Positions 1 through 64,000 of a DNA stretch of 64,000 nt are shown here, piece after piece (position 1 is the stretch's first letter; each line of letters opens with the position of its first letter). Below the pieces are notes generated by a model, which was not told where the DNA came from, did no database searches, and saw only the letters and a list, made by a program, of their open reading frames with translations. The translations under genes and the position numbers were made by a program. This DNA comes from an uncultured Thermoleophilia bacterium (lineage in GTDB: Bacteria > Actinomycetota > Thermoleophilia > UBA2241): the NCBI GenBank assembly GCA_963702475.1, contig CAVPCT010000002.1, positions 96,001 to 160,000 on the forward strand, in the 5' to 3' direction.

Positions 1-2
1 CT

Positions 3-374
3 CTGCTCAGCAGCCTGCGTGTGGGCTTCCAGACGATGGCCATCGAGCAGCAGGCGGTCGAGGTCTGGCGCGTGCTCGGCGCCGTCAAGAGCGAGTTCGC
101 CAGGTTCGGCGAGGTGCTGGACAAGGTCAAGCGGCAGCTGGCCACGGCAAGCCGTACCATCGAGGAGACCGGCGTGCGCACCCGCGCCATGGAGCGCAAG
201 CTGCGGGCCGTCGAGCAGCTCCCGGACGAAGAGTCGAGAGCAGTCCTCGATCTGGCGCCGGGCGAGTCTGCTGCGCTCGAGGCGGTGCCGGACGAGGTAG
301 CGCTGCTCGAGCCGGTATCTATCGAACCGGCCCCGGGCGGGCCGCTGCCGGACGACGAGAGCGCCCGAGTGTGA
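3..374 (+). CDS. rmuC: DNA recombination protein RmuC, C-terminal part (gene runs in from the left edge)
   Basis: LLSSLRVGFQTMAIEQQAVEVWRVLGAVKSEFARFGEVLDKVKRQL...GVRTRAMERKLRAVE matches the characteristic RmuC C-terminus. Confidence 0.88.
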   Translation: MLSSLRVGFQTMAIEQQAVEVWRVLGAVKSEFARFGEVLDKVKRQLATASRTIEETGVRTRAMERKLRAVEQLPDEESRAVLDLAPGESAALEAVPDEVALLEPVSIEPAPGGPLPDDESARV

Positions 375-386
375 GCTTGTCGCCCG

Positions 387-926
387 TCACGCGGGTCGGT
401 GCAGGCCGTCGACCAGCGACTGTGCCCTCGGCAGCAGCACGTCGTCCTCCACCGCCAGGTGCCGGCGCAGGCCAGTGTCCAGTTCCCGCAGGGTGCGGTA
501 GGCGAGGTCGTAGGTGGCGCAGGCGTCAAACGGCAGGGCGTAGTCCATCGTCAGGTCGCGGAGCAGGTCCAGCGACGCCAGCAACTGTCGATGGTCGTCG
601 GGGAGAGCCGCGAGCGAGGTGATCAGCGTCGCCGTGTCCTCGCGAGCCACCGGCGTGCCGTGGCGTACCGCCTTCTCGGTGCGCCGCAGGGCGGCGAAGA
701 AGGCGTCCTCCTCGCTCTGCAGGTGGGCCCGCAGCGCCGCCGTCAGATCGTCGCCGGCCGCCGCGACCTCGTCGAGCTCGGGGTGCTGCGCGGCGTGCAC
801 GTCGCGGATGCGCCGCGCGTACGCCGCCGCCCGCGGCGCCAGCTCTCGCAGAGAGCGGTGGTCCGTGGCCGTGAGGTGATCGGCCAGGCGCGTCAGCGTC
901 CAATCGCTGGGGTCATCCGGTGACAT
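387..926 (-). CDS. Hemerythrin-like di-iron protein (Ric/YtfE C-terminal domain, no ScdA_N domain)
   Basis: Motifs DH, HLQSEE, DDH, DACATY and RHLAVEDDVLLP correspond to the His/Glu di-iron ligands of Ric/YtfE. Confidence 0.75.
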   Translation of the reverse strand: MSPDDPSDWTLTRLADHLTATDHRSLRELAPRAAAYARRIRDVHAAQHPELDEVAAAGDDLTAALRAHLQSEEDAFFAALRRTEKAVRHGTPVAREDTATLITSLAALPDDHRQLLASLDLLRDLTMDYALPFDACATYDLAYRTLRELDTGLRRHLAVEDDVLLPRAQSLVDGLHRPA

Positions 927-933
927 GCTTCGG

Positions 934-1588
934 CTATGACTGCGGGAACCAGGAGAGCAGGCCGCGCGCCAGCTCCACGTGCTCGGGGTCGTGCGGGTCG
1001 AGCTCGCCGGCCTCGATGAGGCGCTTCAGGATCATCTGCGGCTCGTCCTCGTCCAGCAGGTCGGCGGCGTCCGCGCTCCAGGCGTCGAACTCGTCGGTGA
1101 TGCTCGCGGTCGCGAAGACGGCGCTCAGGTCTCCCCAGGCCACGAACTCGGCTTCGCCACTACGGCTGAAGAGAGCGTTGTACGCGGCGATGACGTCCTC
1201 GGCGTCGTACGTGGTCACGTCGGACACGGCGAGAGCCGCGTCGGCGACGGCGATGACCTTCTCGGCCAGCGGCTTCACCTCGGGGTCGGCCAAGCGGCAC
1301 GTGCGCCTCCGCCGGCGGGAACGGCTCGCAGGATTCCGGCCTGCCGCACAGCATCTCGAGGGACCGTCGCAGCTCCACCACGCGCACGTAGGCCACGAAG
1401 TCGGCCGGGCCCTCGAAGTACTCGGGCGTCAACAGCCGTCCCTTCTCGCACTCGGGCCCTCCCCAGCACATCTGGAACACGGTGCAGAAGCTGCCCGGCT
1501 GCAGCGCCTCCGGCTGCATGCAGCCGTCGGCCGTCCCGTCCGCGAGCTTGTCGCGCCACTTGGTGAGCAGATCGTCGTGAGCGGTCAT
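934..1588 (-). CDS. Hypothetical protein split by a probable 1-bp frameshift near 1293
   Basis: ORF 1160-1588 (RBS AAAGGAG, ATG at 1588) reads into ORF 934-1293 if one base is removed at ...HVPL/ADPEVK; both halves have coding-like composition. Confidence 0.6.
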
Positions 1589-1979
1589 CGGGCTCCTTTC
1601 TGAATGCGGTGCGCGGTGCGCGTCACCGGCGCCGCGGTCGCTGACTCACGGTCGTCGCGCAGCCGGACGAGACGGCGCGTCGCCTGCGCCCGGTGCTTCA
1701 GTCTGGTCGCCGGGAGGCGCTTCCAAACGTGCCACACAGGCGAGACCGGGCGGTGTCCACTCCCTCATGCCGTGTCGTGCGGCGCCTGCTGCTACGTGTC
1801 TCTTCTCGTATCGACCGGCGGGTGCGCCGGACTGAAGCGGTGACCGCGGCCGGCCGGCGTGTGCGGCCGCCGCCTCGTCGCTAGACTCACCGGCGTACCA
1901 CGAGACGAGTGAGGCCTCCACGGGCGGGCACGGCGGGAAGAAGACGGGCGAGAGCCGCGGCGAAGGCGGCCGTGGAAGC

Positions 1980-2363
1980 GGCGCGGACTGCTACGCGTCG
2001 TACGCCTGGCGCCTGGTCGGCCTGTTCCGCTCCGAGGCGGGTTGGCTGGACCTGTGCCGCGACAGGCTCCGGTACTCCACTGCGGCCGGCGTGGTCTTCT
2101 CCGTTCCGCTCGCCGAGGTGACCGGTCTCGTGTTCCCCTGGCACTACTCGGGCGGGGGTCTGAAGCTGACGGTCGCGGGCGAGGAGTACCGCTTGGCCTT
2201 CGTGGAGCCCAACGGCGCGCGGTACCCCACCGCGGAGAGCCTCGCGGCCGGACCCGACAGGGCGTCACTGGTCCGCGTGGCCGCCGCGGCCGGCGACGCC
2301 GGCACCGGCCGCAAGGTCGGGCGCGAGTGGCGGCGCCTTCTCGAGGGTCGAGCGGGAAGCTGA
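1980..2363 (+). CDS. Hypothetical protein, start uncertain
   Basis: The frame of ORF 2091-2363 is open and protein-like further upstream (YASYAWRLVGLFRSEAGWLDLCRDRLRYST...); no clear start codon. Confidence 0.45.
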   Translation, partial: GADCYASYAWRLVGLFRSEAGWLDLCRDRLRYSTAAGVVFSVPLAEVTGLVFPWHYSGGGLKLTVAGEEYRLAFVEPNGARYPTAESLAAGPDRASLVRVAAAAGDAGTGRKVGREWRRLLEGRAGS

Positions 2364-2454
2364 GACGGACGGGGCGCGGGCCGTCGGCGCGGGCCGGCCG
2401 TGCCGGTGTCAGCTCGCGCCGCGCCCGTGGCGGCCGGCGGAGCCTCGCCGGAGG

Positions 2455-3105
2455 TCAGCGCGCCGTGAGGTCCTCGCGCACGTCGCGCGCGTCCACGTGC
2501 AGCGAACGCACGAACTGGTGCCCGGTGCGCACGCGGCCCTCACGCTCGATGGGCACGAGGTAGAAGCCGTCCATGAGCGCCTGGAAGCGCTCGCCCCACT
2601 CCTCCACGTCGGCGAGCGGCATCACGAGAAGCGACGTGAACGTCTGGGCCGGCGTGAGCAGCGTCCCCAAGACCTCGATGGGCGCCGCGGAAAGCTGCGT
2701 CGGCGGCGCCTCCTCGTCCGGCACGGGCACGGCGGACAACTGGAGCACCGGGAAGCCCCGCCAGTAGACGGCTGTGGCCTCTGCCGCGCCCAGGCCGGTC
2801 CTCTCCAGGAACTGCGCCGACAGCCGCCTGGCCTCGTCGTCCCAGTCCCAGGCGGCGAGCGTTCGCGGCGGCAGTGGCCGATCGTCCGTGGTGATCAGCT
2901 GGCTGGGTGTCAGTCCCGCGGCCACATCGGCCGCCGTGGCCTCCCGCGGGAGGAAGAGGACGCTGCCCGTCACCGTGGCCGGCACGTGTGTCCGCCACGC
3001 CGCCGCCAGGCGCGGCTCGGCCGGGTCGTCGACGTGTGTGAGCCAGGCGTCCTCGTAGGCGACGCCGAAACCGTGTTGCGTGGTCGTGTAGGTGACGATC
3101 GCCAT
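2455..3105 (-). CDS. Hypothetical protein (216 aa)
   Basis: ATG at 3105 preceded by GGAG; MAIVTYTTTQHGFGVAYEDAW... has globular composition. Confidence 0.6.
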   Translation of the reverse strand: MAIVTYTTTQHGFGVAYEDAWLTHVDDPAEPRLAAAWRTHVPATVTGSVLFLPREATAADVAAGLTPSQLITTDDRPLPPRTLAAWDWDDEARRLSAQFLERTGLGAAEATAVYWRGFPVLQLSAVPVPDEEAPPTQLSAAPIEVLGTLLTPAQTFTSLLVMPLADVEEWGERFQALMDGFYLVPIEREGRVRTGHQFVRSLHVDARDVREDLTAR

Positions 3106-3293
3106 CACTGCGCTCCAGGACGTGGTGGCCAGAGTGTGCCCAAGGGACGGGGGGGCGGAACCGCGGGTTCGGCGGCCGTGGGGGCGGTGAGCCGTGCCTG
3201 GTCTCCGTCCTGGGTCCTTGCGACGGGCCGCCCGGCGTCCAGGGCCTGTGCGGGGGCAGGCAGACAGCGGCCGACGCCGGCGGTCCGGACTCC

Positions 3294-4769
3294 TCAGGTC
3301 TCCGCGTCCCCCATCCTCGGGACTCCGCCGGCTTTGGGCGCGGCGGCCGCCGCGGGCACGGCCGCGGCCGCCGTCCCGTCCGCGCTCTCCGGCAGGTGGT
3401 GCTTCGCCGCCACAGGCTTCACCAGCAGGTCGGCGATCAGCGCGACCACCAGGAGACAGGCCATGAGGTACATGGTCGGCGTGTAGGCGTCGGCAGGGGA
3501 CACGCCCTGCGCGATGAGCCGCTCTCGGATACCGTTGACGAGCAGCGGCCCGAGCACGCCGGCCACCGACCAGGCCGTCAGCAGGCGGCCGTGGATGGCA
3601 CCCACGTTCCTCGTCCCGAACACGTCGCTCAGGTATGCGGGGATCGTCGCGAAGCCACCGCCGTACATGGAGATGATCACGCACGTGGCGAGGATGAACA
3701 GGTACAGGCTGCCGTTGACGCCCGCGGACGGGATCGTGGCGTAGAGCACGGGGCCCAGCAGGAAGAAGACGGCGTAGGTGCGCTTGCGTCCGAGGGAGTC
3801 GGAGGACCACGACCAGAAGAAGCGGCCGCCCATGTTGAAGGCGCTGAGGAGCATGACGAACGCGGCCGCGCCGCCTGCGGCCACGCGGCCGGGGAAGAGA
3901 TCCTGGATCATCGGTGAGGCCTGCTCGAGGATGCCGATGCCGGCGGTGACGTTCAGGAGCAGCACGATCCACAACAGGTAGAACTGCGGTGTCTTGATGG
4001 CCTCTCCCGGGCTCACGCTGTGCGTGGTACGCATGTGTCCCCTGGCGGCGGCGGTCTCCGCATAGCCCCCCGGCTTCCAGCCCGGGCGCGGCACGCGAAA
4101 GCAGAACGCGCCCGTGAGCATCACGGCCAGGTACACGACGCCGAGGGTGACGAACGCCGGGATCACGCCGTTGCTCGTCGGCGTGGAGTACACGTCCATG
4201 AGCCACTTGGAGAGCGGGCTGGCGATGAACGCGCCGCCGCCGAAACCCATGATGGCGAGCCCGGTCGCCAGCCCTCGCCGGTCGGGGAACCACTTGATGA
4301 GGGTGGAGACGGGCGTGATGTACCCGATGCCCAGGCCGCAGCCGCCGATCACCCCATAGCCCAGACGCAGCAGCCAGATGTTGTGGATGCCGATGGCGAT
4401 GGCCCCGAGAAGGAAGGCCGTGCCCCAGCAGCAGGCCGAGACCACGCCGCTGGCTCGAGGCCCGGCACGCTCCACCCACTTGCCGAACACTGCGGCGGAG
4501 AGGCCGAGAAAGACGATGGCGATGGAGAAGAGGCTCGCTATCTCTCCCTGGGTCCAGTCACCGGCGGCGGCGTCGCCTGTCCCGAGCACCTGCGTCAGCG
4601 GGATCTTGAAGACGCTGAGCGCGTAGACCTCGCCGATACACAGGTGGATGGCGAGGGCGCAGGGGACGACGAGCCAGCGGTTGAAGCCGGGTCTCGCGAC
4701 GATGCGTGCCCGCGAGAGCAGACCGGGCCGGCCGCCTGCGGCCGCGGCTCCGCCGTCCGTGCCCTCCAT
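3294..4769 (-). CDS. MFS transporter, oxalate/formate antiporter (OFA) family
   Basis: FNRWLVVPCALAIHLCIG, GLGIGYITPVSTLIKWFPDRRGLATGLAIMGFGGGA, GAIHGRLLTAWS; 12 hydrophobic segments. Confidence 0.9.
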   Translation of the reverse strand: MEGTDGGAAAAGGRPGLLSRARIVARPGFNRWLVVPCALAIHLCIGEVYALSVFKIPLTQVLGTGDAAAGDWTQGEIASLFSIAIVFLGLSAAVFGKWVERAGPRASGVVSACCWGTAFLLGAIAIGIHNIWLLRLGYGVIGGCGLGIGYITPVSTLIKWFPDRRGLATGLAIMGFGGGAFIASPLSKWLMDVYSTPTSNGVIPAFVTLGVVYLAVMLTGAFCFRVPRPGWKPGGYAETAAARGHMRTTHSVSPGEAIKTPQFYLLWIVLLLNVTAGIGILEQASPMIQDLFPGRVAAGGAAAFVMLLSAFNMGGRFFWSWSSDSLGRKRTYAVFFLLGPVLYATIPSAGVNGSLYLFILATCVIISMYGGGFATIPAYLSDVFGTRNVGAIHGRLLTAWSVAGVLGPLLVNGIRERLIAQGVSPADAYTPTMYLMACLLVVALIADLLVKPVAAKHHLPESADGTAAAAVPAAAAAPKAGGVPRMGDAET

Positions 4770-4894
4770 GGCGTCCTCCCGTGCGGTCCCGTCCCGGTCG
4801 GCTCCCGGGACTCTCCTGCAGGCTTCATCGGCAGCGGGCGTCGCGGTCTGAAGGCTACCGTTCCGAGTCGCGGCGGGACGCCGCGAGCCGGCGG

Positions 4895-6166
4895 TCAGGC
4901 GGCCGCCGGGCCTCCTGCGGCCGGGTCAGAGGAAACCGCCTGCGCCGCCCGGCGCAGCTCCCTCTCAGGCGCCTTGACGAGGAACAGGACCCCGCCGCCG
5001 GCGAAGAGCGCGGCGGTCACCAGGAACAGGGTGACGAAGCCCTGGCGGTCGATGCTCGTCAGGACGAGACCGAACGCCAGCGACGAGAAGGCCCCGGAGA
5101 GACTGGTCGCGACGTTGTTGTAGGCCATGTACTGCCCCGCCTCGTCGGCGGGAGACAGGTCGGCGGCGAGTGCCGGGATCACGCCGACGATCGGGCCGGT
5201 GGCCAGGGAGCGGACCGCGGCCAGCGCGAGGAAGGCGGGGAAGCTCGTGACGAAGGCCATGCCCAGCGTGAGGACACCCGAGGCGAACATGGAGACGAGG
5301 ATGAGCCGCCGCCGGCCGAGGCGGTCGCTGGCGACGCCGGCGGCGACCGCCCCGATCATCGTGCAGACCAGGCTGATGCCGCCCATGAGCCGGAATCCGT
5401 AGTCGGGGCTGATGGCCGGGAAGTACGTCTGGAAGAAGAACCGCGCGAAGAACTGCAGGCTGTTGAGCGCCATGTTGGCGAGGAACGAGGCGGCGATGAC
5501 CCAGAAGAACACGTCCGCGCGGCGGCGCACGCGGAACGAGTCGCGCATGGACGTCCAGACGCCGGGTCCGGTGGTGTGAGGCCCCGCCGGCGTGTCGCGG
5601 CCGCGCAGCGCGAGCACGGTGCCGAGCCCACTCGCCGCGAGCGCCGCCGCCAGCACCCACAGCGCCGCCCCGGTCCGGCCGGCCTGGTTGAGCACGGTGA
5701 TCAGGCCCACGCCGGCCGCCGCCCCGAGCAGGGCGTAGAAGCCGGCGACGCCCGACGCGAACCCGCGCTGCCGCTCGGGCAGTGTGTCCACGATCAGCGG
5801 CCACCAGGCTCCGTTCCCGACATTGGTGAAGCAGTACATGCCGAGAAAGCCGACCACGACCACGATCAGTGGCGGCGCATCGAAGACGGCGGCCACGGCG
5901 ATGAACGGCAGGCCGGCGAGGGTGCCGACGAGCAGAGCCGGCGTCCGCCGGCCCAGGCGGCTCGTGGAGCGGTCGCTGGCGACGCCGGCGAACAGGCTCA
6001 CCAGTACGCCGAGCAGCATGCCGGCGAAGCCGATGAGCCCGGTGATGAGGCCGCGGTACTCCATAGTCGCCTGCTCGACCAGCGTGGGGAGCAGCACGTT
6101 GTCGAAGGAGATCCAGACGAAGTTGGAGCCCAGCGTGAACAGCGCCATCGCCAGGATCCAGCCCAC
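4895..6166 (-). CDS. MFS transporter
   Basis: Two copies of motif A (GVASDRSTSRLGRR, GVASDRLGRR); about 12 TM helices. Confidence 0.85.
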   Translation of the reverse strand: MGWILAMALFTLGSNFVWISFDNVLLPTLVEQATMEYRGLITGLIGFAGMLLGVLVSLFAGVASDRSTSRLGRRTPALLVGTLAGLPFIAVAAVFDAPPLIVVVVGFLGMYCFTNVGNGAWWPLIVDTLPERQRGFASGVAGFYALLGAAAGVGLITVLNQAGRTGAALWVLAAALAASGLGTVLALRGRDTPAGPHTTGPGVWTSMRDSFRVRRRADVFFWVIAASFLANMALNSLQFFARFFFQTYFPAISPDYGFRLMGGISLVCTMIGAVAAGVASDRLGRRRLILVSMFASGVLTLGMAFVTSFPAFLALAAVRSLATGPIVGVIPALAADLSPADEAGQYMAYNNVATSLSGAFSSLAFGLVLTSIDRQGFVTLFLVTAALFAGGGVLFLVKAPERELRRAAQAVSSDPAAGGPAAA

Positions 6167-6312
6167 CGTGCGATGGCCGGCCGCGCCGCGCGGTGGGGAG
6201 GGGTCAGCGTGCGTGGCGTCCGTCCTGCCGGCCAGAGTGCGCGTGACCGGGGGCGAGGGGTCCGGGCCCCGCGCCCCCGGCCTGCGCCCCGCGCGTCATC
6301 GGGGCTCCGCGC

Positions 6313-6699
6313 CTATTTGACTACCACCTTGCCGTGCATCGACGCCATTCCAGCATGGAACGTGCACATGTAGAAGAAGGTGCCCTTCTTCTTGAACGTG
6401 TACGACCAGCTCTTACCCGTGGCGAGCGTCGGGCTGGCGAACAGCCCGGTCGCCGTGGCCGACGTGCTCAGGCCGTTGGCGCTGACCACGTTGTGCGCGA
6501 TGCCGTCGAGGTTCTTCCAGGTGACTTTCGTACCCTTCTTGATGGTGACGACCTTCGGCGAGAAGGCGGAGCCGGCGATGGTCACCCGCTTCGTCTTCGC
6601 GGCCGCGGCCTCCTTTGGCGTGGCCGCGGCGGCGACGAGGGCGAGCACCAGAAGAAGGACGGCCAGCAGGATCGGGCCTGAGATCCAAGAGCGTCTCAT
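6313..6699 (-). CDS. Secreted cupredoxin (plastocyanin/amicyanin-like blue copper protein)
   Basis: Signal peptide, FSPKVVTIKKGTKVTWKN, HNV, and YMCTFHAGMASM type-1 Cu ligands. Confidence 0.88.
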   Translation of the reverse strand: MRRSWISGPILLAVLLLVLALVAAAATPKEAAAAKTKRVTIAGSAFSPKVVTIKKGTKVTWKNLDGIAHNVVSANGLSTSATATGLFASPTLATGKSWSYTFKKKGTFFYMCTFHAGMASMHGKVVVK

Positions 6700-6870
6700 C
6701 GCTCTTCCTTTCGTGTGTGGTCGGGGCGCGACGGAAGGTCTGCGCTCCCACTCTGGGCGGCCGGGACGACGCCGGGCCGCCTCTGAGGCTGGTTGTACCC
6801 GCGGGACCGCGGGACGCGACCGCGTGCCGTCCTGTGCAGGGTGCGGCTCCGTCCGCGCGAACAGTCCCGC

Positions 6871-8598
6871 ATGCGTCTGATCCCGCCATCCATCGACCCG
6901 GAGACGCCGAGCGACGGGGAGCGATCGCTGTTCCGGTTGTTCGCGGAGGCGGCCGCCGGCGCGGGTGAGGGCTGGACCGTCCTGCACTCGCAGGACCTGG
7001 CGCACCACCGCCGGCAGCTCGAGGGCGAGGTCGACTTCCTCGTGATCGCTCCCGGGCTCGGCGTGCTCGCGCTGGAGGTGAAGGGGTGTCACCGCCTCCG
7101 TCGTGCGAACGGCCTGTGGTACTACGGCGCGGACCCCGAAGGTGATCCGCGCGGGCCGTTCAAGCAGGCCGCCGACGCCATGCACAGCCTGCGTCGGCGC
7201 GTCGTGAAGCACCACCCGCACCTGGTCGGCGTCCCATTCGTGTCGGCGGTGTGCTTTCCGTTCCTGGACTTCCGCGAGTCCAGCGAGGAGTGGCGCCCCT
7301 GGCAGGTCGTCGACAAGGGCAAGCTGGAGCAGCGGAGCGTCGTCGCCTGCGTCACGGCTCTGCTGCGGCAGGCGCGGAACCTCGCCGGCGAGAAGCGGGC
7401 CGCCTGGTTCGACGAGGCGGCCAGCGAGCCGACGCAGGACCAGTGCGACGACATCGTCGACCTGCTCCGCCCCGACTACGAGTTCTTCGAGAGCCCCAGG
7501 GACCGCGCGAAGCGGGTGGACGAAGCGGTCAGGCGGTACACGCGACAGCAGTTCGCAGCGTTGGATGCGATGCACAGGAACCGCCGGGTGGTCTTCGACG
7601 GCCCGGCGGGCACCGGCAAGACCATCCTGGCGCTGGAGGCAGCGCGGCGCGGCCACGCCGCGGGGCGCCGCGTTCTGCTGCTGTGTTTCAACCGGCCGCT
7701 CGCTGTGTGGCTGGCCGAGCAGGCCGCCGGTGTGGCTCAGACCGGCACCCTGCACGAGCACATGCGGCGCGCCGCCGGCATCCGCGAGGGCGCGCCCGAG
7801 CTCGCCGGCGTGGACTCGCACTTCTGGAACGAGGAGCTGCCGCAGCGCGCCTGGGACGGGCTCGTCGAGCGCTCTGCCGGCTTCGACGAGCTGATCGTCG
7901 ACGAGGCCCAGGACGTCGTCCGCGGTCCCTTTCGCGACGTGCTGGACGTGAGCGTGGCCGGCGGCCTGCAGGAGGGCTACTGGCGCTTCTTCGGCGACTT
8001 CGGCCACCAGGCGATCTACGGCGATCCGGTGGACCTGGATGCCTTCTGCGAAGAGGACGGCGGGGGGTGCGCCGTGTTCGAGCTGCGGCAGAACTGCCGC
8101 AACTCGCCGGCGGTCGCCGCTCTGGCCTGCACCGGCGCCGGCATCGGGTCGTACCCGACGGTGCTGCGCGCCGACGACGACGAGCCGCCGGCGGTGCTCT
8201 TCTACGGCGACGCCACGCCGCAGCGCGAGCTGCTCTGCGCCGCTCTGGACGGACTCGCCGCCGCCGGCTTCACCGGTCCGCAGGTCGCCGTGCTCAGCAC
8301 GCACCGGGACGCGCTGAGCGCAGCGGCGTCGCTCACGGAGCCGCCGTGGCGCGACCGGCTCGCGCCGCTCGTGCACGACGGACCACTCGGTCCGATCGTC
8401 GAGGTGCACGGGAACAAGACGTGCTACGCCAGCGTGTACCGGTTCAAGGGGCTGGAGGCGCGGGCCGTCGTCCTCACCGACGTCGAGCATCTGGATACCG
8501 CCCTCGAACGTGACCTGTTCTACATCGGCGCCACGCGCGCCACGCAGCGTCTCGTGGTGCTCGCGCACGACAGCCTCCGGGGCCGCCTGCCCGCGTGA
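6871..8598 (+). CDS. NERD nuclease domain fused to SF1 helicase-like ATPase
   Basis: N-terminal GEVDFLVIAPGLGVLALEVKG and PFKQA (NERD); Walker A GPAGTGKT, VDEAQD, LRQNCRN, FKGLE, YIGATRA. Confidence 0.88.
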   Translation: MRLIPPSIDPETPSDGERSLFRLFAEAAAGAGEGWTVLHSQDLAHHRRQLEGEVDFLVIAPGLGVLALEVKGCHRLRRANGLWYYGADPEGDPRGPFKQAADAMHSLRRRVVKHHPHLVGVPFVSAVCFPFLDFRESSEEWRPWQVVDKGKLEQRSVVACVTALLRQARNLAGEKRAAWFDEAASEPTQDQCDDIVDLLRPDYEFFESPRDRAKRVDEAVRRYTRQQFAALDAMHRNRRVVFDGPAGTGKTILALEAARRGHAAGRRVLLLCFNRPLAVWLAEQAAGVAQTGTLHEHMRRAAGIREGAPELAGVDSHFWNEELPQRAWDGLVERSAGFDELIVDEAQDVVRGPFRDVLDVSVAGGLQEGYWRFFGDFGHQAIYGDPVDLDAFCEEDGGGCAVFELRQNCRNSPAVAALACTGAGIGSYPTVLRADDDEPPAVLFYGDATPQRELLCAALDGLAAAGFTGPQVAVLSTHRDALSAAASLTEPPWRDRLAPLVHDGPLGPIVEVHGNKTCYASVYRFKGLEARAVVLTDVEHLDTALERDLFYIGATRATQRLVVLAHDSLRGRLPA

Positions 8599-8692
8599 GC
8601 GTGAGCGCGGCCGGCGCGACGAACGGTGAGGGCGGCCCGCTCCCGGGTACCAGAGGGGCGAGGGAGTGGTCCCGACAGGTGGGGGAGGCGCC

Positions 8693-8860
8693 ATGGCCAG
8701 GTACGAGTTCATCTGCGAGGAGTGTCGCACCGACTTCGAGGTCATCTGCCACATGGACGAGCGCGAGGCCATGGCCGTGTGCCCCAAGTGCGGCAGCCAC
8801 AAGGTCACGCAGAAGATCACCGCGGAGTTCGCGTCGCCGCGGCCCAAGAAGTACGAGTGA
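8693..8860 (+). CDS. FmdB-family zinc-ribbon protein
   Basis: YEFICEEC...FE...CPKCGS; strong GGAGG RBS. Confidence 0.85.
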   Translation: MARYEFICEECRTDFEVICHMDEREAMAVCPKCGSHKVTQKITAEFASPRPKKYE

Positions 8861-8954
8861 GCCCGGGGCGTGCGGCCGGCCGGGAGAGCCGCCCGCCCCG
8901 GGCTTCAGACCGGCTGGCCGGCCGGCCGCAGCGCGGCTGCCCGGCCGCCCGCGT

Positions 8955-10179
8955 TCACCTCACGCGCAAGGAGTTGGACGCCACCGAGGCCTGCCGGTTC
9001 CCGGCCAGGTCGGTGGCGTACACGTACCAGCGGTAGCTGCCCTTCTTGAACGTGCAGCGGAAGCTGTAGGTGCGGTCGCTGTTCATGGGCGTGTCGTCGA
9101 ACCGGAACGTCTTCACCACACGCCCGGACTTCTTCACCTGGATGACCGCGTCGGCGGTGGGGCTCAGGTCGGCCGGCTCGGAGACGCGGTACTTGAGCTT
9201 CGCCGTGCTCCCGCGCCGCACCGAGACCGCGTTCTGCGCCTGGGTCCGCGGCTTCGTGGTGTCGATGTTCACCGTGGCGGAGTCAGTGCCGGCGGTGTTG
9301 CACCAGTCCAGCGTCGGCGATGGCGGACGCCGACACCGCCGCCCGCAGCTGAGTGGCCGAGAGCACCGTGGTCGGCAACACCGTGGTGTTCCAGCGCACG
9401 ACCGAGCCGGCGATGAACTTCGTGCCGGTGAGGGTGAGGTCGAAGGCGGCGCCGCCGGCCACCGCGGACGTCGGGTCCAGCGAGGAGATCGTCGGCGTCG
9501 GCGGAGTGACCACGAACGAACGCTCGTTGCTGACCACGTTGGGGACGAGCGGCAGAAAGCCTTGGTTGAACACGGTGACGAGGGCCGCGCCGGGCACGAG
9601 GCTCGCCCCCGGAACCACCGCCGTGAGCACGGTACCGGAGTTCACGGTGGTCGGCACGGCTGTGCCGTTCCACCTGACCACGGACGAGTGCAGTGCGGGC
9701 ACGGGGCCTGAGCCGATGAACCCCTCGCCATGGACCGTGAGCGTGAGGTCGCCGTGGTCCGAGGCGCACGTCTCCGGGTCGAGCCCGGTGATGGCGAGGT
9801 CCGGGTACACGGTGAAGGCCCGCGGCAGCGTGTCGGTGTAGGGGGTGGCCCCACCGTACACGTACTGCTCCCCGTACAGGTCGTACACACCGTCGCACTC
9901 GTCCGGCAGATCGAAGGTGACGCTCGCCGAGTGCTGTGTCCACCCGGTCAAGGTGGTGCCGTAGAACCGCTGCACCGCCCCGACCAGGTCGAACACCGGC
10001 GTCGTGGCGGAGACGTCTGTGCTGAAGTCACCGGTAACGGTGACCGTCACGATGCCGTTCGCGGTGGCGCTCGCCGGGTCGACGCTCGTCACGCTGAGCG
10101 TGAACGCAGGGGCCGCCACGGCCGGCGCCGTCATCAGCAGCAGCAGGACCCCGGCCAGGAACGTGAGTCTGGATCTCAT
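8955..10179 (-). CDS. Secreted IPT/TIG-repeat surface protein with basic C-terminal Ig-like domain; frame broken near 9300
   Basis: Signal peptide; repeats PTISSLDPTSAVAGG-FDLTLTG / VRWN-T--PTT; the second frame 8955-9320 ends YVYATDLAGNRQASVASNSLRVR. Confidence 0.7.
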
Positions 10180-10369
10180 CCGATCCCTCCTCGGTCAAGG
10201 CGCCCGAGGCTCGCCACGGCTTGTGGACCAGCCCGCCAAGACGACGCACCCTCTGTCGGCACCCGCGATGGTGCCCATGAGGAGCGGCCGCCGTGTAGTG
10301 CAGGCCGGCCCGCGACGCCGAGCCGGCCTGCACGCGTCGGCACGGCCGTCAACAGGAGAGTAAAGGTCC

Positions 10370-10396
10370 GGTTTCGCGGCGCCCGCCGACGGGTAT
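10370..10396 (+). promoter_or_regulatory. SigB/SigF-type general stress promoter upstream of ahpC
   Basis: GGTTT-N16-GGGTAT matches the actinobacterial SigF consensus GGWWT-N16/17-GGGTAY. Confidence 0.6.
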
Positions 10397-10511
10397 CCCA
10401 GTTGCCGACGCGCACCCGCGCAGGCCTTGTGCTGCGGGTGCGCGGTACCAGATGGCAGGCTCGGCGCCGGGCTTCACGGCTCGTCCCGGCCCCCGACCAG
10501 ACAGGAGTGAC

Positions 10512-11024
10512 ATGGTACAGGTAGGGCAGAAAGCCCCTGAGTTCGCTCTCGAGGCCGTGCAGGGCAGCGAGTTCCTGGATGTCAAGCTCAGTGACTACAG
10601 TGGCAAGTGGGTCGTGCTGTTCTTCTATCCGCTCGACTTCACCTTCGTGTGTCCCACCGAGATCACCGGCTTCGCCAAGCGCAAGGCGCAGTTCGAGGCG
10701 CTCGGCGCCCAGGTGCTCGGCGCCAGCGTCGACAGCAAGTGGAGCCACCTCGCGTGGATCGAGCGGGACCTCGGCGATCTGGGGTATCCGCTCCTCAGCG
10801 ACTTCAACCGCCAGACGGCGGAGGAGTACGGCGTGCTGCTTCCCGCGGGCATGGCGCTCCGTGGGACCTTCATCATCGACCCCGACGGCGTGCTCAAGTA
10901 CGCTTGCGTGCACGACAACAACATCGGTCGTAACACCGACGAGACGCTGCGCGTGCTGCAGGCGCTGCAGACCGGCGAGAAGTGCCCTGTGGACTGGAAG
11001 CCCGGCGAGGCGACTCTGGGCTGA
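10512..11024 (+). CDS. ahpC: 2-Cys peroxiredoxin (AhpC/TSA)
   Basis: FFYPLDFTFVCPTE peroxidatic motif and resolving KCPVDWKPG; RBS AGGAG. Confidence 0.95.
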   Translation: MVQVGQKAPEFALEAVQGSEFLDVKLSDYSGKWVVLFFYPLDFTFVCPTEITGFAKRKAQFEALGAQVLGASVDSKWSHLAWIERDLGDLGYPLLSDFNRQTAEEYGVLLPAGMALRGTFIIDPDGVLKYACVHDNNIGRNTDETLRVLQALQTGEKCPVDWKPGEATLG

Positions 11025-11134
11025 GCGCGCAGACGGCGTGACGAGTGGGTGCGGCCGGCCGGACGGCCGGCCGCACCCGCGTACGGAGAGAGTGTGCTCC
11101 AGGTGAGCACGCTGTCAGAGGACGGAGGAGTGAC

Positions 11135-11431
11135 ATGGCCACCATCGACGACTGGTTCGACCGGCGGACCCTGCTGGACCTGGTACCACCGCCCGTCTAC
11201 CTGCAGGGCGCCTCGGCGGTGGAGAACGGCGCCGTGAGGGTGCTGGAGCGAGACGACCGGCACATCCGCAGCCAGGTGGAGGACTACAAGATCTACGAGG
11301 CCGAGTTCCATATGGAGGGCGACCGGCTGGCTTGGTCGTGCACCTGCGGCGAGGCCGACGGGCACCCGTGCGAGCACCTGCTGGCCACGGCTCTCTGGAC
11401 GTGGCCGGGCGAGGCCCCGGACGACGAGTAG
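11135..11431 (+). CDS. Stand-alone SWIM zinc-finger protein
   Basis: WSCTC...PCEHLLA (CxC...CxH); RBS GGAGGAG. Confidence 0.8.
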   Translation: MATIDDWFDRRTLLDLVPPPVYLQGASAVENGAVRVLERDDRHIRSQVEDYKIYEAEFHMEGDRLAWSCTCGEADGHPCEHLLATALWTWPGEAPDDE

Positions 11432-11445
11432 GCGGTACCCGCGGC

Positions 11446-11676
11446 ATGCCTCTGTACGAGTTCAGCTGCGATGACTGCGGTCACGCCTTCGAGGTGATGG
11501 CGCCGTTCGCCGACCTCGACGAGGCGTCGGCGTGCCCCTCTTGCGGCGGGGCGCACACTCGGCGTCTGTTCGGCGGTGTGCAGCTCGCCGGGAGGCGCGC
11601 GAGCATCAAGCCGGAGAACTTCGTGCGGCCGCACGGGCCCGTGACCGGCCGGGGCGGCGGCGCGCCGTCGTCCTAG
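11446..11676 (+). CDS. FmdB-family zinc-ribbon protein
   Basis: MPLYEFSCDDCGHAFE...CPSCGG. Confidence 0.88.
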   Translation: MPLYEFSCDDCGHAFEVMAPFADLDEASACPSCGGAHTRRLFGGVQLAGRRASIKPENFVRPHGPVTGRGGGAPSS

Positions 11677-14444
11677 ACGCCGCCGTCTGCGCCGCCGACT
11701 CCGTCGCCGTCGGCGGGTGGCACGAGCTCCCGATACAGGACCTCGATCTCGCTGAGCCGCCCGGCGATGCGCGTGCGCAGTCCGGCGTCCTCCTCCTGGG
11801 CGAGCCACACGCTCAGCGTCTCGTGCTCGCCCACGTCGGGCATCTCGACCAGCTCCCGCAGGAAGGGGTGCACGTAGGGCCGCGATGAGTCCACGGTGAA
11901 CAGGGCCTCGTCGCGGGCGCGCGTGACCCCCACGTACACGACGCGCCGCTCCTCCTCGATCTCGGCGGGCGTCCAGCGGCTCAGATCGCAGTCGTAGTCA
12001 GGGATGACGACCGAGTGGTACTCGCGCCCCTTGGCCGCGTGGATGGTGCCCACCACCACCCTGTCGTCGCCGGATTCCTCCTGCGACAGGGTCTCTTCGG
12101 CCGCGCCCTCGTGTGCGCGTTCGTCGATCTCGAGCCGGTCCCACGCGGCGAAGAACGCTGCCGGGTCGGGGTAGGTCTCGGCCAGCAGCAGCAGGGCCTC
12201 GAGCACCTGGAGCGGGCCGGCGCAGTCGCGCTCCGTGCCGGCCGCGGAAGCTGTGTTGCCGGCGGGTGTGTACGAGGGGTCGCAGCCGTCGTCGCCGGGC
12301 GGGCCGCCGGCATCGCCGCCGGGGCCGCTCGCGGCAGCGTCGCGGTCCGGCCCGCTGCTGGCGGCCTGCCAGTACCCCTCCAGGCCGAACTCATCGACCA
12401 CGGCCCAGAGCAGCTCCGCAGCGGTGAGCGGCCGTGCGGCGCCGGCATCGAGGAGCGCCCCGCCGAGCCACTCGACCTGCCGGACGAGGCCGCTCAAGGG
12501 GCGCGGGCCGCCCTGCGGCTCGCGCGCCGCGGCCGAGAGCACCGCCGCCCACGGCCGCCGGGCGGCGGCGACGGCCTCCGCCACGGCGCCACGGATGAAC
12601 CGGTTGGGGCGGTTCAGGAGCGCCGCCAGGGCGGCACCCTCGGCCTCTTCCGGCGCCTGCACCAGGCGCACGTAGTCACGCAGCAGCCCGGCGGCAGGGT
12701 GCGAGAACAGGACGCAGCCGAGTGTGGGCGTGCGGGGGATGCCGGCGTCGTCCAGCGCGAGAGCGACCAGCAGCTGCTGCGAGCGGTACCGGCACAGGAC
12801 GGCCAGCTCCTGCCAGGCGCAGTCGAGACGGGCCTTCTCCGCGGTCAGGAAGGAGCAGACGGCGGCCGCGCGACGCGGCCAGTCCGGCGCGCCGGCGAAG
12901 CGCAGCGCGCCTTCTTGCGCCCCCGGCCGCGGCCTGATGTCCTTGGCCTCACGGACGGCGTTGTGGGCGACGAGCCTCGCTCCCGCCTCCACCACGGCTC
13001 GCGAACAGCGGTAGTTGGTCTGGAGTACGTAGGTCGCGGAGTGGGGCGCGGGCGGCATCCGCGCGGGGAACTCGAGGATGCCCCTCGGGTCGGCGTGTCT
13101 CCACCCGTAGATGAGCTGGTCGTCGTCGCCGACGACGAACAGACTGCGGCCGGGGCGCGACAGGATGTCCACGAGCGCCAGCTGCGCGCCGTTGAGGTCC
13201 TGGAACTCGTCGACGAGGATGTGGGTGAAGCGGTCCTGGAGGTACTGCCGCCGCGCGGGCTCCGCCAGCATGTCGGCCACAGCGAACCAGATCTGGTCGT
13301 CGAACGACTGTCTGCCCGCGACGCGTTGCGCCTGCAGGTAGCAGGAGTGTGTGGCCGCGAAAGGGACGGTCACCGGCGACGTGCCTTGGGCGGCCTCGAC
13401 CCGGACCGTGACCGTGGCCGGGTCGCACAGGGCCGCGCGCACCAGGGCGAGCGCGGCGAGGAAGGCCCCCACGGGGTCGCTGCCGCGCGCGGGCCGGAGG
13501 CCGTCGCCGAAGACCCCGGCCTCGTCCATGGCGCTCCGCATGGCTCGCCGCTGCGTGGGGCCGTCGAGATCGACCCTGATCCGGGCGCCGAGCACCTGCC
13601 GCTGGTACCGGTACCCGAGTGCGTTGAACGTCGCACAGTGGACGCCGGCCACCTCCGGCGGCCGGCCCGGCCGGCGGCGCCCGTCTCGCTCCTGCGGCGG
13701 GTCGAGGCGGCGCGTGGTGGGAATGCCCAGCGCCGCGAGGCGCTCCTCGAGCTGTTCGGCGGCCTTGCGGTTGAAGGCGAGGAGCAGGATGCCGCCGGGG
13801 TCGGCGCCGCGGCGGACCAGCTCGGCCACGCGGCTCACCAGGGTCTTGGTCTTGCCCGACCCGGCCGGGGCCAGCACGCGCGCCGGGCCGCGCACGTGTT
13901 CGACGGCTCTGCGCTGCGCTGCGTCCAGGGTGTCGTCGGGCGGGTCCGGACACCGGAGCGGCGCATCGGCACCGCCGCTCGAGAGGCTGCCTGCGCCGAT
14001 CCACCGCGGCGCAGGCGGCGGCGTGGCGGCCTCGCCCACACCCAGCAGCGTCCCGATGTCCTCGAGGTCGAGCCGCGCCGCGTCCCGCACGCGCAGAGCG
14101 CGCGGCGCGAGCAGCGTACGCTCGAACGGGACCCCCAGGCAGAAGGGCTGGCCGCTCGCCACGAGCGGATGGACGAAGCGCAGGAGCACCGCTGTGGCCT
14201 GCGCTGCGAACTCCCGCTCGTCGGATTCCCAGAACCACATGCCCACGGCGTCCCGGTGGCGCCGGCCCAGCAGGCCGACCCTTGGCTCCCCCGGGTCCTC
14301 GGTCCAGCCGTGGCGCCAGACAAAGCGCTGAGCGGGAGCTGCGGCGCGAGCCAGCTCGACGAGGTCGCGCCGCCGGGAGACGCCGAAGAAGACGAGGCGC
14401 GGGGCTGCCGGCACTGCGGACCGGGTGTGGCGGGCGGCTTCCAT
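11673..14444 (-). CDS. UvrD/Rep-like SF1A helicase with unrecognised N-terminal extension
   Basis: APAGSGKT, LAFNRKAA, VDEFQD, VVGDDDQLIYGWR, NYRC, TIHAAKGREY, EEERRVVYVGVTRA. Confidence 0.9.
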   Translation of the reverse strand: MEAARHTRSAVPAAPRLVFFGVSRRRDLVELARAAAPAQRFVWRHGWTEDPGEPRVGLLGRRHRDAVGMWFWESDEREFAAQATAVLLRFVHPLVASGQPFCLGVPFERTLLAPRALRVRDAARLDLEDIGTLLGVGEAATPPPAPRWIGAGSLSSGGADAPLRCPDPPDDTLDAAQRRAVEHVRGPARVLAPAGSGKTKTLVSRVAELVRRGADPGGILLLAFNRKAAEQLEERLAALGIPTTRRLDPPQERDGRRRPGRPPEVAGVHCATFNALGYRYQRQVLGARIRVDLDGPTQRRAMRSAMDEAGVFGDGLRPARGSDPVGAFLAALALVRAALCDPATVTVRVEAAQGTSPVTVPFAATHSCYLQAQRVAGRQSFDDQIWFAVADMLAEPARRQYLQDRFTHILVDEFQDLNGAQLALVDILSRPGRSLFVVGDDDQLIYGWRHADPRGILEFPARMPPAPHSATYVLQTNYRCSRAVVEAGARLVAHNAVREAKDIRPRPGAQEGALRFAGAPDWPRRAAAVCSFLTAEKARLDCAWQELAVLCRYRSQQLLVALALDDAGIPRTPTLGCVLFSHPAAGLLRDYVRLVQAPEEAEGAALAALLNRPNRFIRGAVAEAVAAARRPWAAVLSAAAREPQGGPRPLSGLVRQVEWLGGALLDAGAARPLTAAELLWAVVDEFGLEGYWQAASSGPDRDAAASGPGGDAGGPPGDDGCDPSYTPAGNTASAAGTERDCAGPLQVLEALLLLAETYPDPAAFFAAWDRLEIDERAHEGAAEETLSQEESGDDRVVVGTIHAAKGREYHSVVIPDYDCDLSRWTPAEIEEERRVVYVGVTRARDEALFTVDSSRPYVHPFLRELVEMPDVGEHETLSVWLAQEEDAGLRTRIAGRLSEIEVLYRELVPPADGDGVGGADGGV

Positions 14445-14676
14445 CGGCGGCCCACGGTAGCAGGCTCGGGCCGTCGCGACGAGGGTGACGAGGGTGGACG
14501 TTGGGCGCGGTCCGGCCGCTCCGAGGGCCCGTAGTCGGCTGGGGCAACGCTTGCGCGGCGAGGGGGCGTGGGGCGTGCCGGGGAGGAAGCGGATGCGGGT
14601 ACAGTAGGAGCTATCGGTGCCGGTGTGAGGGCCGGGCCGCCGGCACCGCGTGGATCGCAGACGTACAGGAGGGGTC

Positions 14677-15729
14677 GTGTCTGCGTTGGAACGCTACGAG
14701 TCTCTTGCCGAGTTGGCCTCACGTGTGGTGGACGACAGCGTGCTGTCGGAGATGCTGCATGCGGCGGCGCGCTACGTGACCGAGGTCCTCGGCGCCGCCA
14801 GGTGCGACATCTACGACTACGAGGCGCGGACCGACGAGTTCGTCGTCGGCGCATCCTTCCACGCGCCTGGTGTGACCACGGAACACCCCGAGTGGCTAGG
14901 GACGCGCCACGACGCCGAGAGCTGGCCGCAGCTCGGCGACTGCGTCGCGCAGCGCCGGCCGGCCGTGCTGTACAGGGACGATCCAGGCCTTCCCGACGAG
15001 CAGGCGGCGCTCATGGACGTTCACGGCGAGGTGGCCAGCGTAAGCGTCCCGATGGTGTACGACGGCGAGCTCGTAGGTCTCGTTGACGTCGGCGAGAGCC
15101 GGCAGCAGCGGCGCTGGTCGGGTGACGACCTGCGCTTTCTTCAGGCTGCGGCCGATCTCGGCGCCGCGGCCGTCGCTCTCGCCCGTTCCCGAGCCGCCCT
15201 GGCCGGTCAGGCCATCCACGACGAGCTCACCGGCCTGTTCAACTACCGGCACTTCATGGAGCGGCTGCGACGTGAGGTGGCCGTCAGCCGCAGGTACGGG
15301 CACGACCTCTCGCTGGTGCTCATCGATCTCGACGGATTCCGCCTCTTCAACCAGTCCTTCGGACGTGAACGCGGCGACTCGGCGCTGGTCGAGGTCGCCG
15401 GCATCCTCCGCGACGTCACACGGGCCGACGTCGATATCCTGGCGCGGTACGGGCGCGACGAGTTCTTGATCATCCTGCCGCAGACCAGGGCCAACGACCC
15501 CGAGCCCGTCACGGCCGCACGCGTTGCGACCCGCATCCGGGAGCGCCTCGCCGCCCACCGCTTCGAGAGCGTCGCCGGGCAGCGCGACGTGGCCGTGACC
15601 GTGAGCATCGGGGTGGCCGGCATCGGCCTGGGCGGCTACTCGGCGGAGGAGCTGCTGAGCTGTGCGGAGAAGGCGGCCCTCCTGGCCAAGCACGACGGCC
15701 GGGACCGCGTCGTCACCTTCGGAGCCTGA
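14677..15729 (+). CDS. GAF + GGDEF-domain protein with degenerate active site (GRDEF)
   Basis: DELTGLFNYR, LIDLDGF, ARYGRDEF, TVSIGVA; N-terminal GAF. Confidence 0.88.
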   Translation: MSALERYESLAELASRVVDDSVLSEMLHAAARYVTEVLGAARCDIYDYEARTDEFVVGASFHAPGVTTEHPEWLGTRHDAESWPQLGDCVAQRRPAVLYRDDPGLPDEQAALMDVHGEVASVSVPMVYDGELVGLVDVGESRQQRRWSGDDLRFLQAAADLGAAAVALARSRAALAGQAIHDELTGLFNYRHFMERLRREVAVSRRYGHDLSLVLIDLDGFRLFNQSFGRERGDSALVEVAGILRDVTRADVDILARYGRDEFLIILPQTRANDPEPVTAARVATRIRERLAAHRFESVAGQRDVAVTVSIGVAGIGLGGYSAEELLSCAEKAALLAKHDGRDRVVTFGA

Positions 15730-15862
15730 GCCGGCCGGCGCCTGCGGCTTCGGGGGCGCCTCGCCCTCGGCTCCACCGCGGACAGCCCGCCCTTTCGCTC
15801 TCGCCCGAACCTGCGCCGTCGCGCAAACATCAAATCCCGGGGACGCGCGGCCGATACAGCCA

Positions 15863-16810
15863 ATGATGGCCGCGCAGCTGGAACATCTGGACTGGCTCAG
15901 GGGTCGGGTGCCGGCTGACGTCCGCGCCCAGATCCGCACAGTCGTCCAAGTGCTCGGCTGCATCCCGCACAAGCAGCCTCTCGCCGTGGTGACGGCCGAC
16001 GGCGTGCTGCTCGCCGCCAACAGGCCACTCCTGGACCTCGTGGGGTGCGCCGCGGACGACCTCCTGGAGAGCGACTGGGCCGACCTCATGCCGGGCTGGG
16101 ACGAGCGCGCCGCGCTATGGGCAGAGGCCGAGGAGCCCGACACGCACACGTTCGACGCCCACGTGGTGTGCGCCGGTGGCCTCAGGCGGTGGACGCACGT
16201 GGTCGCCGTGCCGGTGACGGCGGTGGAGCCGGTCCCCGCGGGTCTCGAGCCCCCGGTGGCGCTGGCCGCCTGGACGGTGTTCGTCAGGGACGATGGCCCC
16301 CAGCCCCCCATGGGTGGGGAGAAGGGCCATCGAGAGACCGTGGAGATGCTGCTTGACAGCCCGGGTGAGTACGCCGTGAGGCTGGACGCGCGCGGTGCGG
16401 TGGAGCTCGTCTCTCCCTCGCTCCGTAGGGTGTCTGGGGCGAGGTAGGCCGACCTGGCCGGCAGCTCGCTGCTCTCGGTCGACAAGGGCTTCGACGGTCT
16501 CGACGCGAAGGTCGTAAGCCTGTGGCGGGACGTCTCCGGTCCCCCGTACCGTGCTGAACGCGAGATGGAGCTGGACACGCCACGGGGCGCGCGCTCCACA
16601 GCCTGGACGTTCGAGGCGCTGCTGGGCGACGGGGGCGTGCTGCAGGGCGTGTTCGGCCTCGGCCGCGAGGTGACGGAGCGCCGTGCGGCGGAGGACGCGG
16701 CGCGGCACCGGCTTGAGCTCGAGGCGATGTCGTCGCACCGGCCCTACCGCCCGCCCTCGGCGTGGATCGAGCCCTCGCGGAGCTCGAGGCGGGCCTCCAG
16801 CCGCCGCCCC
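15863..16810 (+). pseudogene. Disrupted PAS-PAS-(HD-GYP) signalling gene
   Basis: PAS-like sequence continues in frame across TAG 16445-16447 to a PAC motif (GLGREVTERR), then joins abruptly to the HD-GYP tail AMSSHRPYRP, followed by a frameshift (ALGVDRALAELE). Confidence 0.65.
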
Positions 16811-16887
16811 TCGCTGAGTCTGCTGCCGTCGCTCACTGAGCGGTGCCCCTGCGGCGCACCCCTCGCTGAGTCCTCTGCCGTCGCTCA
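16807..16887. repeat. Two 29-bp direct repeats, 52-bp period
   Basis: CCCCTCGCTGAGTCtgCTGCCGTCGCTCA (16807-16835) and CCCCTCGCTGAGTCctCTGCCGTCGCTCA (16859-16887), 27/29 identical. Confidence 0.8.
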
Positions 16888-17991
16888 GTCGGCCGCCGGC
16901 GCCCGGATGCGGAGAGCCTGTGGCACGAGCTCCACCTCGAGCGGCAGGTCTCCGAGCGCCTCGCCGTCGACGTCCAGCGGGAAGAGCCCGCCGCGCGGCG
17001 CCCGTGCCGGCGGAGTGAGCGGCTCCAGTCGCAGCCCGCGGCAGGCGAAGTGGTCCACGCCCGGCTCGTCGGTGTGCGTGCCTCTATACACCGTGAGGAA
17101 CCGGCCGACGAGGCGCCAGCGCGTGCGCGTCTCGAACGCCACCACCTCCAGGAGACCGTCGTCGGGCCGCGCCATGGGCGCGATGTTCATGCCGCCGCCG
17201 AAGGTAGTCCCGTTGCAGACTGCCACCGCGTGCGTGTCGAGCACGCGCTCCGCCGACGCGCCGTCCGGCCGCACGTACCTGCAGCGGAGGCGCACGCGGC
17301 GACACACGACGATGCCGCGAAGGGCCGCCTGGGCGTAGGCGACGCGGCCGCCGAGGAAGGCGGGCGCGGCCGCTGCGTACCTGTCGACGAGGCCGCCGAC
17401 CCCGGCCGAGAGGACGTTGAGCCAGTAGCGCTCGGCGGTCCGACCATCGCTGCCGATGAAGCGCGCCATGCCGACGTCGACGGCGCGCGTTGTGTCCCCG
17501 GCGACGGCGGCGAGGTACGCGTCGATGCGCGGTGCGATGCCGAGCGTCCGCCCGAAGTCGGCTCCGGTGCCGGTGGCCACGAAGCCGAGGGCCGGCACCG
17601 GCGGGACGAGGGCCGGAGGATGCCCCGGCCCGGCCGCGCTTGCGGCCGCGGCGCCGTGCTCCCGGAGCCCGCCGCGCATGAGCCCGTCGACGACCTCGCT
17701 CAGGGTGCCGTCGCCGCCGACGCTGACGACCAGTGGCCGGCGCGCCGCGACCGCGCCGGCCGCCAGCCTGCTCGCCGCGTTCGGACCGGTCGTCGGCGCG
17801 ACGTCCACCTCGCCCAGGGAGGCGCGGAGCGCCTCGAGCACGTGAGAGAGGTCGCGTCCGGTGCGGCCACGGCCGGCGCTGGGATTGACGATGACCAGCG
17901 GCCGTGGGGCGTCCGCCGGCCCCGCGCCGGGTGACCGGGCGGGCTCGGCGCCCGGCCCATCTGTGCGCTGGCCCTGTGGCATGGCCCGCAC
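16885..17991 (-). CDS. Diacylglycerol/lipid kinase family protein (YegS/BmrU-like)
   Basis: IVNPSAGRG, VGGDGTLSEV, GTGADF, NGTTFGGGM, DVDGE. Confidence 0.9.
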   Translation of the reverse strand: MRAMPQGQRTDGPGAEPARSPGAGPADAPRPLVIVNPSAGRGRTGRDLSHVLEALRASLGEVDVAPTTGPNAASRLAAGAVAARRPLVVSVGGDGTLSEVVDGLMRGGLREHGAAAASAAGPGHPPALVPPVPALGFVATGTGADFGRTLGIAPRIDAYLAAVAGDTTRAVDVGMARFIGSDGRTAERYWLNVLSAGVGGLVDRYAAAAPAFLGGRVAYAQAALRGIVVCRRVRLRCRYVRPDGASAERVLDTHAVAVCNGTTFGGGMNIAPMARPDDGLLEVVAFETRTRWRLVGRFLTVYRGTHTDEPGVDHFACRGLRLEPLTPPARAPRGGLFPLDVDGEALGDLPLEVELVPQALRIRAPAAD

Positions 17992-18062
17992 GCTACCAGA
18001 CGAGACGCCGCGGGTCAGGTCGCGGGCAGGGAATCCGCCCTCCCGGTGCGAACAGGCACGCG

Positions 18063-18689
18063 ATGGCAGTACCAGCTCCCGACGCAGAGGACCGACAGCC
18101 GCGCGAGGTCGCCCGTATCGAGGCGTTCAGCGACGGCGTGTTCGCCATCGCCATCACGCTGCTCAGCCTCGAGCTGGTGATCCCCGCACACAGGGACCTG
18201 GCCGCCGCCCTCGCCGATCTCCGGCCGGACTTCTTCGCCCTGGGCCTGAGCTTCCTCGTCATCGGCACGTACTGGGTGTTCCACCACCGCCTGTTCTCGA
18301 CAGTGGTGCGCTACGACAGTCGCCTGATCTGGATGAACCTGCTGGTGCTTTTCTTCATCGTGCTGATGCCGTTCAGCACGTCGGTCATCGCGGACTACGA
18401 CGGGCAGCCGCTCGGGGTCGTCGTGTACGCGCTGAACATCGTCGGCGCCGGGCTGGCGAGCGCCGGCCTCACCGTCTACGTGCTCACCGGGCACCGCATG
18501 TGCGCGCAGGCGGTCACGCACGGCCGCATCCGCTACGCGATCGGCCGCAGCTTCGTCGTGCCGTGCTACTTTGCCGCCTCCCTGCTGCTGCTCCTCATCC
18601 CCGTCTCGACCAGCACGGTGACGCTGTCGTGGCTGGGCCTCATCCTGGTGAACATCGTCGTGGAGCGGACGCTGGGGAGGTCGAAGTAG
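18063..18689 (+). CDS. TMEM175-family (DUF1211) potassium channel
   Basis: RIEAFSDGVFAIAITLL signature, WVFHHRLF, about 6 TM helices. Confidence 0.9.
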   Translation: MAVPAPDAEDRQPREVARIEAFSDGVFAIAITLLSLELVIPAHRDLAAALADLRPDFFALGLSFLVIGTYWVFHHRLFSTVVRYDSRLIWMNLLVLFFIVLMPFSTSVIADYDGQPLGVVVYALNIVGAGLASAGLTVYVLTGHRMCAQAVTHGRIRYAIGRSFVVPCYFAASLLLLLIPVSTSTVTLSWLGLILVNIVVERTLGRSK

Positions 18690-18694
18690 CCGCC

Positions 18695-19420
18695 GTGGAC
18701 GCGGCGGTCCGCCTGGGGGCGCTCATGGACCGGCTGGCCGGCATGGCGAGCGACGCCGACCGAGAGGGCATGGCGCGGTTCGGCATCAAGGTCGACGACG
18801 CCTTCGGCGTGTCCGTGTACGAGCTGCGCAAGATCGCGAAGGAGTACGGGCGCGACCACGTGCTCGCCCTGGCGCTGTGGGACACCGGGATTCACGAGGC
18901 ACGACTCCTGGCGAGCATGATCGACGACCCGGTCGCGGTGACCGAGGGGCAGATGGAGCAGTGGGCCGCGGCGTTCGACTCATGGGACGTGTGCGACCAG
19001 GTGACCTCCAACCTGTTCGACAAGACCCCGCTCGCCTACGACAAGGTGAGGGAGTGGGCGGCCCGCGAGGACGAGTGGGTCAAGCGGGCCGCGTTCGCCA
19101 CGGCCGCCGCCCTCGCCGTGCAGGACAAGGCGGCGCCCGACGAGCGTTTCCTGGCCATCCTGCCGCTCTGCGCGCGCGAGGCGTGGGACGGCCGCAACTA
19201 CGTGAAGAAGGCCGTCAGCTGGGCCCTGCGCAACATCGGCAAGCGCAACGTCGCGCTGCACGCGGCGGCGCGGGACACGGCCACGGCCATCCTGGCCGCG
19301 GCCGGCGAGCGCGCCGCCGCCGACCGCCGCGATCCCGCGGCGCGCAGCATGCGCTGGATCGCCGGTGACGTGCTGCGCGAGCTGGACTCGGAGAAGGTGA
19401 AGCGCCGCCTGGGGCTGTGA
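18695..19420 (+). CDS. DNA alkylation repair protein (AlkD-like HEAT-repeat glycosylase)
   Basis: LWDTGIHEARLLA, FDSWDVCDQ, EWVKRAAF, RNYVKKAVSWALRNIGKRN. Confidence 0.88.
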   Translation: MDAAVRLGALMDRLAGMASDADREGMARFGIKVDDAFGVSVYELRKIAKEYGRDHVLALALWDTGIHEARLLASMIDDPVAVTEGQMEQWAAAFDSWDVCDQVTSNLFDKTPLAYDKVREWAAREDEWVKRAAFATAAALAVQDKAAPDERFLAILPLCAREAWDGRNYVKKAVSWALRNIGKRNVALHAAARDTATAILAAAGERAAADRRDPAARSMRWIAGDVLRELDSEKVKRRLGL

Positions 19421-19543
19421 CCACGCGCCGCGCCGACCCACCGTCGCGTGCGTGACCACGGCGCTCGCTGGCCCGCCGTCCCGGGCCCGTAGTACCATCT
19501 GTGCTCGCAGTACCCTAGTCCCCCGGCACGGGAGGGTGCCGTC

Positions 19544-22180
19544 TTGGCCGTCACGGAACCCGGCAGTTCCTACGACTCGGCGAGGCGCCGACACCCGCGT
19601 CTCGTGCGGCGCACTGCGTGGCTGCAGCGACACTCGCTGAGCGTCACCATCGCCGCGGGGATCCTCATCGGTGTCATCTTCGTGTTCGACGCCAGCGTCC
19701 ACCCGGTGACAATGGCAGGCTTCTACCTCATCCCGCTGACCATGCTGGCGCTCACGGCTCGGGCCCAGCGCGTCGCGTTGGCGGGCGTCGTCTGCGGCCT
19801 CCTCACGGTGCTCGTCTTCGTGCGGCAGGACACCCTCGCCCCCAGCTACTTCTTCAACCTGCTGTACGGAGGGTTGGCCGGGCTCGGTCTTGTGCTCGCC
19901 GCTTACCTCATCAGGCGCCTCTCCACCATCAGCGACTACGCCATCCTGCGGGCTCAGCTGGCGGAGGCGGGGGCCGACATCCTCACCGGCGGCACGCGAG
20001 ACGACCTGGACGAGCTGCTCGAGTACGCGCTCGAGCGCATGGCCGAGCAGCTCGGGGCCACCGGCGCCGCCGTGCTGCTGCTCGAGGACGGCGCCTGGCG
20101 CGGGCGCGCCGGGTTCGGCCTCGGTCTGGACGCCGGCGAGCTCCACGGCGCCTACGACGAAGCGCCGCTGGCGGCCGAGGTCCTGCGGGGGGACGCTTCG
20201 CTCACCCGCGTCTTCTCGGCCTCCGACGCCGCCACTCTGGCGCCGCTCACCGCCCACCTGCGCCTGGAGAGCGTGCTCATCGTTCCTATCCGTGCCCTCG
20301 ACCACGAGATCGGCGTCATGGTGTACAACAGGCCGGAGGTCAGCGCCGACTACGCCGACGACCAGATCACCGCCGCCGAGGGCGTGGCCCGGTACCTCGG
20401 CGTGGCCGTCGACAACGTACGCCTGATGAGCGAGCTCAGCACCCGGCGTCGCGATCTCGAGATCGTACGCGACGCCAGCCTCGACTTCGCCCAGAGCCTC
20501 GACCTGGCTGAGGTGCTGGAGGCGCTCGTCACGCGCCTGCTCAGCGCCCTCGGCATGCACGCCTGCGACGTCTTCGAGGTGGACGAAGACAGCGGTGAGC
20601 TGCGCATCGTCGTGAGCTACGCCGACCGGCACGCCGACGGCGACGACTGGGAAGGGCACGCGTTCGCCCCGGACCATTTCGCCACCGTCGCGGCGGCGGT
20701 CGCGGAGCGGCGCCTGGTGGTCGTCACCGCCTGGGACGACCCAGCGCTCAACGACAACGATCGAGAGCTGCTCATGCGGCACGGTCACCACACCCAGGTC
20801 ACCATCCCGCTGTGGACTCGCGAGCGTGTGCTCTCGGTCGTCCAGCTGTACGACGGTGAGTCGCGGCAACTCACGCACGAACAGATGGAGCTCACGCGCA
20901 CCATCTGCCGCTTCGCTGCACTCGCCGTTGACAAGGCTCGGCTGTTCGAGCGCCAGAGCGTCACGGCGCGGCGCAGCGACAGGCTGGCGCGCCGCCTGCA
21001 GCGCCTGCAGTCGTTCTCCGTGGATCTGAACAGGCGGCTGGAGCGGGCGGAGCTGCAGGACGTGCTCGACGAGGTCGCGGCGGCGGCGCTCGACCTCGTC
21101 CACGTTCGCGCTGCCGCCGTGCTCAGCGGCTCCGGAGAGTACCTGGCCGCCCAGGCGCTGGCGGTAGCCGGCGGCGTAGGACCGCTGCAGCTGCCATCCG
21201 TCGAGGCCGAGCTGCTGCAGCGCTGCCGCGCCGCCATGACGGCGCCGGCGGACGAGGACCTCGCCGGCGGCGAACCGATCACACCGGCGGTCGCGCAGAG
21301 CGACGGCCTGCTGTTCACGCCGCTCGAGGGCGATGTGCCCCTGCAGGCCTCCAGTCTCGTGGTCGCCGACAAGACCGGCGGCGATTTCGACGAGGAGGAC
21401 CGGCTTCTGCTCGCCACCCTCGGCGCTCAGCTCAGCGCGAGCCTGCACAACACGACGGCGTACCAGCGCGAGCACGCCATCGCCGAGACCTTCCAGCAGG
21501 CGCTGCTCATGCAGCCTCCGGCGATCCCCGGCATCGACGTCGGGGTCCGGTACCGGGCTGCCACAGAGGCCGCCCGCGTGGGCGGCGACTTCTACGACCT
21601 CGTCACGCTCAGCCCCGGGCGACTCCTGGTGATCGTCGGCGACGTGTGCGGCAAGAGCCTCGGCGCGGCCGCGCAATCGGCTGTGGTGCGGTACATGCTG
21701 CGCGCCTACGCCGCCGAGGGGTCGCCGGGGGAGGCGCTCTCCCGTCTCAACTCGGCGATGATCGCGCAGTCGCCCGACCAGCCGTTCGTCACCCTGGTGG
21801 TGGCCTACATCGACGTGGTCCGTCACATGTTCGAGTACGCCGTGGCGGGCCACCCCCGGCCGATCATCCTCGCCGGCCGCCGCGAGTTCCCCATGCCCGG
21901 CGAGGGCAACGTACCGGCCGGCATCTTCCGCGGGGCCGTGTACCCCACCAACAGGGCCATCCTGCCCGACGACACCACCGTCGTGCTGTACACCGACGGC
22001 ATGACCGACGCGCGCATCCATGGACAGCTGTTCGGGGAGGAGCGCCTGCGCAAGGCCGTCACGGAGCACCCCGACCTTTCGGCGCAAGGCCTCGCCGATC
22101 TGCTCCTGGAGACGGTGAAGGAGTTCGCAGGGGGCGTGCTTGCCGACGACTGCGCGGTGGTCACCCTCCGGCTGCCCTGA
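19544..22180 (+). CDS. Membrane-bound multi-GAF PP2C/SpoIIE (RsbU-like) phosphatase
   Basis: N-terminal TM helices and GAF repeats; VGGDFYD, GDVCGK, AGHP, LYTDGMTD, DDCAVV. Confidence 0.9.
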   Translation: MAVTEPGSSYDSARRRHPRLVRRTAWLQRHSLSVTIAAGILIGVIFVFDASVHPVTMAGFYLIPLTMLALTARAQRVALAGVVCGLLTVLVFVRQDTLAPSYFFNLLYGGLAGLGLVLAAYLIRRLSTISDYAILRAQLAEAGADILTGGTRDDLDELLEYALERMAEQLGATGAAVLLLEDGAWRGRAGFGLGLDAGELHGAYDEAPLAAEVLRGDASLTRVFSASDAATLAPLTAHLRLESVLIVPIRALDHEIGVMVYNRPEVSADYADDQITAAEGVARYLGVAVDNVRLMSELSTRRRDLEIVRDASLDFAQSLDLAEVLEALVTRLLSALGMHACDVFEVDEDSGELRIVVSYADRHADGDDWEGHAFAPDHFATVAAAVAERRLVVVTAWDDPALNDNDRELLMRHGHHTQVTIPLWTRERVLSVVQLYDGESRQLTHEQMELTRTICRFAALAVDKARLFERQSVTARRSDRLARRLQRLQSFSVDLNRRLERAELQDVLDEVAAAALDLVHVRAAAVLSGSGEYLAAQALAVAGGVGPLQLPSVEAELLQRCRAAMTAPADEDLAGGEPITPAVAQSDGLLFTPLEGDVPLQASSLVVADKTGGDFDEEDRLLLATLGAQLSASLHNTTAYQREHAIAETFQQALLMQPPAIPGIDVGVRYRAATEAARVGGDFYDLVTLSPGRLLVIVGDVCGKSLGAAAQSAVVRYMLRAYAAEGSPGEALSRLNSAMIAQSPDQPFVTLVVAYIDVVRHMFEYAVAGHPRPIILAGRREFPMPGEGNVPAGIFRGAVYPTNRAILPDDTTVVLYTDGMTDARIHGQLFGEERLRKAVTEHPDLSAQGLADLLLETVKEFAGGVLADDCAVVTLRLP

Positions 22181-22189
22181 CGGCGCCGG

Positions 22190-23611
22190 TCAGCCGCCGT
22201 CCGCCGCCGGCCTGCGCCGCCGCGACAACCAGATGCCCACGAGGAGCGTCGCCGCGCCGCCGCCGGCCACGATGGCGGTGTACGTCACCCGCGACTGTCC
22301 CGTCGGGATGACGGTGAGGAACAGCACCAGGCCGAGGGTCACGAAGGTCTCTGCGAGCACCACGGCCAGCCACGCGCCGAAGCGCCCTCCCGGCACGCGG
22401 TACGGGCGCCGCACGTCGGGGAACTTGCGGCGCAGCACCAGCAGCGCCGGGAACATCAGCGTGTACGGCGCCATGAACGCCACCGACGAGAGCGAGAAGA
22501 TCGTCCAGAAGATCTGCTCGTTGCCGCCGAACAGGGCGTAGTTGAGCACGGTGAGCACGGTGGCCAGCGCCGCCATCAGGACGAACGCGTAGTCGGGCGT
22601 CCCGAAGCGGCGGTTGATGTGTCCGAACACGCGCGGGGCCGAGCGGTCCAGGCCGGTGACGTTGATGCTGTGGTTGGCGCCGGTGGACCAGGTGATCATC
22701 GTCCCGACGAAGCTGAACAGCAGCAGGACGATGACGACGTCGTAGGCGACCGAGGCGGCCGCGCCCGTGCCGAGCACGAGCCGGAACGAGAGGTCCATGG
22801 CGTCGGCGATGCCGCTGACGATGGAGAGCTCGTCGAGCGGCAGCGCCGCCAGGATGCCGGCCATGCCCAGGATCTGCGTGCCGACGATGGCGATGCCGGC
22901 GATGAGGATCATGCGGGGGATGTCGCCACGCGGGTCCTTCACGTGACCGCCAAGCGAGCTCATGACCTCCCAGCCGCAGAAGTTGGAGAGGATCACGGCC
23001 ACCGCGGCGAGGCCGATGCCGGTGCCGGGCCAGAGCTGCGAGGTGGTCAGCGGATTGGCGACGCCGTGACGGGCGGCGTAGACGAGGCCGACGAGCGCCG
23101 CGGCGGCCAGGACGGCGATCTTGGCCGCCGCGCTGGCGTTGTTCACCCAGGTGGTGAGGCGCAGCGGCAGGATGCCGACGGCGACCACGAGCCACAGGAG
23201 GCCGATGACGATGAGCTCCTCCCAGGTGCGGCTCATCGAGGGCCAGAAAGCGGTACGCATCGTGCCGGCGAAGATGACGAACACCGCCGGCGCCCAGTAG
23301 GCCAGATTGACCCAGTAGAACCACGCGCACACGCCGCCCACGCGCTCGCCGTAGGCCTCGCGGATCCACACGTACATGCCGCCTTCTTGCGGCCAGGCGC
23401 TGCCGAGCTCCGCGGTGATGAAGCCGTACGGCGCGTAGAACACCACGGCGAGGATCGTGAAGACGGCGATACCGCGCCAGCCGCTGGCGGCCACGGTGGC
23501 GACCGAGTCCAGCGTGATCATCGCCGACACCGAGAACAGCACCATGGGAGCGAGCCCCAGGATACGGCTGCGCGAAGGCTCGACTGCGCTGAGGCGTGCG
23601 TCGGTGCTCAT
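22190..23611 (-). CDS. APC-family amino acid/polyamine permease (AguD/GadC-like antiporter)
   Basis: TAELGSAWPQEGGMYVWIREAYG, YWVN, RRPYRVPGG; 12 TM helices. Confidence 0.88.
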   Translation of the reverse strand: MSTDARLSAVEPSRSRILGLAPMVLFSVSAMITLDSVATVAASGWRGIAVFTILAVVFYAPYGFITAELGSAWPQEGGMYVWIREAYGERVGGVCAWFYWVNLAYWAPAVFVIFAGTMRTAFWPSMSRTWEELIVIGLLWLVVAVGILPLRLTTWVNNASAAAKIAVLAAAALVGLVYAARHGVANPLTTSQLWPGTGIGLAAVAVILSNFCGWEVMSSLGGHVKDPRGDIPRMILIAGIAIVGTQILGMAGILAALPLDELSIVSGIADAMDLSFRLVLGTGAAASVAYDVVIVLLLFSFVGTMITWSTGANHSINVTGLDRSAPRVFGHINRRFGTPDYAFVLMAALATVLTVLNYALFGGNEQIFWTIFSLSSVAFMAPYTLMFPALLVLRRKFPDVRRPYRVPGGRFGAWLAVVLAETFVTLGLVLFLTVIPTGQSRVTYTAIVAGGGAATLLVGIWLSRRRRPAADGG

Positions 23612-23718
23612 GGGGCGCCGATGCTATCAGGCTTCGACGGCGCCGGACGAACGTGTGCCGTCCGAGCGGCGCCGTACGAGCCGGCGCCGGATCGCTGCGG
23701 CCGGACGCGCCGGCGCCG

Positions 23719-24995
23719 TCAGCGGGCCGTGACGACCGTCGCCATGGCGTCGGCGACGGCCAGGACGCGGGCGCGGCGGCTGAGGCGCGTCTGGGCGGCT
23801 GCGACGGCCGCGTCGACGGAGTCGAACGCGGCCAGACCGAGCGGCTCGAGGACGCCCGGGTCGGCCGCGCCCACGACGGCGACGCGGAAGCGTTCGAGCA
23901 CGCGCGCGACGACGAAGGCCCGCTGCCCTCCCGGGCCGAGCGGCTCGCGCAGCCCGCGCGCGATCAGCGCGGCCGGCGAGCCGGCGGCGCCCAGCACGCG
24001 CGCGAAGTTCTGCTCGCCGGGACCCGCGCCCGTCCCGTCGGGCAGACCCGCGCACAGCACGAGCAGGCCGCCGTCGGCCAGGGAGGGCCTGGCGGCGAGG
24101 CCCACGTACGTCGCCGCCCGGCTCGCCTGGTAGAGGTTGTCGCTCTTGGGCGCGTGCACGCCGGCCACCACGACGTCGAAGGGCTCCTCGACCCGGTAGA
24201 GCCAGGCGCCGGCGTGCGTCGCGGCCAGCGACGCCTGCGCCGCGGCGGGGTCGCCGGCGGCGACGGCGGACACGCCGCCGCCCGCGGCCGTGACGACGTT
24301 GACCGCCCAGCGCAGCGGCGTGCGCGCGGCGACGTCGCGCAACGTCCTCTGGAAGGGGTTCCCCTCAAGCCGGCAGAGGGTCACGCCGGGCTCGCTGATG
24401 AACGCCGGCCGGTGCGTCCAGGCGATCGTCTCGTGCCCGGCGCACCCGATAGCCACGCCCTTGACCCCCCGGAGAAGCCGGCGTAGAGGTGCGGCTCCAC
24501 GACGCCGACGGTGACGGCTAGGTCCGCGTCGGCGACACGCCGCGCGACGCGGACGGGCGCGCCGAGCGTCGTGGAGCCGAGATCCGCGCAGGGCGTCTCG
24601 AGGCCCTGCGCGTCTTCTACGCGCACGCGGGTCGCGACGCCGGCGCCGGCAAGGGCGGCGCGCTCTTCCTCGCTCGTGGTGGCGTGCAGGCCACAGCCGA
24701 CGACCACGGTGACGCCCGACTGCGGTACACCGGCCGCCGCCAGCTCGCACAGCAGCTGCTCCAGGATCGAGGGGCTCGGGCAGGGCCGCGAGGCGTCGGG
24801 GATTGTGACAGCCACCCGGCGGGCGCCGCGCGCCAGCTCCCGCAGGCGCGGCGCCCCGGCCGGGGCGGCGAGTGCGCCGGCCACCTCGGCCTCGAGGTCC
24901 GGTACAGCCGCTGTCGCGGCCGGCGGGGCGAACGCGTCGGCGCGTGGCACTGGCAGACGCGCCGCGCCGCAGAAGACCCAGGGAGTCTCGCTCAC
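23719..24995 (-). CDS. larA: LarA-family nickel-pincer (NPN)-dependent racemase/epimerase; frameshift in G-run at about 24465-24470
   Basis: IPDASRP, GCGLH, VEPHLYAGFSGG|VKGVAIG, NLYQASRA; restoring one G joins the two ORFs. Confidence 0.8.
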
Positions 24996-25274
24996 GAGGG
25001 CGCCTCCGCGTTGCCGGCACCGCTCGCGCTGTCCTCACCGGAGCCGCCCCCCTGGTCCTTCGTGTCGTCTCCGCGCCACCACACCGCCAACATGACGATC
25101 ACGCCGCCGATGGGGATGAGCGACGCCACGAAGGCGGCGACCAGCCAGTTCAAGCAGGTCGCCGCCCGTCTTCTTCGCGCACAGGTACCCCAGGTACAGG
25201 CAGATGAGCAGTTGCGGCCCCCAGGCGTAGAAGTACCACCCGGCCTTGCCCACAGACCACAGGACCCAGCTCAT
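24992..25274 (-). CDS. Small membrane protein (about 94 aa), frameshift near 25152
   Basis: MSWVLWSVGKAGWYFYAWGPQLLICLYLGYLC...WLVAAFVASLIPIGGVIVMLAVWWR; overlaps the larA start. Confidence 0.55.
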
Positions 25275-25279
25275 CGGCC

Positions 25280-27346
25280 TCAGCCGTACACGGTGAGCAG
25301 CGAGTCCACCGTCGCCAGAAGATGGCTCGCCGCCGCGGGCGGGTTCAGGATGCGAGCCTGATCGGCGAACGGCAGCACGTGCTGCGTGAGCCAGCCCTCC
25401 TCCACGTACGGCTGCTCGGCGACGCAGGATCCGTCGGCGAGGCGCTGCACCGGCTGACGCTCCTCGACCCAGCGGCTCACGTCGCGGCTGTACCAGACCG
25501 TGGCCGTCTTGGGTGCGTAGCTGGCCGACGGCGGTACTCCCTCTCGTCGGTAGAGGTCGAGCTCCAGGTCCTGCCGCGGCGCGAACGTCTCGTCGAGCAG
25601 CTGTGCGCTCCGCGTGGTCGCGATGCGGAACATGCGCCTGCCGCCGGCCGTGCGGCACCAGCACACGTAGTACCACTCGCCGCGCTCGTGGATCATCAGG
25701 TATGGCTCCACCACCCGTTCGGACTGCCCCGCGGTGCCTTCTTTCCAGTACGCGATGCGCAGCAGGTTCCGGCCGGCGATGGCCGCGTTCACGCTGTCGA
25801 ACACGCCGGCGGCCCCGGGGGGCAGGTCTCCGGCCACGATGGTGGGGCCGGTGTCGCGCGCGCTCCTTATTCTGCGGCGCGCGCCGTCAAGGGTGGCCCG
25901 GCTCGCCGACGGGAGCTGTCCGCCCACGAGGTCGATAGCCAGCAGCAGCGCGTCGGCCTGCAGGGGGGAGAGCCGGGCGGGGCGCGACAGGGTGGGGCCC
26001 TCCACGTCGCACTCCACGTGCAGCTTGCCGCGGCCGGTGAACTCGGCGTACAGGACCATGCCGCCCACGTGTCCCACGGTGTTGAGCAGGCGGATGTCCT
26101 CGCGGAGGTCCTTGAGCGAGACGTCCAGCGCGGCGCACACGTCCGCGACCTGCAGGTCGGCCTCGTCCCTGCCGCAGCTCGTGAGGAGGTAGGAGGCGAG
26201 GGTGCTGAGGCGCGTGAAGCGGTCGACCTCCACGTGCCAGTCTCCGGCGGTCCTGCGCCGGCGCCTGCCGCCGCGCGCGGCTGCGGGAGCCGCGGCGGGG
26301 GCGTTCGCCACGTCCGGGACCGGAGACGCGGTCAGCCTGCGCAGCGCGACGAGGCGCTCGCGGAGCCGGTCGCGCAGCGCCGGTGGATCGAGCAGCTCTG
26401 CGGCCTCGGCCAAGCCGAGCACCCACGACAGCATGCGCCGCTCGTCGGCGTAGTCGGTGACGAAGACGATGGACCCGTCGTCCTGCGCCTCCACAGCGCC
26501 GCAGTGCCGCCAGTGCGCCTCCACCCACCAGGCCATGGACGGGCCGACGCGCACGCGCGCCGTGCCGACGACGGGTCCCAGACGCCAGGCGGGGCGGTCC
26601 TGGTACGCCTCCAGGTCGAAGTCCGCGGGCCGGGCGAAGTCGTGGAGCTTCTTGGAGGCGTGCACCACGCGGGAGTGGATGCGCGAGAGACGGAAGGTGC
26701 GCACCGCGTCGCGCTCGTGGCAGCGGCCGATGAGGTACCACTCGCCGGCGACCACCTGGAGCCCGTACGGGTCCACCGTGCGTTCGCGCTCCTCGTCGCG
26801 CTGGATGGTGTAGTACGTGAATCTGACGGTCTTGCGGTCGTCCACAGCGGCCTGCAGTCTGGGCAGCAGCGAGGGCGGCTCGTCGGCCTCCGGGACGACG
26901 GCAAGCGCCGGCGCGGCGGTCTCGGTGAGGACCTCGGGGCGTCCCTGCGTGAGGCTCAGCAGGGCGAGACGCAGGGGCTGCGAGTAGGCGAAGCCGTCCT
27001 GCAACACGGCGTAGCAGGCGGCCAGGGCGGTGAGCTCGTCGGCGCTGAACTCGACCCGCGGCAGGTAGTAGGCGTCGCCGGGCAGACTGTAGAGGTCCAC
27101 GCCGTCGTCCCCGGTCTCGGCGTCGACACGGATGCCGATCTCCCTGAGCTCGGCCCTGTCTTCGCTGAAGCGTCGCTTGAAGGCCTCGTCCGTCATGCCC
27201 GGGTACCCTTCGACGTTCATGCGGATCTGCGCGGCGCTGACGCGCTGGCCCGGCCGCGAGAGCAGGAACGTGACCAGGGACAGCCTGCGGAGGTTGGGCT
27301 CGTGGTCCTTGGGTTGGGCGGGCTCGCGGGCCTGCGAAGGGCTCAT
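25280..27346 (-). CDS. pafBC: Single-chain PafBC fusion (tandem wHTH-WYL-WCX DNA-damage regulator)
   Basis: PafB half: AFKRRFSEDRAELREIGI, RTVDPYGL, WYLIG, RTFRLSRI. PafC half: RLSPLQADALLLA, RVVEPY, WYYVCWC, RMFRI. Confidence 0.85.
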   Translation of the reverse strand: MSPSQAREPAQPKDHEPNLRRLSLVTFLLSRPGQRVSAAQIRMNVEGYPGMTDEAFKRRFSEDRAELREIGIRVDAETGDDGVDLYSLPGDAYYLPRVEFSADELTALAACYAVLQDGFAYSQPLRLALLSLTQGRPEVLTETAAPALAVVPEADEPPSLLPRLQAAVDDRKTVRFTYYTIQRDEERERTVDPYGLQVVAGEWYLIGRCHERDAVRTFRLSRIHSRVVHASKKLHDFARPADFDLEAYQDRPAWRLGPVVGTARVRVGPSMAWWVEAHWRHCGAVEAQDDGSIVFVTDYADERRMLSWVLGLAEAAELLDPPALRDRLRERLVALRRLTASPVPDVANAPAAAPAAARGGRRRRRTAGDWHVEVDRFTRLSTLASYLLTSCGRDEADLQVADVCAALDVSLKDLREDIRLLNTVGHVGGMVLYAEFTGRGKLHVECDVEGPTLSRPARLSPLQADALLLAIDLVGGQLPSASRATLDGARRRIRSARDTGPTIVAGDLPPGAAGVFDSVNAAIAGRNLLRIAYWKEGTAGQSERVVEPYLMIHERGEWYYVCWCRTAGGRRMFRIATTRSAQLLDETFAPRQDLELDLYRREGVPPSASYAPKTATVWYSRDVSRWVEERQPVQRLADGSCVAEQPYVEEGWLTQHVLPFADQARILNPPAAASHLLATVDSLLTVYG

Positions 27347-27529
27347 CGGCGGGGCTCCGGCGGTCGTTGACGAGGCGCGGGGGTCCGGCATCGGGCCCCG
27401 CGCCTCATGCTACCGCAGACGCCGCCGGGGGTCAGCGGGCGTGACAGGACGGCCGGGCCGGCGAGGCGCGTACGCCGCCCCGCCCCGGCCCGTCACCAGC
27501 TTCGGACAGCCGTCAGACCGCTACCGCCG

Positions 27530-28990
27530 TCAGACCGTCGCCTCTCGCGCCGCCGCGGCGATGATGGCGTCGAACTCGGCGCCGAGGTCGGCGGGGAACT
27601 CCGGCGCCGGAGCCGCCAGGATCTCGGCGACCCTCTCCTGCGCTTTCTCCGTCGTGCTCTTGCCGCCGGCGCTCTTCCAGGCCTCGTGGGTGCCGGTCTC
27701 CCCAAGCTTCGCCTGCCAGAGCTCGCGCACGTGGGCGCGCGTGTGGTTGTCGAACAGGTAGTTGCCGCTGAACCCCATCTTCTTGATGAGGTCGACGGCC
27801 AGCGTCTCGTCGCTCACCTCGATGCCGCGCAGGATGCGCTTCACCATGCCGAGGATCTCGTCGTCCACCACCATGTTCTCGAGGCAGAGGATGCGGGATC
27901 CGTCGAGCAGCCCGGTCCCGAAGGTCACGTCGGCGCCGTTGGCGTAGGCCATGAACATGGCCAGGGCGTTCTCGTAGGCGCTCTGGATGCCGGGCTCCTT
28001 GGCCGTCGTCGCGCCGGCGCCGTACCAGGCCGGCACGCCGTAGAAGCCGGCCATGTGGCCCTGGCAGGCGCGCAGCAGCATGGCCTCGGGCGAATTGCTC
28101 GCGTAAGCGCCGGAGCTCATGTACATGGCCGTGGGGCCGCCGCCGTGGATGACCCTGGCGCCGGGGTGGGCCAGCTGCACCAGGACGGCCCCGCTGACGA
28201 ACTCGGCGTTGTTCACCACGGCCGAGCCCGCGATGGTCACCGGTCCCGTCGCGCCCAGGATCGGCATGGGGTAGAAGCTCACGGGGATGCCGGCCTCGGC
28301 CAGCACCAGCGCGAGGTCCATGCCGAAGCGCTCCTGGTGCAATGGGCTCACCGTGCAGATGATGCTCGTGAACATGGGGCGGCGCTTCAGTTCCTCGGCG
28401 CCGCCGGCCAGGGCCTCGGCCATACGGATCAGGCTGCGTGCCTCCCAGTCCTCCTTGATGCTGACGACGATGTTGTGCTTCTCCGAGTTGCGCACGCAGG
28501 CGTCGAACTCGTGCAGCACGCGCGTCTCCGGCGGGCAGTCCTGGGCGCTGACGACGGCGCTGGTGGCACTCACGTTCTCCAGCGCCTGCACGACCCTTGC
28601 GCAGTCGGCGAGGTCCTGCTTCTGCGAGATGCGGACCGCGCCGGTCACAGGGTCGCGGTACGACACGCCGCAGCCGTCGGAGCTGATGTAGACGTGCTCG
28701 CCGTCGAGGGGCAGGTCGTACTCGGGGTTGCGGGCGCCCAGGGTGAACTGGTGCGGTACCGTGCTCATGGCACGTTCGACCACCCCAGCCGGGACCTTGG
28801 CCACTGTGGTCTCGCGGTCCACGGTCGCGCCGTTGGCTTCGAGGATGTCGAGAGCTCGCTGAGAGTGGTACTTCACGCCCACGGTCTCGATGACGTCGAG
28901 TGTGGCCTCGTGGATCCGACGCACGTCCTCGGGGGAGAGCAGCTCGAGCTTGACGCGCTGTCCGACGTAGCAGCTGTCGGCGTATGTCAT
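27530..28990 (-). CDS. MttB-superfamily (trimethylamine:corrinoid methyltransferase-like), non-pyrrolysine, copy 1
   Basis: RRIHEATLDVIETVGV, GATGPVTIAG, AKEPGIQSAYE, ENMVVDDEI, LAVDLIK; no in-frame TAG. Confidence 0.9.
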   Translation of the reverse strand: MTYADSCYVGQRVKLELLSPEDVRRIHEATLDVIETVGVKYHSQRALDILEANGATVDRETTVAKVPAGVVERAMSTVPHQFTLGARNPEYDLPLDGEHVYISSDGCGVSYRDPVTGAVRISQKQDLADCARVVQALENVSATSAVVSAQDCPPETRVLHEFDACVRNSEKHNIVVSIKEDWEARSLIRMAEALAGGAEELKRRPMFTSIICTVSPLHQERFGMDLALVLAEAGIPVSFYPMPILGATGPVTIAGSAVVNNAEFVSGAVLVQLAHPGARVIHGGGPTAMYMSSGAYASNSPEAMLLRACQGHMAGFYGVPAWYGAGATTAKEPGIQSAYENALAMFMAYANGADVTFGTGLLDGSRILCLENMVVDDEILGMVKRILRGIEVSDETLAVDLIKKMGFSGNYLFDNHTRAHVRELWQAKLGETGTHEAWKSAGGKSTTEKAQERVAEILAAPAPEFPADLGAEFDAIIAAAAREATV

Positions 28991-29065
28991 CGGGTGACTC
29001 CTTTCGCTCGTGCAGGCTGCTCCGCCGTGCGCATCGCGCAACGCCGTGAGCTACGCCCGCTCGTT

Positions 29066-30523
29066 TCAGAAGCGGCCGGACTCGACCGCGGCGATGATGT
29101 CGTCGAGCTCGCGCCCGAGGTCTCCGGGGAGCTCGGGCGCAGGGGCGGCCATCAGGGCGTCGGCGACGGCCCGCGCCTTGTCCTCCAGGCGCGGGCTGCC
29201 GGCGTGCTGCCAGCCCTCGTAGGTCCCGGTCTCGCCCAGGCGAGCCTGCCACAGCTCGCGCACGTGGGCGCGTGTGTGCTTCTCGCTGAGATACGAGCCG
29301 TCGAACCCCATCTTCTTGATGAGGTCGACGGCCAGCTCCTCGCGCTCGACGGTCACGCCGCGCAGCAGGCGGGTGACCACGCCGAACACCTCGTCGGCGA
29401 TGACGAGCTCCTCCAGGCTCATCTGCTGGACGCTGTCGAGCAGGCCGGCGCCGAAGAGGAAGTCCGCGCCGGCCGCCATCTCGAGCACGAGGCCGAGGGT
29501 GTTCTCGTAGGCGGATTGGGCGTCCGGCTGTTTGGCCTTTGTCCCGCCCCAGCCGAGGCCGGCGGGGAGGCCCCAGGAGCGCGCCATCTGGGCTTGCACG
29601 GCGCGCAGCAGCAGGGCCTCCGGCACGTTGGCGAAGTAGGCGCCGGTGCGCATGTAGAGCGCCGTCGGGCCGCCGCCGTGGACGAGCCTGGCGCCGGGGC
29701 AGGCGAGCTGGATGGCGGTGACGGCGGCCAGGATCTCGGCCGCCCCCAGCACCGCCGTGCCCGCCGGCGTCACCGGCGCGGTCGCCCCCAGGATCGGCAT
29801 CGGGTACAGCATCATGGGGATGCCGGCCTCGCCGAGCTCGAACGCCAGTTCCATGCCGCACCGCTCCATGTGGAGCGGGCTCACGGTGCAGAGGATCACG
29901 GAGAAGGTCGGGCGGGCGTGGAGCTGCGCCTTCCCGCCCGCCACGGCTTCGGCCATGCGGATGAGCGGCCTGGCCTCCGTCGCGTCCTTGATGCTCACGA
30001 CGATGGAGTGCTTCGTCGAAGCGCGCATGCAGGCATCGAACTCGTGCAGCACGCGGCTCTCCTCCGGCGTGTCCTGGGCCGAGACGAGGGCCGACGTGGC
30101 CGACAGGTTGGGCAGGCCGTCCACCACGCGCGCGGCCCGGTAGACGTCGTCCTTGGTGCTCAGGCGCACCGAACCGTCGGCATCGCGGACCATGGTCGCG
30201 CAGCCGTCGGAGGTGAGGTAGACATGCTCGCCGTCGACCGGCAGGTCGAGAGCGGGCTCGCGGCCGCCCAGGGTGAAGCCGGGCGGCAGGGTGGCGAGCG
30301 CCTCTTCTACTGCACTCGCCGGGATGCGGGCCACTGTCGTGTTGCGGTCCACCGTGGCCCCGTGCTCCTCGAGCACGTCCAGCGCCCTGTCGTTGTGGAC
30401 CATGACGCCGGTCTCGGCGAGCACGCCGAGCGCGGCTTCGTGGATGCGCTCCACATCGGTGTCGGCGAGGATCTTGAGCGGTCGCCGCCGGCCGACGTAG
30501 CGCGCGTCGGCGTGCTTGGTCAT
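29066..30523 (-). CDS. MttB-superfamily methyltransferase, non-pyrrolysine, copy 2
   Basis: ERIHEAALGVLAETGV, GATAPVTPAG, AKQPDAQSAYE, GAGLLDS, LSEKHT; no in-frame TAG. Confidence 0.9.
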   Translation of the reverse strand: MTKHADARYVGRRRPLKILADTDVERIHEAALGVLAETGVMVHNDRALDVLEEHGATVDRNTTVARIPASAVEEALATLPPGFTLGGREPALDLPVDGEHVYLTSDGCATMVRDADGSVRLSTKDDVYRAARVVDGLPNLSATSALVSAQDTPEESRVLHEFDACMRASTKHSIVVSIKDATEARPLIRMAEAVAGGKAQLHARPTFSVILCTVSPLHMERCGMELAFELGEAGIPMMLYPMPILGATAPVTPAGTAVLGAAEILAAVTAIQLACPGARLVHGGGPTALYMRTGAYFANVPEALLLRAVQAQMARSWGLPAGLGWGGTKAKQPDAQSAYENTLGLVLEMAAGADFLFGAGLLDSVQQMSLEELVIADEVFGVVTRLLRGVTVEREELAVDLIKKMGFDGSYLSEKHTRAHVRELWQARLGETGTYEGWQHAGSPRLEDKARAVADALMAAPAPELPGDLGRELDDIIAAVESGRF

Positions 30524-31596
30524 GAGGTTCCTTTCGGGCCGCCGAGTCGTGCGTAGTCGACCTCCACGTACGGCGAGGTGACTGCGCGCACCAGGGCCTC
30601 GTAATCGACGGTGAAACGGACCTCGTCGCGGGGGTGCAGCGGCTCCGGCGTGATCAGGATGCAGACGTCGCTCGTCGCCCCGGCGAGCCAGGCGCCGGGG
30701 ATGAGCGGGCGCAGGCCGCCGGGCTCCATGTCGCGGCGGCCCAGGGCGACCATGCTGTACCAGGCGTCGTCATCGGGAAGCGAGACGTCCGGCACGTGGC
30801 CGAAGGCGTCGAGACCGCCGGGGCCCTCCGGCGCCGGCGGCTTGCGGAAGCACTCGAGCACTGAGGCGGTCAGCACGGGGTCCGTGCGGCTGAGCCCCGT
30901 GATGGCGCAGCCGCTCACGAAGTCGTACCCGTACATCGGGCCGCCGCCGCTGCGGACCTCCGTGGCGAAGCGTGGCTCGTAGCCGTCGAGACACTGGACG
31001 GCGCAGGTGCCGCCGAGGCTGAGGACCGGCTCGGCGGCGCAGTACGTCGCGCAGGCGGCGAGCACGTCCTCGGCCTGCCGGAACAGCTCCTGCGACGGCA
31101 GCTGGCCGGAGAGGCAGGCGAAGTTGACGCTGACGCCCGCGAGCCTGATGCCGGGCAGGGCGGCGAGCTGTGCGGCGACCGTCGGCGCGTCCTCGGGGAG
31201 GACGCCCTCGCGGCGGTCGCCGAGGTCCACCGTCAGCAGGACGCCGACGGGGGCGCCGGGGGCGTGCTCTCCGAGCACGCGGGCGGCGCTGGGGTCGCAG
31301 AGCAGGACGCGGTCGGCTGTGTGAGCCGCCGCCGCCAGCTCGTGGTGCTGGGGCGTGCGGATCAGCGTGCGCGGGCCGAGGCCGGCGCCGGCGAGCCGCC
31401 GCAGCGCCGGCAGGCGGCTGTCGGCCAGCCCGGCGCAGCCGCCGGTGAGCATGGTCTCGCCGACGAGCGGCTCGCCGTCCACGCATTTGGTGACGCCGAC
31501 GAGGACGATGCCGTGGCCGAGCAGCACGGCGGCGAGCCGCCGGGTGGCCTCGGCCACGGCGTCCAGGTCGATGGTGAGTCGTGGGCAGGCTCCCAT
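30520..31596 (-). CDS. Fold-type III PLP amino acid racemase (ornithine racemase/YhfX-like)
   Basis: PRLTIDL, VGVTKC (PLP Lys), LADSR, VDLGDRREG, NFAC, ALGRRD, GATSD; ATGA overlap with the downstream mttB. Confidence 0.85.
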   Translation of the reverse strand: MGACPRLTIDLDAVAEATRRLAAVLLGHGIVLVGVTKCVDGEPLVGETMLTGGCAGLADSRLPALRRLAGAGLGPRTLIRTPQHHELAAAAHTADRVLLCDPSAARVLGEHAPGAPVGVLLTVDLGDRREGVLPEDAPTVAAQLAALPGIRLAGVSVNFACLSGQLPSQELFRQAEDVLAACATYCAAEPVLSLGGTCAVQCLDGYEPRFATEVRSGGGPMYGYDFVSGCAITGLSRTDPVLTASVLECFRKPPAPEGPGGLDAFGHVPDVSLPDDDAWYSMVALGRRDMEPGGLRPLIPGAWLAGATSDVCILITPEPLHPRDEVRFTVDYEALVRAVTSPYVEVDYARLGGPKGTS

Positions 31597-31599
31597 GGG

Positions 31600-31915
31600 C
31601 TCAGCACCCGGCGGGCCGGCCCCGGGCCTCCGCCGGGAGGCCGTGAACGGAGAAGCGTGACAAGTCCCCACCTCGTGGTCGCGTGACTGATGACGCCGCT
31701 CCACGACGGCCGTGAGCCGGACGTCGTGGTGCGCGCGCGGTGCGACGCCGCGAGACCCGTGCCGGAACACGGACGGCGGCGGGAGGGACTTCTAAAAGTC
31801 GTGGAAGCGGCCGCCAGTGAACGCGGTGAGGCGACGGTCGTGGGGCTTGACGGCAAGCACTCGGGACACGGGTCTCCAAGCCTCGGCGGGTCGAAGCACG
31901 GCGAGTATACTTCGG
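31600..31915. other. Structured divergent intergenic region, candidate cis-regulatory RNA
   Basis: Perfect 10-bp inverted repeat 31752-31761/31867-31876 enclosing nested hairpins; further 8-bp and 7-bp stems; palindromic AGTATACT at 31904-31911. Confidence 0.4.
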
Positions 31916-31954
31916 CGGTCCGCGCCCGGACAAACGACGTGAGATGGGGGCGAC

Positions 31955-33361
31955 ATGGGGTTCTGTGATGACCACCTGACCCTGCGGGACGGCCGTCTGT
32001 ACCTCGACGGCGCCGACCTCGCGGCGCTCGCCGCGAGCCACGAGACCCCGTTCTTCGTGGTCTCGGAGCGGTGTCTGCGCGAGCGCGCGGCCGCCGTGGT
32101 CGCGGCGTTCGCCGCACGGCACCGGGACACCCGGGTCTTCTTCGCCAGCAAGGCCTGCTCCAACCTGTGGGTCCTCGGCGTGGTGCGCGACGCCGGCCTC
32201 GGCGTTGAGGTCAATTCGGGCGGCGAGCTGGAGAAGACGCTGCTCTCCGGCTTCACGCCGGACCGCATCATCTTCAACGGCGTGGCGAAGACGCGCGACG
32301 AGATCGTCCTCGCCGTACGGCGCGGCGTGCGCGCTCTGCTCGTGGACTCGCTCTGCGAGCTCGACCGCATCGGCGCGGTGGCCGCGGAGCTCGGCCGCGC
32401 GGCCACGGTGGCGCCGCGCATCGACGTGCACGTGCCGGCGCTCACGCACCCCGGTCTGGAGACGGCCTTCGGCGGCAAGGCGGGCATCGACCGCGACGAC
32501 GCCGTCGAGGCGTTCAGGCGCGCCGCCGCCGACCCGTGGCTGGACCCGGCCGGCCTGCACCTGCACATCGGCTCGCAGATCTCGAGCGTCGCGCCGTACG
32601 TCGAGGCGATGGCCACAACGCTCGACCTCGTCGACGAGGTCGAGCGCGCCGCCGGCCTGCACCTGCGGTTCCTCGACGCCGGCGGCGGGTTCGCGGTGCC
32701 GTACGACGAGCGGCCGCAACATCCGCCTGCACAGCCCGATCCGCCGCCCGGTGGGCCGCCTGCGGCCCACTACTTCGCCTGCGACCTCACGTTCGACGAC
32801 TACGCCGAGACGGTGTGCGGGCAGCTGCGCCGGCGCCGCCCCGACCTCGAGCTCTTCGTAGAGCCCGGACGGTCCATCGCGGCGCCGGCCGGCGTGCTGG
32901 TCACGCGCGTCGAGAGCGAGAAGACCAAGCGCGTACGTGACGCGCGCGGCCGCGTGACCGGTGAGGTGCGCTGGCTCACCGTCGACGCCGGCTTCAACAC
33001 GCTGCTCGAGCACACCAACTACGGGTGGTACTACCGCAGCCGGGTGGCCGGCCGGGCCGGCGAGGCGCACGATGCGCCCTTCCGGCTCGCCGGTCCGCTC
33101 TGCGACGGCGGCGACGTGTTCGCCGGCGACAACGGCACACCGTTCCGCCGCTTGCCGGCGTCCACGACGGTTGGGGACGCCGTCGTGTTCCGCGACACCG
33201 GCGCCTACACGCTGGAGATGATGAACGACTACAATGCACGGCCGCGGGCGGCCGCCTATGCGGTCACCGCCGCCGGCGAAGTGATCGAGATCCGGCGACG
33301 GGAGACCGTCGCCGACCTCGTGCGCGCGGACCGGAACCCCGAGCCCGGCCGAGGAGGCTGA
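31955..33361 (+). CDS. Fold-type III PLP decarboxylase (LysA family), most like D-ornithine/D-lysine decarboxylase DokD
   Basis: FFASKAC, VNSGGEL, FNGVAK, THPGLETAFGGKAG, HIGSQ, EPGR, EKTKRVRD...WLTVDAGF, AHDAPFRLAGPLCDGGD, GAY, YNARPR. Confidence 0.8.
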   Translation: MGFCDDHLTLRDGRLYLDGADLAALAASHETPFFVVSERCLRERAAAVVAAFAARHRDTRVFFASKACSNLWVLGVVRDAGLGVEVNSGGELEKTLLSGFTPDRIIFNGVAKTRDEIVLAVRRGVRALLVDSLCELDRIGAVAAELGRAATVAPRIDVHVPALTHPGLETAFGGKAGIDRDDAVEAFRRAAADPWLDPAGLHLHIGSQISSVAPYVEAMATTLDLVDEVERAAGLHLRFLDAGGGFAVPYDERPQHPPAQPDPPPGGPPAAHYFACDLTFDDYAETVCGQLRRRRPDLELFVEPGRSIAAPAGVLVTRVESEKTKRVRDARGRVTGEVRWLTVDAGFNTLLEHTNYGWYYRSRVAGRAGEAHDAPFRLAGPLCDGGDVFAGDNGTPFRRLPASTTVGDAVVFRDTGAYTLEMMNDYNARPRAAAYAVTAAGEVIEIRRRETVADLVRADRNPEPGRGG

Positions 33362-33401
33362 CTGCGGTGGACGCGCGGCGGAGCGGCACCGCCTTGCGGT
33401 T

Positions 33402-33435
33402 CGGCCGCGGCCCCGCCGGAGCGGGGCCGCGGCCG
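33402..33435. terminator. 15-bp perfect hairpin between convergent genes
   Basis: CGGCCGCGGCCCCGC-CGGA-GCGGGGCCGCGGCCG. Confidence 0.75.
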
Positions 33436-33473
33436 TACTTCGTGGGGACCCCGTCACGCGTCCCCGCGCTGCC

Positions 33474-34640
33474 TCACACGATCCACTGCGGCCGGACCCG
33501 GGCGAACATGTACTTCGTCGTGGAGTACCCGAGTTTCCAGAACACGTGGTAGTGGTCGGTGGTGTGCGCGTCGATGACCTTCTGCCCGGCGTTGTTGGTG
33601 CCGACGACCATGGCGACGTGGTCCCAGACGCCGTCACCGGACCAGTCGTAGTACACGGCGTCGCCCTTGCCGAGGTCGCTGATGCCGGGCACATAGTCCG
33701 TGCGCCTGCCGTTCCAGAACCCCATCTGCTTGCCCACGTTGATCCAGCTCAGGCTGTACTGGTCGTCCGAGGGTGACGACGTGCCCCTGTTGTCGTACCA
33801 CCAGCCGGTGGACCAGGCGGCCGGCGTCGTCGGCATGCCGCCGGCGCGCGCGCTCTGGGACACGAAGTTCGCGCAGTCCGCACCGAAGCGGACGACATTG
33901 GGGTTGTACGAGAGCGCGTAGCGGTCGGCGTAGGCTGCGGCGGCGGCGCGGTTGTACACGATGGTGTCCATGTAGGCGCGGCCACCGGTGCGGCCACTCT
34001 CGACACGGATGCGGGACTGGTCCCGGCGGATGCGTGCCCTGTCGGAGCGGGTGGAGTCGTCAGGCGGGGCCACCGAGCGCTCGAGCCTCCGCGCCACCTC
34101 GAGCGAGACGGCCGCGGGCGCTCCGGCGTCCTCGAGGTAGGCGGGGGCCATGACGTCGTTGTAGGCGTCGTCGGTGACCCGCCAGCCGCGCTGCTCGAGC
34201 GAGAGAGAGACGATGTGGTCGACGCCGTAGGCCTCCACGTCGGCCAGACTCTCGCGTGAATGCCACTGCACGGTGGTGATGACGTGTGCCGAGACGGTCG
34301 CCGAGGCGCCGTCGGGGGCCAGCGATACGCCGTCCACGGTCACCGCCGTCTGGACGGAGTCGATGAGATGCCCGAGCTTGCCGGCGTTCATCCCCATCCC
34401 GCGGGCGATGAGCCGCTCCCGAGCGGCGAGGCGGGAGCCGGGTGCGACCAGGAGCGCAAGAGGGGCGCCGGGGTCGGGGGCGGTGACGGCTGCGGCTCGG
34501 GCCTCGAGATAGGCTGTGGCGACCGCCTCGGGGCCGGCGTTCGTTGCGGGCGGCCTCGCCGCGGCGGAGCCTGTGGCGGCGACCGAGAGCGCCATGGAGG
34601 CTGCCGCCACCATGAGGAGGAACCGACGAGGGTGCTTCAT
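33474..34640 (-). CDS. Secreted Amidase_6-domain (NlpC/P60-like) putative peptidoglycan hydrolase
   Basis: Signal peptide; YNRAAAAAYADRYA, DCANFVSQ, GDAVYYDW, WDHVAMV, IDAHT. Confidence 0.85.
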   Translation of the reverse strand: MKHPRRFLLMVAAASMALSVAATGSAAARPPATNAGPEAVATAYLEARAAAVTAPDPGAPLALLVAPGSRLAARERLIARGMGMNAGKLGHLIDSVQTAVTVDGVSLAPDGASATVSAHVITTVQWHSRESLADVEAYGVDHIVSLSLEQRGWRVTDDAYNDVMAPAYLEDAGAPAAVSLEVARRLERSVAPPDDSTRSDRARIRRDQSRIRVESGRTGGRAYMDTIVYNRAAAAAYADRYALSYNPNVVRFGADCANFVSQSARAGGMPTTPAAWSTGWWYDNRGTSSPSDDQYSLSWINVGKQMGFWNGRRTDYVPGISDLGKGDAVYYDWSGDGVWDHVAMVVGTNNAGQKVIDAHTTDHYHVFWKLGYSTTKYMFARVRPQWIV

Positions 34641-35204
34641 TGTGACCCCTTTCGTTCTGATTGTGGACCCGCTGTGATGGTGTGGATGAGCCAGCCTCCG
34701 GCCGTCGTCCCGACCCTCCCCAAGGTGAAGAACAGCGTCGCTGCGCCCGGTGGCACCGGGCTCTCCGGACGTCCCGCCGCGCGCACGCGAGCGACCACGG
34801 TGACGGTCGCCGGGTCCGGCGCGGTGAGCACCCTGGCGGAGCGGAACGACAGCGCCCGCACGCTGCTGCAGCTGCGCCCGCGTCCAGACGCGCTGTGCGG
34901 CGAACAGACCCGCCGCCTCCCACAGGCGCCCGGCGTCCACGAGGTCGCAGAAGAGCTTGACGGTGCGTACCGCTTCGAGCCGTGCCTGCCCGTCGAGGTG
35001 CCAGGATGCCGCGGCAGCGGACTCCTCCGGGCTTGCGTACGGCGTTGCCGCCACACCGGGCAGGATCGCGGCGCCTGCCTGGGCCGGCGCGGCAGGCGCG
35101 GCCGGACTGGGGGCGTGGCGCCGCGCTCCGGGGACCGCGGCGAAGAGGCCGCCGAACGCTGCGGCGAGGACGATGAGGAAGATGACGAGGCGGCGGCTGA
35201 CCAT
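34637..35204 (-). CDS. Membrane-anchored or secreted hypothetical protein, frameshift near 34865
   Basis: MVSRRLVIFLIVLAAAFGGLFAA...; the second frame ends TLFFTLGRVGTTAGGWLIHTIT; ATGA overlap with the amidase gene. Confidence 0.55.
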
Positions 35205-35334
35205 GGACCCATGCTCGCCGCGTGCCCCCGTGAGCCTCAAGGATGACCCAGGCGATCCGTGGATGACGTTGAGCCGCCGTCGGCGGTGACGTTCCACCGG
35301 AGCCCGGCGATCAGGCGGCCTCCCGGCCCGCGCG

Positions 35335-35384
35335 TTGACACGGGGCCGGGACCTTCCGTAATCTTGACTGGATTTATCTAGTTT
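35335..35384 (+). promoter_or_regulatory. Sigma-70 promoter overlapping an Rrf2/IscR-type operator
   Basis: TTGACA-N18-TAATCT followed by AT-rich ATCTTGACTGGATTTATCTAGTTT, resembling IscR/CymR-type boxes. Confidence 0.65.
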
Positions 35385-35407
35385 CGACGCGGAGGAGCTC
35401 GCTGGTC

Positions 35408-35851
35408 GTGAACATCTCCATGAAGAGCAGGTACGCTGTCCGCGCCCTTACCGAGCTCGCGCGCCGCGAGGAGTCGCAGCCCGCCCGCCCGGTGCGGCTC
35501 GGCGAGATCGCCGACAGCCGCGACATGCCGCTGCAGTTCCTGGAGCAGGTGTTCGCGGCGCTCCGCAGGGCCGGTATCGTGCGCAGCCGGAGAGGCGCCG
35601 CCGGCGGATACGTGCTGGCGCGCCCGGCGGGTGAGATCAGCGTACTGGAGGTCGTGGCCGCGCTCGACGGTGTGCCTTCGCCGGCGGAGTGCACGCAGGG
35701 CAAGTGCGACCGGCTCGACACGTGTGGGGCGTCGTCGGTGTGGATCGAGGCGCAGGCCGCGCTGGAGGCCGTGCTGGGTGGCACCACGATCGGGGACCTT
35801 CTGGCGCGAGAGGACGCTCTGCGCGAGAGCGCGCCCATGTACTTCATCTGA
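35408..35851 (+). CDS. Rrf2-family regulator (IscR/CymR-like) with three Cys
   Basis: [43 protein letters not shown], ends MYFI. Confidence 0.9.
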
Positions 35852-35913
35852 CACGGCTTCTGACACGGCGAAGGGCGCGCCGCGGGCGCGCGGCGCCGGC
35901 GCGAGGAGACAGC

Positions 35914-36849
35914 ATGCATCGAGCAGCCAGCATCACCGACCTCATCGGGCGCACTCCGCTGCTGCGCCTCAACCGGCTCTCGGACGAGACCGGGGCGGAG
36001 ATCCTCGGCAAGCTCGAGTCGTTCAACCCGGGCGGGAGCGTCAAGGACCGCATCGGTCTGGCCATGATCGCGGCCGCCGAGCGTGACGGGCTCATCTCCC
36101 CGGGGCGCACCACCGTCATCGAGCCGACCAGCGGCAACACGGGCATCGCCCTCGCCATGGTCGCGGCCGCGCGCGGGTACGCCATGGTCCTCACGATGCC
36201 GGACACGATGAGCGCCGAGCGGTGCACCATCCTCAGGGCCTACGGGGCGCGTCTCGTGCTCACCCCCGGCTCCGAGGGCATGGCCGGCGCCGTGCAGCGG
36301 GCGCTCGACCTCGCCGCGGAGACGCCCGACTCCTTCGTGCCCCAGCAGTTCGAGAACGCGGCCAATCCCGAGGTGCACCGCCTCACAACGGCGGAGGAGA
36401 TCTGGACCGACACCGGAGGGGAGGTGGACGCCTTCGTGGCCGGTGTGGGCACCGGCGGCACCCTGACGGGCGTCGGTCAGGTCCTGCGCGAGAGGCGGCC
36501 GGGCGTGCACGTCGTGGCCGTCGAGCCTTCGGACTCCGCCATCTTGTCTGGTGGCCGTCCCGGCCCGCACCGCATCCAGGGCATCGGCGCCGGGTTCGTG
36601 CCGAAGGTGCTGGACGACGACGTGTACGACGAGATCGTGACCGTCTCCGGTGACGACGCCTTCGCGACGGCGCGCGAGCTTGCGCGCAGCGAAGGAGTGC
36701 TGGTGGGCATCTCGGCCGGCGCCAACGTGTGGGCCGCCGCCCGGGTCGCGCGACGACCGGAGATGCGGGAGAAGGTCATCGTCACCGTGCTCTGCGACAC
36801 CGGCGAGCGCTACCTCTCCACGCCGCTCTTCGCCGACGCGGGGGAGTGA
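35914..36849 (+). CDS. cysK: Cysteine synthase A
   Basis: [52 protein letters not shown]. Confidence 0.96.
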
Positions 36850-36856
36850 GGCGAGT

Positions 36857-37642
36857 GTGCTGATCAGCGGCGGGGATCGGCTGCGGTACGACTGCCAGCT
36901 CGTCCTCAAGGACGTCGGCGAGCGCGGCCAGCAGAAGCTGCGTGACGCCGCTGTGCTCGTCGTCGGGGCCGGCGGCCTGGGGGCGCCGGTGCTGTACTAC
37001 CTCGCCGCCGCCGGCGTCGGCCGCCTGGGCGTGGTGGACGACGACGTGGTCGAGCTCAGCAACCTGCAGCGCCAGATCCTGTACACCACCGAGGACATCG
37101 GGCGCGGCAAGGCGGAGACGGCGGCCGCGCGCCTCAGGGCGCTCAATCCGGACGTGGCGGTCACCGCACACACGCAGCGCCTGCGGGCCGCCAACGTCAC
37201 TGACCTCGTGGGCGCGCACGACATCGTGGTCACGGCCGTGGACAATTTCCCGACCCGCTATCTCATCAACGACGCCTGCGTGCTGCAGAAGAAGACGCTC
37301 GTCGACGGAGCCGTGCTGCGCATGGTCGGCCTGGCGATGACGGTGAAGGGCGGAGAGACCGCCTGCTATCGGTGCCTCTTCCCGGAGCCGCCGCCGGCGG
37401 CTGCCGTGGTGAGCTGCTCCGAGGCCGGTGTGCTCGGCCCGATCCCCGGCACCATCGGCGCGATCCAGGCGCTCGAGGTCATCAAGGTGATCACCGGCGC
37501 CGGCAGGCCGCTGTACGACCGCCTCATCCAGTTCGACGGCGCCGCCATGACCTTCACCGAGGTCGAGGTGGCGCGCGCGCCTACGTGTCCCGTGTGCGGC
37601 GAGAGCCCCACCGTCACGGAGCCCATCGACTATGACGATTGA
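36857..37642 (+). CDS. MoeB/ThiF/HesA adenylyltransferase (no rhodanese domain)
   Basis: GQQKL, VGAGGLGAP, DDDVVELSNLQRQ, CYRC, SCSEAGVLG, CPVC. Confidence 0.92.
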   Translation: MLISGGDRLRYDCQLVLKDVGERGQQKLRDAAVLVVGAGGLGAPVLYYLAAAGVGRLGVVDDDVVELSNLQRQILYTTEDIGRGKAETAAARLRALNPDVAVTAHTQRLRAANVTDLVGAHDIVVTAVDNFPTRYLINDACVLQKKTLVDGAVLRMVGLAMTVKGGETACYRCLFPEPPPAAAVVSCSEAGVLGPIPGTIGAIQALEVIKVITGAGRPLYDRLIQFDGAAMTFTEVEVARAPTCPVCGESPTVTEPIDYDD

Positions 37643-38558
37643 CCAACGTAGCGGAGTCAACGTCGGGGGCAGCGAAGTGGCACCCGACAATGAGCTGCGA
37701 AGCGCACTGAACGTCGGGGGCAGCGAAGGCGCACCCGACGGGGACGCGGCCCTCGCGCGCCTGCAGGCCGAGCTGGCGCAGCTGGACTCGGCCTGCGTGG
37801 CCTTCTCCGGCGGCGTGGACTCGAGCCTCGTGCTCGCCGCCGCGGTGCGCGCCCTGGGCGCCGGAAATGTCGTCGCCTACACCGCCGTGTCGGCGACGTA
37901 CCCGCCGGAGGAGCTGGAGACGGCACGCCGACTCGCGGCCGGCCTCGGCGTGCGCCACGTGGTGACGGCGACGCACGAGTTCGCCCAGGCGTCATTCACC
38001 ACGAACCCGCGCGAGCGCTGCTATTTCTGCAAGCGCGAGCTGGTGGCGGAGATGCGGCGCGCCGCCGACGAGCACGGCTGCGCCGCGCTGGTCGACGGCG
38101 CCAACCTCGACGACCTCGGCGACCACCGGCCCGGCATGCGGGCCACGGCGGAGGCCGGCGTGCGACACCCGCTGCTGGACGCCGGTCTCGGCAAGGCCGA
38201 GGTGCGGCGTCTTGCGCGGGAGCTCGGCCTGCCCACCTGGGACGCGCCGCAGCAGGCCTGCCTGGCGTCGCGGATCCCGTACGGCGAGCCCATCACCGTG
38301 GAGAAGCTCGCGGCCGTGGCCGCGGCCGAGCGGATCCTGCGCGACCTCGGCTTCCGCCAGTGCCGCGTGCGCCACCACGGCGCCGTCGCGCGCGTCGAGG
38401 TCGAGCCGCGGCAGGTGGCGCGGGCCGCCGGCGAGGCGCGCGAAGCGATCCTCGCCGGCCTGCACGCCGCCGGCTTCACCTACGTGGCCCTCGATCTCGA
38501 CGGCTTTCGCTCGGGTAGCATGAACGAGGCGCCGTCCGGCGCCGCGGCGGGGAGGTGA
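37632..38558 (+). CDS. larE: LarE-family ATP-dependent sulfur transferase (TIGR00268), Fe-S type
   Basis: PP-loop [46 protein letters not shown]. Confidence 0.92.
37659..37739. repeat. Two 30-bp palindromic (REP-like) repeats, 51-bp period, at the 5' end of larE
   Basis: AACGTCGGGGGCAGCGAAGtgGCACCCGAC and AACGTCGGGGGCAGCGAAGgcGCACCCGAC; each has GTCGGG...CCCGAC dyad. Confidence 0.8.
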
Positions 38559-39334
38559 CATCAGTGCTCGGCAAGCTCGTGGGCGGTCTCAGGCGCGACG
38601 CGCGCACCGCCGTGGAAGAGATCACCCAGGACGTGCGCGCCGTGCAGGAGCGCGACCCCGCCGCCACCTCTCAGCTGGAGATCATCACCTCGTACTCTGG
38701 CCTGCATGCACTCTGGATGCACCGCCTGGCGCACCGCCTGCAGACTGCCGGCGTGCCGCTGCTGCCGCGCTGGGTCAGCCAGATGGGCCGCTTCTTCACC
38801 GGCGTGGAGATCCACCCCGGGGCGCGCATCGGCAAGGGGCTCTTCATCGACCACGGGTCGGGCGTGGTGATAGGCGAGACCACGGAGATCGGCGACGACG
38901 TCACGATCTACCAGGGCGTCACCCTTGGCGGCACCGGCAAGGAGACGGGCAAGCGGCACCCCACGGTGGGGGACAACGTCGTGCTCGGCGCGGGCGCCAA
39001 GGTACTCGGCGCCGTGACCATCGGCGACAACGCCAAGATCGGCGCCGGCAGCGTCGTCGTGCTTGACGTGCCGCGCAACTCGACCGTTGTCGGCAACCCC
39101 GGACGCCCGGTGATGCTCGAGGGTCAGAAGGTCGGCATCCCCGACATCGACTACCGCCATCTGCCCGACCCCGTGGCCGAGGCCATCAAGTGCCTCGTGG
39201 CGCGCATCGTGGAGATGGAGAAGGAACTCGACGAGATCCACCCCGACCGCGGCGGCAAGCGCGAGGAGGCCGTGCGGCAGACGCAGGCGATCCTCGCGGA
39301 GTTCCTGCGGTTCGACGCGGGCGCCGGCATCTGA
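38555..39334 (+). CDS. cysE: Serine O-acetyltransferase
   Basis: [48 protein letters not shown]. Confidence 0.96.
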
Positions 39335-39371
39335 GCTTCGCCGGCCGGCGCCCCGCAGGCTCTCCGCCGCG

Positions 39372-39635
39372 TCAGACCATCAGCGGCATCGCGCGGCTCG
39401 GTGGGACGTCTTCCGCGACCAGGCCGTCGGCGTTCCCGTCGAGGACGCCGAGGTCGTCCAGGAGGAGCTCGGGGTCGATCAGGCCGAGGCAGCGCCAGGT
39501 GCCCCGCGCGCCGGCCGTGTAGAGTACGCCGTCATCGCTGAGAAGGAGGTCGCAGGCCGGCCCGAACTGCCAGAGCGGGTCTGTGCGGATGTGGGTGTAG
39601 CCCGTCGCCTCCCGGGCTGCCGTGAAGCTGCCCAT
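39372..39635 (-). CDS. Small hypothetical protein
   Basis: ATG at 39635 preceded by GAGGAGGAAG; coding-like composition. Confidence 0.5.
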   Translation of the reverse strand: MGSFTAAREATGYTHIRTDPLWQFGPACDLLLSDDGVLYTAGARGTWRCLGLIDPELLLDDLGVLDGNADGLVAEDVPPSRAMPLMV

Positions 39636-39946
39636 CTCTTCCTCCTCGCGGTCCCGGCGAGCTCCCTGCTCCGCCTCCGACACCCCCTGCATCGGCGGGC
39701 ACGCGGACTCTGACGATGGGGAAACATGCTCACCGTTCCTGGGCACGGCGCGGCGTGCGCAAGGGAGGAAGTCTCGGACCGTCGGACGTACGGCCAGGAC
39801 CACAGGGATGGCTCCGGCTCGGTCTTCACTCCTCCGGGTGACAGCGCCGAGCATCGTTGTCTCCCGTCCGGGTGACCGGTGCGAGCGGGTGGGTATGCTA
39901 GGATTGCAGCCCTCCCCGACCATCTCGAACGGAGTGTGACCGCCCC

Positions 39947-40255
39947 ATGAGCGAGGTCCGGCGTCTCGTGCTCGACGTCCTCAAGCCGCACCAGCCCACC
40001 ATGCTCGTTCTGGCCGACAAGCTCGGCGACCTCGAGGGCGTGCACGGTGTCGACATCACCCTCATCGAGATCGACAACAAGGTCGAGAACATCAAGATCA
40101 CCCTGGAGGGCGACGACGTCGACTTCCAGGACGTCGCCGAGGTCGTGCAGGAGTCCGGGGGCAGCATCCACTCCATCGACAAGGTGTCCACGGGCAAACG
40201 CCTCATCGACGAGGTCGAGACCCCCCAGGACGGCGGCGCCCCCTGGCTCCGCTGA
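39947..40255 (+). CDS. DUF211-family protein
   Basis: RRLVLDVLKPHQP...ENIKITLEG...GGSIHSIDKV signature. Confidence 0.88.
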   Translation: MSEVRRLVLDVLKPHQPTMLVLADKLGDLEGVHGVDITLIEIDNKVENIKITLEGDDVDFQDVAEVVQESGGSIHSIDKVSTGKRLIDEVETPQDGGAPWLR

Positions 40256-40286
40256 TCGCCGCGCCTGATCGTCAGGTGAGCGCGCG

Positions 40287-40920
40287 GTGAGCTTCAGCGA
40301 TCGACCCGGCCTCGCCGCGCGCCTGCGCGGGCGCGCCGCCACCCTGCGTCACTATCACGAGATCGCCGACGTCGGCGAGATCGCCCGCCGGTACTTCGCC
40401 ATGAACGCCTTCGACGGCGTGCTCACCGGCGTTGGGCGTGTCATCGGCGGGTACTTCGGCGGCGTGGACGACGCCCGTGCCGTCGTCGTCCTCGTGCCAC
40501 CACGGCCGTCTGAGCATGGGCGTGTCCGGCTTCTATGGCTCGTACCTCTCCGAGCAGGCGGAGCGCGGCCGGGCGCTGCGCGAGCTGGAGGACACGATGC
40601 TCTCCAGCCTGCATGACGACCGACCGTCGCCTCGGCGGCCGGTACGCGACCATCGCCATCGCCTGCGTGGACGGCGCGTCTGCCGTTGCGGCGGCCTCAT
40701 CGTGATGTATCCCGCTCGCCTTCAGCCGGTGCTGAGGCGATGGACACCTCCTTCTACGCCGCGGCGCTGGGGCGTCGTCGCCGCAGAATTGTTCTTGCTC
40801 GGCGTCTTCCTCGGTGCACGTCTCGCGCGAGCGCCTGTGGTGTCGGGCCTGCGCCTCGTGTTCGCGGGGGCATCGCCCTCGGTCGTCAGCTTGCTGCTCA
40901 CGTCGCGGGGGTGTGGCGTG
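40287..40920 (+). CDS. VIT1/CCC1-like (TIGR00267) membrane protein with several frameshifts
   Basis: IARRYFAMNAFDGVLT, MGVSGFYGSYLSEQAER...LRELE, LFLLGVFLG spread over different frames. Confidence 0.65.
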
Positions 40921-40946
40921 GGGCGTGGCGCGCGGGGAAAGGCCGG

Positions 40947-43253
40947 CCGGACTTCGAGCACCCGCTGCTCGCCGGCCTCAACGACGAGCAGCGGGCCGCC
41001 GTCACCCACCTGGACGGCCCGCTGCTCATCCTCGCCGGCGCGGGCTCGGGCAAGACGCGCGTGCTCACGCACCGGGTGGCGTACCTCATCCAGGTGCACC
41101 ACGCGCGTCCCGATGAGATCCTCGCCATCACCTTCACCAACAAGGCCGCCGGCGAGATGAAGGAGCGCATCGAGGGCCTTGTGGGCGCCATCGCCCGCAC
41201 CATGTGGATCAGCACCTTCCACAGCATGTGCGCGCGGCTTCTGCGCCGCGAGGCGCCGCGCCTCGGCTTCAAGAGCAGCTTCACCATCCACGACGAGGAC
41301 GACCGGCGCCGGCTCCTCAAGCGCTGCCTGGAAGAGCTCGACCTCGACCCCAAGCGCTTTCCGCCGGAGTCGATCTCGCGCCAGATCAGCGACGCCAAGA
41401 ACCAGCTGCAGGGGCCCGCCCAGCTGCGGGAGAGGCTGGGCGGCGGCTTTCAGCAGGCGGTGGCCGACGTGTACGAGCTCTACGAGAAGCGGCACGCCGA
41501 GATGAACGCCATGGACTTCGACGACCTGCTCATGAAGACCGTCCAGCTGCTCGAGGGGTACCCCGACCGTCTGGCGCACTACCAGCGCGCCTTCCGCTAC
41601 GTGCTCATCGACGAGTACCAGGACACCAACCACGCCCAGTACCGTCTCGCCAACCTGCTCGCCGAGGCGCACCGCAACCTTGCCGTGGTGGGCGACGACG
41701 ACCAGAGCATCTACTCGTGGCGCGGGGCGGACATCCGCAACATCCTGGAGTTCGAGCGCGACTATCCGGAGGCCGAGATCATCCGGCTGGAGCAGAACTA
41801 CCGCAGCACGCAGTGCATCCTGAACGTAGCCAACGCCGTGGTCACCCACAACCGCAGGCGCAAAGGCAAGAACCTGTGGACGCCGCGGGGCCAGGGCGCG
41901 CTCGTGCAGGTGGTCGAGGTCAACGACGAGCGCGCCGAGGCGCAGTTCGTGGCCAGCGAGGTGCAGAAGCTGCTGGAGGGGGAGTGCGATGCCGACCGGC
42001 TCTACCGGCCGGACGAGATCGCCGTGCTGTATCGAACCAACGCGCAGTCGCGCGTGCTGGAGGAGCAGTTCGGGCGGTACGCCATCGCCTATCAGGTGAT
42101 CGGCGGGCCCAAGTTCTACGAGCGCGCCGAGATCCGCGACGCCATCGCCTATCTCACGGTGTTGACCAACCCGGACGACACCACGCGGCTGCTCCGCGTG
42201 GTCAACGCGCCCAAGCGCGGCATCGGCGCGACCAGCGTGCAGCGCCTGCAGGCGCACGCGGCCGGGATGGGGGAGAGCCTGTGGGACGCCATGCAGGAGC
42301 TGGACGACGTGCCCGGGCTCTCGGGCGGCGCGGTCAAGGGCCTGGAGGCCTTCGTCAAGCTCATCCGCAACCTCCAGGCCGGGCTGGACGGCCGTCCGGT
42401 GGCCGAGATCACGCGCAGCGTGCTGGAGGAGAGCGGCTACGAGGCGTTCCTCACGTCGCAGCGTACGCTCGAGGCCGAGGGCCGCCTTGAGAACCTCGAG
42501 GAGCTCGTGGGCGTGGCCGCCGAGTACGACAAGCGCGCCGATGAGCCCAGCCTCGACGGGTTCCTGCAGGAGATCAGCCTGTACGCCGACACCGACAACC
42601 TCGCCGACACCTCGTCCATGCTCACCCTGATGACGCTGCACAACGCGAAGGGCCTGGAGTTCCCCGTGGTGTTCATCGCCGGCATGGAGGAGGGGGTCTT
42701 TCCGCATCAGCGCTCGCTCGACGAGTCCAACGTCGAAGAGGAACGCAGGCTCGCCTATGTGGGCATCACCAGAGCCATGGACAGGCTGTATCTCGTCCAT
42801 GCGAGGGCGCGCATGCTGTGGGGCTCGTCGCAGTACAACATCCCGTCGCGCTTCCTCAGTGAGATCCCATCGGCCCTGTACCAGAAGCAGGTCGTGGGCG
42901 GCCGCCCGACGTCGGGGAGCGGCGGGGCCGGAGGCGGCTGGTCGGCGCGCGGCGACGACTTGGACGACGCCGGGGGACGGGGCGGCTACGGTGGCCGTCG
43001 CGACGACGACCTCGAGGGGTTCGGCACCGGACGCCGTATCACCGGTCTCGAGAAGAGGCCGGCGAAGGACCTCGGCGACGAGGTCGTCGAGAAGTACTTC
43101 TCACCCGGGGAGCGCGTGCTCCACGCCACGCTCGGCGAAGGCACCGTGCTGGCCGTGGAGGGCGGCGGCATCGTGCTCGTGCGCTTCGAGAACGACGGCT
43201 CAGAGCGCCGCCTCATGGCGAGCGTGGCGCCGCTGCGCAAGCTGCGCGGCTGA
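40947..43253 (+). CDS. pcrA: ATP-dependent DNA helicase PcrA/UvrD (start codon uncertain)
   Basis: LNDEQ, AGAGSGKT, ITFTNKAA, IDEYQDTN, VGDDDQSIYSWRGA, LEQNYRS, HNAKGLEF, C-terminal Tudor-like domain. Confidence 0.93.
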   Translation, partial: PDFEHPLLAGLNDEQRAAVTHLDGPLLILAGAGSGKTRVLTHRVAYLIQVHHARPDEILAITFTNKAAGEMKERIEGLVGAIARTMWISTFHSMCARLLRREAPRLGFKSSFTIHDEDDRRRLLKRCLEELDLDPKRFPPESISRQISDAKNQLQGPAQLRERLGGGFQQAVADVYELYEKRHAEMNAMDFDDLLMKTVQLLEGYPDRLAHYQRAFRYVLIDEYQDTNHAQYRLANLLAEAHRNLAVVGDDDQSIYSWRGADIRNILEFERDYPEAEIIRLEQNYRSTQCILNVANAVVTHNRRRKGKNLWTPRGQGALVQVVEVNDERAEAQFVASEVQKLLEGECDADRLYRPDEIAVLYRTNAQSRVLEEQFGRYAIAYQVIGGPKFYERAEIRDAIAYLTVLTNPDDTTRLLRVVNAPKRGIGATSVQRLQAHAAGMGESLWDAMQELDDVPGLSGGAVKGLEAFVKLIRNLQAGLDGRPVAEITRSVLEESGYEAFLTSQRTLEAEGRLENLEELVGVAAEYDKRADEPSLDGFLQEISLYADTDNLADTSSMLTLMTLHNAKGLEFPVVFIAGMEEGVFPHQRSLDESNVEEERRLAYVGITRAMDRLYLVHARARMLWGSSQYNIPSRFLSEIPSALYQKQVVGGRPTSGSGGAGGGWSARGDDLDDAGGRGGYGGRRDDDLEGFGTGRRITGLEKRPAKDLGDEVVEKYFSPGERVLHATLGEGTVLAVEGGGIVLVRFENDGSERRLMASVAPLRKLRG

Positions 43254-43256
43254 GCC

Positions 43257-43796
43257 TCAGGGGCCAGTGCCCCAGCCCTTCACCAGCCAACCACTCTCGG
43301 CCGAGGGCCTCAGCCACATGAACAGCGTGTGCTCTCCGGCGTCGCCCCACGGCGTCGGTGACGCCCCGGCGGCGACGGGCTCGATGTAGACCTGTACCTG
43401 GACGAGCACTTCACCCGTCTCGTCGGACGGCTCATCCACGTGGTCGACGGCCACCAGGCGTGCCGCGGCGATGTCGTCGGTGGCCGCGGTGGCGCTGGGC
43501 GGCTCGCCCGGGACGCCGGCCGCCGCGACCGCGTCGTAGTCGCCGCTGTCGATGAGCTGCCAGTATGCCGCGGCGGCCTGCGCGGCTGTGCCTTCGAGCG
43601 GCCGGGAGCCGGCAACGGCGCTCGGCCGGGACGAGGACGAGGCCGCGTCTGTGCCGGCCGCGGAGGTGCCGCAGCCGCCCAGGAGGAGGGCGGCGACGCA
43701 CGCCGCGAGGGCCCCGGCCGCGATCCCGGTGAGGAGCGACACCGGATGCGGCACCACCCAGGTCCGCCTGGATCGAACACCAGCCAGCTTCCGCAT
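43257..43796 (-). CDS. Putative lipoprotein
   Basis: Hydrophobic leader with lipobox LLGGC; ends WLVKGWGTGP. Confidence 0.65.
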   Translation of the reverse strand: MRKLAGVRSRRTWVVPHPVSLLTGIAAGALAACVAALLLGGCGTSAAGTDAASSSSRPSAVAGSRPLEGTAAQAAAAYWQLIDSGDYDAVAAAGVPGEPPSATAATDDIAAARLVAVDHVDEPSDETGEVLVQVQVYIEPVAAGASPTPWGDAGEHTLFMWLRPSAESGWLVKGWGTGP

Positions 43797-43922
43797 GGCC
43801 GCCCCTCTCGTCGCCGTCCCTTTCGACCCTCAGGGGACCACGTCGCGAGCGTCCTGTACAGGATGACAATGGCTCCTGCGGTAGAGTTCGCGGGAGTGTC
43901 AACCCCGGCAAGGGAGGTCCCC

Positions 43923-44705
43923 ATGGCCGTGCACGTGTCCCGCGACGAGGCCGTCGCCGTCGTCACCGTCGACCGCCCCGAGGCGCTCAACGCGCTCGAC
44001 GGCGAGACCGTCGCGTCGTTGCGCGCGGCGGTCGACAGGCTCTCCGCCGATGCCTCGGTGCGCGCCGTCGTGCTCACCGGCGGCGGGGAGTCCTCCTTCG
44101 TGGCCGGTGCGGACATCCCCGAGATGAGCGCGCTCACCGCCGAGCAGGCGCGGCAGTTCTCGGCCCGAGGGCAGGCGCTCATGAGTGCCATCGAGGCGGC
44201 GCCCCAGCCGTGGATCGCCGCCGTCAACGGCTACGCCCTCGGCGGCGGCTGCGAGCTGGCCCTGGCCTGCGACGTGCGGCTCGCGGCGGAGAACGCCAAG
44301 TTCGGCCAGCCCGAGATCGGCTTGGCCATCACGCCCGGCTTCGGCGGCACGCAGCGCCTGTCGCGCAACGTCGGCTCGGGGTGGGCCAGGTACCTGGTGC
44401 TCAGCGGCCGCATCATCCGCGCCGAGGAGGCCCTGCGCATCGGGCTCGTCCAGGCTGTGTTCCCCAGGGACGAGCTGCGCAGGGAGGCGCTCCAGCTGGC
44501 CGCCGAGATGGCCGCCAAGAGCTCGCTGGCCATGCGCCACTGCAAGGCCGCTGTGACGGCCGCGGAGGCCACCGATCCGGCGACCGGCCAGGGCATCGAG
44601 CAGTACCTGTTCTCGCTGTGCTTCGCCGGCGACGACCAGCGCGAGGGCATGGCGGCGTTCCTCGAGAAGCGCTCGCCGAGCTACACGAGCCACGGCGAGG
44701 CGTGA
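43923..44705 (+). CDS. Enoyl-CoA hydratase/crotonase
   Basis: RPEALNAL, FVAGADI, AVNGYALGGGCELALACD, FGQPE, PGFGGTQRL, EGMAAFLEKR. Confidence 0.93.
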   Translation: MAVHVSRDEAVAVVTVDRPEALNALDGETVASLRAAVDRLSADASVRAVVLTGGGESSFVAGADIPEMSALTAEQARQFSARGQALMSAIEAAPQPWIAAVNGYALGGGCELALACDVRLAAENAKFGQPEIGLAITPGFGGTQRLSRNVGSGWARYLVLSGRIIRAEEALRIGLVQAVFPRDELRREALQLAAEMAAKSSLAMRHCKAAVTAAEATDPATGQGIEQYLFSLCFAGDDQREGMAAFLEKRSPSYTSHGEA

Positions 44706-44804
44706 GGAACGCCGCCGCGGGCCGGCCGACTCGTGTGGCGCCTGACCCCGGGCGGCCCCGGAGCGGCTTCCGTCGGACCAGACGCCTGAGCTGGCTGCGC
44801 CGCC

Positions 44805-45644
44805 TCAGCCTCCGACGCACGCGAGAAGCCGGGCCAGCACCTCCGTGACACCGGGCGTGGCTCTCACGCGCACGTCGGCCTCGTCGAGGACGCTGCGCGG
44901 CGTCTCCGCCGTGACGGCCACCACGGCGCAGGCGGTGCGGCGCGCGTCGTGCTCCGCCCAGGTGCGCAGCGCGCGGAAGGCCGTCACATCGGTGAGGTCG
45001 TCGCCGCACATCAGGGCCTCCGCGGCGTCCGCCGCCCCGAGCAGCTGCCGCACGGCCGTGCCTTTGGAGAACGGGAGCGGAGGCTTGACCTCGAAGGCGA
45101 AATGGCCCGTCCCTATGGCCAGGCCCCGCGCCCGCGCCGGTTCGACCACGTGGGTGAGGATGGCGTGGCGGGTGGCGGCGGGGTCCGCGGCCAGGCGGTA
45201 GTGGATGGCCAGCACGACCCGTTTGTCTTCGAGCACGATCCCCAGTGCCTCGCAGTCCAGGTCGCGGGCGGCCTGCGCGGCGACCGCGCGGATCTCCGCC
45301 ACGTAGCGCTCGGCCTGAGGCTCGGTGAGCAGGGAGCCGCCGGCCGTGCGGACCTCCAGGCCGTGCGTGCCGACGTAGGCGGCACCGGGCACGTCGATCA
45401 TGCGCCGCCCGTCCTCCAGCGCCCGCCCGGTGACGAACGCGACCAGGCCGAGCCGCCGGGCGAGCCCTGCAAGCAGGTCGCGGGTCTCGTCCGGCACGAC
45501 CGCCTCCGCAGGGGTGGGGGCTATGGGCGAGAGGGTCCCGTCGATGTCGCAGAACAGGGCGCCCCGCGCGGGCGCCGCCGCGAAGGCGGCCAGGCAGGCG
45601 TCGAGCGCCCGTTCTCCCTCGATGATCGTGTGGTGGTCGCCCAT
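44805..45644 (-). CDS. otsB: Trehalose-6-phosphate phosphatase (HAD)
   Basis: DIDGTLSPI, VTGR, GTHGLE, AIHYR, EVKP, SKG, GDDLTDVTAF. Confidence 0.9.
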   Translation of the reverse strand: MGDHHTIIEGERALDACLAAFAAAPARGALFCDIDGTLSPIAPTPAEAVVPDETRDLLAGLARRLGLVAFVTGRALEDGRRMIDVPGAAYVGTHGLEVRTAGGSLLTEPQAERYVAEIRAVAAQAARDLDCEALGIVLEDKRVVLAIHYRLAADPAATRHAILTHVVEPARARGLAIGTGHFAFEVKPPLPFSKGTAVRQLLGAADAAEALMCGDDLTDVTAFRALRTWAEHDARRTACAVVAVTAETPRSVLDEADVRVRATPGVTEVLARLLACVGG

Positions 45645-45779
45645 GTGCGCTCCTCGCTTCCGGGGCCAAGCCTACCGAACACGGCGGCGACGGCCAACGG
45701 GCGCCGCTGCACTGCCCCCGGCGTCGTAGCTGCGCGCGGCGTCAAGTTCCCGCAGGCGCTGCCGATACGGGTCAGGGAC

Positions 45780-46439
45780 ATGCCTCACACCGACGACACC
45801 AGCCGCAGCGCCGCACGCACGGAGGCCGCGCCGCGCCTGCGCAGGGGGCGCGAGACGCGCGGCGATCCCTACCTCAAGTCCATGCTCCTGGGGTTGATCG
45901 AGGACAGCTATCTGCACACGGGCACGTTCACCCAGTTCGCCGCCGAAGTGCTCCAGGTGCTGGCGTACGCCGTCACCGTGCCGGTGGCGTTCACCGAGGG
46001 CTTCCTGCGCGCGTACCTCAGTATCGACCGGGTCGTGGAGGACGACGAGGGTCGCATCGTCATCGTGCCCAAGAAGGGCGCGAGCATCGAAGACCTCATC
46101 CGTGACGTGGACGAGATCACCGCCCAGGTGGAGCCCGGCGCCGTGTTCAATCCCGTGGTGCGTGCCCGTCTCGACGCGGTGCACCAGGTCTCCAGCAAGG
46201 CGATGAAGTGGGACATCGACACACTCTCTCGCATGGACGACGAGCAGCTCATGGACGTGCTCCGCGAGATGCAGGCGGAGTCGGAGCGTCTGGCCGCCGA
46301 GGCCGGGGCGCCCTCGGACGACGAGGCCACCGACGCCGTGCGCGCCAAGCTGGCGGCGATCCGCCGCAACGTGGGTCGCTTCCAGGCGCAGCAGAAGGCC
46401 GGGCAGGTACCGGGCGAAACGGAGTCCCGGCCCGGGTGA
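45780..46439 (+). CDS. Hypothetical protein (219 aa)
   Basis: Open frame with GC3-biased codons and helical C-terminus; no family recognised. Confidence 0.65.
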   Translation: MPHTDDTSRSAARTEAAPRLRRGRETRGDPYLKSMLLGLIEDSYLHTGTFTQFAAEVLQVLAYAVTVPVAFTEGFLRAYLSIDRVVEDDEGRIVIVPKKGASIEDLIRDVDEITAQVEPGAVFNPVVRARLDAVHQVSSKAMKWDIDTLSRMDDEQLMDVLREMQAESERLAAEAGAPSDDEATDAVRAKLAAIRRNVGRFQAQQKAGQVPGETESRPG

Positions 46440-46555
46440 CGTCCGGCCGGCCACCTCACGCTCGCTTGCGCGCCGCCGCGCCTCCGACGCCTTCCGGCCG
46501 CTTCGAGTAGGATAGGGCTCGGCCTCGAAAGGGGCAGGGCCCCGGGAGTCGTCGG

Positions 46556-47470
46556 ATGTCTCATTTCTCAGACAGACTGGCAGTCGCCGTCCGCGAACGG
46601 CGCAGCGTCGTGTGCGTCGGGCTCGACCCCGTCCTCGAGCGCATGCCCCCGCGCCTCGTCGAGACGTACCGCGCGCAGGCCGGCGACCTCGGCGACGACG
46701 GCGCCGTGGCGGCCTGTTTCGAGCGGTTCTGCGCCGACATCATCGATGCGGTCGCGGAGAGCGCCGCCTGCGTGAAGCCTCAAGCGGCGTTCTTCGAGCA
46801 GTACGGCGCGGCGGGTTGGGCGGCGCTCACCTCCGTCGTCAGGTGCGCACACGAGTACGAGCTGCCCGTGATCCTCGACGTGAAGCGTGGCGACATCTCG
46901 TCGACGGGCGCCGCGTACGGCCTGGCGGCTTTCGGCGGCGCCCCGGGCTTCAACGGCCCCGTCGCCGGTGTCGGCGCCGACGCGCTCACCGCCAGCCCGT
47001 ACCTCGGCGACGACTCGCTCGAGCCGCTGGTCCGCCACTGCGCCGGTGGCAAGGGCGTCTTCGTCCTCACGCGCACGAGCAATCCCGGCGCGGCGCTGCT
47101 GCAGGAGCGCGAGGTCGATGGCCGGCCTCTCTACCTGCACGTCGCCGCACTCGTCGAGCGGCTCGGCGCCGAGCATATCGGCGACTACGGCTACAGCGAC
47201 GTGGGGGCCGTGGCCGGCGCCACCGCGCCGGCCCAGCTGCTGGCGGTCCGCGAGGCGCTGCCGCACGCCTACCTGCTTGTCCCCGGCTACGGAGCTCAAG
47301 GCGCCGGCCCGGAAGCCCTGCGCGGCATCGCCGCCGGGGAGGCGGCGGGGTTCGTGGTCAACGCCTCCCGGTCCATCATCTTCGCCTGGCAGGACGGCTC
47401 CTCCGATCACAAGAGGGCTGCCGTCCGCGCCGCCGAATCTATGCGCAGCGACCTCGCATCTATCCTTTGA
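46556..47470 (+). CDS. pyrF: Orotidine-5'-phosphate decarboxylase
   Basis: VCVGLDP, KPQAAFFE, DVKRGDI, PYLG, RTSNPG, LVPGYGAQG, VNASR. Confidence 0.95.
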   Translation: MSHFSDRLAVAVRERRSVVCVGLDPVLERMPPRLVETYRAQAGDLGDDGAVAACFERFCADIIDAVAESAACVKPQAAFFEQYGAAGWAALTSVVRCAHEYELPVILDVKRGDISSTGAAYGLAAFGGAPGFNGPVAGVGADALTASPYLGDDSLEPLVRHCAGGKGVFVLTRTSNPGAALLQEREVDGRPLYLHVAALVERLGAEHIGDYGYSDVGAVAGATAPAQLLAVREALPHAYLLVPGYGAQGAGPEALRGIAAGEAAGFVVNASRSIIFAWQDGSSDHKRAAVRAAESMRSDLASIL

Positions 47471-48069
47471 GCGACTACGGACACCCGGACGACCCGCCTC
47501 GTCGCCGGTACTCGGCGGACGAACAGCCGTCGCCGTACGACGCCCTCGGGCCGCCTCCGGACGACGACCCCATGGCGGCTCTCGAGCAACGCCTGCAGAA
47601 CATGGCACCCGCTGCGCCTGCGCCGCAGGCGCCGCCCCCTGCGCAGAGCGCGCCACTCGTCCCGGCGGCGTCCCGGCCGCGGGAACGCTCGCGCGGGCGG
47701 CCGCGGCCGGCGGGCGCGCGCCGTCGCCGCGGCTCCCTGGTGGCGCGCATCGCCGCGCCGGTCGTGTTCCTCTTCGCGGTCATCGCGTTCGTCGCGCTGG
47801 TCTACGAGTCGGGCATCATCGGCGGCACCGACGAGTCGCCGACCGCCTCGCCCACACCCGTTGCCACCAAGGGCACCAAGACCGACGGGCAGACCACCAC
47901 CATCGCCATCAAGAAGTACACGGTGAAGGAGGGCGATACGCTGTCGGGCATCGCGGTCAAGTACGACACCACCGTGAACACCATCCTGGACCTCAACCCC
48001 GACCTCAGCACGAGTACCCTCGTGGTGGGCACCAGGATCAAGGTGCCCAAGCCTTCCCCCAGCCCCTGA
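47467..48069 (+). CDS. Membrane protein with C-terminal LysM domain
   Basis: One TM helix then YTVKEGDTLSGIAVKYDTTVNTILDLNP. Confidence 0.85.
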   Translation: MSDYGHPDDPPRRRYSADEQPSPYDALGPPPDDDPMAALEQRLQNMAPAAPAPQAPPPAQSAPLVPAASRPRERSRGRPRPAGARRRRGSLVARIAAPVVFLFAVIAFVALVYESGIIGGTDESPTASPTPVATKGTKTDGQTTTIAIKKYTVKEGDTLSGIAVKYDTTVNTILDLNPDLSTSTLVVGTRIKVPKPSPSP

Positions 48070-48357
48070 CGCCCGCCCGCCGGCGGTAGCCGGCCGCGCT
48101 GGCCACCTCACCCGGCCGGCCGCTGCGTCGCCCGCGCGGCGGGCATCGTCGCGCACGGCCCGCCGCTCCTCGTCGACTTCCTCCGTGCGCTTCCACGCGC
48201 CCCGTCAGCTGAGTGGCGCACGCCGGCCGCGGGCGCCGTCACCTCTCCCGCCCCGATGCCGGTCCTCGTTCCGGCGCATACCTGCGGGTGCCGGGCCCGG
48301 CGCGTCCTCGCGCCGACTGCACCGCACCACACCGTGTGGGGGACCAGGGGACGACAA

Positions 48358-48414
48358 GTGGGGAAAGAATCCTTCAAAGTGTTGCAATGTGGGGAGAAGT
48401 GGGGTACGGTGGCG
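48358..48414 (+). promoter_or_regulatory. MraZ operator boxes
   Basis: GTGGGG at 48358, 48389 and 48399 and GTGGCG at 48409 (10-bp spacing for the last three) directly upstream of mraZ. Confidence 0.8.
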
Positions 48415-48416
48415 CC

Positions 48417-48854
48417 ATGCAGCGGCCGATCCTCGTGGGGGAGTACGAGTTGACGCTCGACGCGAAGAACCGCGTCGCCGTCCCCGCACGTCTGCGCGGG
48501 CCGTTCATGGAAGGCATCTACCTGGCCAAAGAGCCGGAGCCGTGTCTAGGGGGGTGGAGCCCGGACGACTTCGCCAACCGCCTCGACGAGGACACGGCGG
48601 CCACACAGCCGGGCAGCGCCGCGCGACGCGACATCAAGCGCCAGCTGGCCGCGAACGCCGTGTTCCTGGAGCTCGACCGTCAAGGGCGCGTGACCCTGCC
48701 CGCCAAGCACTTGGACTACGCCGGCGTGACCCATGACGTCACCGTCATCGGCGCGCAGGACCATCTCGAGATCTGGGACCGCGCCCGCTGGGCGCGCCAC
48801 CTGGCCCGCCTGGAGGAGGAGGCCGATGCTACCGCAGCTGAGCATGCGACTTGA
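48417..48854 (+). CDS. mraZ: Division/cell wall cluster repressor MraZ
   Basis: [31 protein letters not shown]. Confidence 0.93.
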
Positions 48855-49791
48855 TGAGTACGAGATGGCCCTCGCTCACACCCCGGTCCTCCTCGACGAG
48901 CTGCTCGAACTGCTGCGGCCGGCTCGGGGCGAGGTGGCCGTGGACTGTACGTTCGGGGCCGGCGGGCACGCCGAGGCCGTGGCCGCGCAGCTGGGCGCCA
49001 GAGGTCGTCTGATCGTGGTCGATCGCGACCCGAGTGTCGCGGAGTATCGTGCGCGACGTGGCGCGCGAGGCGCCGTGCCCGATGGAGCTGTACCAGGGCA
49101 ACTTCTCCGAGGTGCTCGCCGACATGGCGGACGCCTCGGCCGACCTGGTCTACATGGACCTGGGCGTGTCGTCCATGCAGCTCGACCGCCGTGAACGCGG
49201 CTTCTCCTACGCCTACGACGCGCCGCTGGACATGCGTATGGACCCGGACCTGGAGGTCACGGCGGCCGACCTGGTCAACACGCTGCCCGAAGGCGAGCTG
49301 GCCGACATCTTCCGCCGCTACGGCGAGGAACGGTATGCCAAGGGCATCGCCCGCGGCATCGTGCTGACGCGCCAGAAGACCCCGTTCACCACCACGTGCG
49401 AGCTCGTCGAGGTCATCAAGCGCAACATCCCCACCCCTGCCCGCTTCGGCGCCGGCAATCCCGCGCGTCGCGTCTTCCAGGCGCTGCGCATCGTCGTCAA
49501 CGACGAGCTCCAGTCGCTGGCCCGAGGCCTCGACGAGGCATATCGCGTGCTGCGTCCGGGCGGGCGCCTGGCGGCGATCAGCTTCCACTCGCTCGAGGAC
49601 CGCATGGTCAAGGAGTTCCTCAAGGGTCACGCCGCCGGCTGCATCTGCCCGCCGGGCTGCCCCAGTGCGTGTGCGGTCACGAGCCTACGCTGCGCGTGCT
49701 CACGCGCCGGCCGGTCACGCCGCGGCAGCGCGAGGTCGAGCAGAACCCGCGCAGCAAGTCCGCCAAGCTCCGCGTCGCCGTCAAGCTCTAG
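48826..49791 (+). CDS. rsmH: 16S rRNA m4C1402 methyltransferase; frameshifts near 49048 and 49655
   Basis: [56 protein letters not shown] across three ORF segments. Confidence 0.92.
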
Positions 49792-49799
49792 GAGCCGGC

Positions 49800-50219
49800 A
49801 TGGCGGCGACCGCACAGGCGCGGCGGGGCGCAGCGGCGCCGCGCCGGGATGAGGAGCACGAGCGTTACGAGGCGCAGGCTGCCCAGCGGCGCGCGCCCCG
49901 CTCGCGCCGGCGCGCCGCCCAGCGCGCCCGCTTCACGCGCGCGTTCGTCCTGTTCGTGTGCTGTCTCACGCTGCTGGCCGTGGGCCGCGTCGCGCTCAGC
50001 TTCGCCGTCGTGCAGAAGACCATCGAGACCGACGCGATCGCCCGGGAGCAGCGCGCCGTGACGGCTGAGAACGCGCAGCTCGCGGAAGACCTCGCCCAGC
50101 TCGGATCCACGGTCCGTATCCGCCACATCGCCGAGAACCAGCTCGGCCTCGTGGACGCCGATCACGTCCGGTATCTCCGCGTGCACCTTCCTGCCGACAA
50201 GGCGGCCACGAGGCCCTGA
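49800..50219 (+). CDS. ftsL: Cell division protein FtsL-like
   Basis: TM helix plus coiled coil, RIRHIAENQLGL; lies between rsmH and ftsI. Confidence 0.75.
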   Translation: MAATAQARRGAAAPRRDEEHERYEAQAAQRRAPRSRRRAAQRARFTRAFVLFVCCLTLLAVGRVALSFAVVQKTIETDAIAREQRAVTAENAQLAEDLAQLGSTVRIRHIAENQLGLVDADHVRYLRVHLPADKAATRP

Positions 50220-51982
50220 TGGCGGCCTCCCAGCCAGGACGGCGTCGCGCGACCCGCAGGCGCGGCGGCGCCCTGCGCTCGCTCTCCCGGGCCGCCGGCC
50301 GCGGCGGCGGCGTCGCCGGGGGCCGCGGTGTGGACGGCCGCATCCGTCTGCTCCGCTTCCTCTTCATCGTGTTCCTCGTGCTCGTCGGCGGCAGGGCCGT
50401 GGCGCTCGCCTCGTCCTCGCAGCACCTCACGCAGATCGCCCTTTCACAGCAGACGGCGACCGTCGTATTGCCGGCCCACCGCGGCGCGATCCTCGACCGC
50501 AACGGCCGCGAACTCGCCGTCGGCAAGCCGGCCAAGACCGTGTTCGCCACCCCGTACCTGCTCGACGAACCGCGTGCCGCGGCCAAACAGCTGTGGCGGG
50601 TGCTCCACATCCGCCGCCACAAGGACCGTCTCAAGCTGCGCAAGGCTCTGGAGGACAAGGAGAGCGGGTTCGCCTACGTGGCCCGCAAGGTCGACCCGGC
50701 CCTCGCCAAGGCGGCCCTGGCGCTCGACATCCCCGGGGTGGGCGCGTACGACGAGGAGGAACGCGCCTATCCCGATGCGAGGCTCCGCCGGGCAGGTGCT
50801 GGGGTTCGTCGGGGTCGACGGCAACGGGCTCGAGGGGTTGGAGAAAGTCTACGAGGACGCCCTGGCCGGGGAGGCCGGCAGCGAGACCATCGTGCGGGAC
50901 CCCGCGGGGCGCACGCTCAAGACGGTCGCGCACAAGGAGCCCACCACCGGGGCCGACGTGCGCCTCACCCTGGACGAGACCATCCAGTACGCAGCGGAGG
51001 ACGTGCTCAAGTCCACTCTCCGCAGCAGCGGCGCCAAAGCAGCCGTAGCCATCGTCATGGACCCCCGCAGCGGCGAGGTCCTGGCCATGGCCAATGCGCC
51101 GGCGCTCAAGGGCGACGTCTTCAACGCCGACGCCGACGTCATGCGCAACCGCTGCGTCACCGACATCTACGAGCCGGGTTCCATCTTCAAGTTGGTGACC
51201 ATCTCGGGGGCCCTTGCGGACGGGGTCGTCACGACGAAGGACACGTTCACGCTGCCCCCGTCACTCACGCTGTACGACCGCACCATCCACGAATCCCACG
51301 AGCGCGGCACCGTCACCTACTCGGTACGCGAGATCCTGAAGTGGTCGAGCAACGTGGGCGCCGTGAAGATCGGCATGAAGATGGGCAAGGAGAAGCTCCT
51401 GAAGTGGATGCGCAGGTTCGGCTTCGGCGAGCCCACCGGCCTGGACTTCCCCGGGGAGGGGGCGGCCTCGTCCCGGCGGCCGAGCTGTGGTCCGGCACCT
51501 CCATCGTCAACATCCCCATGGGGCAGGGCATCGCCGTGACCCCCATCCAGATGGTTGTTGCGTTCTCCACGGTGGCCAACAACGGCGTGCAGGTCACGCC
51601 GCAGCTTGTCGCGCAGGTGGGAGGCGCTGTGGCGGAGGCTCCGACTGAGCGGCGCGTCATCCCGGCCAAGGTGGCGCGCCAGGTCCGCTCCATGCTCGCC
51701 ACGGCGGTCGAAGAGGGCACCGGCACCAAGGCTCAGATCCCCGGCTACGAGGTGGCCGGCAAGACGGGCACGGCCGAGAAGCCGCTGCCCAACGGCGGCG
51801 GGTACTCCAAGACCGACTACGTGGCGTCGTTCGTCGGCATGGTGCCGGCCGACCACCCGCGTCTCGTGGTGCTCGTGGCCGTGGATTCGCCGCGCTCGTC
51901 CATCTACGGCGGCGACATCGCCGCGCCCGCCGTGCAGAAGATCATGCGCTTCTCGCTGCAGCACCTGGAGATCGCCCCGTGA
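50219..51982 (+). CDS. ftsI: Class B penicillin-binding protein FtsI; two compensating frameshifts (about 50772 and 51460)
   Basis: RGAILDRNG; YEPGSIFK (SxxK) and SSN lie in the alternative frame; KTGT. Confidence 0.92.
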   Translation: MAASQPGRRRATRRRGGALRSLSRAAGRGGGVAGGRGVDGRIRLLRFLFIVFLVLVGGRAVALASSSQHLTQIALSQQTATVVLPAHRGAILDRNGRELAVGKPAKTVFATPYLLDEPRAAAKQLWRVLHIRRHKDRLKLRKALEDKESGFAYVARKVDPALAKAALALDIPGVGAYDEEERAYPDARLRRAGAGVRRGRRQRARGVGESLRGRPGRGGRQRDHRAGPRGAHAQDGRAQGAHHRGRRAPHPGRDHPVRSGGRAQVHSPQQRRQSSRSHRHGPPQRRGPGHGQCAGAQGRRLQRRRRRHAQPLRHRHLRAGFHLQVGDHLGGPCGRGRHDEGHVHAAPVTHAVRPHHPRIPRARHRHLLGTRDPEVVEQRGRREDRHEDGQGEAPEVDAQVRLRRAHRPGLPRGGGGLVPAAELWSGTSIVNIPMGQGIAVTPIQMVVAFSTVANNGVQVTPQLVAQVGGAVAEAPTERRVIPAKVARQVRSMLATAVEEGTGTKAQIPGYEVAGKTGTAEKPLPNGGGYSKTDYVASFVGMVPADHPRLVVLVAVDSPRSSIYGGDIAAPAVQKIMRFSLQHLEIAP

Positions 51983-52073
51983 GCTCGACCCTGTGCGCGC
52001 TTTGGACGGGACGGCGCCTCGGGCCCCGGGAGCCGGGCACCGCCGCCCGGCGGTTCTGATAGAATCCGCGCCG

Positions 52074-53594
52074 ATGAAGCTAGCCGAGCTGGTGCAGGGG
52101 GTCGACGGCGCTACGGTGCGCGGCGACCCGGCTACCGAGGTCAGTGGCCTCGCCTACCACACGCGTGACGTCGCCGACGGCACGCTTTTCTTTTGCGTGC
52201 CGGGGCTCAGCGCCGACGGACACGCCTTCGCCGGCCGGGCCGTAGAGCACGGCGCTGCTGCGCTGGTCTGCGAGCGGTCCACCGGCGCCGCGGCCGCGGA
52301 GGTCCTGGTGCCGTCGGCGCGCCGCGCCATGGCGCTCATCGCGGCGCGCTGGTACGGGGAGCCGTCGCGCGAGCTCACGGTCGCGGGCGTCACGGGCACC
52401 AACGGCAAGACGACCACGGCCCACCTCGTGGCCGGCATCCTCGCCGCGGCCGGCAAGCGGACGGCCCTCCTCGGCACGGTAGTCAACCGCATCGGCGGCG
52501 TCGACAACGCCGTCACGCTGACGACCGCCGAGTCGCTCGACCTGCAGCGCATGTTCCGGGAGATGCTGGACGCCGGTGACGAGGCGTGCGCGCTGGAGGT
52601 CAGCTCGCACGCCCTGTCGCAGGACCGCGCCCTCGGCATCGACTTCGACGCGGTGCTGTTCAGCAATCTCACGCGCGACCACCTCGACTACCACAAGGAC
52701 CTCGACGACTACTTCCTCGCCAAGCGTCGCCTGTTCCTGCCGGACGAAGCGCGCAGCGGCTCGGCCAGAGCTATCGTCAACGTCGGGGACGAGTACGGCC
52801 GGCGCCTGGCCGGCGAGTGCCGGCCGATCTACGGCGACGACCTCTGGACCTGTCTCGTCGCCGACGGGCAGACGGCAGGGCTGCAGCCGGACGAGCGGCC
52901 CGACGCGGAGGCGCGCGACCTGCGGCTGCGCGCCGACGGCTCCGAGTTCACGCTCGCCGTTCCGCGCCTGGACCTCGAGGAGAGGGTGGTACTCAGGCTC
53001 GCGGCGCGCTTCAACGTCGAGAACGCCCTGGCCGCGGCCGCGGCCGGACTGGCCCTGGGTGTCCCGGCCGAGGCCGTGGTGCGCGGGCTCTCGGTGACCG
53101 AGGGCGTGCCCGGGCGTTTCCAGGCCGTCCGTGTGGGCCAGCCGTTCGCCGTGATCGTGGACTACTCGCACACACCCGACTCGCTCGAGAACGCGCTCCG
53201 TGCCGCGCGCAGCGTCACGCGCGGCCGTGTGCTCGTGGTGTTCGGCTGCGGCGGCGACCGCGACCGCGGCAAACGGCCGCTGATGGGCGACATCGGCGCG
53301 CGGCTCGCCGACCTCGCCTACGTCACGTCCGACAACCCACGCAGCGAGGAGCCGCTGGCCATCATCGACGAGATCGTCGCCGGGGTGCCCGAGGAGCTGG
53401 CGACGCGGGTCACCGTCGAAGCGGACAGGCGCCTGGCCATCAGGCTGGCCCTGGACGACGCCCGGGACGACGACTGCGTGGTCATCGCCGGCAAGGGTCA
53501 CGAGCAGGGGCAGCTCATCGGCGACCGCCGCATCCCGTTCGACGACCGGCGGGTGGCCGAGGAGCTCCTGGCGGAGCTCGGCGGGGATTGGTGA
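52074..53594 (+). CDS. murE: UDP-MurNAc-tripeptide synthetase
   Basis: GVTGTNGKTT, EVSSH, NLTRDHLDYH, DYSHTPD, FGCGGDRD, SDNPR, AGKGHE. Confidence 0.96.
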   Translation: MKLAELVQGVDGATVRGDPATEVSGLAYHTRDVADGTLFFCVPGLSADGHAFAGRAVEHGAAALVCERSTGAAAAEVLVPSARRAMALIAARWYGEPSRELTVAGVTGTNGKTTTAHLVAGILAAAGKRTALLGTVVNRIGGVDNAVTLTTAESLDLQRMFREMLDAGDEACALEVSSHALSQDRALGIDFDAVLFSNLTRDHLDYHKDLDDYFLAKRRLFLPDEARSGSARAIVNVGDEYGRRLAGECRPIYGDDLWTCLVADGQTAGLQPDERPDAEARDLRLRADGSEFTLAVPRLDLEERVVLRLAARFNVENALAAAAAGLALGVPAEAVVRGLSVTEGVPGRFQAVRVGQPFAVIVDYSHTPDSLENALRAARSVTRGRVLVVFGCGGDRDRGKRPLMGDIGARLADLAYVTSDNPRSEEPLAIIDEIVAGVPEELATRVTVEADRRLAIRLALDDARDDDCVVIAGKGHEQGQLIGDRRIPFDDRRVAEELLAELGGDW

Positions 53595-53598
53595 CGCG

Positions 53599-55050
53599 GT
53601 GCTGCCCCTGACGCTCGCCGAGGTGGCGGCCGCCTGCGGCGGCGAGCTGCGCGGCAGCCGGCGCGGCACGGTGGTCGCCTCCGTCACCACCGATTCGCGG
53701 TGTCTCACGACGGGCGACCTCTTCGTCGGCCTGCGCGGTGCGTCGTTCGACGGCGACGCCTACGCCGCGGAGGCGCTGGCCGCCGGCGCCGCGGCCGCGG
53801 TGGTGCGAGCCGAGACCGCGGCTGCCCTCCCGCCGGAGGCGTCTGCGATCGTCGTCAAGGACGGCCTGCGGGCGCTGCAGGACCTGGCCACGGAAGTCCG
53901 GCGCCGCTCGCGCGCCCGCGTCGTGGCCGTCACCGGCAGCGCCGGCAAGACCTCCACCAAAGACATCCTCACGGCGCTGCTTCGCCCTGTGGCGCGCACG
54001 GTCGCCACGACGGCGAACCACAACAACGAGGTCGGTGTCCCACTGACGCTGCTGCAGACAGCGCCGGACACCGAGGTCGTGGTGGTGGAGATGGCCATGC
54101 GCGGCGCGGGGCAGATCCGCGAGCTGGCTCGCGTGGCGCTGCCCGACATCGGCATCATCACGACCATCGCCCCCGTGCATCTGGAGCTGGTCGGCACCAT
54201 CGAACACGTGGCCGCAGCCAAGGCCGAGCTCATCGAGGAGCTCGGCGGGGGCACGGCCGTCGTTCCCGCCGGCGAGGCGCTCCTGGAGCCGCATCTCGCC
54301 GCCTTCAAGGGTCGCGTGGTCACCTTTGGCGAGCCCGAAGCGGACGTGCACTACGTGGACGAGGAGCGGCGCGGCGACAGCACGCACGTGCTCGTGGATG
54401 CGTTCCGGCACCGCGCCAGGCTCGTCTTCAGCTTCACCGGCGGCCACTACCTGCGCGACGCCCTGGCCGCCCTCGGCGCCTTCGTGGACCTCGGCTATCC
54501 CCTTGAGCAGGCCCGTGCCGGCGCCGCCCAGGTCGCTTTCAGCGACCTCCGCGGCGCCGTATCGGCTCTCGCCGGCGGCGGCCTGCTGCTGAACGATGCC
54601 TACAACGCCAATCCGCTGGCCATGCGGGCCGCCGTCGACCACCTCGTGAGCATCGCCGACGCGCGGCCCACCGTGGCCGTGCTCGGCGACATGTACGAGC
54701 TGGGGGAGGGCGCGCCCGCCTACCACCACGAGGTCGGCCGCCACTGCGAGGCCGCCGGTGTGCGCGTGGTGGCCGTCGGCGCCCTCGCACACGGTTACCT
54801 CACCGGCGCTCCGGGCGAGCGCTGGTTCGCCACGGTCGGCGAGTGCATCGCAGCGCTGCCGGAGGTCGTCCCGCCCGGCAGCGCCGTGCTGGTGAAGGCA
54901 TCGCGGGGTCTGCGCCTGGAGCGGGTCGCGGAGGCGCTGGCCGCGCGACAGGCAGAGGCCGGCGCGGTCTGCGGTGGAGCCGCGGGCGCGCGGGACCCGG
55001 CCTTTGCCCCTGTGCCGGCCACGCCGTCTCGGGAGCCCGCCGATGCTTAG
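53599..55050 (+). CDS. murF: UDP-MurNAc-pentapeptide synthetase
   Basis: VTGSAGKTSTK, NNEVGVP, EMAM, NDAYNANP, LGDMYELG, VKASRG. Confidence 0.95.
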   Translation: MLPLTLAEVAAACGGELRGSRRGTVVASVTTDSRCLTTGDLFVGLRGASFDGDAYAAEALAAGAAAAVVRAETAAALPPEASAIVVKDGLRALQDLATEVRRRSRARVVAVTGSAGKTSTKDILTALLRPVARTVATTANHNNEVGVPLTLLQTAPDTEVVVVEMAMRGAGQIRELARVALPDIGIITTIAPVHLELVGTIEHVAAAKAELIEELGGGTAVVPAGEALLEPHLAAFKGRVVTFGEPEADVHYVDEERRGDSTHVLVDAFRHRARLVFSFTGGHYLRDALAALGAFVDLGYPLEQARAGAAQVAFSDLRGAVSALAGGGLLLNDAYNANPLAMRAAVDHLVSIADARPTVAVLGDMYELGEGAPAYHHEVGRHCEAAGVRVVAVGALAHGYLTGAPGERWFATVGECIAALPEVVPPGSAVLVKASRGLRLERVAEALAARQAEAGAVCGGAAGARDPAFAPVPATPSREPADA

Positions 55051-56029
55051 GGCCATGGGCGCCGGCGTGGTCGCCATGATCCTCATGCTCGTCGTCGGCC
55101 CGGCCTTCATCCGCTGGCTGCGCGTCAACGAGTTCGGCCAGAGCATCCGCGAGGAGGGGCCCGAGGGCCACAAGACCAAAGAAGGCACGCCCACCATGGG
55201 CGGCATGCTCATCTGGCTGGCCGTGGTCGTGCCGTTCCTCATCTTCAGCCGTTTCTCCGTCGCCTCCCTGGCGGTCATGATCGCCGCCCTCGGCAACGCC
55301 GCCATCGGCTTCGCCGACGACTGGATCAAGATCGTCAGGCGCCGTTCGCTCGGGCTCACCGCCCGGTACAAGCTCATCCTCCAGCTGGCCCTGGCACTCT
55401 TCATCGGGTTCGTGGCTCTGCACTTCGTGGGCCTCGACACGCGCGTCGACGTCCCGTTCACCGACTGGCAGGTGGAGCTGCCTCTGTGGCTCTACTACAC
55501 GGTGATCTTCCTCACGATCGCCGGGTTCTCCAACGCCGTGAACCTCACCGACGGGCTGGACGGGCTCGCGGCCGGGGCCTCGGCCATCGTGCTTGTCGCC
55601 ATGGCCGGTATCGCCTTCGTCATCGGGCGCAACGCCAGCGACCCCGGGATCAGCGACCTCATGGTCGTGGCCGGCTGCATCGGCGGCGCCTGCCTGGGGT
55701 TCCTCTGGTACAACACGTTCCCCGCCGACGTCTTCATGGGGGACACGGGCTCGCTCGGCCTGGGTGGCGCCATCGCCGGCATGGCCGTGATGACCCGCAC
55801 TGAGTTCGTGCTGCTCATCATCGGGGGCCTGTTCGTGATCGAGGCCGGCTCCGTGGCGCTGCAGGTCTTCACCTTCAAGGTCTTCCACCGGCGTGTGCTG
55901 CTCATGGCGCCGCTGCACCACCACTTCGAGCTCAAGGCGTGGTCGGAGACCAAGATCATCGTGCGCTTCTGGATCATCGCGGCGCTGTTCGCCGGCGCCG
56001 GGTTCGCAGCCTACTACGCCACCTTCTAG
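55043..56029 (+). CDS. mraY: Phospho-MurNAc-pentapeptide transferase
   Basis: GTPTMGG, DDWIK, NAVNLTDGLDGL, FMGDTGS, MAPLHHHFE. Confidence 0.97.
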   Translation: MLRAMGAGVVAMILMLVVGPAFIRWLRVNEFGQSIREEGPEGHKTKEGTPTMGGMLIWLAVVVPFLIFSRFSVASLAVMIAALGNAAIGFADDWIKIVRRRSLGLTARYKLILQLALALFIGFVALHFVGLDTRVDVPFTDWQVELPLWLYYTVIFLTIAGFSNAVNLTDGLDGLAAGASAIVLVAMAGIAFVIGRNASDPGISDLMVVAGCIGGACLGFLWYNTFPADVFMGDTGSLGLGGAIAGMAVMTRTEFVLLIIGGLFVIEAGSVALQVFTFKVFHRRVLLMAPLHHHFELKAWSETKIIVRFWIIAALFAGAGFAAYYATF

Positions 56030-56042
56030 GAGGGCCGGCGCC

Positions 56043-57530
56043 ATGGAGCTGAGCGACGTCCGTTGTCTGGTGGTGCTGGGCCTGCGCCGCTCCGGGCTGC
56101 CGGCGGCGCTGCTCGCCCGCCGGCGTCTTCCCGCGGTGCGCGTCGTGGCCCTCGACGAGGGAGCGGCGCCCGAGGAGGCCACGGCCGAGCTGTTGGCGGC
56201 CGGGGTGGAGGTGCTCACCGGCGCCGCGGCCGTCCTGCCCGACGACGCGGACCTGCTCGTCAAGAGCCCCGGCGTGCCCAACGAGAGCGCCGTGGTGCAG
56301 GGAGCACTGCGGCGCGGCGTCGCGCTGTGGAGCGAGGTGGAGCTCGCCGCCCGCTTCCTGCCCAACAGGATCGTCGGCATCACCGGCACCAACGGCAAGA
56401 CCACGACCACCGAGCTCACCGGCGCCCTGTTCCGCGACGCGGGTCTGCCGGTGGCCGTGGGCGGCAACATCGGGCACGCCCTGGCCGGCATGCCTGAAGA
56501 GGTGCCGGCCGACGCGGTGGTGGTGGCCGAGCTCTCGAGCTTCCAGCTGGAGCACATCGAGCGCTTTCGGCCCGACGTGGCGGTGCTGCTGAACCTGGCG
56601 GAGGACCACCTGGACCGCCACGGCGACTACCGCGGCTACGCCGACGCCAAGCTGCGCGTCCTCGAGAACCAGACGCCGAGCGACCTCGCGGTGCTGTGCG
56701 CCGACGACCCCGGCGTGCTGGAGGAGGCGGCGGCCGGCCGTCTCACGGGCAGCGGCCGCCGCGCCTGGTTCTCGTCGGTGCCGGGGCGCGACGACGGACC
56801 CGGCGGCGCGCCGCTCATCGCCGGCGTCGGCGCGGACGGCGTGCTGTGGGTGGACGGGGACCTGGTCCCTGCCGCCGGCCGCGCGGGGGACGTGCCGTCG
56901 GCGCGACGGCCCGAGGCGGACGCTCGCGGCCGGATCGCGCTCTGTCCGGCGGCGGAGCTGTCGCTGCGCGGCGACCACAACGTGCAGAACGCGCTGGCCG
57001 CCGCCGTGGCGGCGTGCGCCCTGGGCGTGCCGCCCGTCTCCGCCGCGCAGACGCTGCGCACGTTCGCCGGCGTACCGCACCGCCTTCAGGTGGTCGCCGT
57101 CGTCGGCGGCGTCACCTACGTGAACGACTCCAAGGGCACCAACGTGGACGCCGTGCTCAAGGCGCTCACCGCGTATACGCAGCGCGTACACCTGATCCTC
57201 GGCGGCTACGACAAGGGCGCCGAGTGGGACGAGCTGGTCGTCGCGACCGAGGGTCGCGTCGTGGAGGCGCTGCTCATCGGTGCCACGGCCCTGCAGCTGG
57301 AGGCCGCCTTCAGAGCGCGCGCGGCCGCGTGCGGCTCGCGCGCGACGCCGGCCGTGGTGTGCGGCGACCTCGAGACGGCCATGCAGCTCGCCTCCGTGGA
57401 CGCGGTGCCGGGTGACGTGGTGCTCCTCAGCCCAGCCTGCGCGAGCTGGGACCAGTACAGGGATTACGAGGCTCGGGGCGAACACTTCATCGAACTCGTG
57501 GAACGTCTTGAGACAAGCGGCACGCCGTGA
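56043..57530 (+). CDS. murD: UDP-MurNAc-L-Ala:D-Glu ligase
   Basis: KSPGVP, GITGTNGKTT, GGNIG, ELSSFQLE, DHLDRH, NDSKGTN, LSPACASWD. Confidence 0.96.
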   Translation: MELSDVRCLVVLGLRRSGLPAALLARRRLPAVRVVALDEGAAPEEATAELLAAGVEVLTGAAAVLPDDADLLVKSPGVPNESAVVQGALRRGVALWSEVELAARFLPNRIVGITGTNGKTTTTELTGALFRDAGLPVAVGGNIGHALAGMPEEVPADAVVVAELSSFQLEHIERFRPDVAVLLNLAEDHLDRHGDYRGYADAKLRVLENQTPSDLAVLCADDPGVLEEAAAGRLTGSGRRAWFSSVPGRDDGPGGAPLIAGVGADGVLWVDGDLVPAAGRAGDVPSARRPEADARGRIALCPAAELSLRGDHNVQNALAAAVAACALGVPPVSAAQTLRTFAGVPHRLQVVAVVGGVTYVNDSKGTNVDAVLKALTAYTQRVHLILGGYDKGAEWDELVVATEGRVVEALLIGATALQLEAAFRARAAACGSRATPAVVCGDLETAMQLASVDAVPGDVVLLSPACASWDQYRDYEARGEHFIELVERLETSGTP

Positions 57531-57546
57531 CTTCGCGGAGGGGCCG

Positions 57547-58995
57547 ATGACGAGATCCCCGCTCGACCACTCGGACTGGGCGCACGGCGGAGGGACGCGG
57601 GGGCGCCGCGCCGGCGGCGCCCCCGCGTCCGCTGTGCGCCGGGACGAGGTCACGTCGTCGACCCGCCGGACACGACCTGCGGCGGGAACCGCCGGCGACA
57701 GCACCACCGCGCGCGTCACCGCTCGCGGTCGGGCCGCCGGGACTGTCTCGCGGCCCGCGGCGCCGCGGCGCGTCGACGCGCGGCGCCGGGCGGCGGCCCA
57801 CGGCATCCCGGGGCCGGGCGTCGCCGAACGCCGCACGCTCCTGCTCGTGACCTTCCTGCTCCTGCTGTACGGCCTCGTGATGGCCTACAGCGCCTCCGCC
57901 GCGCAGGCTTACTTCCAGTACGACTCCAGCTTCTACTTCCTCAAGCGCCAGGTCGTGTGGGCTCTTCTGGGCGGCGGCGTCATGTTCGTACTCTCGCGCG
58001 TCGACTACGCTTGGTGGCGCAAGGCGGCGGTGCCCGTCGCCGGGCTCGTGGGCATGCTCCTCGTGGCGGTGCTCGTGCCCGGCATCGGGAGCGTCGTGAA
58101 CGGCGCCCGGCGCTGGATCTTCTTCGGCGGCCAGGGCATCCAGCCCAGCGAGCTGGCCAAGCTGGCCGCCGTCGTGCTCGTCGCGACCCTTGTCGTGCGT
58201 CGCCCCAAAGACGTCGAGACGCCGCTCGGCTTCGTCAAGCTGGCCGGCGTCGGCATCGTGCCGCCGGCGCTGCTCATCATGCTGGAGCCCGACCTGGGCA
58301 CCTCGCTCGTCCTGGTGGTGGCCGTGATCGCGGTGCTCGTCGCCGCCGGGGCGAAGCTGCGGTACCTGCTCGCCCTGGCCGTGGTGGGGGCGGCCGGGGT
58401 CCTCGCGCTCATCGTCGTCGAGCCCTACCGTATGGAGCGCCTCACCACGTTCCTCGACCCCTGGAAGGATCCGCAAGGCAGTGGCTTCCAGGCCACCCAG
58501 TCGCTCATCTCCATCGCCTCGGGACGTCTGTTCGGCGTCGGCCTCGGCAACTCGGTGCAGAAGTTCGGCTTCCTGCCCGAGCAGGGCACCGACATGATCA
58601 CCGGGATCATCGGGGAGGAGCTCGGGCTCGCCGGGGTCGTCGTGCTGCTCGCGCTCCTGGCGGCGCTCGCCTGGGCCTGTTTCCGCATCGCTCTCACGTG
58701 CCGCGACCTGTTCGGCAAGCTGTTGGCCACCGGCATCACCGCCATCATCATCGGTCAGGCCTGCATCAACGTCGGCGCCGCCTTCGGGTTGATCCCGCTC
58801 ACCGGCGTGCCGCTGCCGCTGGTCTCACTCGGCGGCACCAGCCTCGTCGTGGTGTTCGCGGGCCTGGGTATCCTGCTCAACATCGCCACCAACCGGAGGA
58901 GCTACATTGTCGTCAGCGCTCAGCGGAAGGACGCTCCTGCTGGCCGCCGGCGGGACCGGCGGGCACCTGCAGCCGGCTCTCGCCGTAGCGGCTGA
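57547..58995 (+). CDS. ftsW: Peptidoglycan polymerase FtsW
   Basis: NGARRWI, QPSELAK, EPDLG, FLPEQGTD, IGEELG, PLTGVPLPLVSLGG. Confidence 0.94.
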   Translation: MTRSPLDHSDWAHGGGTRGRRAGGAPASAVRRDEVTSSTRRTRPAAGTAGDSTTARVTARGRAAGTVSRPAAPRRVDARRRAAAHGIPGPGVAERRTLLLVTFLLLLYGLVMAYSASAAQAYFQYDSSFYFLKRQVVWALLGGGVMFVLSRVDYAWWRKAAVPVAGLVGMLLVAVLVPGIGSVVNGARRWIFFGGQGIQPSELAKLAAVVLVATLVVRRPKDVETPLGFVKLAGVGIVPPALLIMLEPDLGTSLVLVVAVIAVLVAAGAKLRYLLALAVVGAAGVLALIVVEPYRMERLTTFLDPWKDPQGSGFQATQSLISIASGRLFGVGLGNSVQKFGFLPEQGTDMITGIIGEELGLAGVVVLLALLAALAWACFRIALTCRDLFGKLLATGITAIIIGQACINVGAAFGLIPLTGVPLPLVSLGGTSLVVVFAGLGILLNIATNRRSYIVVSAQRKDAPAGRRRDRRAPAAGSRRSG

Positions 58996-60004
58996 GGCGC
59001 AGGTCCGCGGGGCGCGAGTCGTCGTCGTCACCACGCCGTCACAGGTCGATCGCGTCGCGGAGCAGTACCACACCTACGCGCTCGAGCTGGCGGGGTTCGC
59101 GCGGCGTGTGGACGCGCACGCGTACCTGCGCACGGCGCGCCTGCTGCTGGCCGCGGTGCCGCGCGTCTCGCGCATCCTGGCCGAGGTCAGGCCGGACGTC
59201 GCCATGGGCGGCGGCGGGTTCGCCAGCGGTCCCGTGATCGCCGTCGCCGCGCTGCACGGTGTACCGGCACTGGCCACCGAGGCCGACGCCCACCTCGGCG
59301 TCGCCAACCGGTTGCTGCGGCCGTTCGTGCGCCGCGTCTGTCTGAGCTTCCCCATCGCCGGCCTCACACCGCCGAAATACGTGCTCACGGGGCGGCCCCT
59401 GGCGGCGGCGCAGTCGACGGCGACCGCCGAGGAGGGTCGCGAGGTCTTCGGCCTGCGCGCCGACCTGCCGGTGCTGCTCGCCTTCGGCGGCAGCCAGGGG
59501 GCGCAGAGCATCAACCGCGCTTTCGTCGAGGCCTTCGGCGGCCGCGACCTGGCGTGGCAGATCGTGCACGTGTGCGGCCCGAAGAACCACGCCGAGGTGA
59601 GAGAAGCGCTCGAGGCGCGCGGCGAGCGGTTTGAGCGCTACCGTCTGGTCGCCTACACTGACCGCCTGGCCGCCGCCATGGCGGCGGCCGACCTCGTGGT
59701 GGCCCGGTCCGGCGGATCGGTGGCCGAGCTCGCCGCGCTGGGCCGCCCGGCCGTCCTGGTGCCCTACCCGTACGCCACCGCCGACCACCAGCGCAAGAAC
59801 GCGCGCTGGATGGTGGACGGCGGAGCCGCCCTGCTGGTGGACGACGCCGAGCTCGACGGTGAGCTGCTGGCGCGCCTAGTCGGCGAGCTGCTGGCCGACC
59901 GGTCGCGGCTCGCGGCGATGGCGAGGGCCAGCAGGACGCTCGGTCGCCCGGACGCCGCGCAGCGTGTGGCCGACCAGCTTGAAGAGATCGTGAAGCAGAG
60001 ATGA
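58907..60004 (+). CDS. murG: Lipid II GlcNAc transferase
   Basis: AGGTGGH, GGGFAS, FGGSQGA, ELAALGRP, HQRKNA. Confidence 0.95.
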   Translation: MSSALSGRTLLLAAGGTGGHLQPALAVAAEAQVRGARVVVVTTPSQVDRVAEQYHTYALELAGFARRVDAHAYLRTARLLLAAVPRVSRILAEVRPDVAMGGGGFASGPVIAVAALHGVPALATEADAHLGVANRLLRPFVRRVCLSFPIAGLTPPKYVLTGRPLAAAQSTATAEEGREVFGLRADLPVLLAFGGSQGAQSINRAFVEAFGGRDLAWQIVHVCGPKNHAEVREALEARGERFERYRLVAYTDRLAAAMAAADLVVARSGGSVAELAALGRPAVLVPYPYATADHQRKNARWMVDGGAALLVDDAELDGELLARLVGELLADRSRLAAMARASRTLGRPDAAQRVADQLEEIVKQR

Positions 60005-60011
60005 GGGGACG

Positions 60012-61421
60012 ATGAGCGAGGACGCCTTGAAGGACTTCCCACAGCCCGTGCACTTCGTGGGCGTCGGCGGCGCGGGCATGAGCGGCATCGCCACGGTGCT
60101 CCACGCCCTGGGCGTGCGCGTGACCGGATCGGATCTGAAGGCATCGCGGTACACGCGCCGCCTCGTTGATGCCGGCGTGCCGGTCGCCATCGGGCACGAG
60201 GCGGCGAACCTGGGCGACGCCGCCGTGGTCGTGATCTCCTCGGCCATCCCCGAGACCAACCCCGAGGTGCACGCGGCGCGCGCCGCGGGCCTGCCGGTGC
60301 TCAAGCGCGCCGAGATGCTCGCCCGCGTGATGCGCCTGCGGCGCGGCATCGCTGTGGCCGGCACCCACGGCAAGACCACCACGTCGTCGATGATCTCCCA
60401 CGTGCTGCACCAGTGCGGCCTCGCCCCCACCTTCCTCGTGGGCGGCGAGCTCAACGACATGGGCTCCAACGCCGCGGTGGGACAGGGCGAATGGCTCGTG
60501 GCGGAGGCCGACGAAAGCGACGGCAGCCTGCTCTACCTGCGTCCCGAGATCGCCGTGGTGGCCAACGTGGAGCTCGACCACCACGCCAACTACGGATGCC
60601 TCGACGACGTCGTCGAGGTGTTCCGCCGCTTCGTCGCCCTGCTGCCCCCCGATGGCTTGCTCGTCCTGGTGGAGAGCAGCGGCGGCGAGACGCTGGCCGC
60701 GCACACCCAGGCCGAGGTCGTCGTCGTGGGCCTCACGGGCGGCGACCTTCGGGCTCGCATCGAACGAGTCGACGACCGCGGCAGCGAGTTCACCGTCGCG
60801 GAGGACGGCGACGAGCTCGCCCGGGTGACGCTGCGCGTGCCGGGCGAGCACAACGTGCTCAACGCGCTCACGGCGCTCGCCGTGCTGCGCCGCGCCGGCG
60901 TCTCGCCGGAGCAGGCGGCGCCCCATCTCGCGAGCTTCAGCGGTGCGGCCCGCCGCTACCAGGAGCTGGGCCGCCACGACGGCGTGCTGGTGGTGGACGA
61001 CTACGCCCACCACCCCACGGAGATCGCTGCCACCCTGACGGCGGCGCGGCAAGGCGGCCACGGCCGCGTGGTGGCCGTGTTCCAGCCGCACCTGTTCTCT
61101 CGCACCCGCTACCTGCAGCGGGAGTTCGGGCGGGCGCTCACCCTGGCCGACGAGGCCATCGTCACCGACATCTTCCCGTCGCGCGAGGAGCCGGAGCCGG
61201 GCGTCACCGGCAAGCTCATCGTCGATGCGTACCTCGCGGAGCGGCCCGGCGGGCCCGTCCGCTACCTGCCGCGCCTCGGTGACGTCGTGCGGTACCTGAG
61301 CGACCGTGTGCGCCCCGGCGACCTGGTGCTCACGCTCGGCGCCGGCGACGTGTTCCACGCCGGCGAGCAGTTGCTCGTCACGCTCGCCGAGCAAGGGGAA
61401 GGGGCCGCGCGCGGCGAATAG
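60012..61421 (+). CDS. murC: UDP-MurNAc:L-Ala ligase
   Basis: HFVGVGGAGMSGIA, AGTHGKTTT, EADESD, DDYAHHPTE, FQPH, LGAGD. Confidence 0.97.
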   Translation: MSEDALKDFPQPVHFVGVGGAGMSGIATVLHALGVRVTGSDLKASRYTRRLVDAGVPVAIGHEAANLGDAAVVVISSAIPETNPEVHAARAAGLPVLKRAEMLARVMRLRRGIAVAGTHGKTTTSSMISHVLHQCGLAPTFLVGGELNDMGSNAAVGQGEWLVAEADESDGSLLYLRPEIAVVANVELDHHANYGCLDDVVEVFRRFVALLPPDGLLVLVESSGGETLAAHTQAEVVVVGLTGGDLRARIERVDDRGSEFTVAEDGDELARVTLRVPGEHNVLNALTALAVLRRAGVSPEQAAPHLASFSGAARRYQELGRHDGVLVVDDYAHHPTEIAATLTAARQGGHGRVVAVFQPHLFSRTRYLQREFGRALTLADEAIVTDIFPSREEPEPGVTGKLIVDAYLAERPGGPVRYLPRLGDVVRYLSDRVRPGDLVLTLGAGDVFHAGEQLLVTLAEQGEGAARGE

Positions 61422-61458
61422 ACGCGTGTAGTCGTCTACTCCCGCAGAGGGTCGGTGC

Positions 61459-62373
61459 ATGGCCAAAGGAGGCGGAGCGAACCGCCCGCGATTTCGTCTG
61501 CTTCCTACCGTGCTGCTCACGGCGGCCATCCTGCTCCTGCCCACCGCCGTCTACGCCTGGGGCAGGAACTCGAGCTCCTTCACCGTCCGTCACGTCTCCG
61601 TGACCGGCACCGAGGTCGTCCCCGTGGGCAAGGTCACTCGCGTGCTGCGGCGCGACTACCTGGGGAGGAACCTCTTCACGGTGACCGCGAAGGACGTGAA
61701 GGCGACCCTGGAGCCCCTTTCTTACGTGGCCGCCGTCGCCGTCGATAGGGACTTCCCCGGCACGCTCCGCGTGCGCATCACCGAGTACGTGCCCGCACTG
61801 TATGTGTACGCCGGTAAGCGCTGGTACGTGGTGGGCGCCGACGGCCGGGTGATCCTCGAACAGCCGGCGCCGAAGCAGAAGAAGGCCGGCGCCGGCGGGG
61901 GCGACGCCTCGAGCGACGAGGCGCACGCCACGGCCGGCGCGGCCGCGGCTTCGCCTGAGACCACCACGGCTCCCGGCGCACCTGCTCTCAGTGACAAGCA
62001 GGCCCGGCTGCTTGATACGCTCGCCGCCGGGCCGCGCGGCGCCGATCTGAAGCTGCCGCGTATGGCCGTGGCCGGAGAGCTTGGACCGGGCACCGTCACC
62101 GCCGATCGCGGCGTGCGCGCCGCCCTGTCGGTGCTCTCCGGACTTCCGGCCTCGATGCCGGCGCAGATCGCCGTCGTCGAGGCCGACGGTCCTCAGCTCT
62201 CGCTGCGCTTCGCGCGTGGCCCTCTTGTCGCTTGGGGTGACTCCTCGCGCGCGTTCGCCAAGTCCCTCGCGCTGCGTGCCGTGCTCGCGAGGTACGAAGA
62301 CGCCGGCAAGACGTGCGCGTACATGGACGTGTCCGTGCCCGACAGGGTGCTCGCCCGCCCCGTGCTCAAGTGA
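61459..62373 (+). CDS. ftsQ: Cell division protein FtsQ/DivIB
   Basis: TM helix, POTRA-like V--VSVTG...RDFPGTLRVRITEYVP, C-terminal YMDVSVPDR; position before ftsZ. Confidence 0.85.
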   Translation: MAKGGGANRPRFRLLPTVLLTAAILLLPTAVYAWGRNSSSFTVRHVSVTGTEVVPVGKVTRVLRRDYLGRNLFTVTAKDVKATLEPLSYVAAVAVDRDFPGTLRVRITEYVPALYVYAGKRWYVVGADGRVILEQPAPKQKKAGAGGGDASSDEAHATAGAAAASPETTTAPGAPALSDKQARLLDTLAAGPRGADLKLPRMAVAGELGPGTVTADRGVRAALSVLSGLPASMPAQIAVVEADGPQLSLRFARGPLVAWGDSSRAFAKSLALRAVLARYEDAGKTCAYMDVSVPDRVLARPVLK

Positions 62374-62384
62374 TTCCCGCGCCT

Positions 62385-62467
62385 ACCCTCAACCTCGGCC
62401 TCACTGTGTGCTTGAATGAGGTAGAGGGTGCCGAGCGGTTGACGCCCATTTTGGCCTTGAGTAGTGT
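62385..62467 (+). promoter_or_regulatory. ftsZ promoter with upstream inverted repeat
   Basis: TTGACG-N17-TAGTGT (62439-62467); dyad ACCCTCAACCTC...GAGGTAGAGGGT (62385-62429). Confidence 0.6.
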
Positions 62468-62641
62468 AGGTCCACGGTGCGGACTGCGGGGTCGACGGAC
62501 CTGGTTCCGACCGCAAAACCGCCGCAAACATGGGAATTACGCGGAGCTTGACCGGGGGCCTGCAGCGGCCCTCGACCTGTACATGAGAGTCTGTCGGCGA
62601 CCGCGATGGCGAGCCTCGACCGCCACAGGAGGGTCAGCATC

Positions 62642-63736
<1,095 letters not shown>

Positions 63737-63909
63737 GCGGCGGCTCGAACCGCCCCCTTCCGTGGCGCGTCTCAGGGACGTCGACGGGCTGCGCCGGGCT
63801 CCAGGACGGACCTCAGCGGACCCTGCGCGGCGTGAGTTGCACGGGCCATGTCCGTCGGGTAGTGTGTACCGCCTGACGGCCCAAGAAGGTCTTCGGGCTT
63901 GAGGACTCC

Positions 63910-64000
63910 ATGAAGAGACACAGAAACCTCATCATCATGCTCGTGATGGCCGCCCTTGTGGTGGTCTCGCTGTACTACATCATCCCGCCCAGCGAGAAGA
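63910..64000 (+). CDS. 5' end of a membrane protein, possibly SecD (truncated by window edge)
   Basis: RBS GAGGA; MKRHRNLIIMLVMAALVVVSLYYIIPPSEK is a basic N-terminus plus TM helix. Confidence 0.4.
   Translation, partial: MKRHRNLIIMLVMAALVVVSLYYIIPPSEK

Follow-up and report, generated by a model that had tools for sequence, protein, structure and literature searches.

A racemase, two MttB-family methyltransferases and a DokD-like decarboxylase form a candidate module for the catabolism of N-methylated basic amino acids in a Thermoleophilia bacterium

The locus described here, found in a methylotrophic, pyrrolysine (Pyl)-using Thermoleophilia bacterium, may form a module that breaks down a basic amino acid N-methylated on its side chain, a tentative reading to which we give a little less than an even chance. 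The best guesses for its substrate are N-delta-trimethylornithine or N-epsilon-trimethyllysine, or their di- or monomethylated or decarboxylated forms. Two methyltransferases of the MttB superfamily, MttB1 and MttB2, would transfer a methyl group from the side-chain nitrogen, which is probably quaternary, to a Co(I) corrinoid protein encoded elsewhere, and from there the methyl group would enter C1 metabolism. A co-translated OrnR-type racemase would interconvert the L- and D-forms at the alpha carbon, which would need a free amino group because of the PLP chemistry of this enzyme, and a divergently transcribed DokD-type enzyme, from a family that decarboxylates D-centres, would turn the D-isomer into the corresponding diamine. 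In this scheme, we infer the substrate, the order and direction of the steps, the corrinoid partner, and the roles of a permease and a secreted amidase.

The window (the whole 64,000-nucleotide stretch of DNA that was analysed) encodes MttB1, a non-Pyl MttB-superfamily corrinoid methyltransferase of 503 aa (27530..29041, minus strand; PF06253, 303.8 bits), and, at a spacing of 24 nt, its tandem paralogue MttB2 (29066..30523, minus strand, 485 aa; PF06253, 290.2 bits). The OrnR-type fold-III PLP racemase (30520..31596, minus strand, 358 aa; PF01168, 66.6 bits) follows, and an intergenic region of 358 nt (31597..31954) separates this operon from the divergent gene of the DokD-like fold-III PLP decarboxylase (31955..33361, plus strand, 468 aa; PF02784 and PF00278). 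Profile searches and an ORF check bore out the positions of these four genes in the original prediction, and the ATGA overlap that it described between the racemase stop and the MttB2 start was read directly at 30523-30520, preceded by GAAAGGA. The racemase is translationally coupled to MttB2 via this overlap. Its longest ORF covers 30520-31770 (minus strand), and homologues align from residue 63 of that ORF, which favours the start predicted at 31596. The intergenic region contains a sigma-70-like sequence (minus strand, 31933-31904), a consensus match only and the sole one in the 13.6 kb scanned, where shuffles averaged 0.3 matches.

The decarboxylase had been likened to DokD rather than to LysA on the basis of several peptide segments (FFASKAC, THPGLETAFGGKAG, EKTK...WLTVDAG, AHDAPFRLAGPLCDGGD and YNARPR), all of which occur in its translation, and the resemblance was upheld by the best structure matches, with 319 bits for DokD (6n2h) vs 204 bits for the best LysA. 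Searches with NCBIfam models gave 365.5 bits for DokD (NF052544) and 334.2 bits for lysA (TIGR01048). The first score lies below the equivalog cut-off of 700, with enterobacterial orthologues at 873-899, and the protein is 37-38% identical to enterobacterial DokD. None of the ten DokD-like proteins tested passed this cut-off, eight of them from other phyla and two of a paralogue type from Thermoleophilia (from locus L029, and the genome's own C4 copy in L046). The second score exceeds the lysA cut-off of 297.9 and, together with the use of Pyl by this genome (PylS, 314.6 bits; 17 MttB matches with one in-frame TAG), could point to an extra LysA that converts meso-diaminopimelate into lysine, for instance as a precursor of the pyrrolysine in the many Pyl-MttB proteins. 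We regard this as highly improbable. Bona fide enterobacterial DokD itself gets 289-295 bits on the lysA model, so the score of the window protein is best read as a cross-family signal. In a FastTree phylogeny of 75 sequences rooted on the genome's LysA, the decarboxylase grouped with DokD and not with LysA, in a bipartition of nine enterobacterial DokD and 43 Thermoleophilia sequences (SH-like support 0.968). A protein-alignment search had given 80 loci from Thermoleophilia, Acidobacteria and others with no Salmonella-type DokD among them, and 12 enterobacterial loci were picked up with a degenerate nucleotide pattern based on a DokD motif; for the tree, every fourth of the Acidobacteria-rich loci L080-L126 was kept. 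The separate canonical lysA that the original prediction proposed to look for is present in the genome (C3:685908-687173), with 479 bits on the lysA model and 160 on the DokD model. As in DokD, the window decarboxylase keeps the PLP-binding Lys of FFASK, the GPLCDGGD motif and the Tyr of YNxRPR (Tyr430 in PDB chain numbering), whereas the canonical LysA carries GKHCESGD in place of GPLCDGGD. A CESGD-type motif at the catalytic Cys, seen here in the canonical LysA, is as far as is known general to LysA, and the decarboxylase has CDGGD there. Judging by the title of a study on DokD, Tyr430 reportedly governs stereochemistry. On phylogeny and motif together, we reject a LysA paralogue feeding Pyl synthesis.

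The racemase and the decarboxylase recall the OrnR-DOKDC operon of Salmonella enterica, which comprises an ornithine racemase (STM2358), a D-ornithine/D-lysine decarboxylase (STM2360) and APC-type transporters. Both systems pair a fold-III Lys/Cys racemase with a DokD-clade decarboxylase, and the catalytic motifs are common to both. In OrnR, the catalytic pair is Lys36/Cys164, where alanine racemase has Lys/Tyr (PMC13397332); these two OrnR residues align with Lys37 and Cys161 of the window racemase, in columns that are invariant in an alignment with four enterobacterial OrnR orthologues. However, identity to the Salmonella-type racemase is just 28-31%, and neither window protein reaches its NCBIfam equivalog cut-off, the racemase scoring 134.7 bits on racem_Orr (NF040742) against a cut-off of 480, with 351-352 for enterobacterial OrnR orthologues and 331.7 for the genome's second racemase. 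Against PDB sequences, it had no match at E<=1e-5. The Salmonella genes form one operon, whereas the window racemase and decarboxylase are divergent and translation of the racemase is linked to that of two MttB methyltransferases, for which tblastn found no match in any of the 12 enterobacterial loci.

Such a likeness raises the question of whether two unrelated modules are merely neighbours here, which we consider possible but somewhat unlikely. An OrnR/DokD pair would then convert L-ornithine or L-lysine via the D-isomer into putrescine or cadaverine, as in Salmonella, for polyamine supply or for proton-consuming decarboxylation with an antiporter, and the MttB pair would act on an ordinary quaternary amine. 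All components of the enterobacterial dokD operon (dokD, APC transporter and OrnR; PMC13397332) have a homologous counterpart in the window. The APC-family permease (22190..23611, minus strand; PF13520, 167 bits) is of uncertain membership and, unlike in Salmonella, stands 8 kb off; it shares 24% identity with the APC transporter from that operon and resembles amino-acid/amine antiporters, its best NCBIfam matches being GadC (142) and TyrP (127), far under their cut-offs. Decarboxylases without MttB, found in the related genome G044 and in a sister clade (L065 type, five loci) that sits among Fe-S/sulfur housekeeping genes, also agree with separate modules, as does the synteny of the wider region by descent. 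The 11 loci found in other phyla showed neither an MttB nor a racemase gene as a neighbour at E<=1e-10. The host MAG encodes 53 near-full-length MttB homologues in 4.3 Mb, so that chance adjacency to any gene class is likelier a priori. Several observations nevertheless argue against mere proximity. The ATGA overlap couples the racemase to MttB2 and not to the decarboxylase, and among relatives MttBs and racemase are kept without the decarboxylase in G134, and the decarboxylase without a racemase orthologue in G044. The second racemase of the genome is a closer OrnR homologue (332 vs 135 bits on racem_Orr) and adjoins an ornithine carbamoyltransferase gene. A fold-I Orn/Lys/Arg decarboxylase (OKR_DC_1) also occurs in the genome, which rules out the window decarboxylase as the sole polyamine route; a search for pyruvoyl ArgDC gave no match in the genome, which is 93.8% complete. 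Finally, linkage to a lysine enzyme recurs at the sister MttB paralogue (see below).

MttB1 and MttB2 are 59.7% identical, and MttB2 is the sister of MttB1 in a tree of 51 genome paralogues. Their PF06253 matches, well above the gathering cut-off of 25 bits, span profile positions 22-494 of 500 and place both in the MttB superfamily, and MttB2 orthologues align across residues 1-485. Neither reading frame is interrupted by a stop codon under translation table 11, so both genes are non-Pyl. On the model of the Pyl-dependent TMA methyltransferase MttB (TIGR02369), they score 430.6 and 386.8 bits, below the cut-off of 525, and in the alignment MttB1 has Ala where Methanosarcina MttB carries Pyl. 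In belonging to the PF06253 TIM-barrel family without a Pyl codon, they resemble the betaine systems (MtgB for glycine betaine, MtcB for carnitine, MtpB for proline betaine, MtyB for gamma-butyrobetaine, and MthB), and corrinoid proteins and RACo, likewise, are supplied by the Thermoleophilia genome. In MtgB, Y97 and F356 bind the substrate through cation-pi interactions and R312 and H348 bind its carboxylate, R312 being kept in MtcB, MtpB, MthB and MtyB (PMC13080624). At Y97, R312, H348 and F356 (numbering checked against chain 9yce, offset 2), MttB1 has C124, W339, G375 and S382, and MttB2 has C, G, G and V. Because all four substrate-binding residues are replaced, R312 included, MttB1 is, as judged from these positions, not a glycine-betaine enzyme. 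The two proteins further differ from the betaine systems in that no corrinoid protein or methyl-THF methyltransferase adjoins them and in that their partners are PLP enzymes working on the alpha carbon. Characterised non-Pyl MttB enzymes take just one methyl from a quaternary amine, and complete demethylation is thus left unexplained by the reading that we prefer.

The window contains no corrinoid protein, methyl-THF methyltransferase or activator, and hence no complete MtxB, MtxC, MtxA and activator system; the nearest B12-domain match is 79.5 kb from the locus. Such separation is common in this genome, where 38 of the 53 MttB homologues have no B12-domain match within 5 kb. With RACo and 43 B12-domain matches besides PylS, the genome is predicted to have the machinery to use methyl-corrinoids.

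Other substrates have to be weighed as well. The substrate of the MttB-racemase core could be some different methylated amino compound whose alpha-amino group is free, or the MttBs could perform a different corrinoid-dependent methyl transfer, with the decarboxylase as a loosely associated, general D-amino-acid/polyamine enzyme; we think this unlikely. It would fit the about equal distance of the methyltransferases from TMA-MttB and MtgB (227 and 221 bits for MttB1, 193 and 189 for MttB2), with no characterised subfamily matched, and the position of the racemase as a divergent branch, with its low racem_Orr score and lack of PDB matches. Moreover, the R312/H348 pair is present in just 3 of 51 genome MttBs and missing in most non-Pyl ones, so many further substrates must exist. 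On the other side, every identifiable partner of this MttB subclade belongs to a Lys/Orn enzyme family, namely OrnR-type racemases, the DokD-type decarboxylase and a lysine 2,3-aminomutase. The latter (TIGR03820, 566 bits, above the equivalog cut-off of 525) lies 1.4-3 kb from the nearest MttB1/2 paralogue (C4:222094-223560) in 16 of the 22 family genomes holding that paralogue. In three loci (L067, L068 and G080), a different OrnR-type paralogue takes the place of the racemase in the operon. It shares 31-35% identity with the window racemase and 37-42% with enterobacterial OrnR or the second racemase of the genome. Across the relatives examined, an MttB1-type gene was always accompanied by a racemase. 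The MttB subclade is tied by gene order to Lys/Orn enzymes, and the aminomutase-linked paralogue and the alternative racemase lend new support to a basic-amino-acid substrate. Clostridial ornithine/lysine fermentation (Orr, KamA) offers a further parallel, with a shared racemase superfamily and a sister MttB paralogue linked to a KamA/AblA-type aminomutase, but differs in that no aminomutase, dehydrogenase or thiolase genes were found among the window ORFs scanned.

Conservation of the linkage in relatives, which the original prediction had made a test of its proposal, was found on 26 distinct contigs of related Thermoleophilia/Actinomycetes MAGs, with a decarboxylase identity of 53-67%. Decarboxylase, racemase and at least one MttB occur together in 15 of 30 loci in one search and 18 of 30 in another. 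Synteny within the family extends to the entire neighbourhood (WYL ... ThiF, PP-loop, CysE), and this conservation therefore reflects shared descent in part. Within it, the MttB-racemase-decarboxylase block behaves as an insertion/deletion unit. The distance from the WYL gene to the PP-loop gene is 10.2 kb in the window vs 1.7 kb in G002 and 1.5 kb in G014, and neither of these two genomes yielded an orthologue of MttB1, the racemase or the decarboxylase. At the corresponding position, G044 carries a decarboxylase (58%), with no match to MttB; G134 keeps MttB1 together with a further MttB and an OrnR-type racemase. The proposal that the two modules are joined thus stands as regards linkage, but not as regards its tightness, as either part can occur alone. 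The double WYL/WCX protein with a PafC-type HTH (25280..27391, minus strand, 703 aa; Pfam matches) is a flank marker and was rejected as a probable non-member of the module, since it is present (52-61% identity) in relatives lacking the block. Membership is possible for a secreted protein with an Amidase_6 domain (33474..34640, minus strand, about 388 aa; PF12671, 92.9 bits), homologues of which adjoin the decarboxylase in most of the related genomes; G002 and G014 leave too little room for such a gene between the flanking ones. The signal-like MKHPRRFLLMVAAASMAL starts at 34640, an internal ATG of this protein. The record titles give bog, palsa, fen, permafrost and lake sediment as the origins of the related MAGs, and the lineage includes a MAG named 'bog_752'.

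The MttB superfamily has thousands of members, and to our knowledge the substrates identified so far are few (TMA, glycine betaine, proline betaine, carnitine, gamma-butyrobetaine and choline-related compounds). The literature searched held no MttB-superfamily work on Thermoleophilia and none joining MttB with trimethyllysine; in the portions of it that were available, MttB with alpha-carbon PLP enzymes was undescribed, and a report of MttB with a racemase concerned lactate racemase. The present locus may point to a so far undescribed route by which methyl groups are removed from methylated compounds of the lysine or ornithine type, and the gene-order ties of a whole MttB subclade to Lys/Orn chemistry allow a specific guess, open to assay, at a new class of substrates. 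In Salmonella, the physiology of the OrnR/DokD pair is still enigmatic (PMC13397332); the pair would gain a second, different metabolic context.

A study of a thawing permafrost mire lists a genus named Bog-752 as one of the bacteria in which methylotrophy is most active (PMC10805028). Given this listing and the membership of 'bog_752' in the lineage, a new methyl source for such organisms would bear on the methylated nitrogen compounds that reach wetland methanogens. More speculatively, and with a likelihood that we put as low, methyl groups might be harvested from N-delta-trimethylornithine or N-epsilon-trimethyllysine by a new corrinoid-dependent route, in which the MttB subclade would demethylate the side chain and OrnR-, DokD- and KamA-type PLP enzymes would process the backbone. 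Trimethylornithine membrane lipids occur in peat planctomycetes and could be the source of the former, perhaps through the co-varying secreted amidase, and decaying protein could be that of the latter. If true, the turnover of lipids and proteins in anoxic wetlands would be tied to a bacterial methylotrophy that competes with methanogens.

The window, part of contig C2 in a 4.3-Mb MAG (93.8% complete, 6.5% contamination), has a G+C content of 72%. Its gene order was established from a GC3 screen combined with Pfam and NCBIfam scans. The minus strand successively encodes an APC permease (22190-23611), a remote homologue of the LarA C-terminal region (23719-25038; 105 bits on the malate-racemase model, cut-off 462), a 703-aa double WYL/WCX protein with a PafC-type HTH (25280-27391), the two MttB homologues MttB1 (27530-29041) and MttB2 (29066-30523), and a fold-III racemase (30520-31596). 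The decarboxylase gene (31955-33361) is on the plus strand and is followed by a secreted Amidase_6 protein (33474-34640, minus strand), then by an Rrf2 regulator, ThiF, a PP-loop ATPase and a serine acetyltransferase, all on the plus strand. The stop codon of the racemase gene overlaps the start codon of MttB2 in an ATGA preceded by GAAAGGA, and MttB1 and MttB2 are 59.7% identical with no internal stop. Every element of the gene set in the original prediction was thus borne out. Several neighbouring genes have features of their own. The WYL gene, a single ORF with two WYL and two WCX domains, resembles a fused PafB-PafC, and its tblastn match is broken in two in several relatives. The 439-aa LarA-like product displays similarity to nickel-pincer LarA-family racemases only in its C-terminal half (residues 191-436), and at least five relatives retain its gene in the position upstream of WYL. 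The long ORF 33474-35297 (minus strand) probably represents two genes, a small membrane or secreted protein starting near 35204 and the Amidase_6 protein, which starts at 34640 with a signal-peptide-like N-terminus.

The decarboxylase had been proposed to be closer to DokD, the Salmonella-type D-ornithine/D-lysine decarboxylase, than to LysA, and this assignment held. The top PDB matches by sequence were six entries with a DokD sequence (315-319 bits), one of which, 10li, was deposited as 'diaminopimelate decarboxylase'; the best true LysA reached 204 bits. With NCBIfam models, the protein scored 365.5 bits on DokD (NF052544, cut-off 700) and 334.2 bits on lysA (TIGR01048, cut-off 297.9). Among the 12 enterobacterial dokD loci obtained with a degenerate pattern, two DokD proteins yielded 873-899 bits on the DokD model and also 289-295 bits on lysA, so the lysA score of the decarboxylase can be regarded as a cross-family signal. 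In a FastTree phylogeny of 75 sequences, rooted on the genome's own LysA and retaining every fourth of the Acidobacteria-rich loci L080-L126, nine enterobacterial DokD and 43 Thermoleophilia sequences formed one bipartition (support 0.968). The motifs FFASK(A/T)CS, TH..L.TAF..K.G.D, LAGPLCDGGD and YN.RPR are common to the decarboxylase and DokD, and are replaced by KFG and CESGD in the genome's canonical LysA (C3:685908-687173, 479 bits), one of four fold-III decarboxylases in this genome. The gene of the window is therefore neither a member of the true LysA group nor a single copy. An additional LysA supplying lysine or pyrrolysine (Pyl) is contradicted by both tree and motifs, and appears highly improbable.

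The two other fold-III decarboxylases also occur in notable contexts. A second DokD-like gene (C4:251986-253290) belongs to a minus-strand region (C4:251986-258150; locus L047, 7801-14150) where it follows an aminotransferase, a 995-aa GcvT-SHMT fusion and a SAM methyltransferase, with gyrB/gyrA adjoining; its orthologues are again found with a GcvT-SHMT gene in two retrieved loci (L070, L075). A divergent LysA-like gene (C4:63100-64395; lysA 293 bits, changed motifs MYH-GG and CNAAD) lies in another minus-strand operon combining a fold-III decarboxylase with methyltransferases (C4:59973-67000; L046, 5947-13002), in the order non-Pyl MtmB homologue, corrinoid protein, decarboxylase, Pyl-MttB with an in-frame TAG and non-Pyl MttB, with two SBP_bac_5 proteins as flanking genes. 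In three relatives (L019/L053, L022/L056 and L025), a tandem DokD-like pair is found behind the racemase operon, its second copy being a subtype that occurs alone in L064, L067 and L068.

The racemase scored 134.7 bits on racem_Orr (NF040742) and had no relative in the PDB by sequence at E<=1e-5. Alignment with four enterobacterial OrnR orthologues revealed 30-31% identity and the conservation of K37 and C161, which occupy the positions of OrnR Lys36 and Cys164, a catalytic pair described as a hallmark of OrnR-type racemases (PMC13397332). The same report describes the Salmonella OrnR-DOKDC operon and calls its physiological role unknown. A second OrnR homologue of the genome (C2:306943-307977, 331.7 bits) is far closer to OrnR, and a single unassigned 442-aa ORF separates it from a nearby ornithine carbamoyltransferase. 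Judged from these scores and conserved residues, the window's racemase is therefore a predicted divergent branch of the basic-amino-acid racemase family.

The MttB family is hugely expanded in this genome, with 75 PF06253 matches, of which 53 were counted as near full length; exactly one in-frame TAG occurs in 17 of the 75. A single 501-kb contig, C4, carries 32 of the 53 (especially C4:2366-234911). The genome also encodes PylS (314.6 bits, cut-off 178), RACo and 43 B12-binding domain matches. A B12 domain is found within 5 kb of 15 of the 53 MttB matches, and none occurs within 79 kb of MttB1/MttB2. MttB1 and MttB2 are about equally distant from Methanosarcina MttB (227 and 193 bits, respectively) and from the glycine betaine methyltransferase MtgB (221 and 189 bits), and the Pyl position of the former aligns with Ala in MttB1. 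In MtgB, glycine betaine is reported to be bound by Y97, F356, R312 and H348, R312 being also kept in MtcB, MtpB, MthB and MtyB (PMC13080624). These four residues align with C124, S382, W339 and G375 in MttB1, and the R312/H348 pair of the MtgB-type carboxylate site is kept in only three of 51 paralogues.

Database searches revealed this locus in Thermoleophilia and Actinomycetes MAGs whose record titles refer to bog, palsa, fen, permafrost and lake, including one isolate designated 'bog_752'; expression of both Pyl and non-Pyl mttB genes has been reported for Actinobacteriota MAGs from Stordalen Mire, among which the genus Bog-752 is named (PMC10805028). In a first set of 30 loci, 15 had the decarboxylase, the racemase and at least one MttB, two were on contigs too short for a decision, two were of the second-paralogue (C4:252k) type, and 11 from other phyla had no such neighbours; the corresponding figures for a second set of 30 were 18, two and five, with five sister-clade loci devoid of these neighbours. 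Seven loci of the second set were on contigs already in the first, and the arrangement was found on 26 distinct contigs. The literature searched yielded no report that connects MttB with an amino-acid racemase, DokD or trimethyllysine.

Across a 151-genome sample of the class, an orthologue-level racemase (at least 58% identity) was limited to the window's family, where it occurred in 20 of 25 other genomes. The five exceptions are G002, G014, G044, G134 and G080. G002 and G014, both small and 98% complete, had no racemase match, and their best decarboxylase (34%) and MttB1 (31-32%) matches were of low identity; the WYL and PP-loop genes are separated by 1.7 kb and 1.5 kb, respectively, versus 10.2 kb in the window. 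MttB1, MttB2, the racemase, the decarboxylase and, possibly, the amidase thus form an insertion/deletion block. In G044, a decarboxylase (58%) adjoins the WYL gene, racemases are only distant, and no MttB matched at E<=1e-60. At the same site, G134 has no decarboxylase, and carries MttB1 (87%), one more MttB (61%) and a racemase of the OrnR type (34%). The arrangement is complete in G080, L067 and L068, but with a different racemase in the slot (31-35% identity to that of the window, 37-42% to OrnR proper). Based on these exceptions, the MttB-racemase tie is constant, and the decarboxylase is a frequent but separable partner. The view that both modules are joined into one pathway is partly supported: the DokD grouping and the recurrent linkage speak for it, and the decarboxylase's absence in G134 and isolation in G044 speak against it. 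This separability, together with the abundance of MttB genes, would suit two unrelated modules that are neighbours only, yet the racemase is bound to the MttBs and not to the decarboxylase, and we consider such a coincidence unlikely.

When 51 of the 53 MttB paralogues were placed in a tree (the two shortest matches were omitted), MttB1 and MttB2 were sisters, and their next relative was C4:222094-223560. This gene belongs to an operon (C4:217364-225543; L140) with two further MttB genes, one of them degenerate, and with genes for RACo, two EamA-type transporters and a radical-SAM aminomutase that reached 565.8 bits on the lysine 2,3-aminomutase equivalog (cut-off 525.4). Its orthologue (at least 71% identity) was found in 22 of 31 sampled family genomes, and 16 of these carry the aminomutase on the same contig at a distance of 1.4-3 kb. 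The other six comprise five fragmented assemblies and G038, in which no aminomutase matched at E<=1e-100. An OrnR-type racemase also adjoins the aminomutase in G056, G122, G044, G080 and G020. This linkage provides an independent pointer to lysine/ornithine chemistry. As a separate observation, one in-frame TAG lies inside the lysine 2,3-aminomutase match of six genomes, five of them from one genus (G122, G159, G163, G104, G161 and G157), where either Pyl may be encoded in an enzyme other than the methylamine methyltransferases, or the match may result from reading through a short ORF lying upstream.

PLP racemases and decarboxylases require a free alpha-amino group, and known non-Pyl MttB enzymes target a quaternary nitrogen. 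The substrate may therefore be a basic amino acid methylated at its side-chain nitrogen, a reading that we favour tentatively and in which the compound, the isomer used by each MttB and the order of decarboxylation versus demethylation are all inferred; another methylated amino compound seems a less likely substrate. In the side-chain scheme, MttB1/2 would move a methyl group from the side-chain nitrogen onto a corrinoid protein encoded in trans, the racemase would equilibrate the L and D forms, and the DokD-type decarboxylase would convert the D form into a diamine, with trimethyllysine among the candidate substrates.
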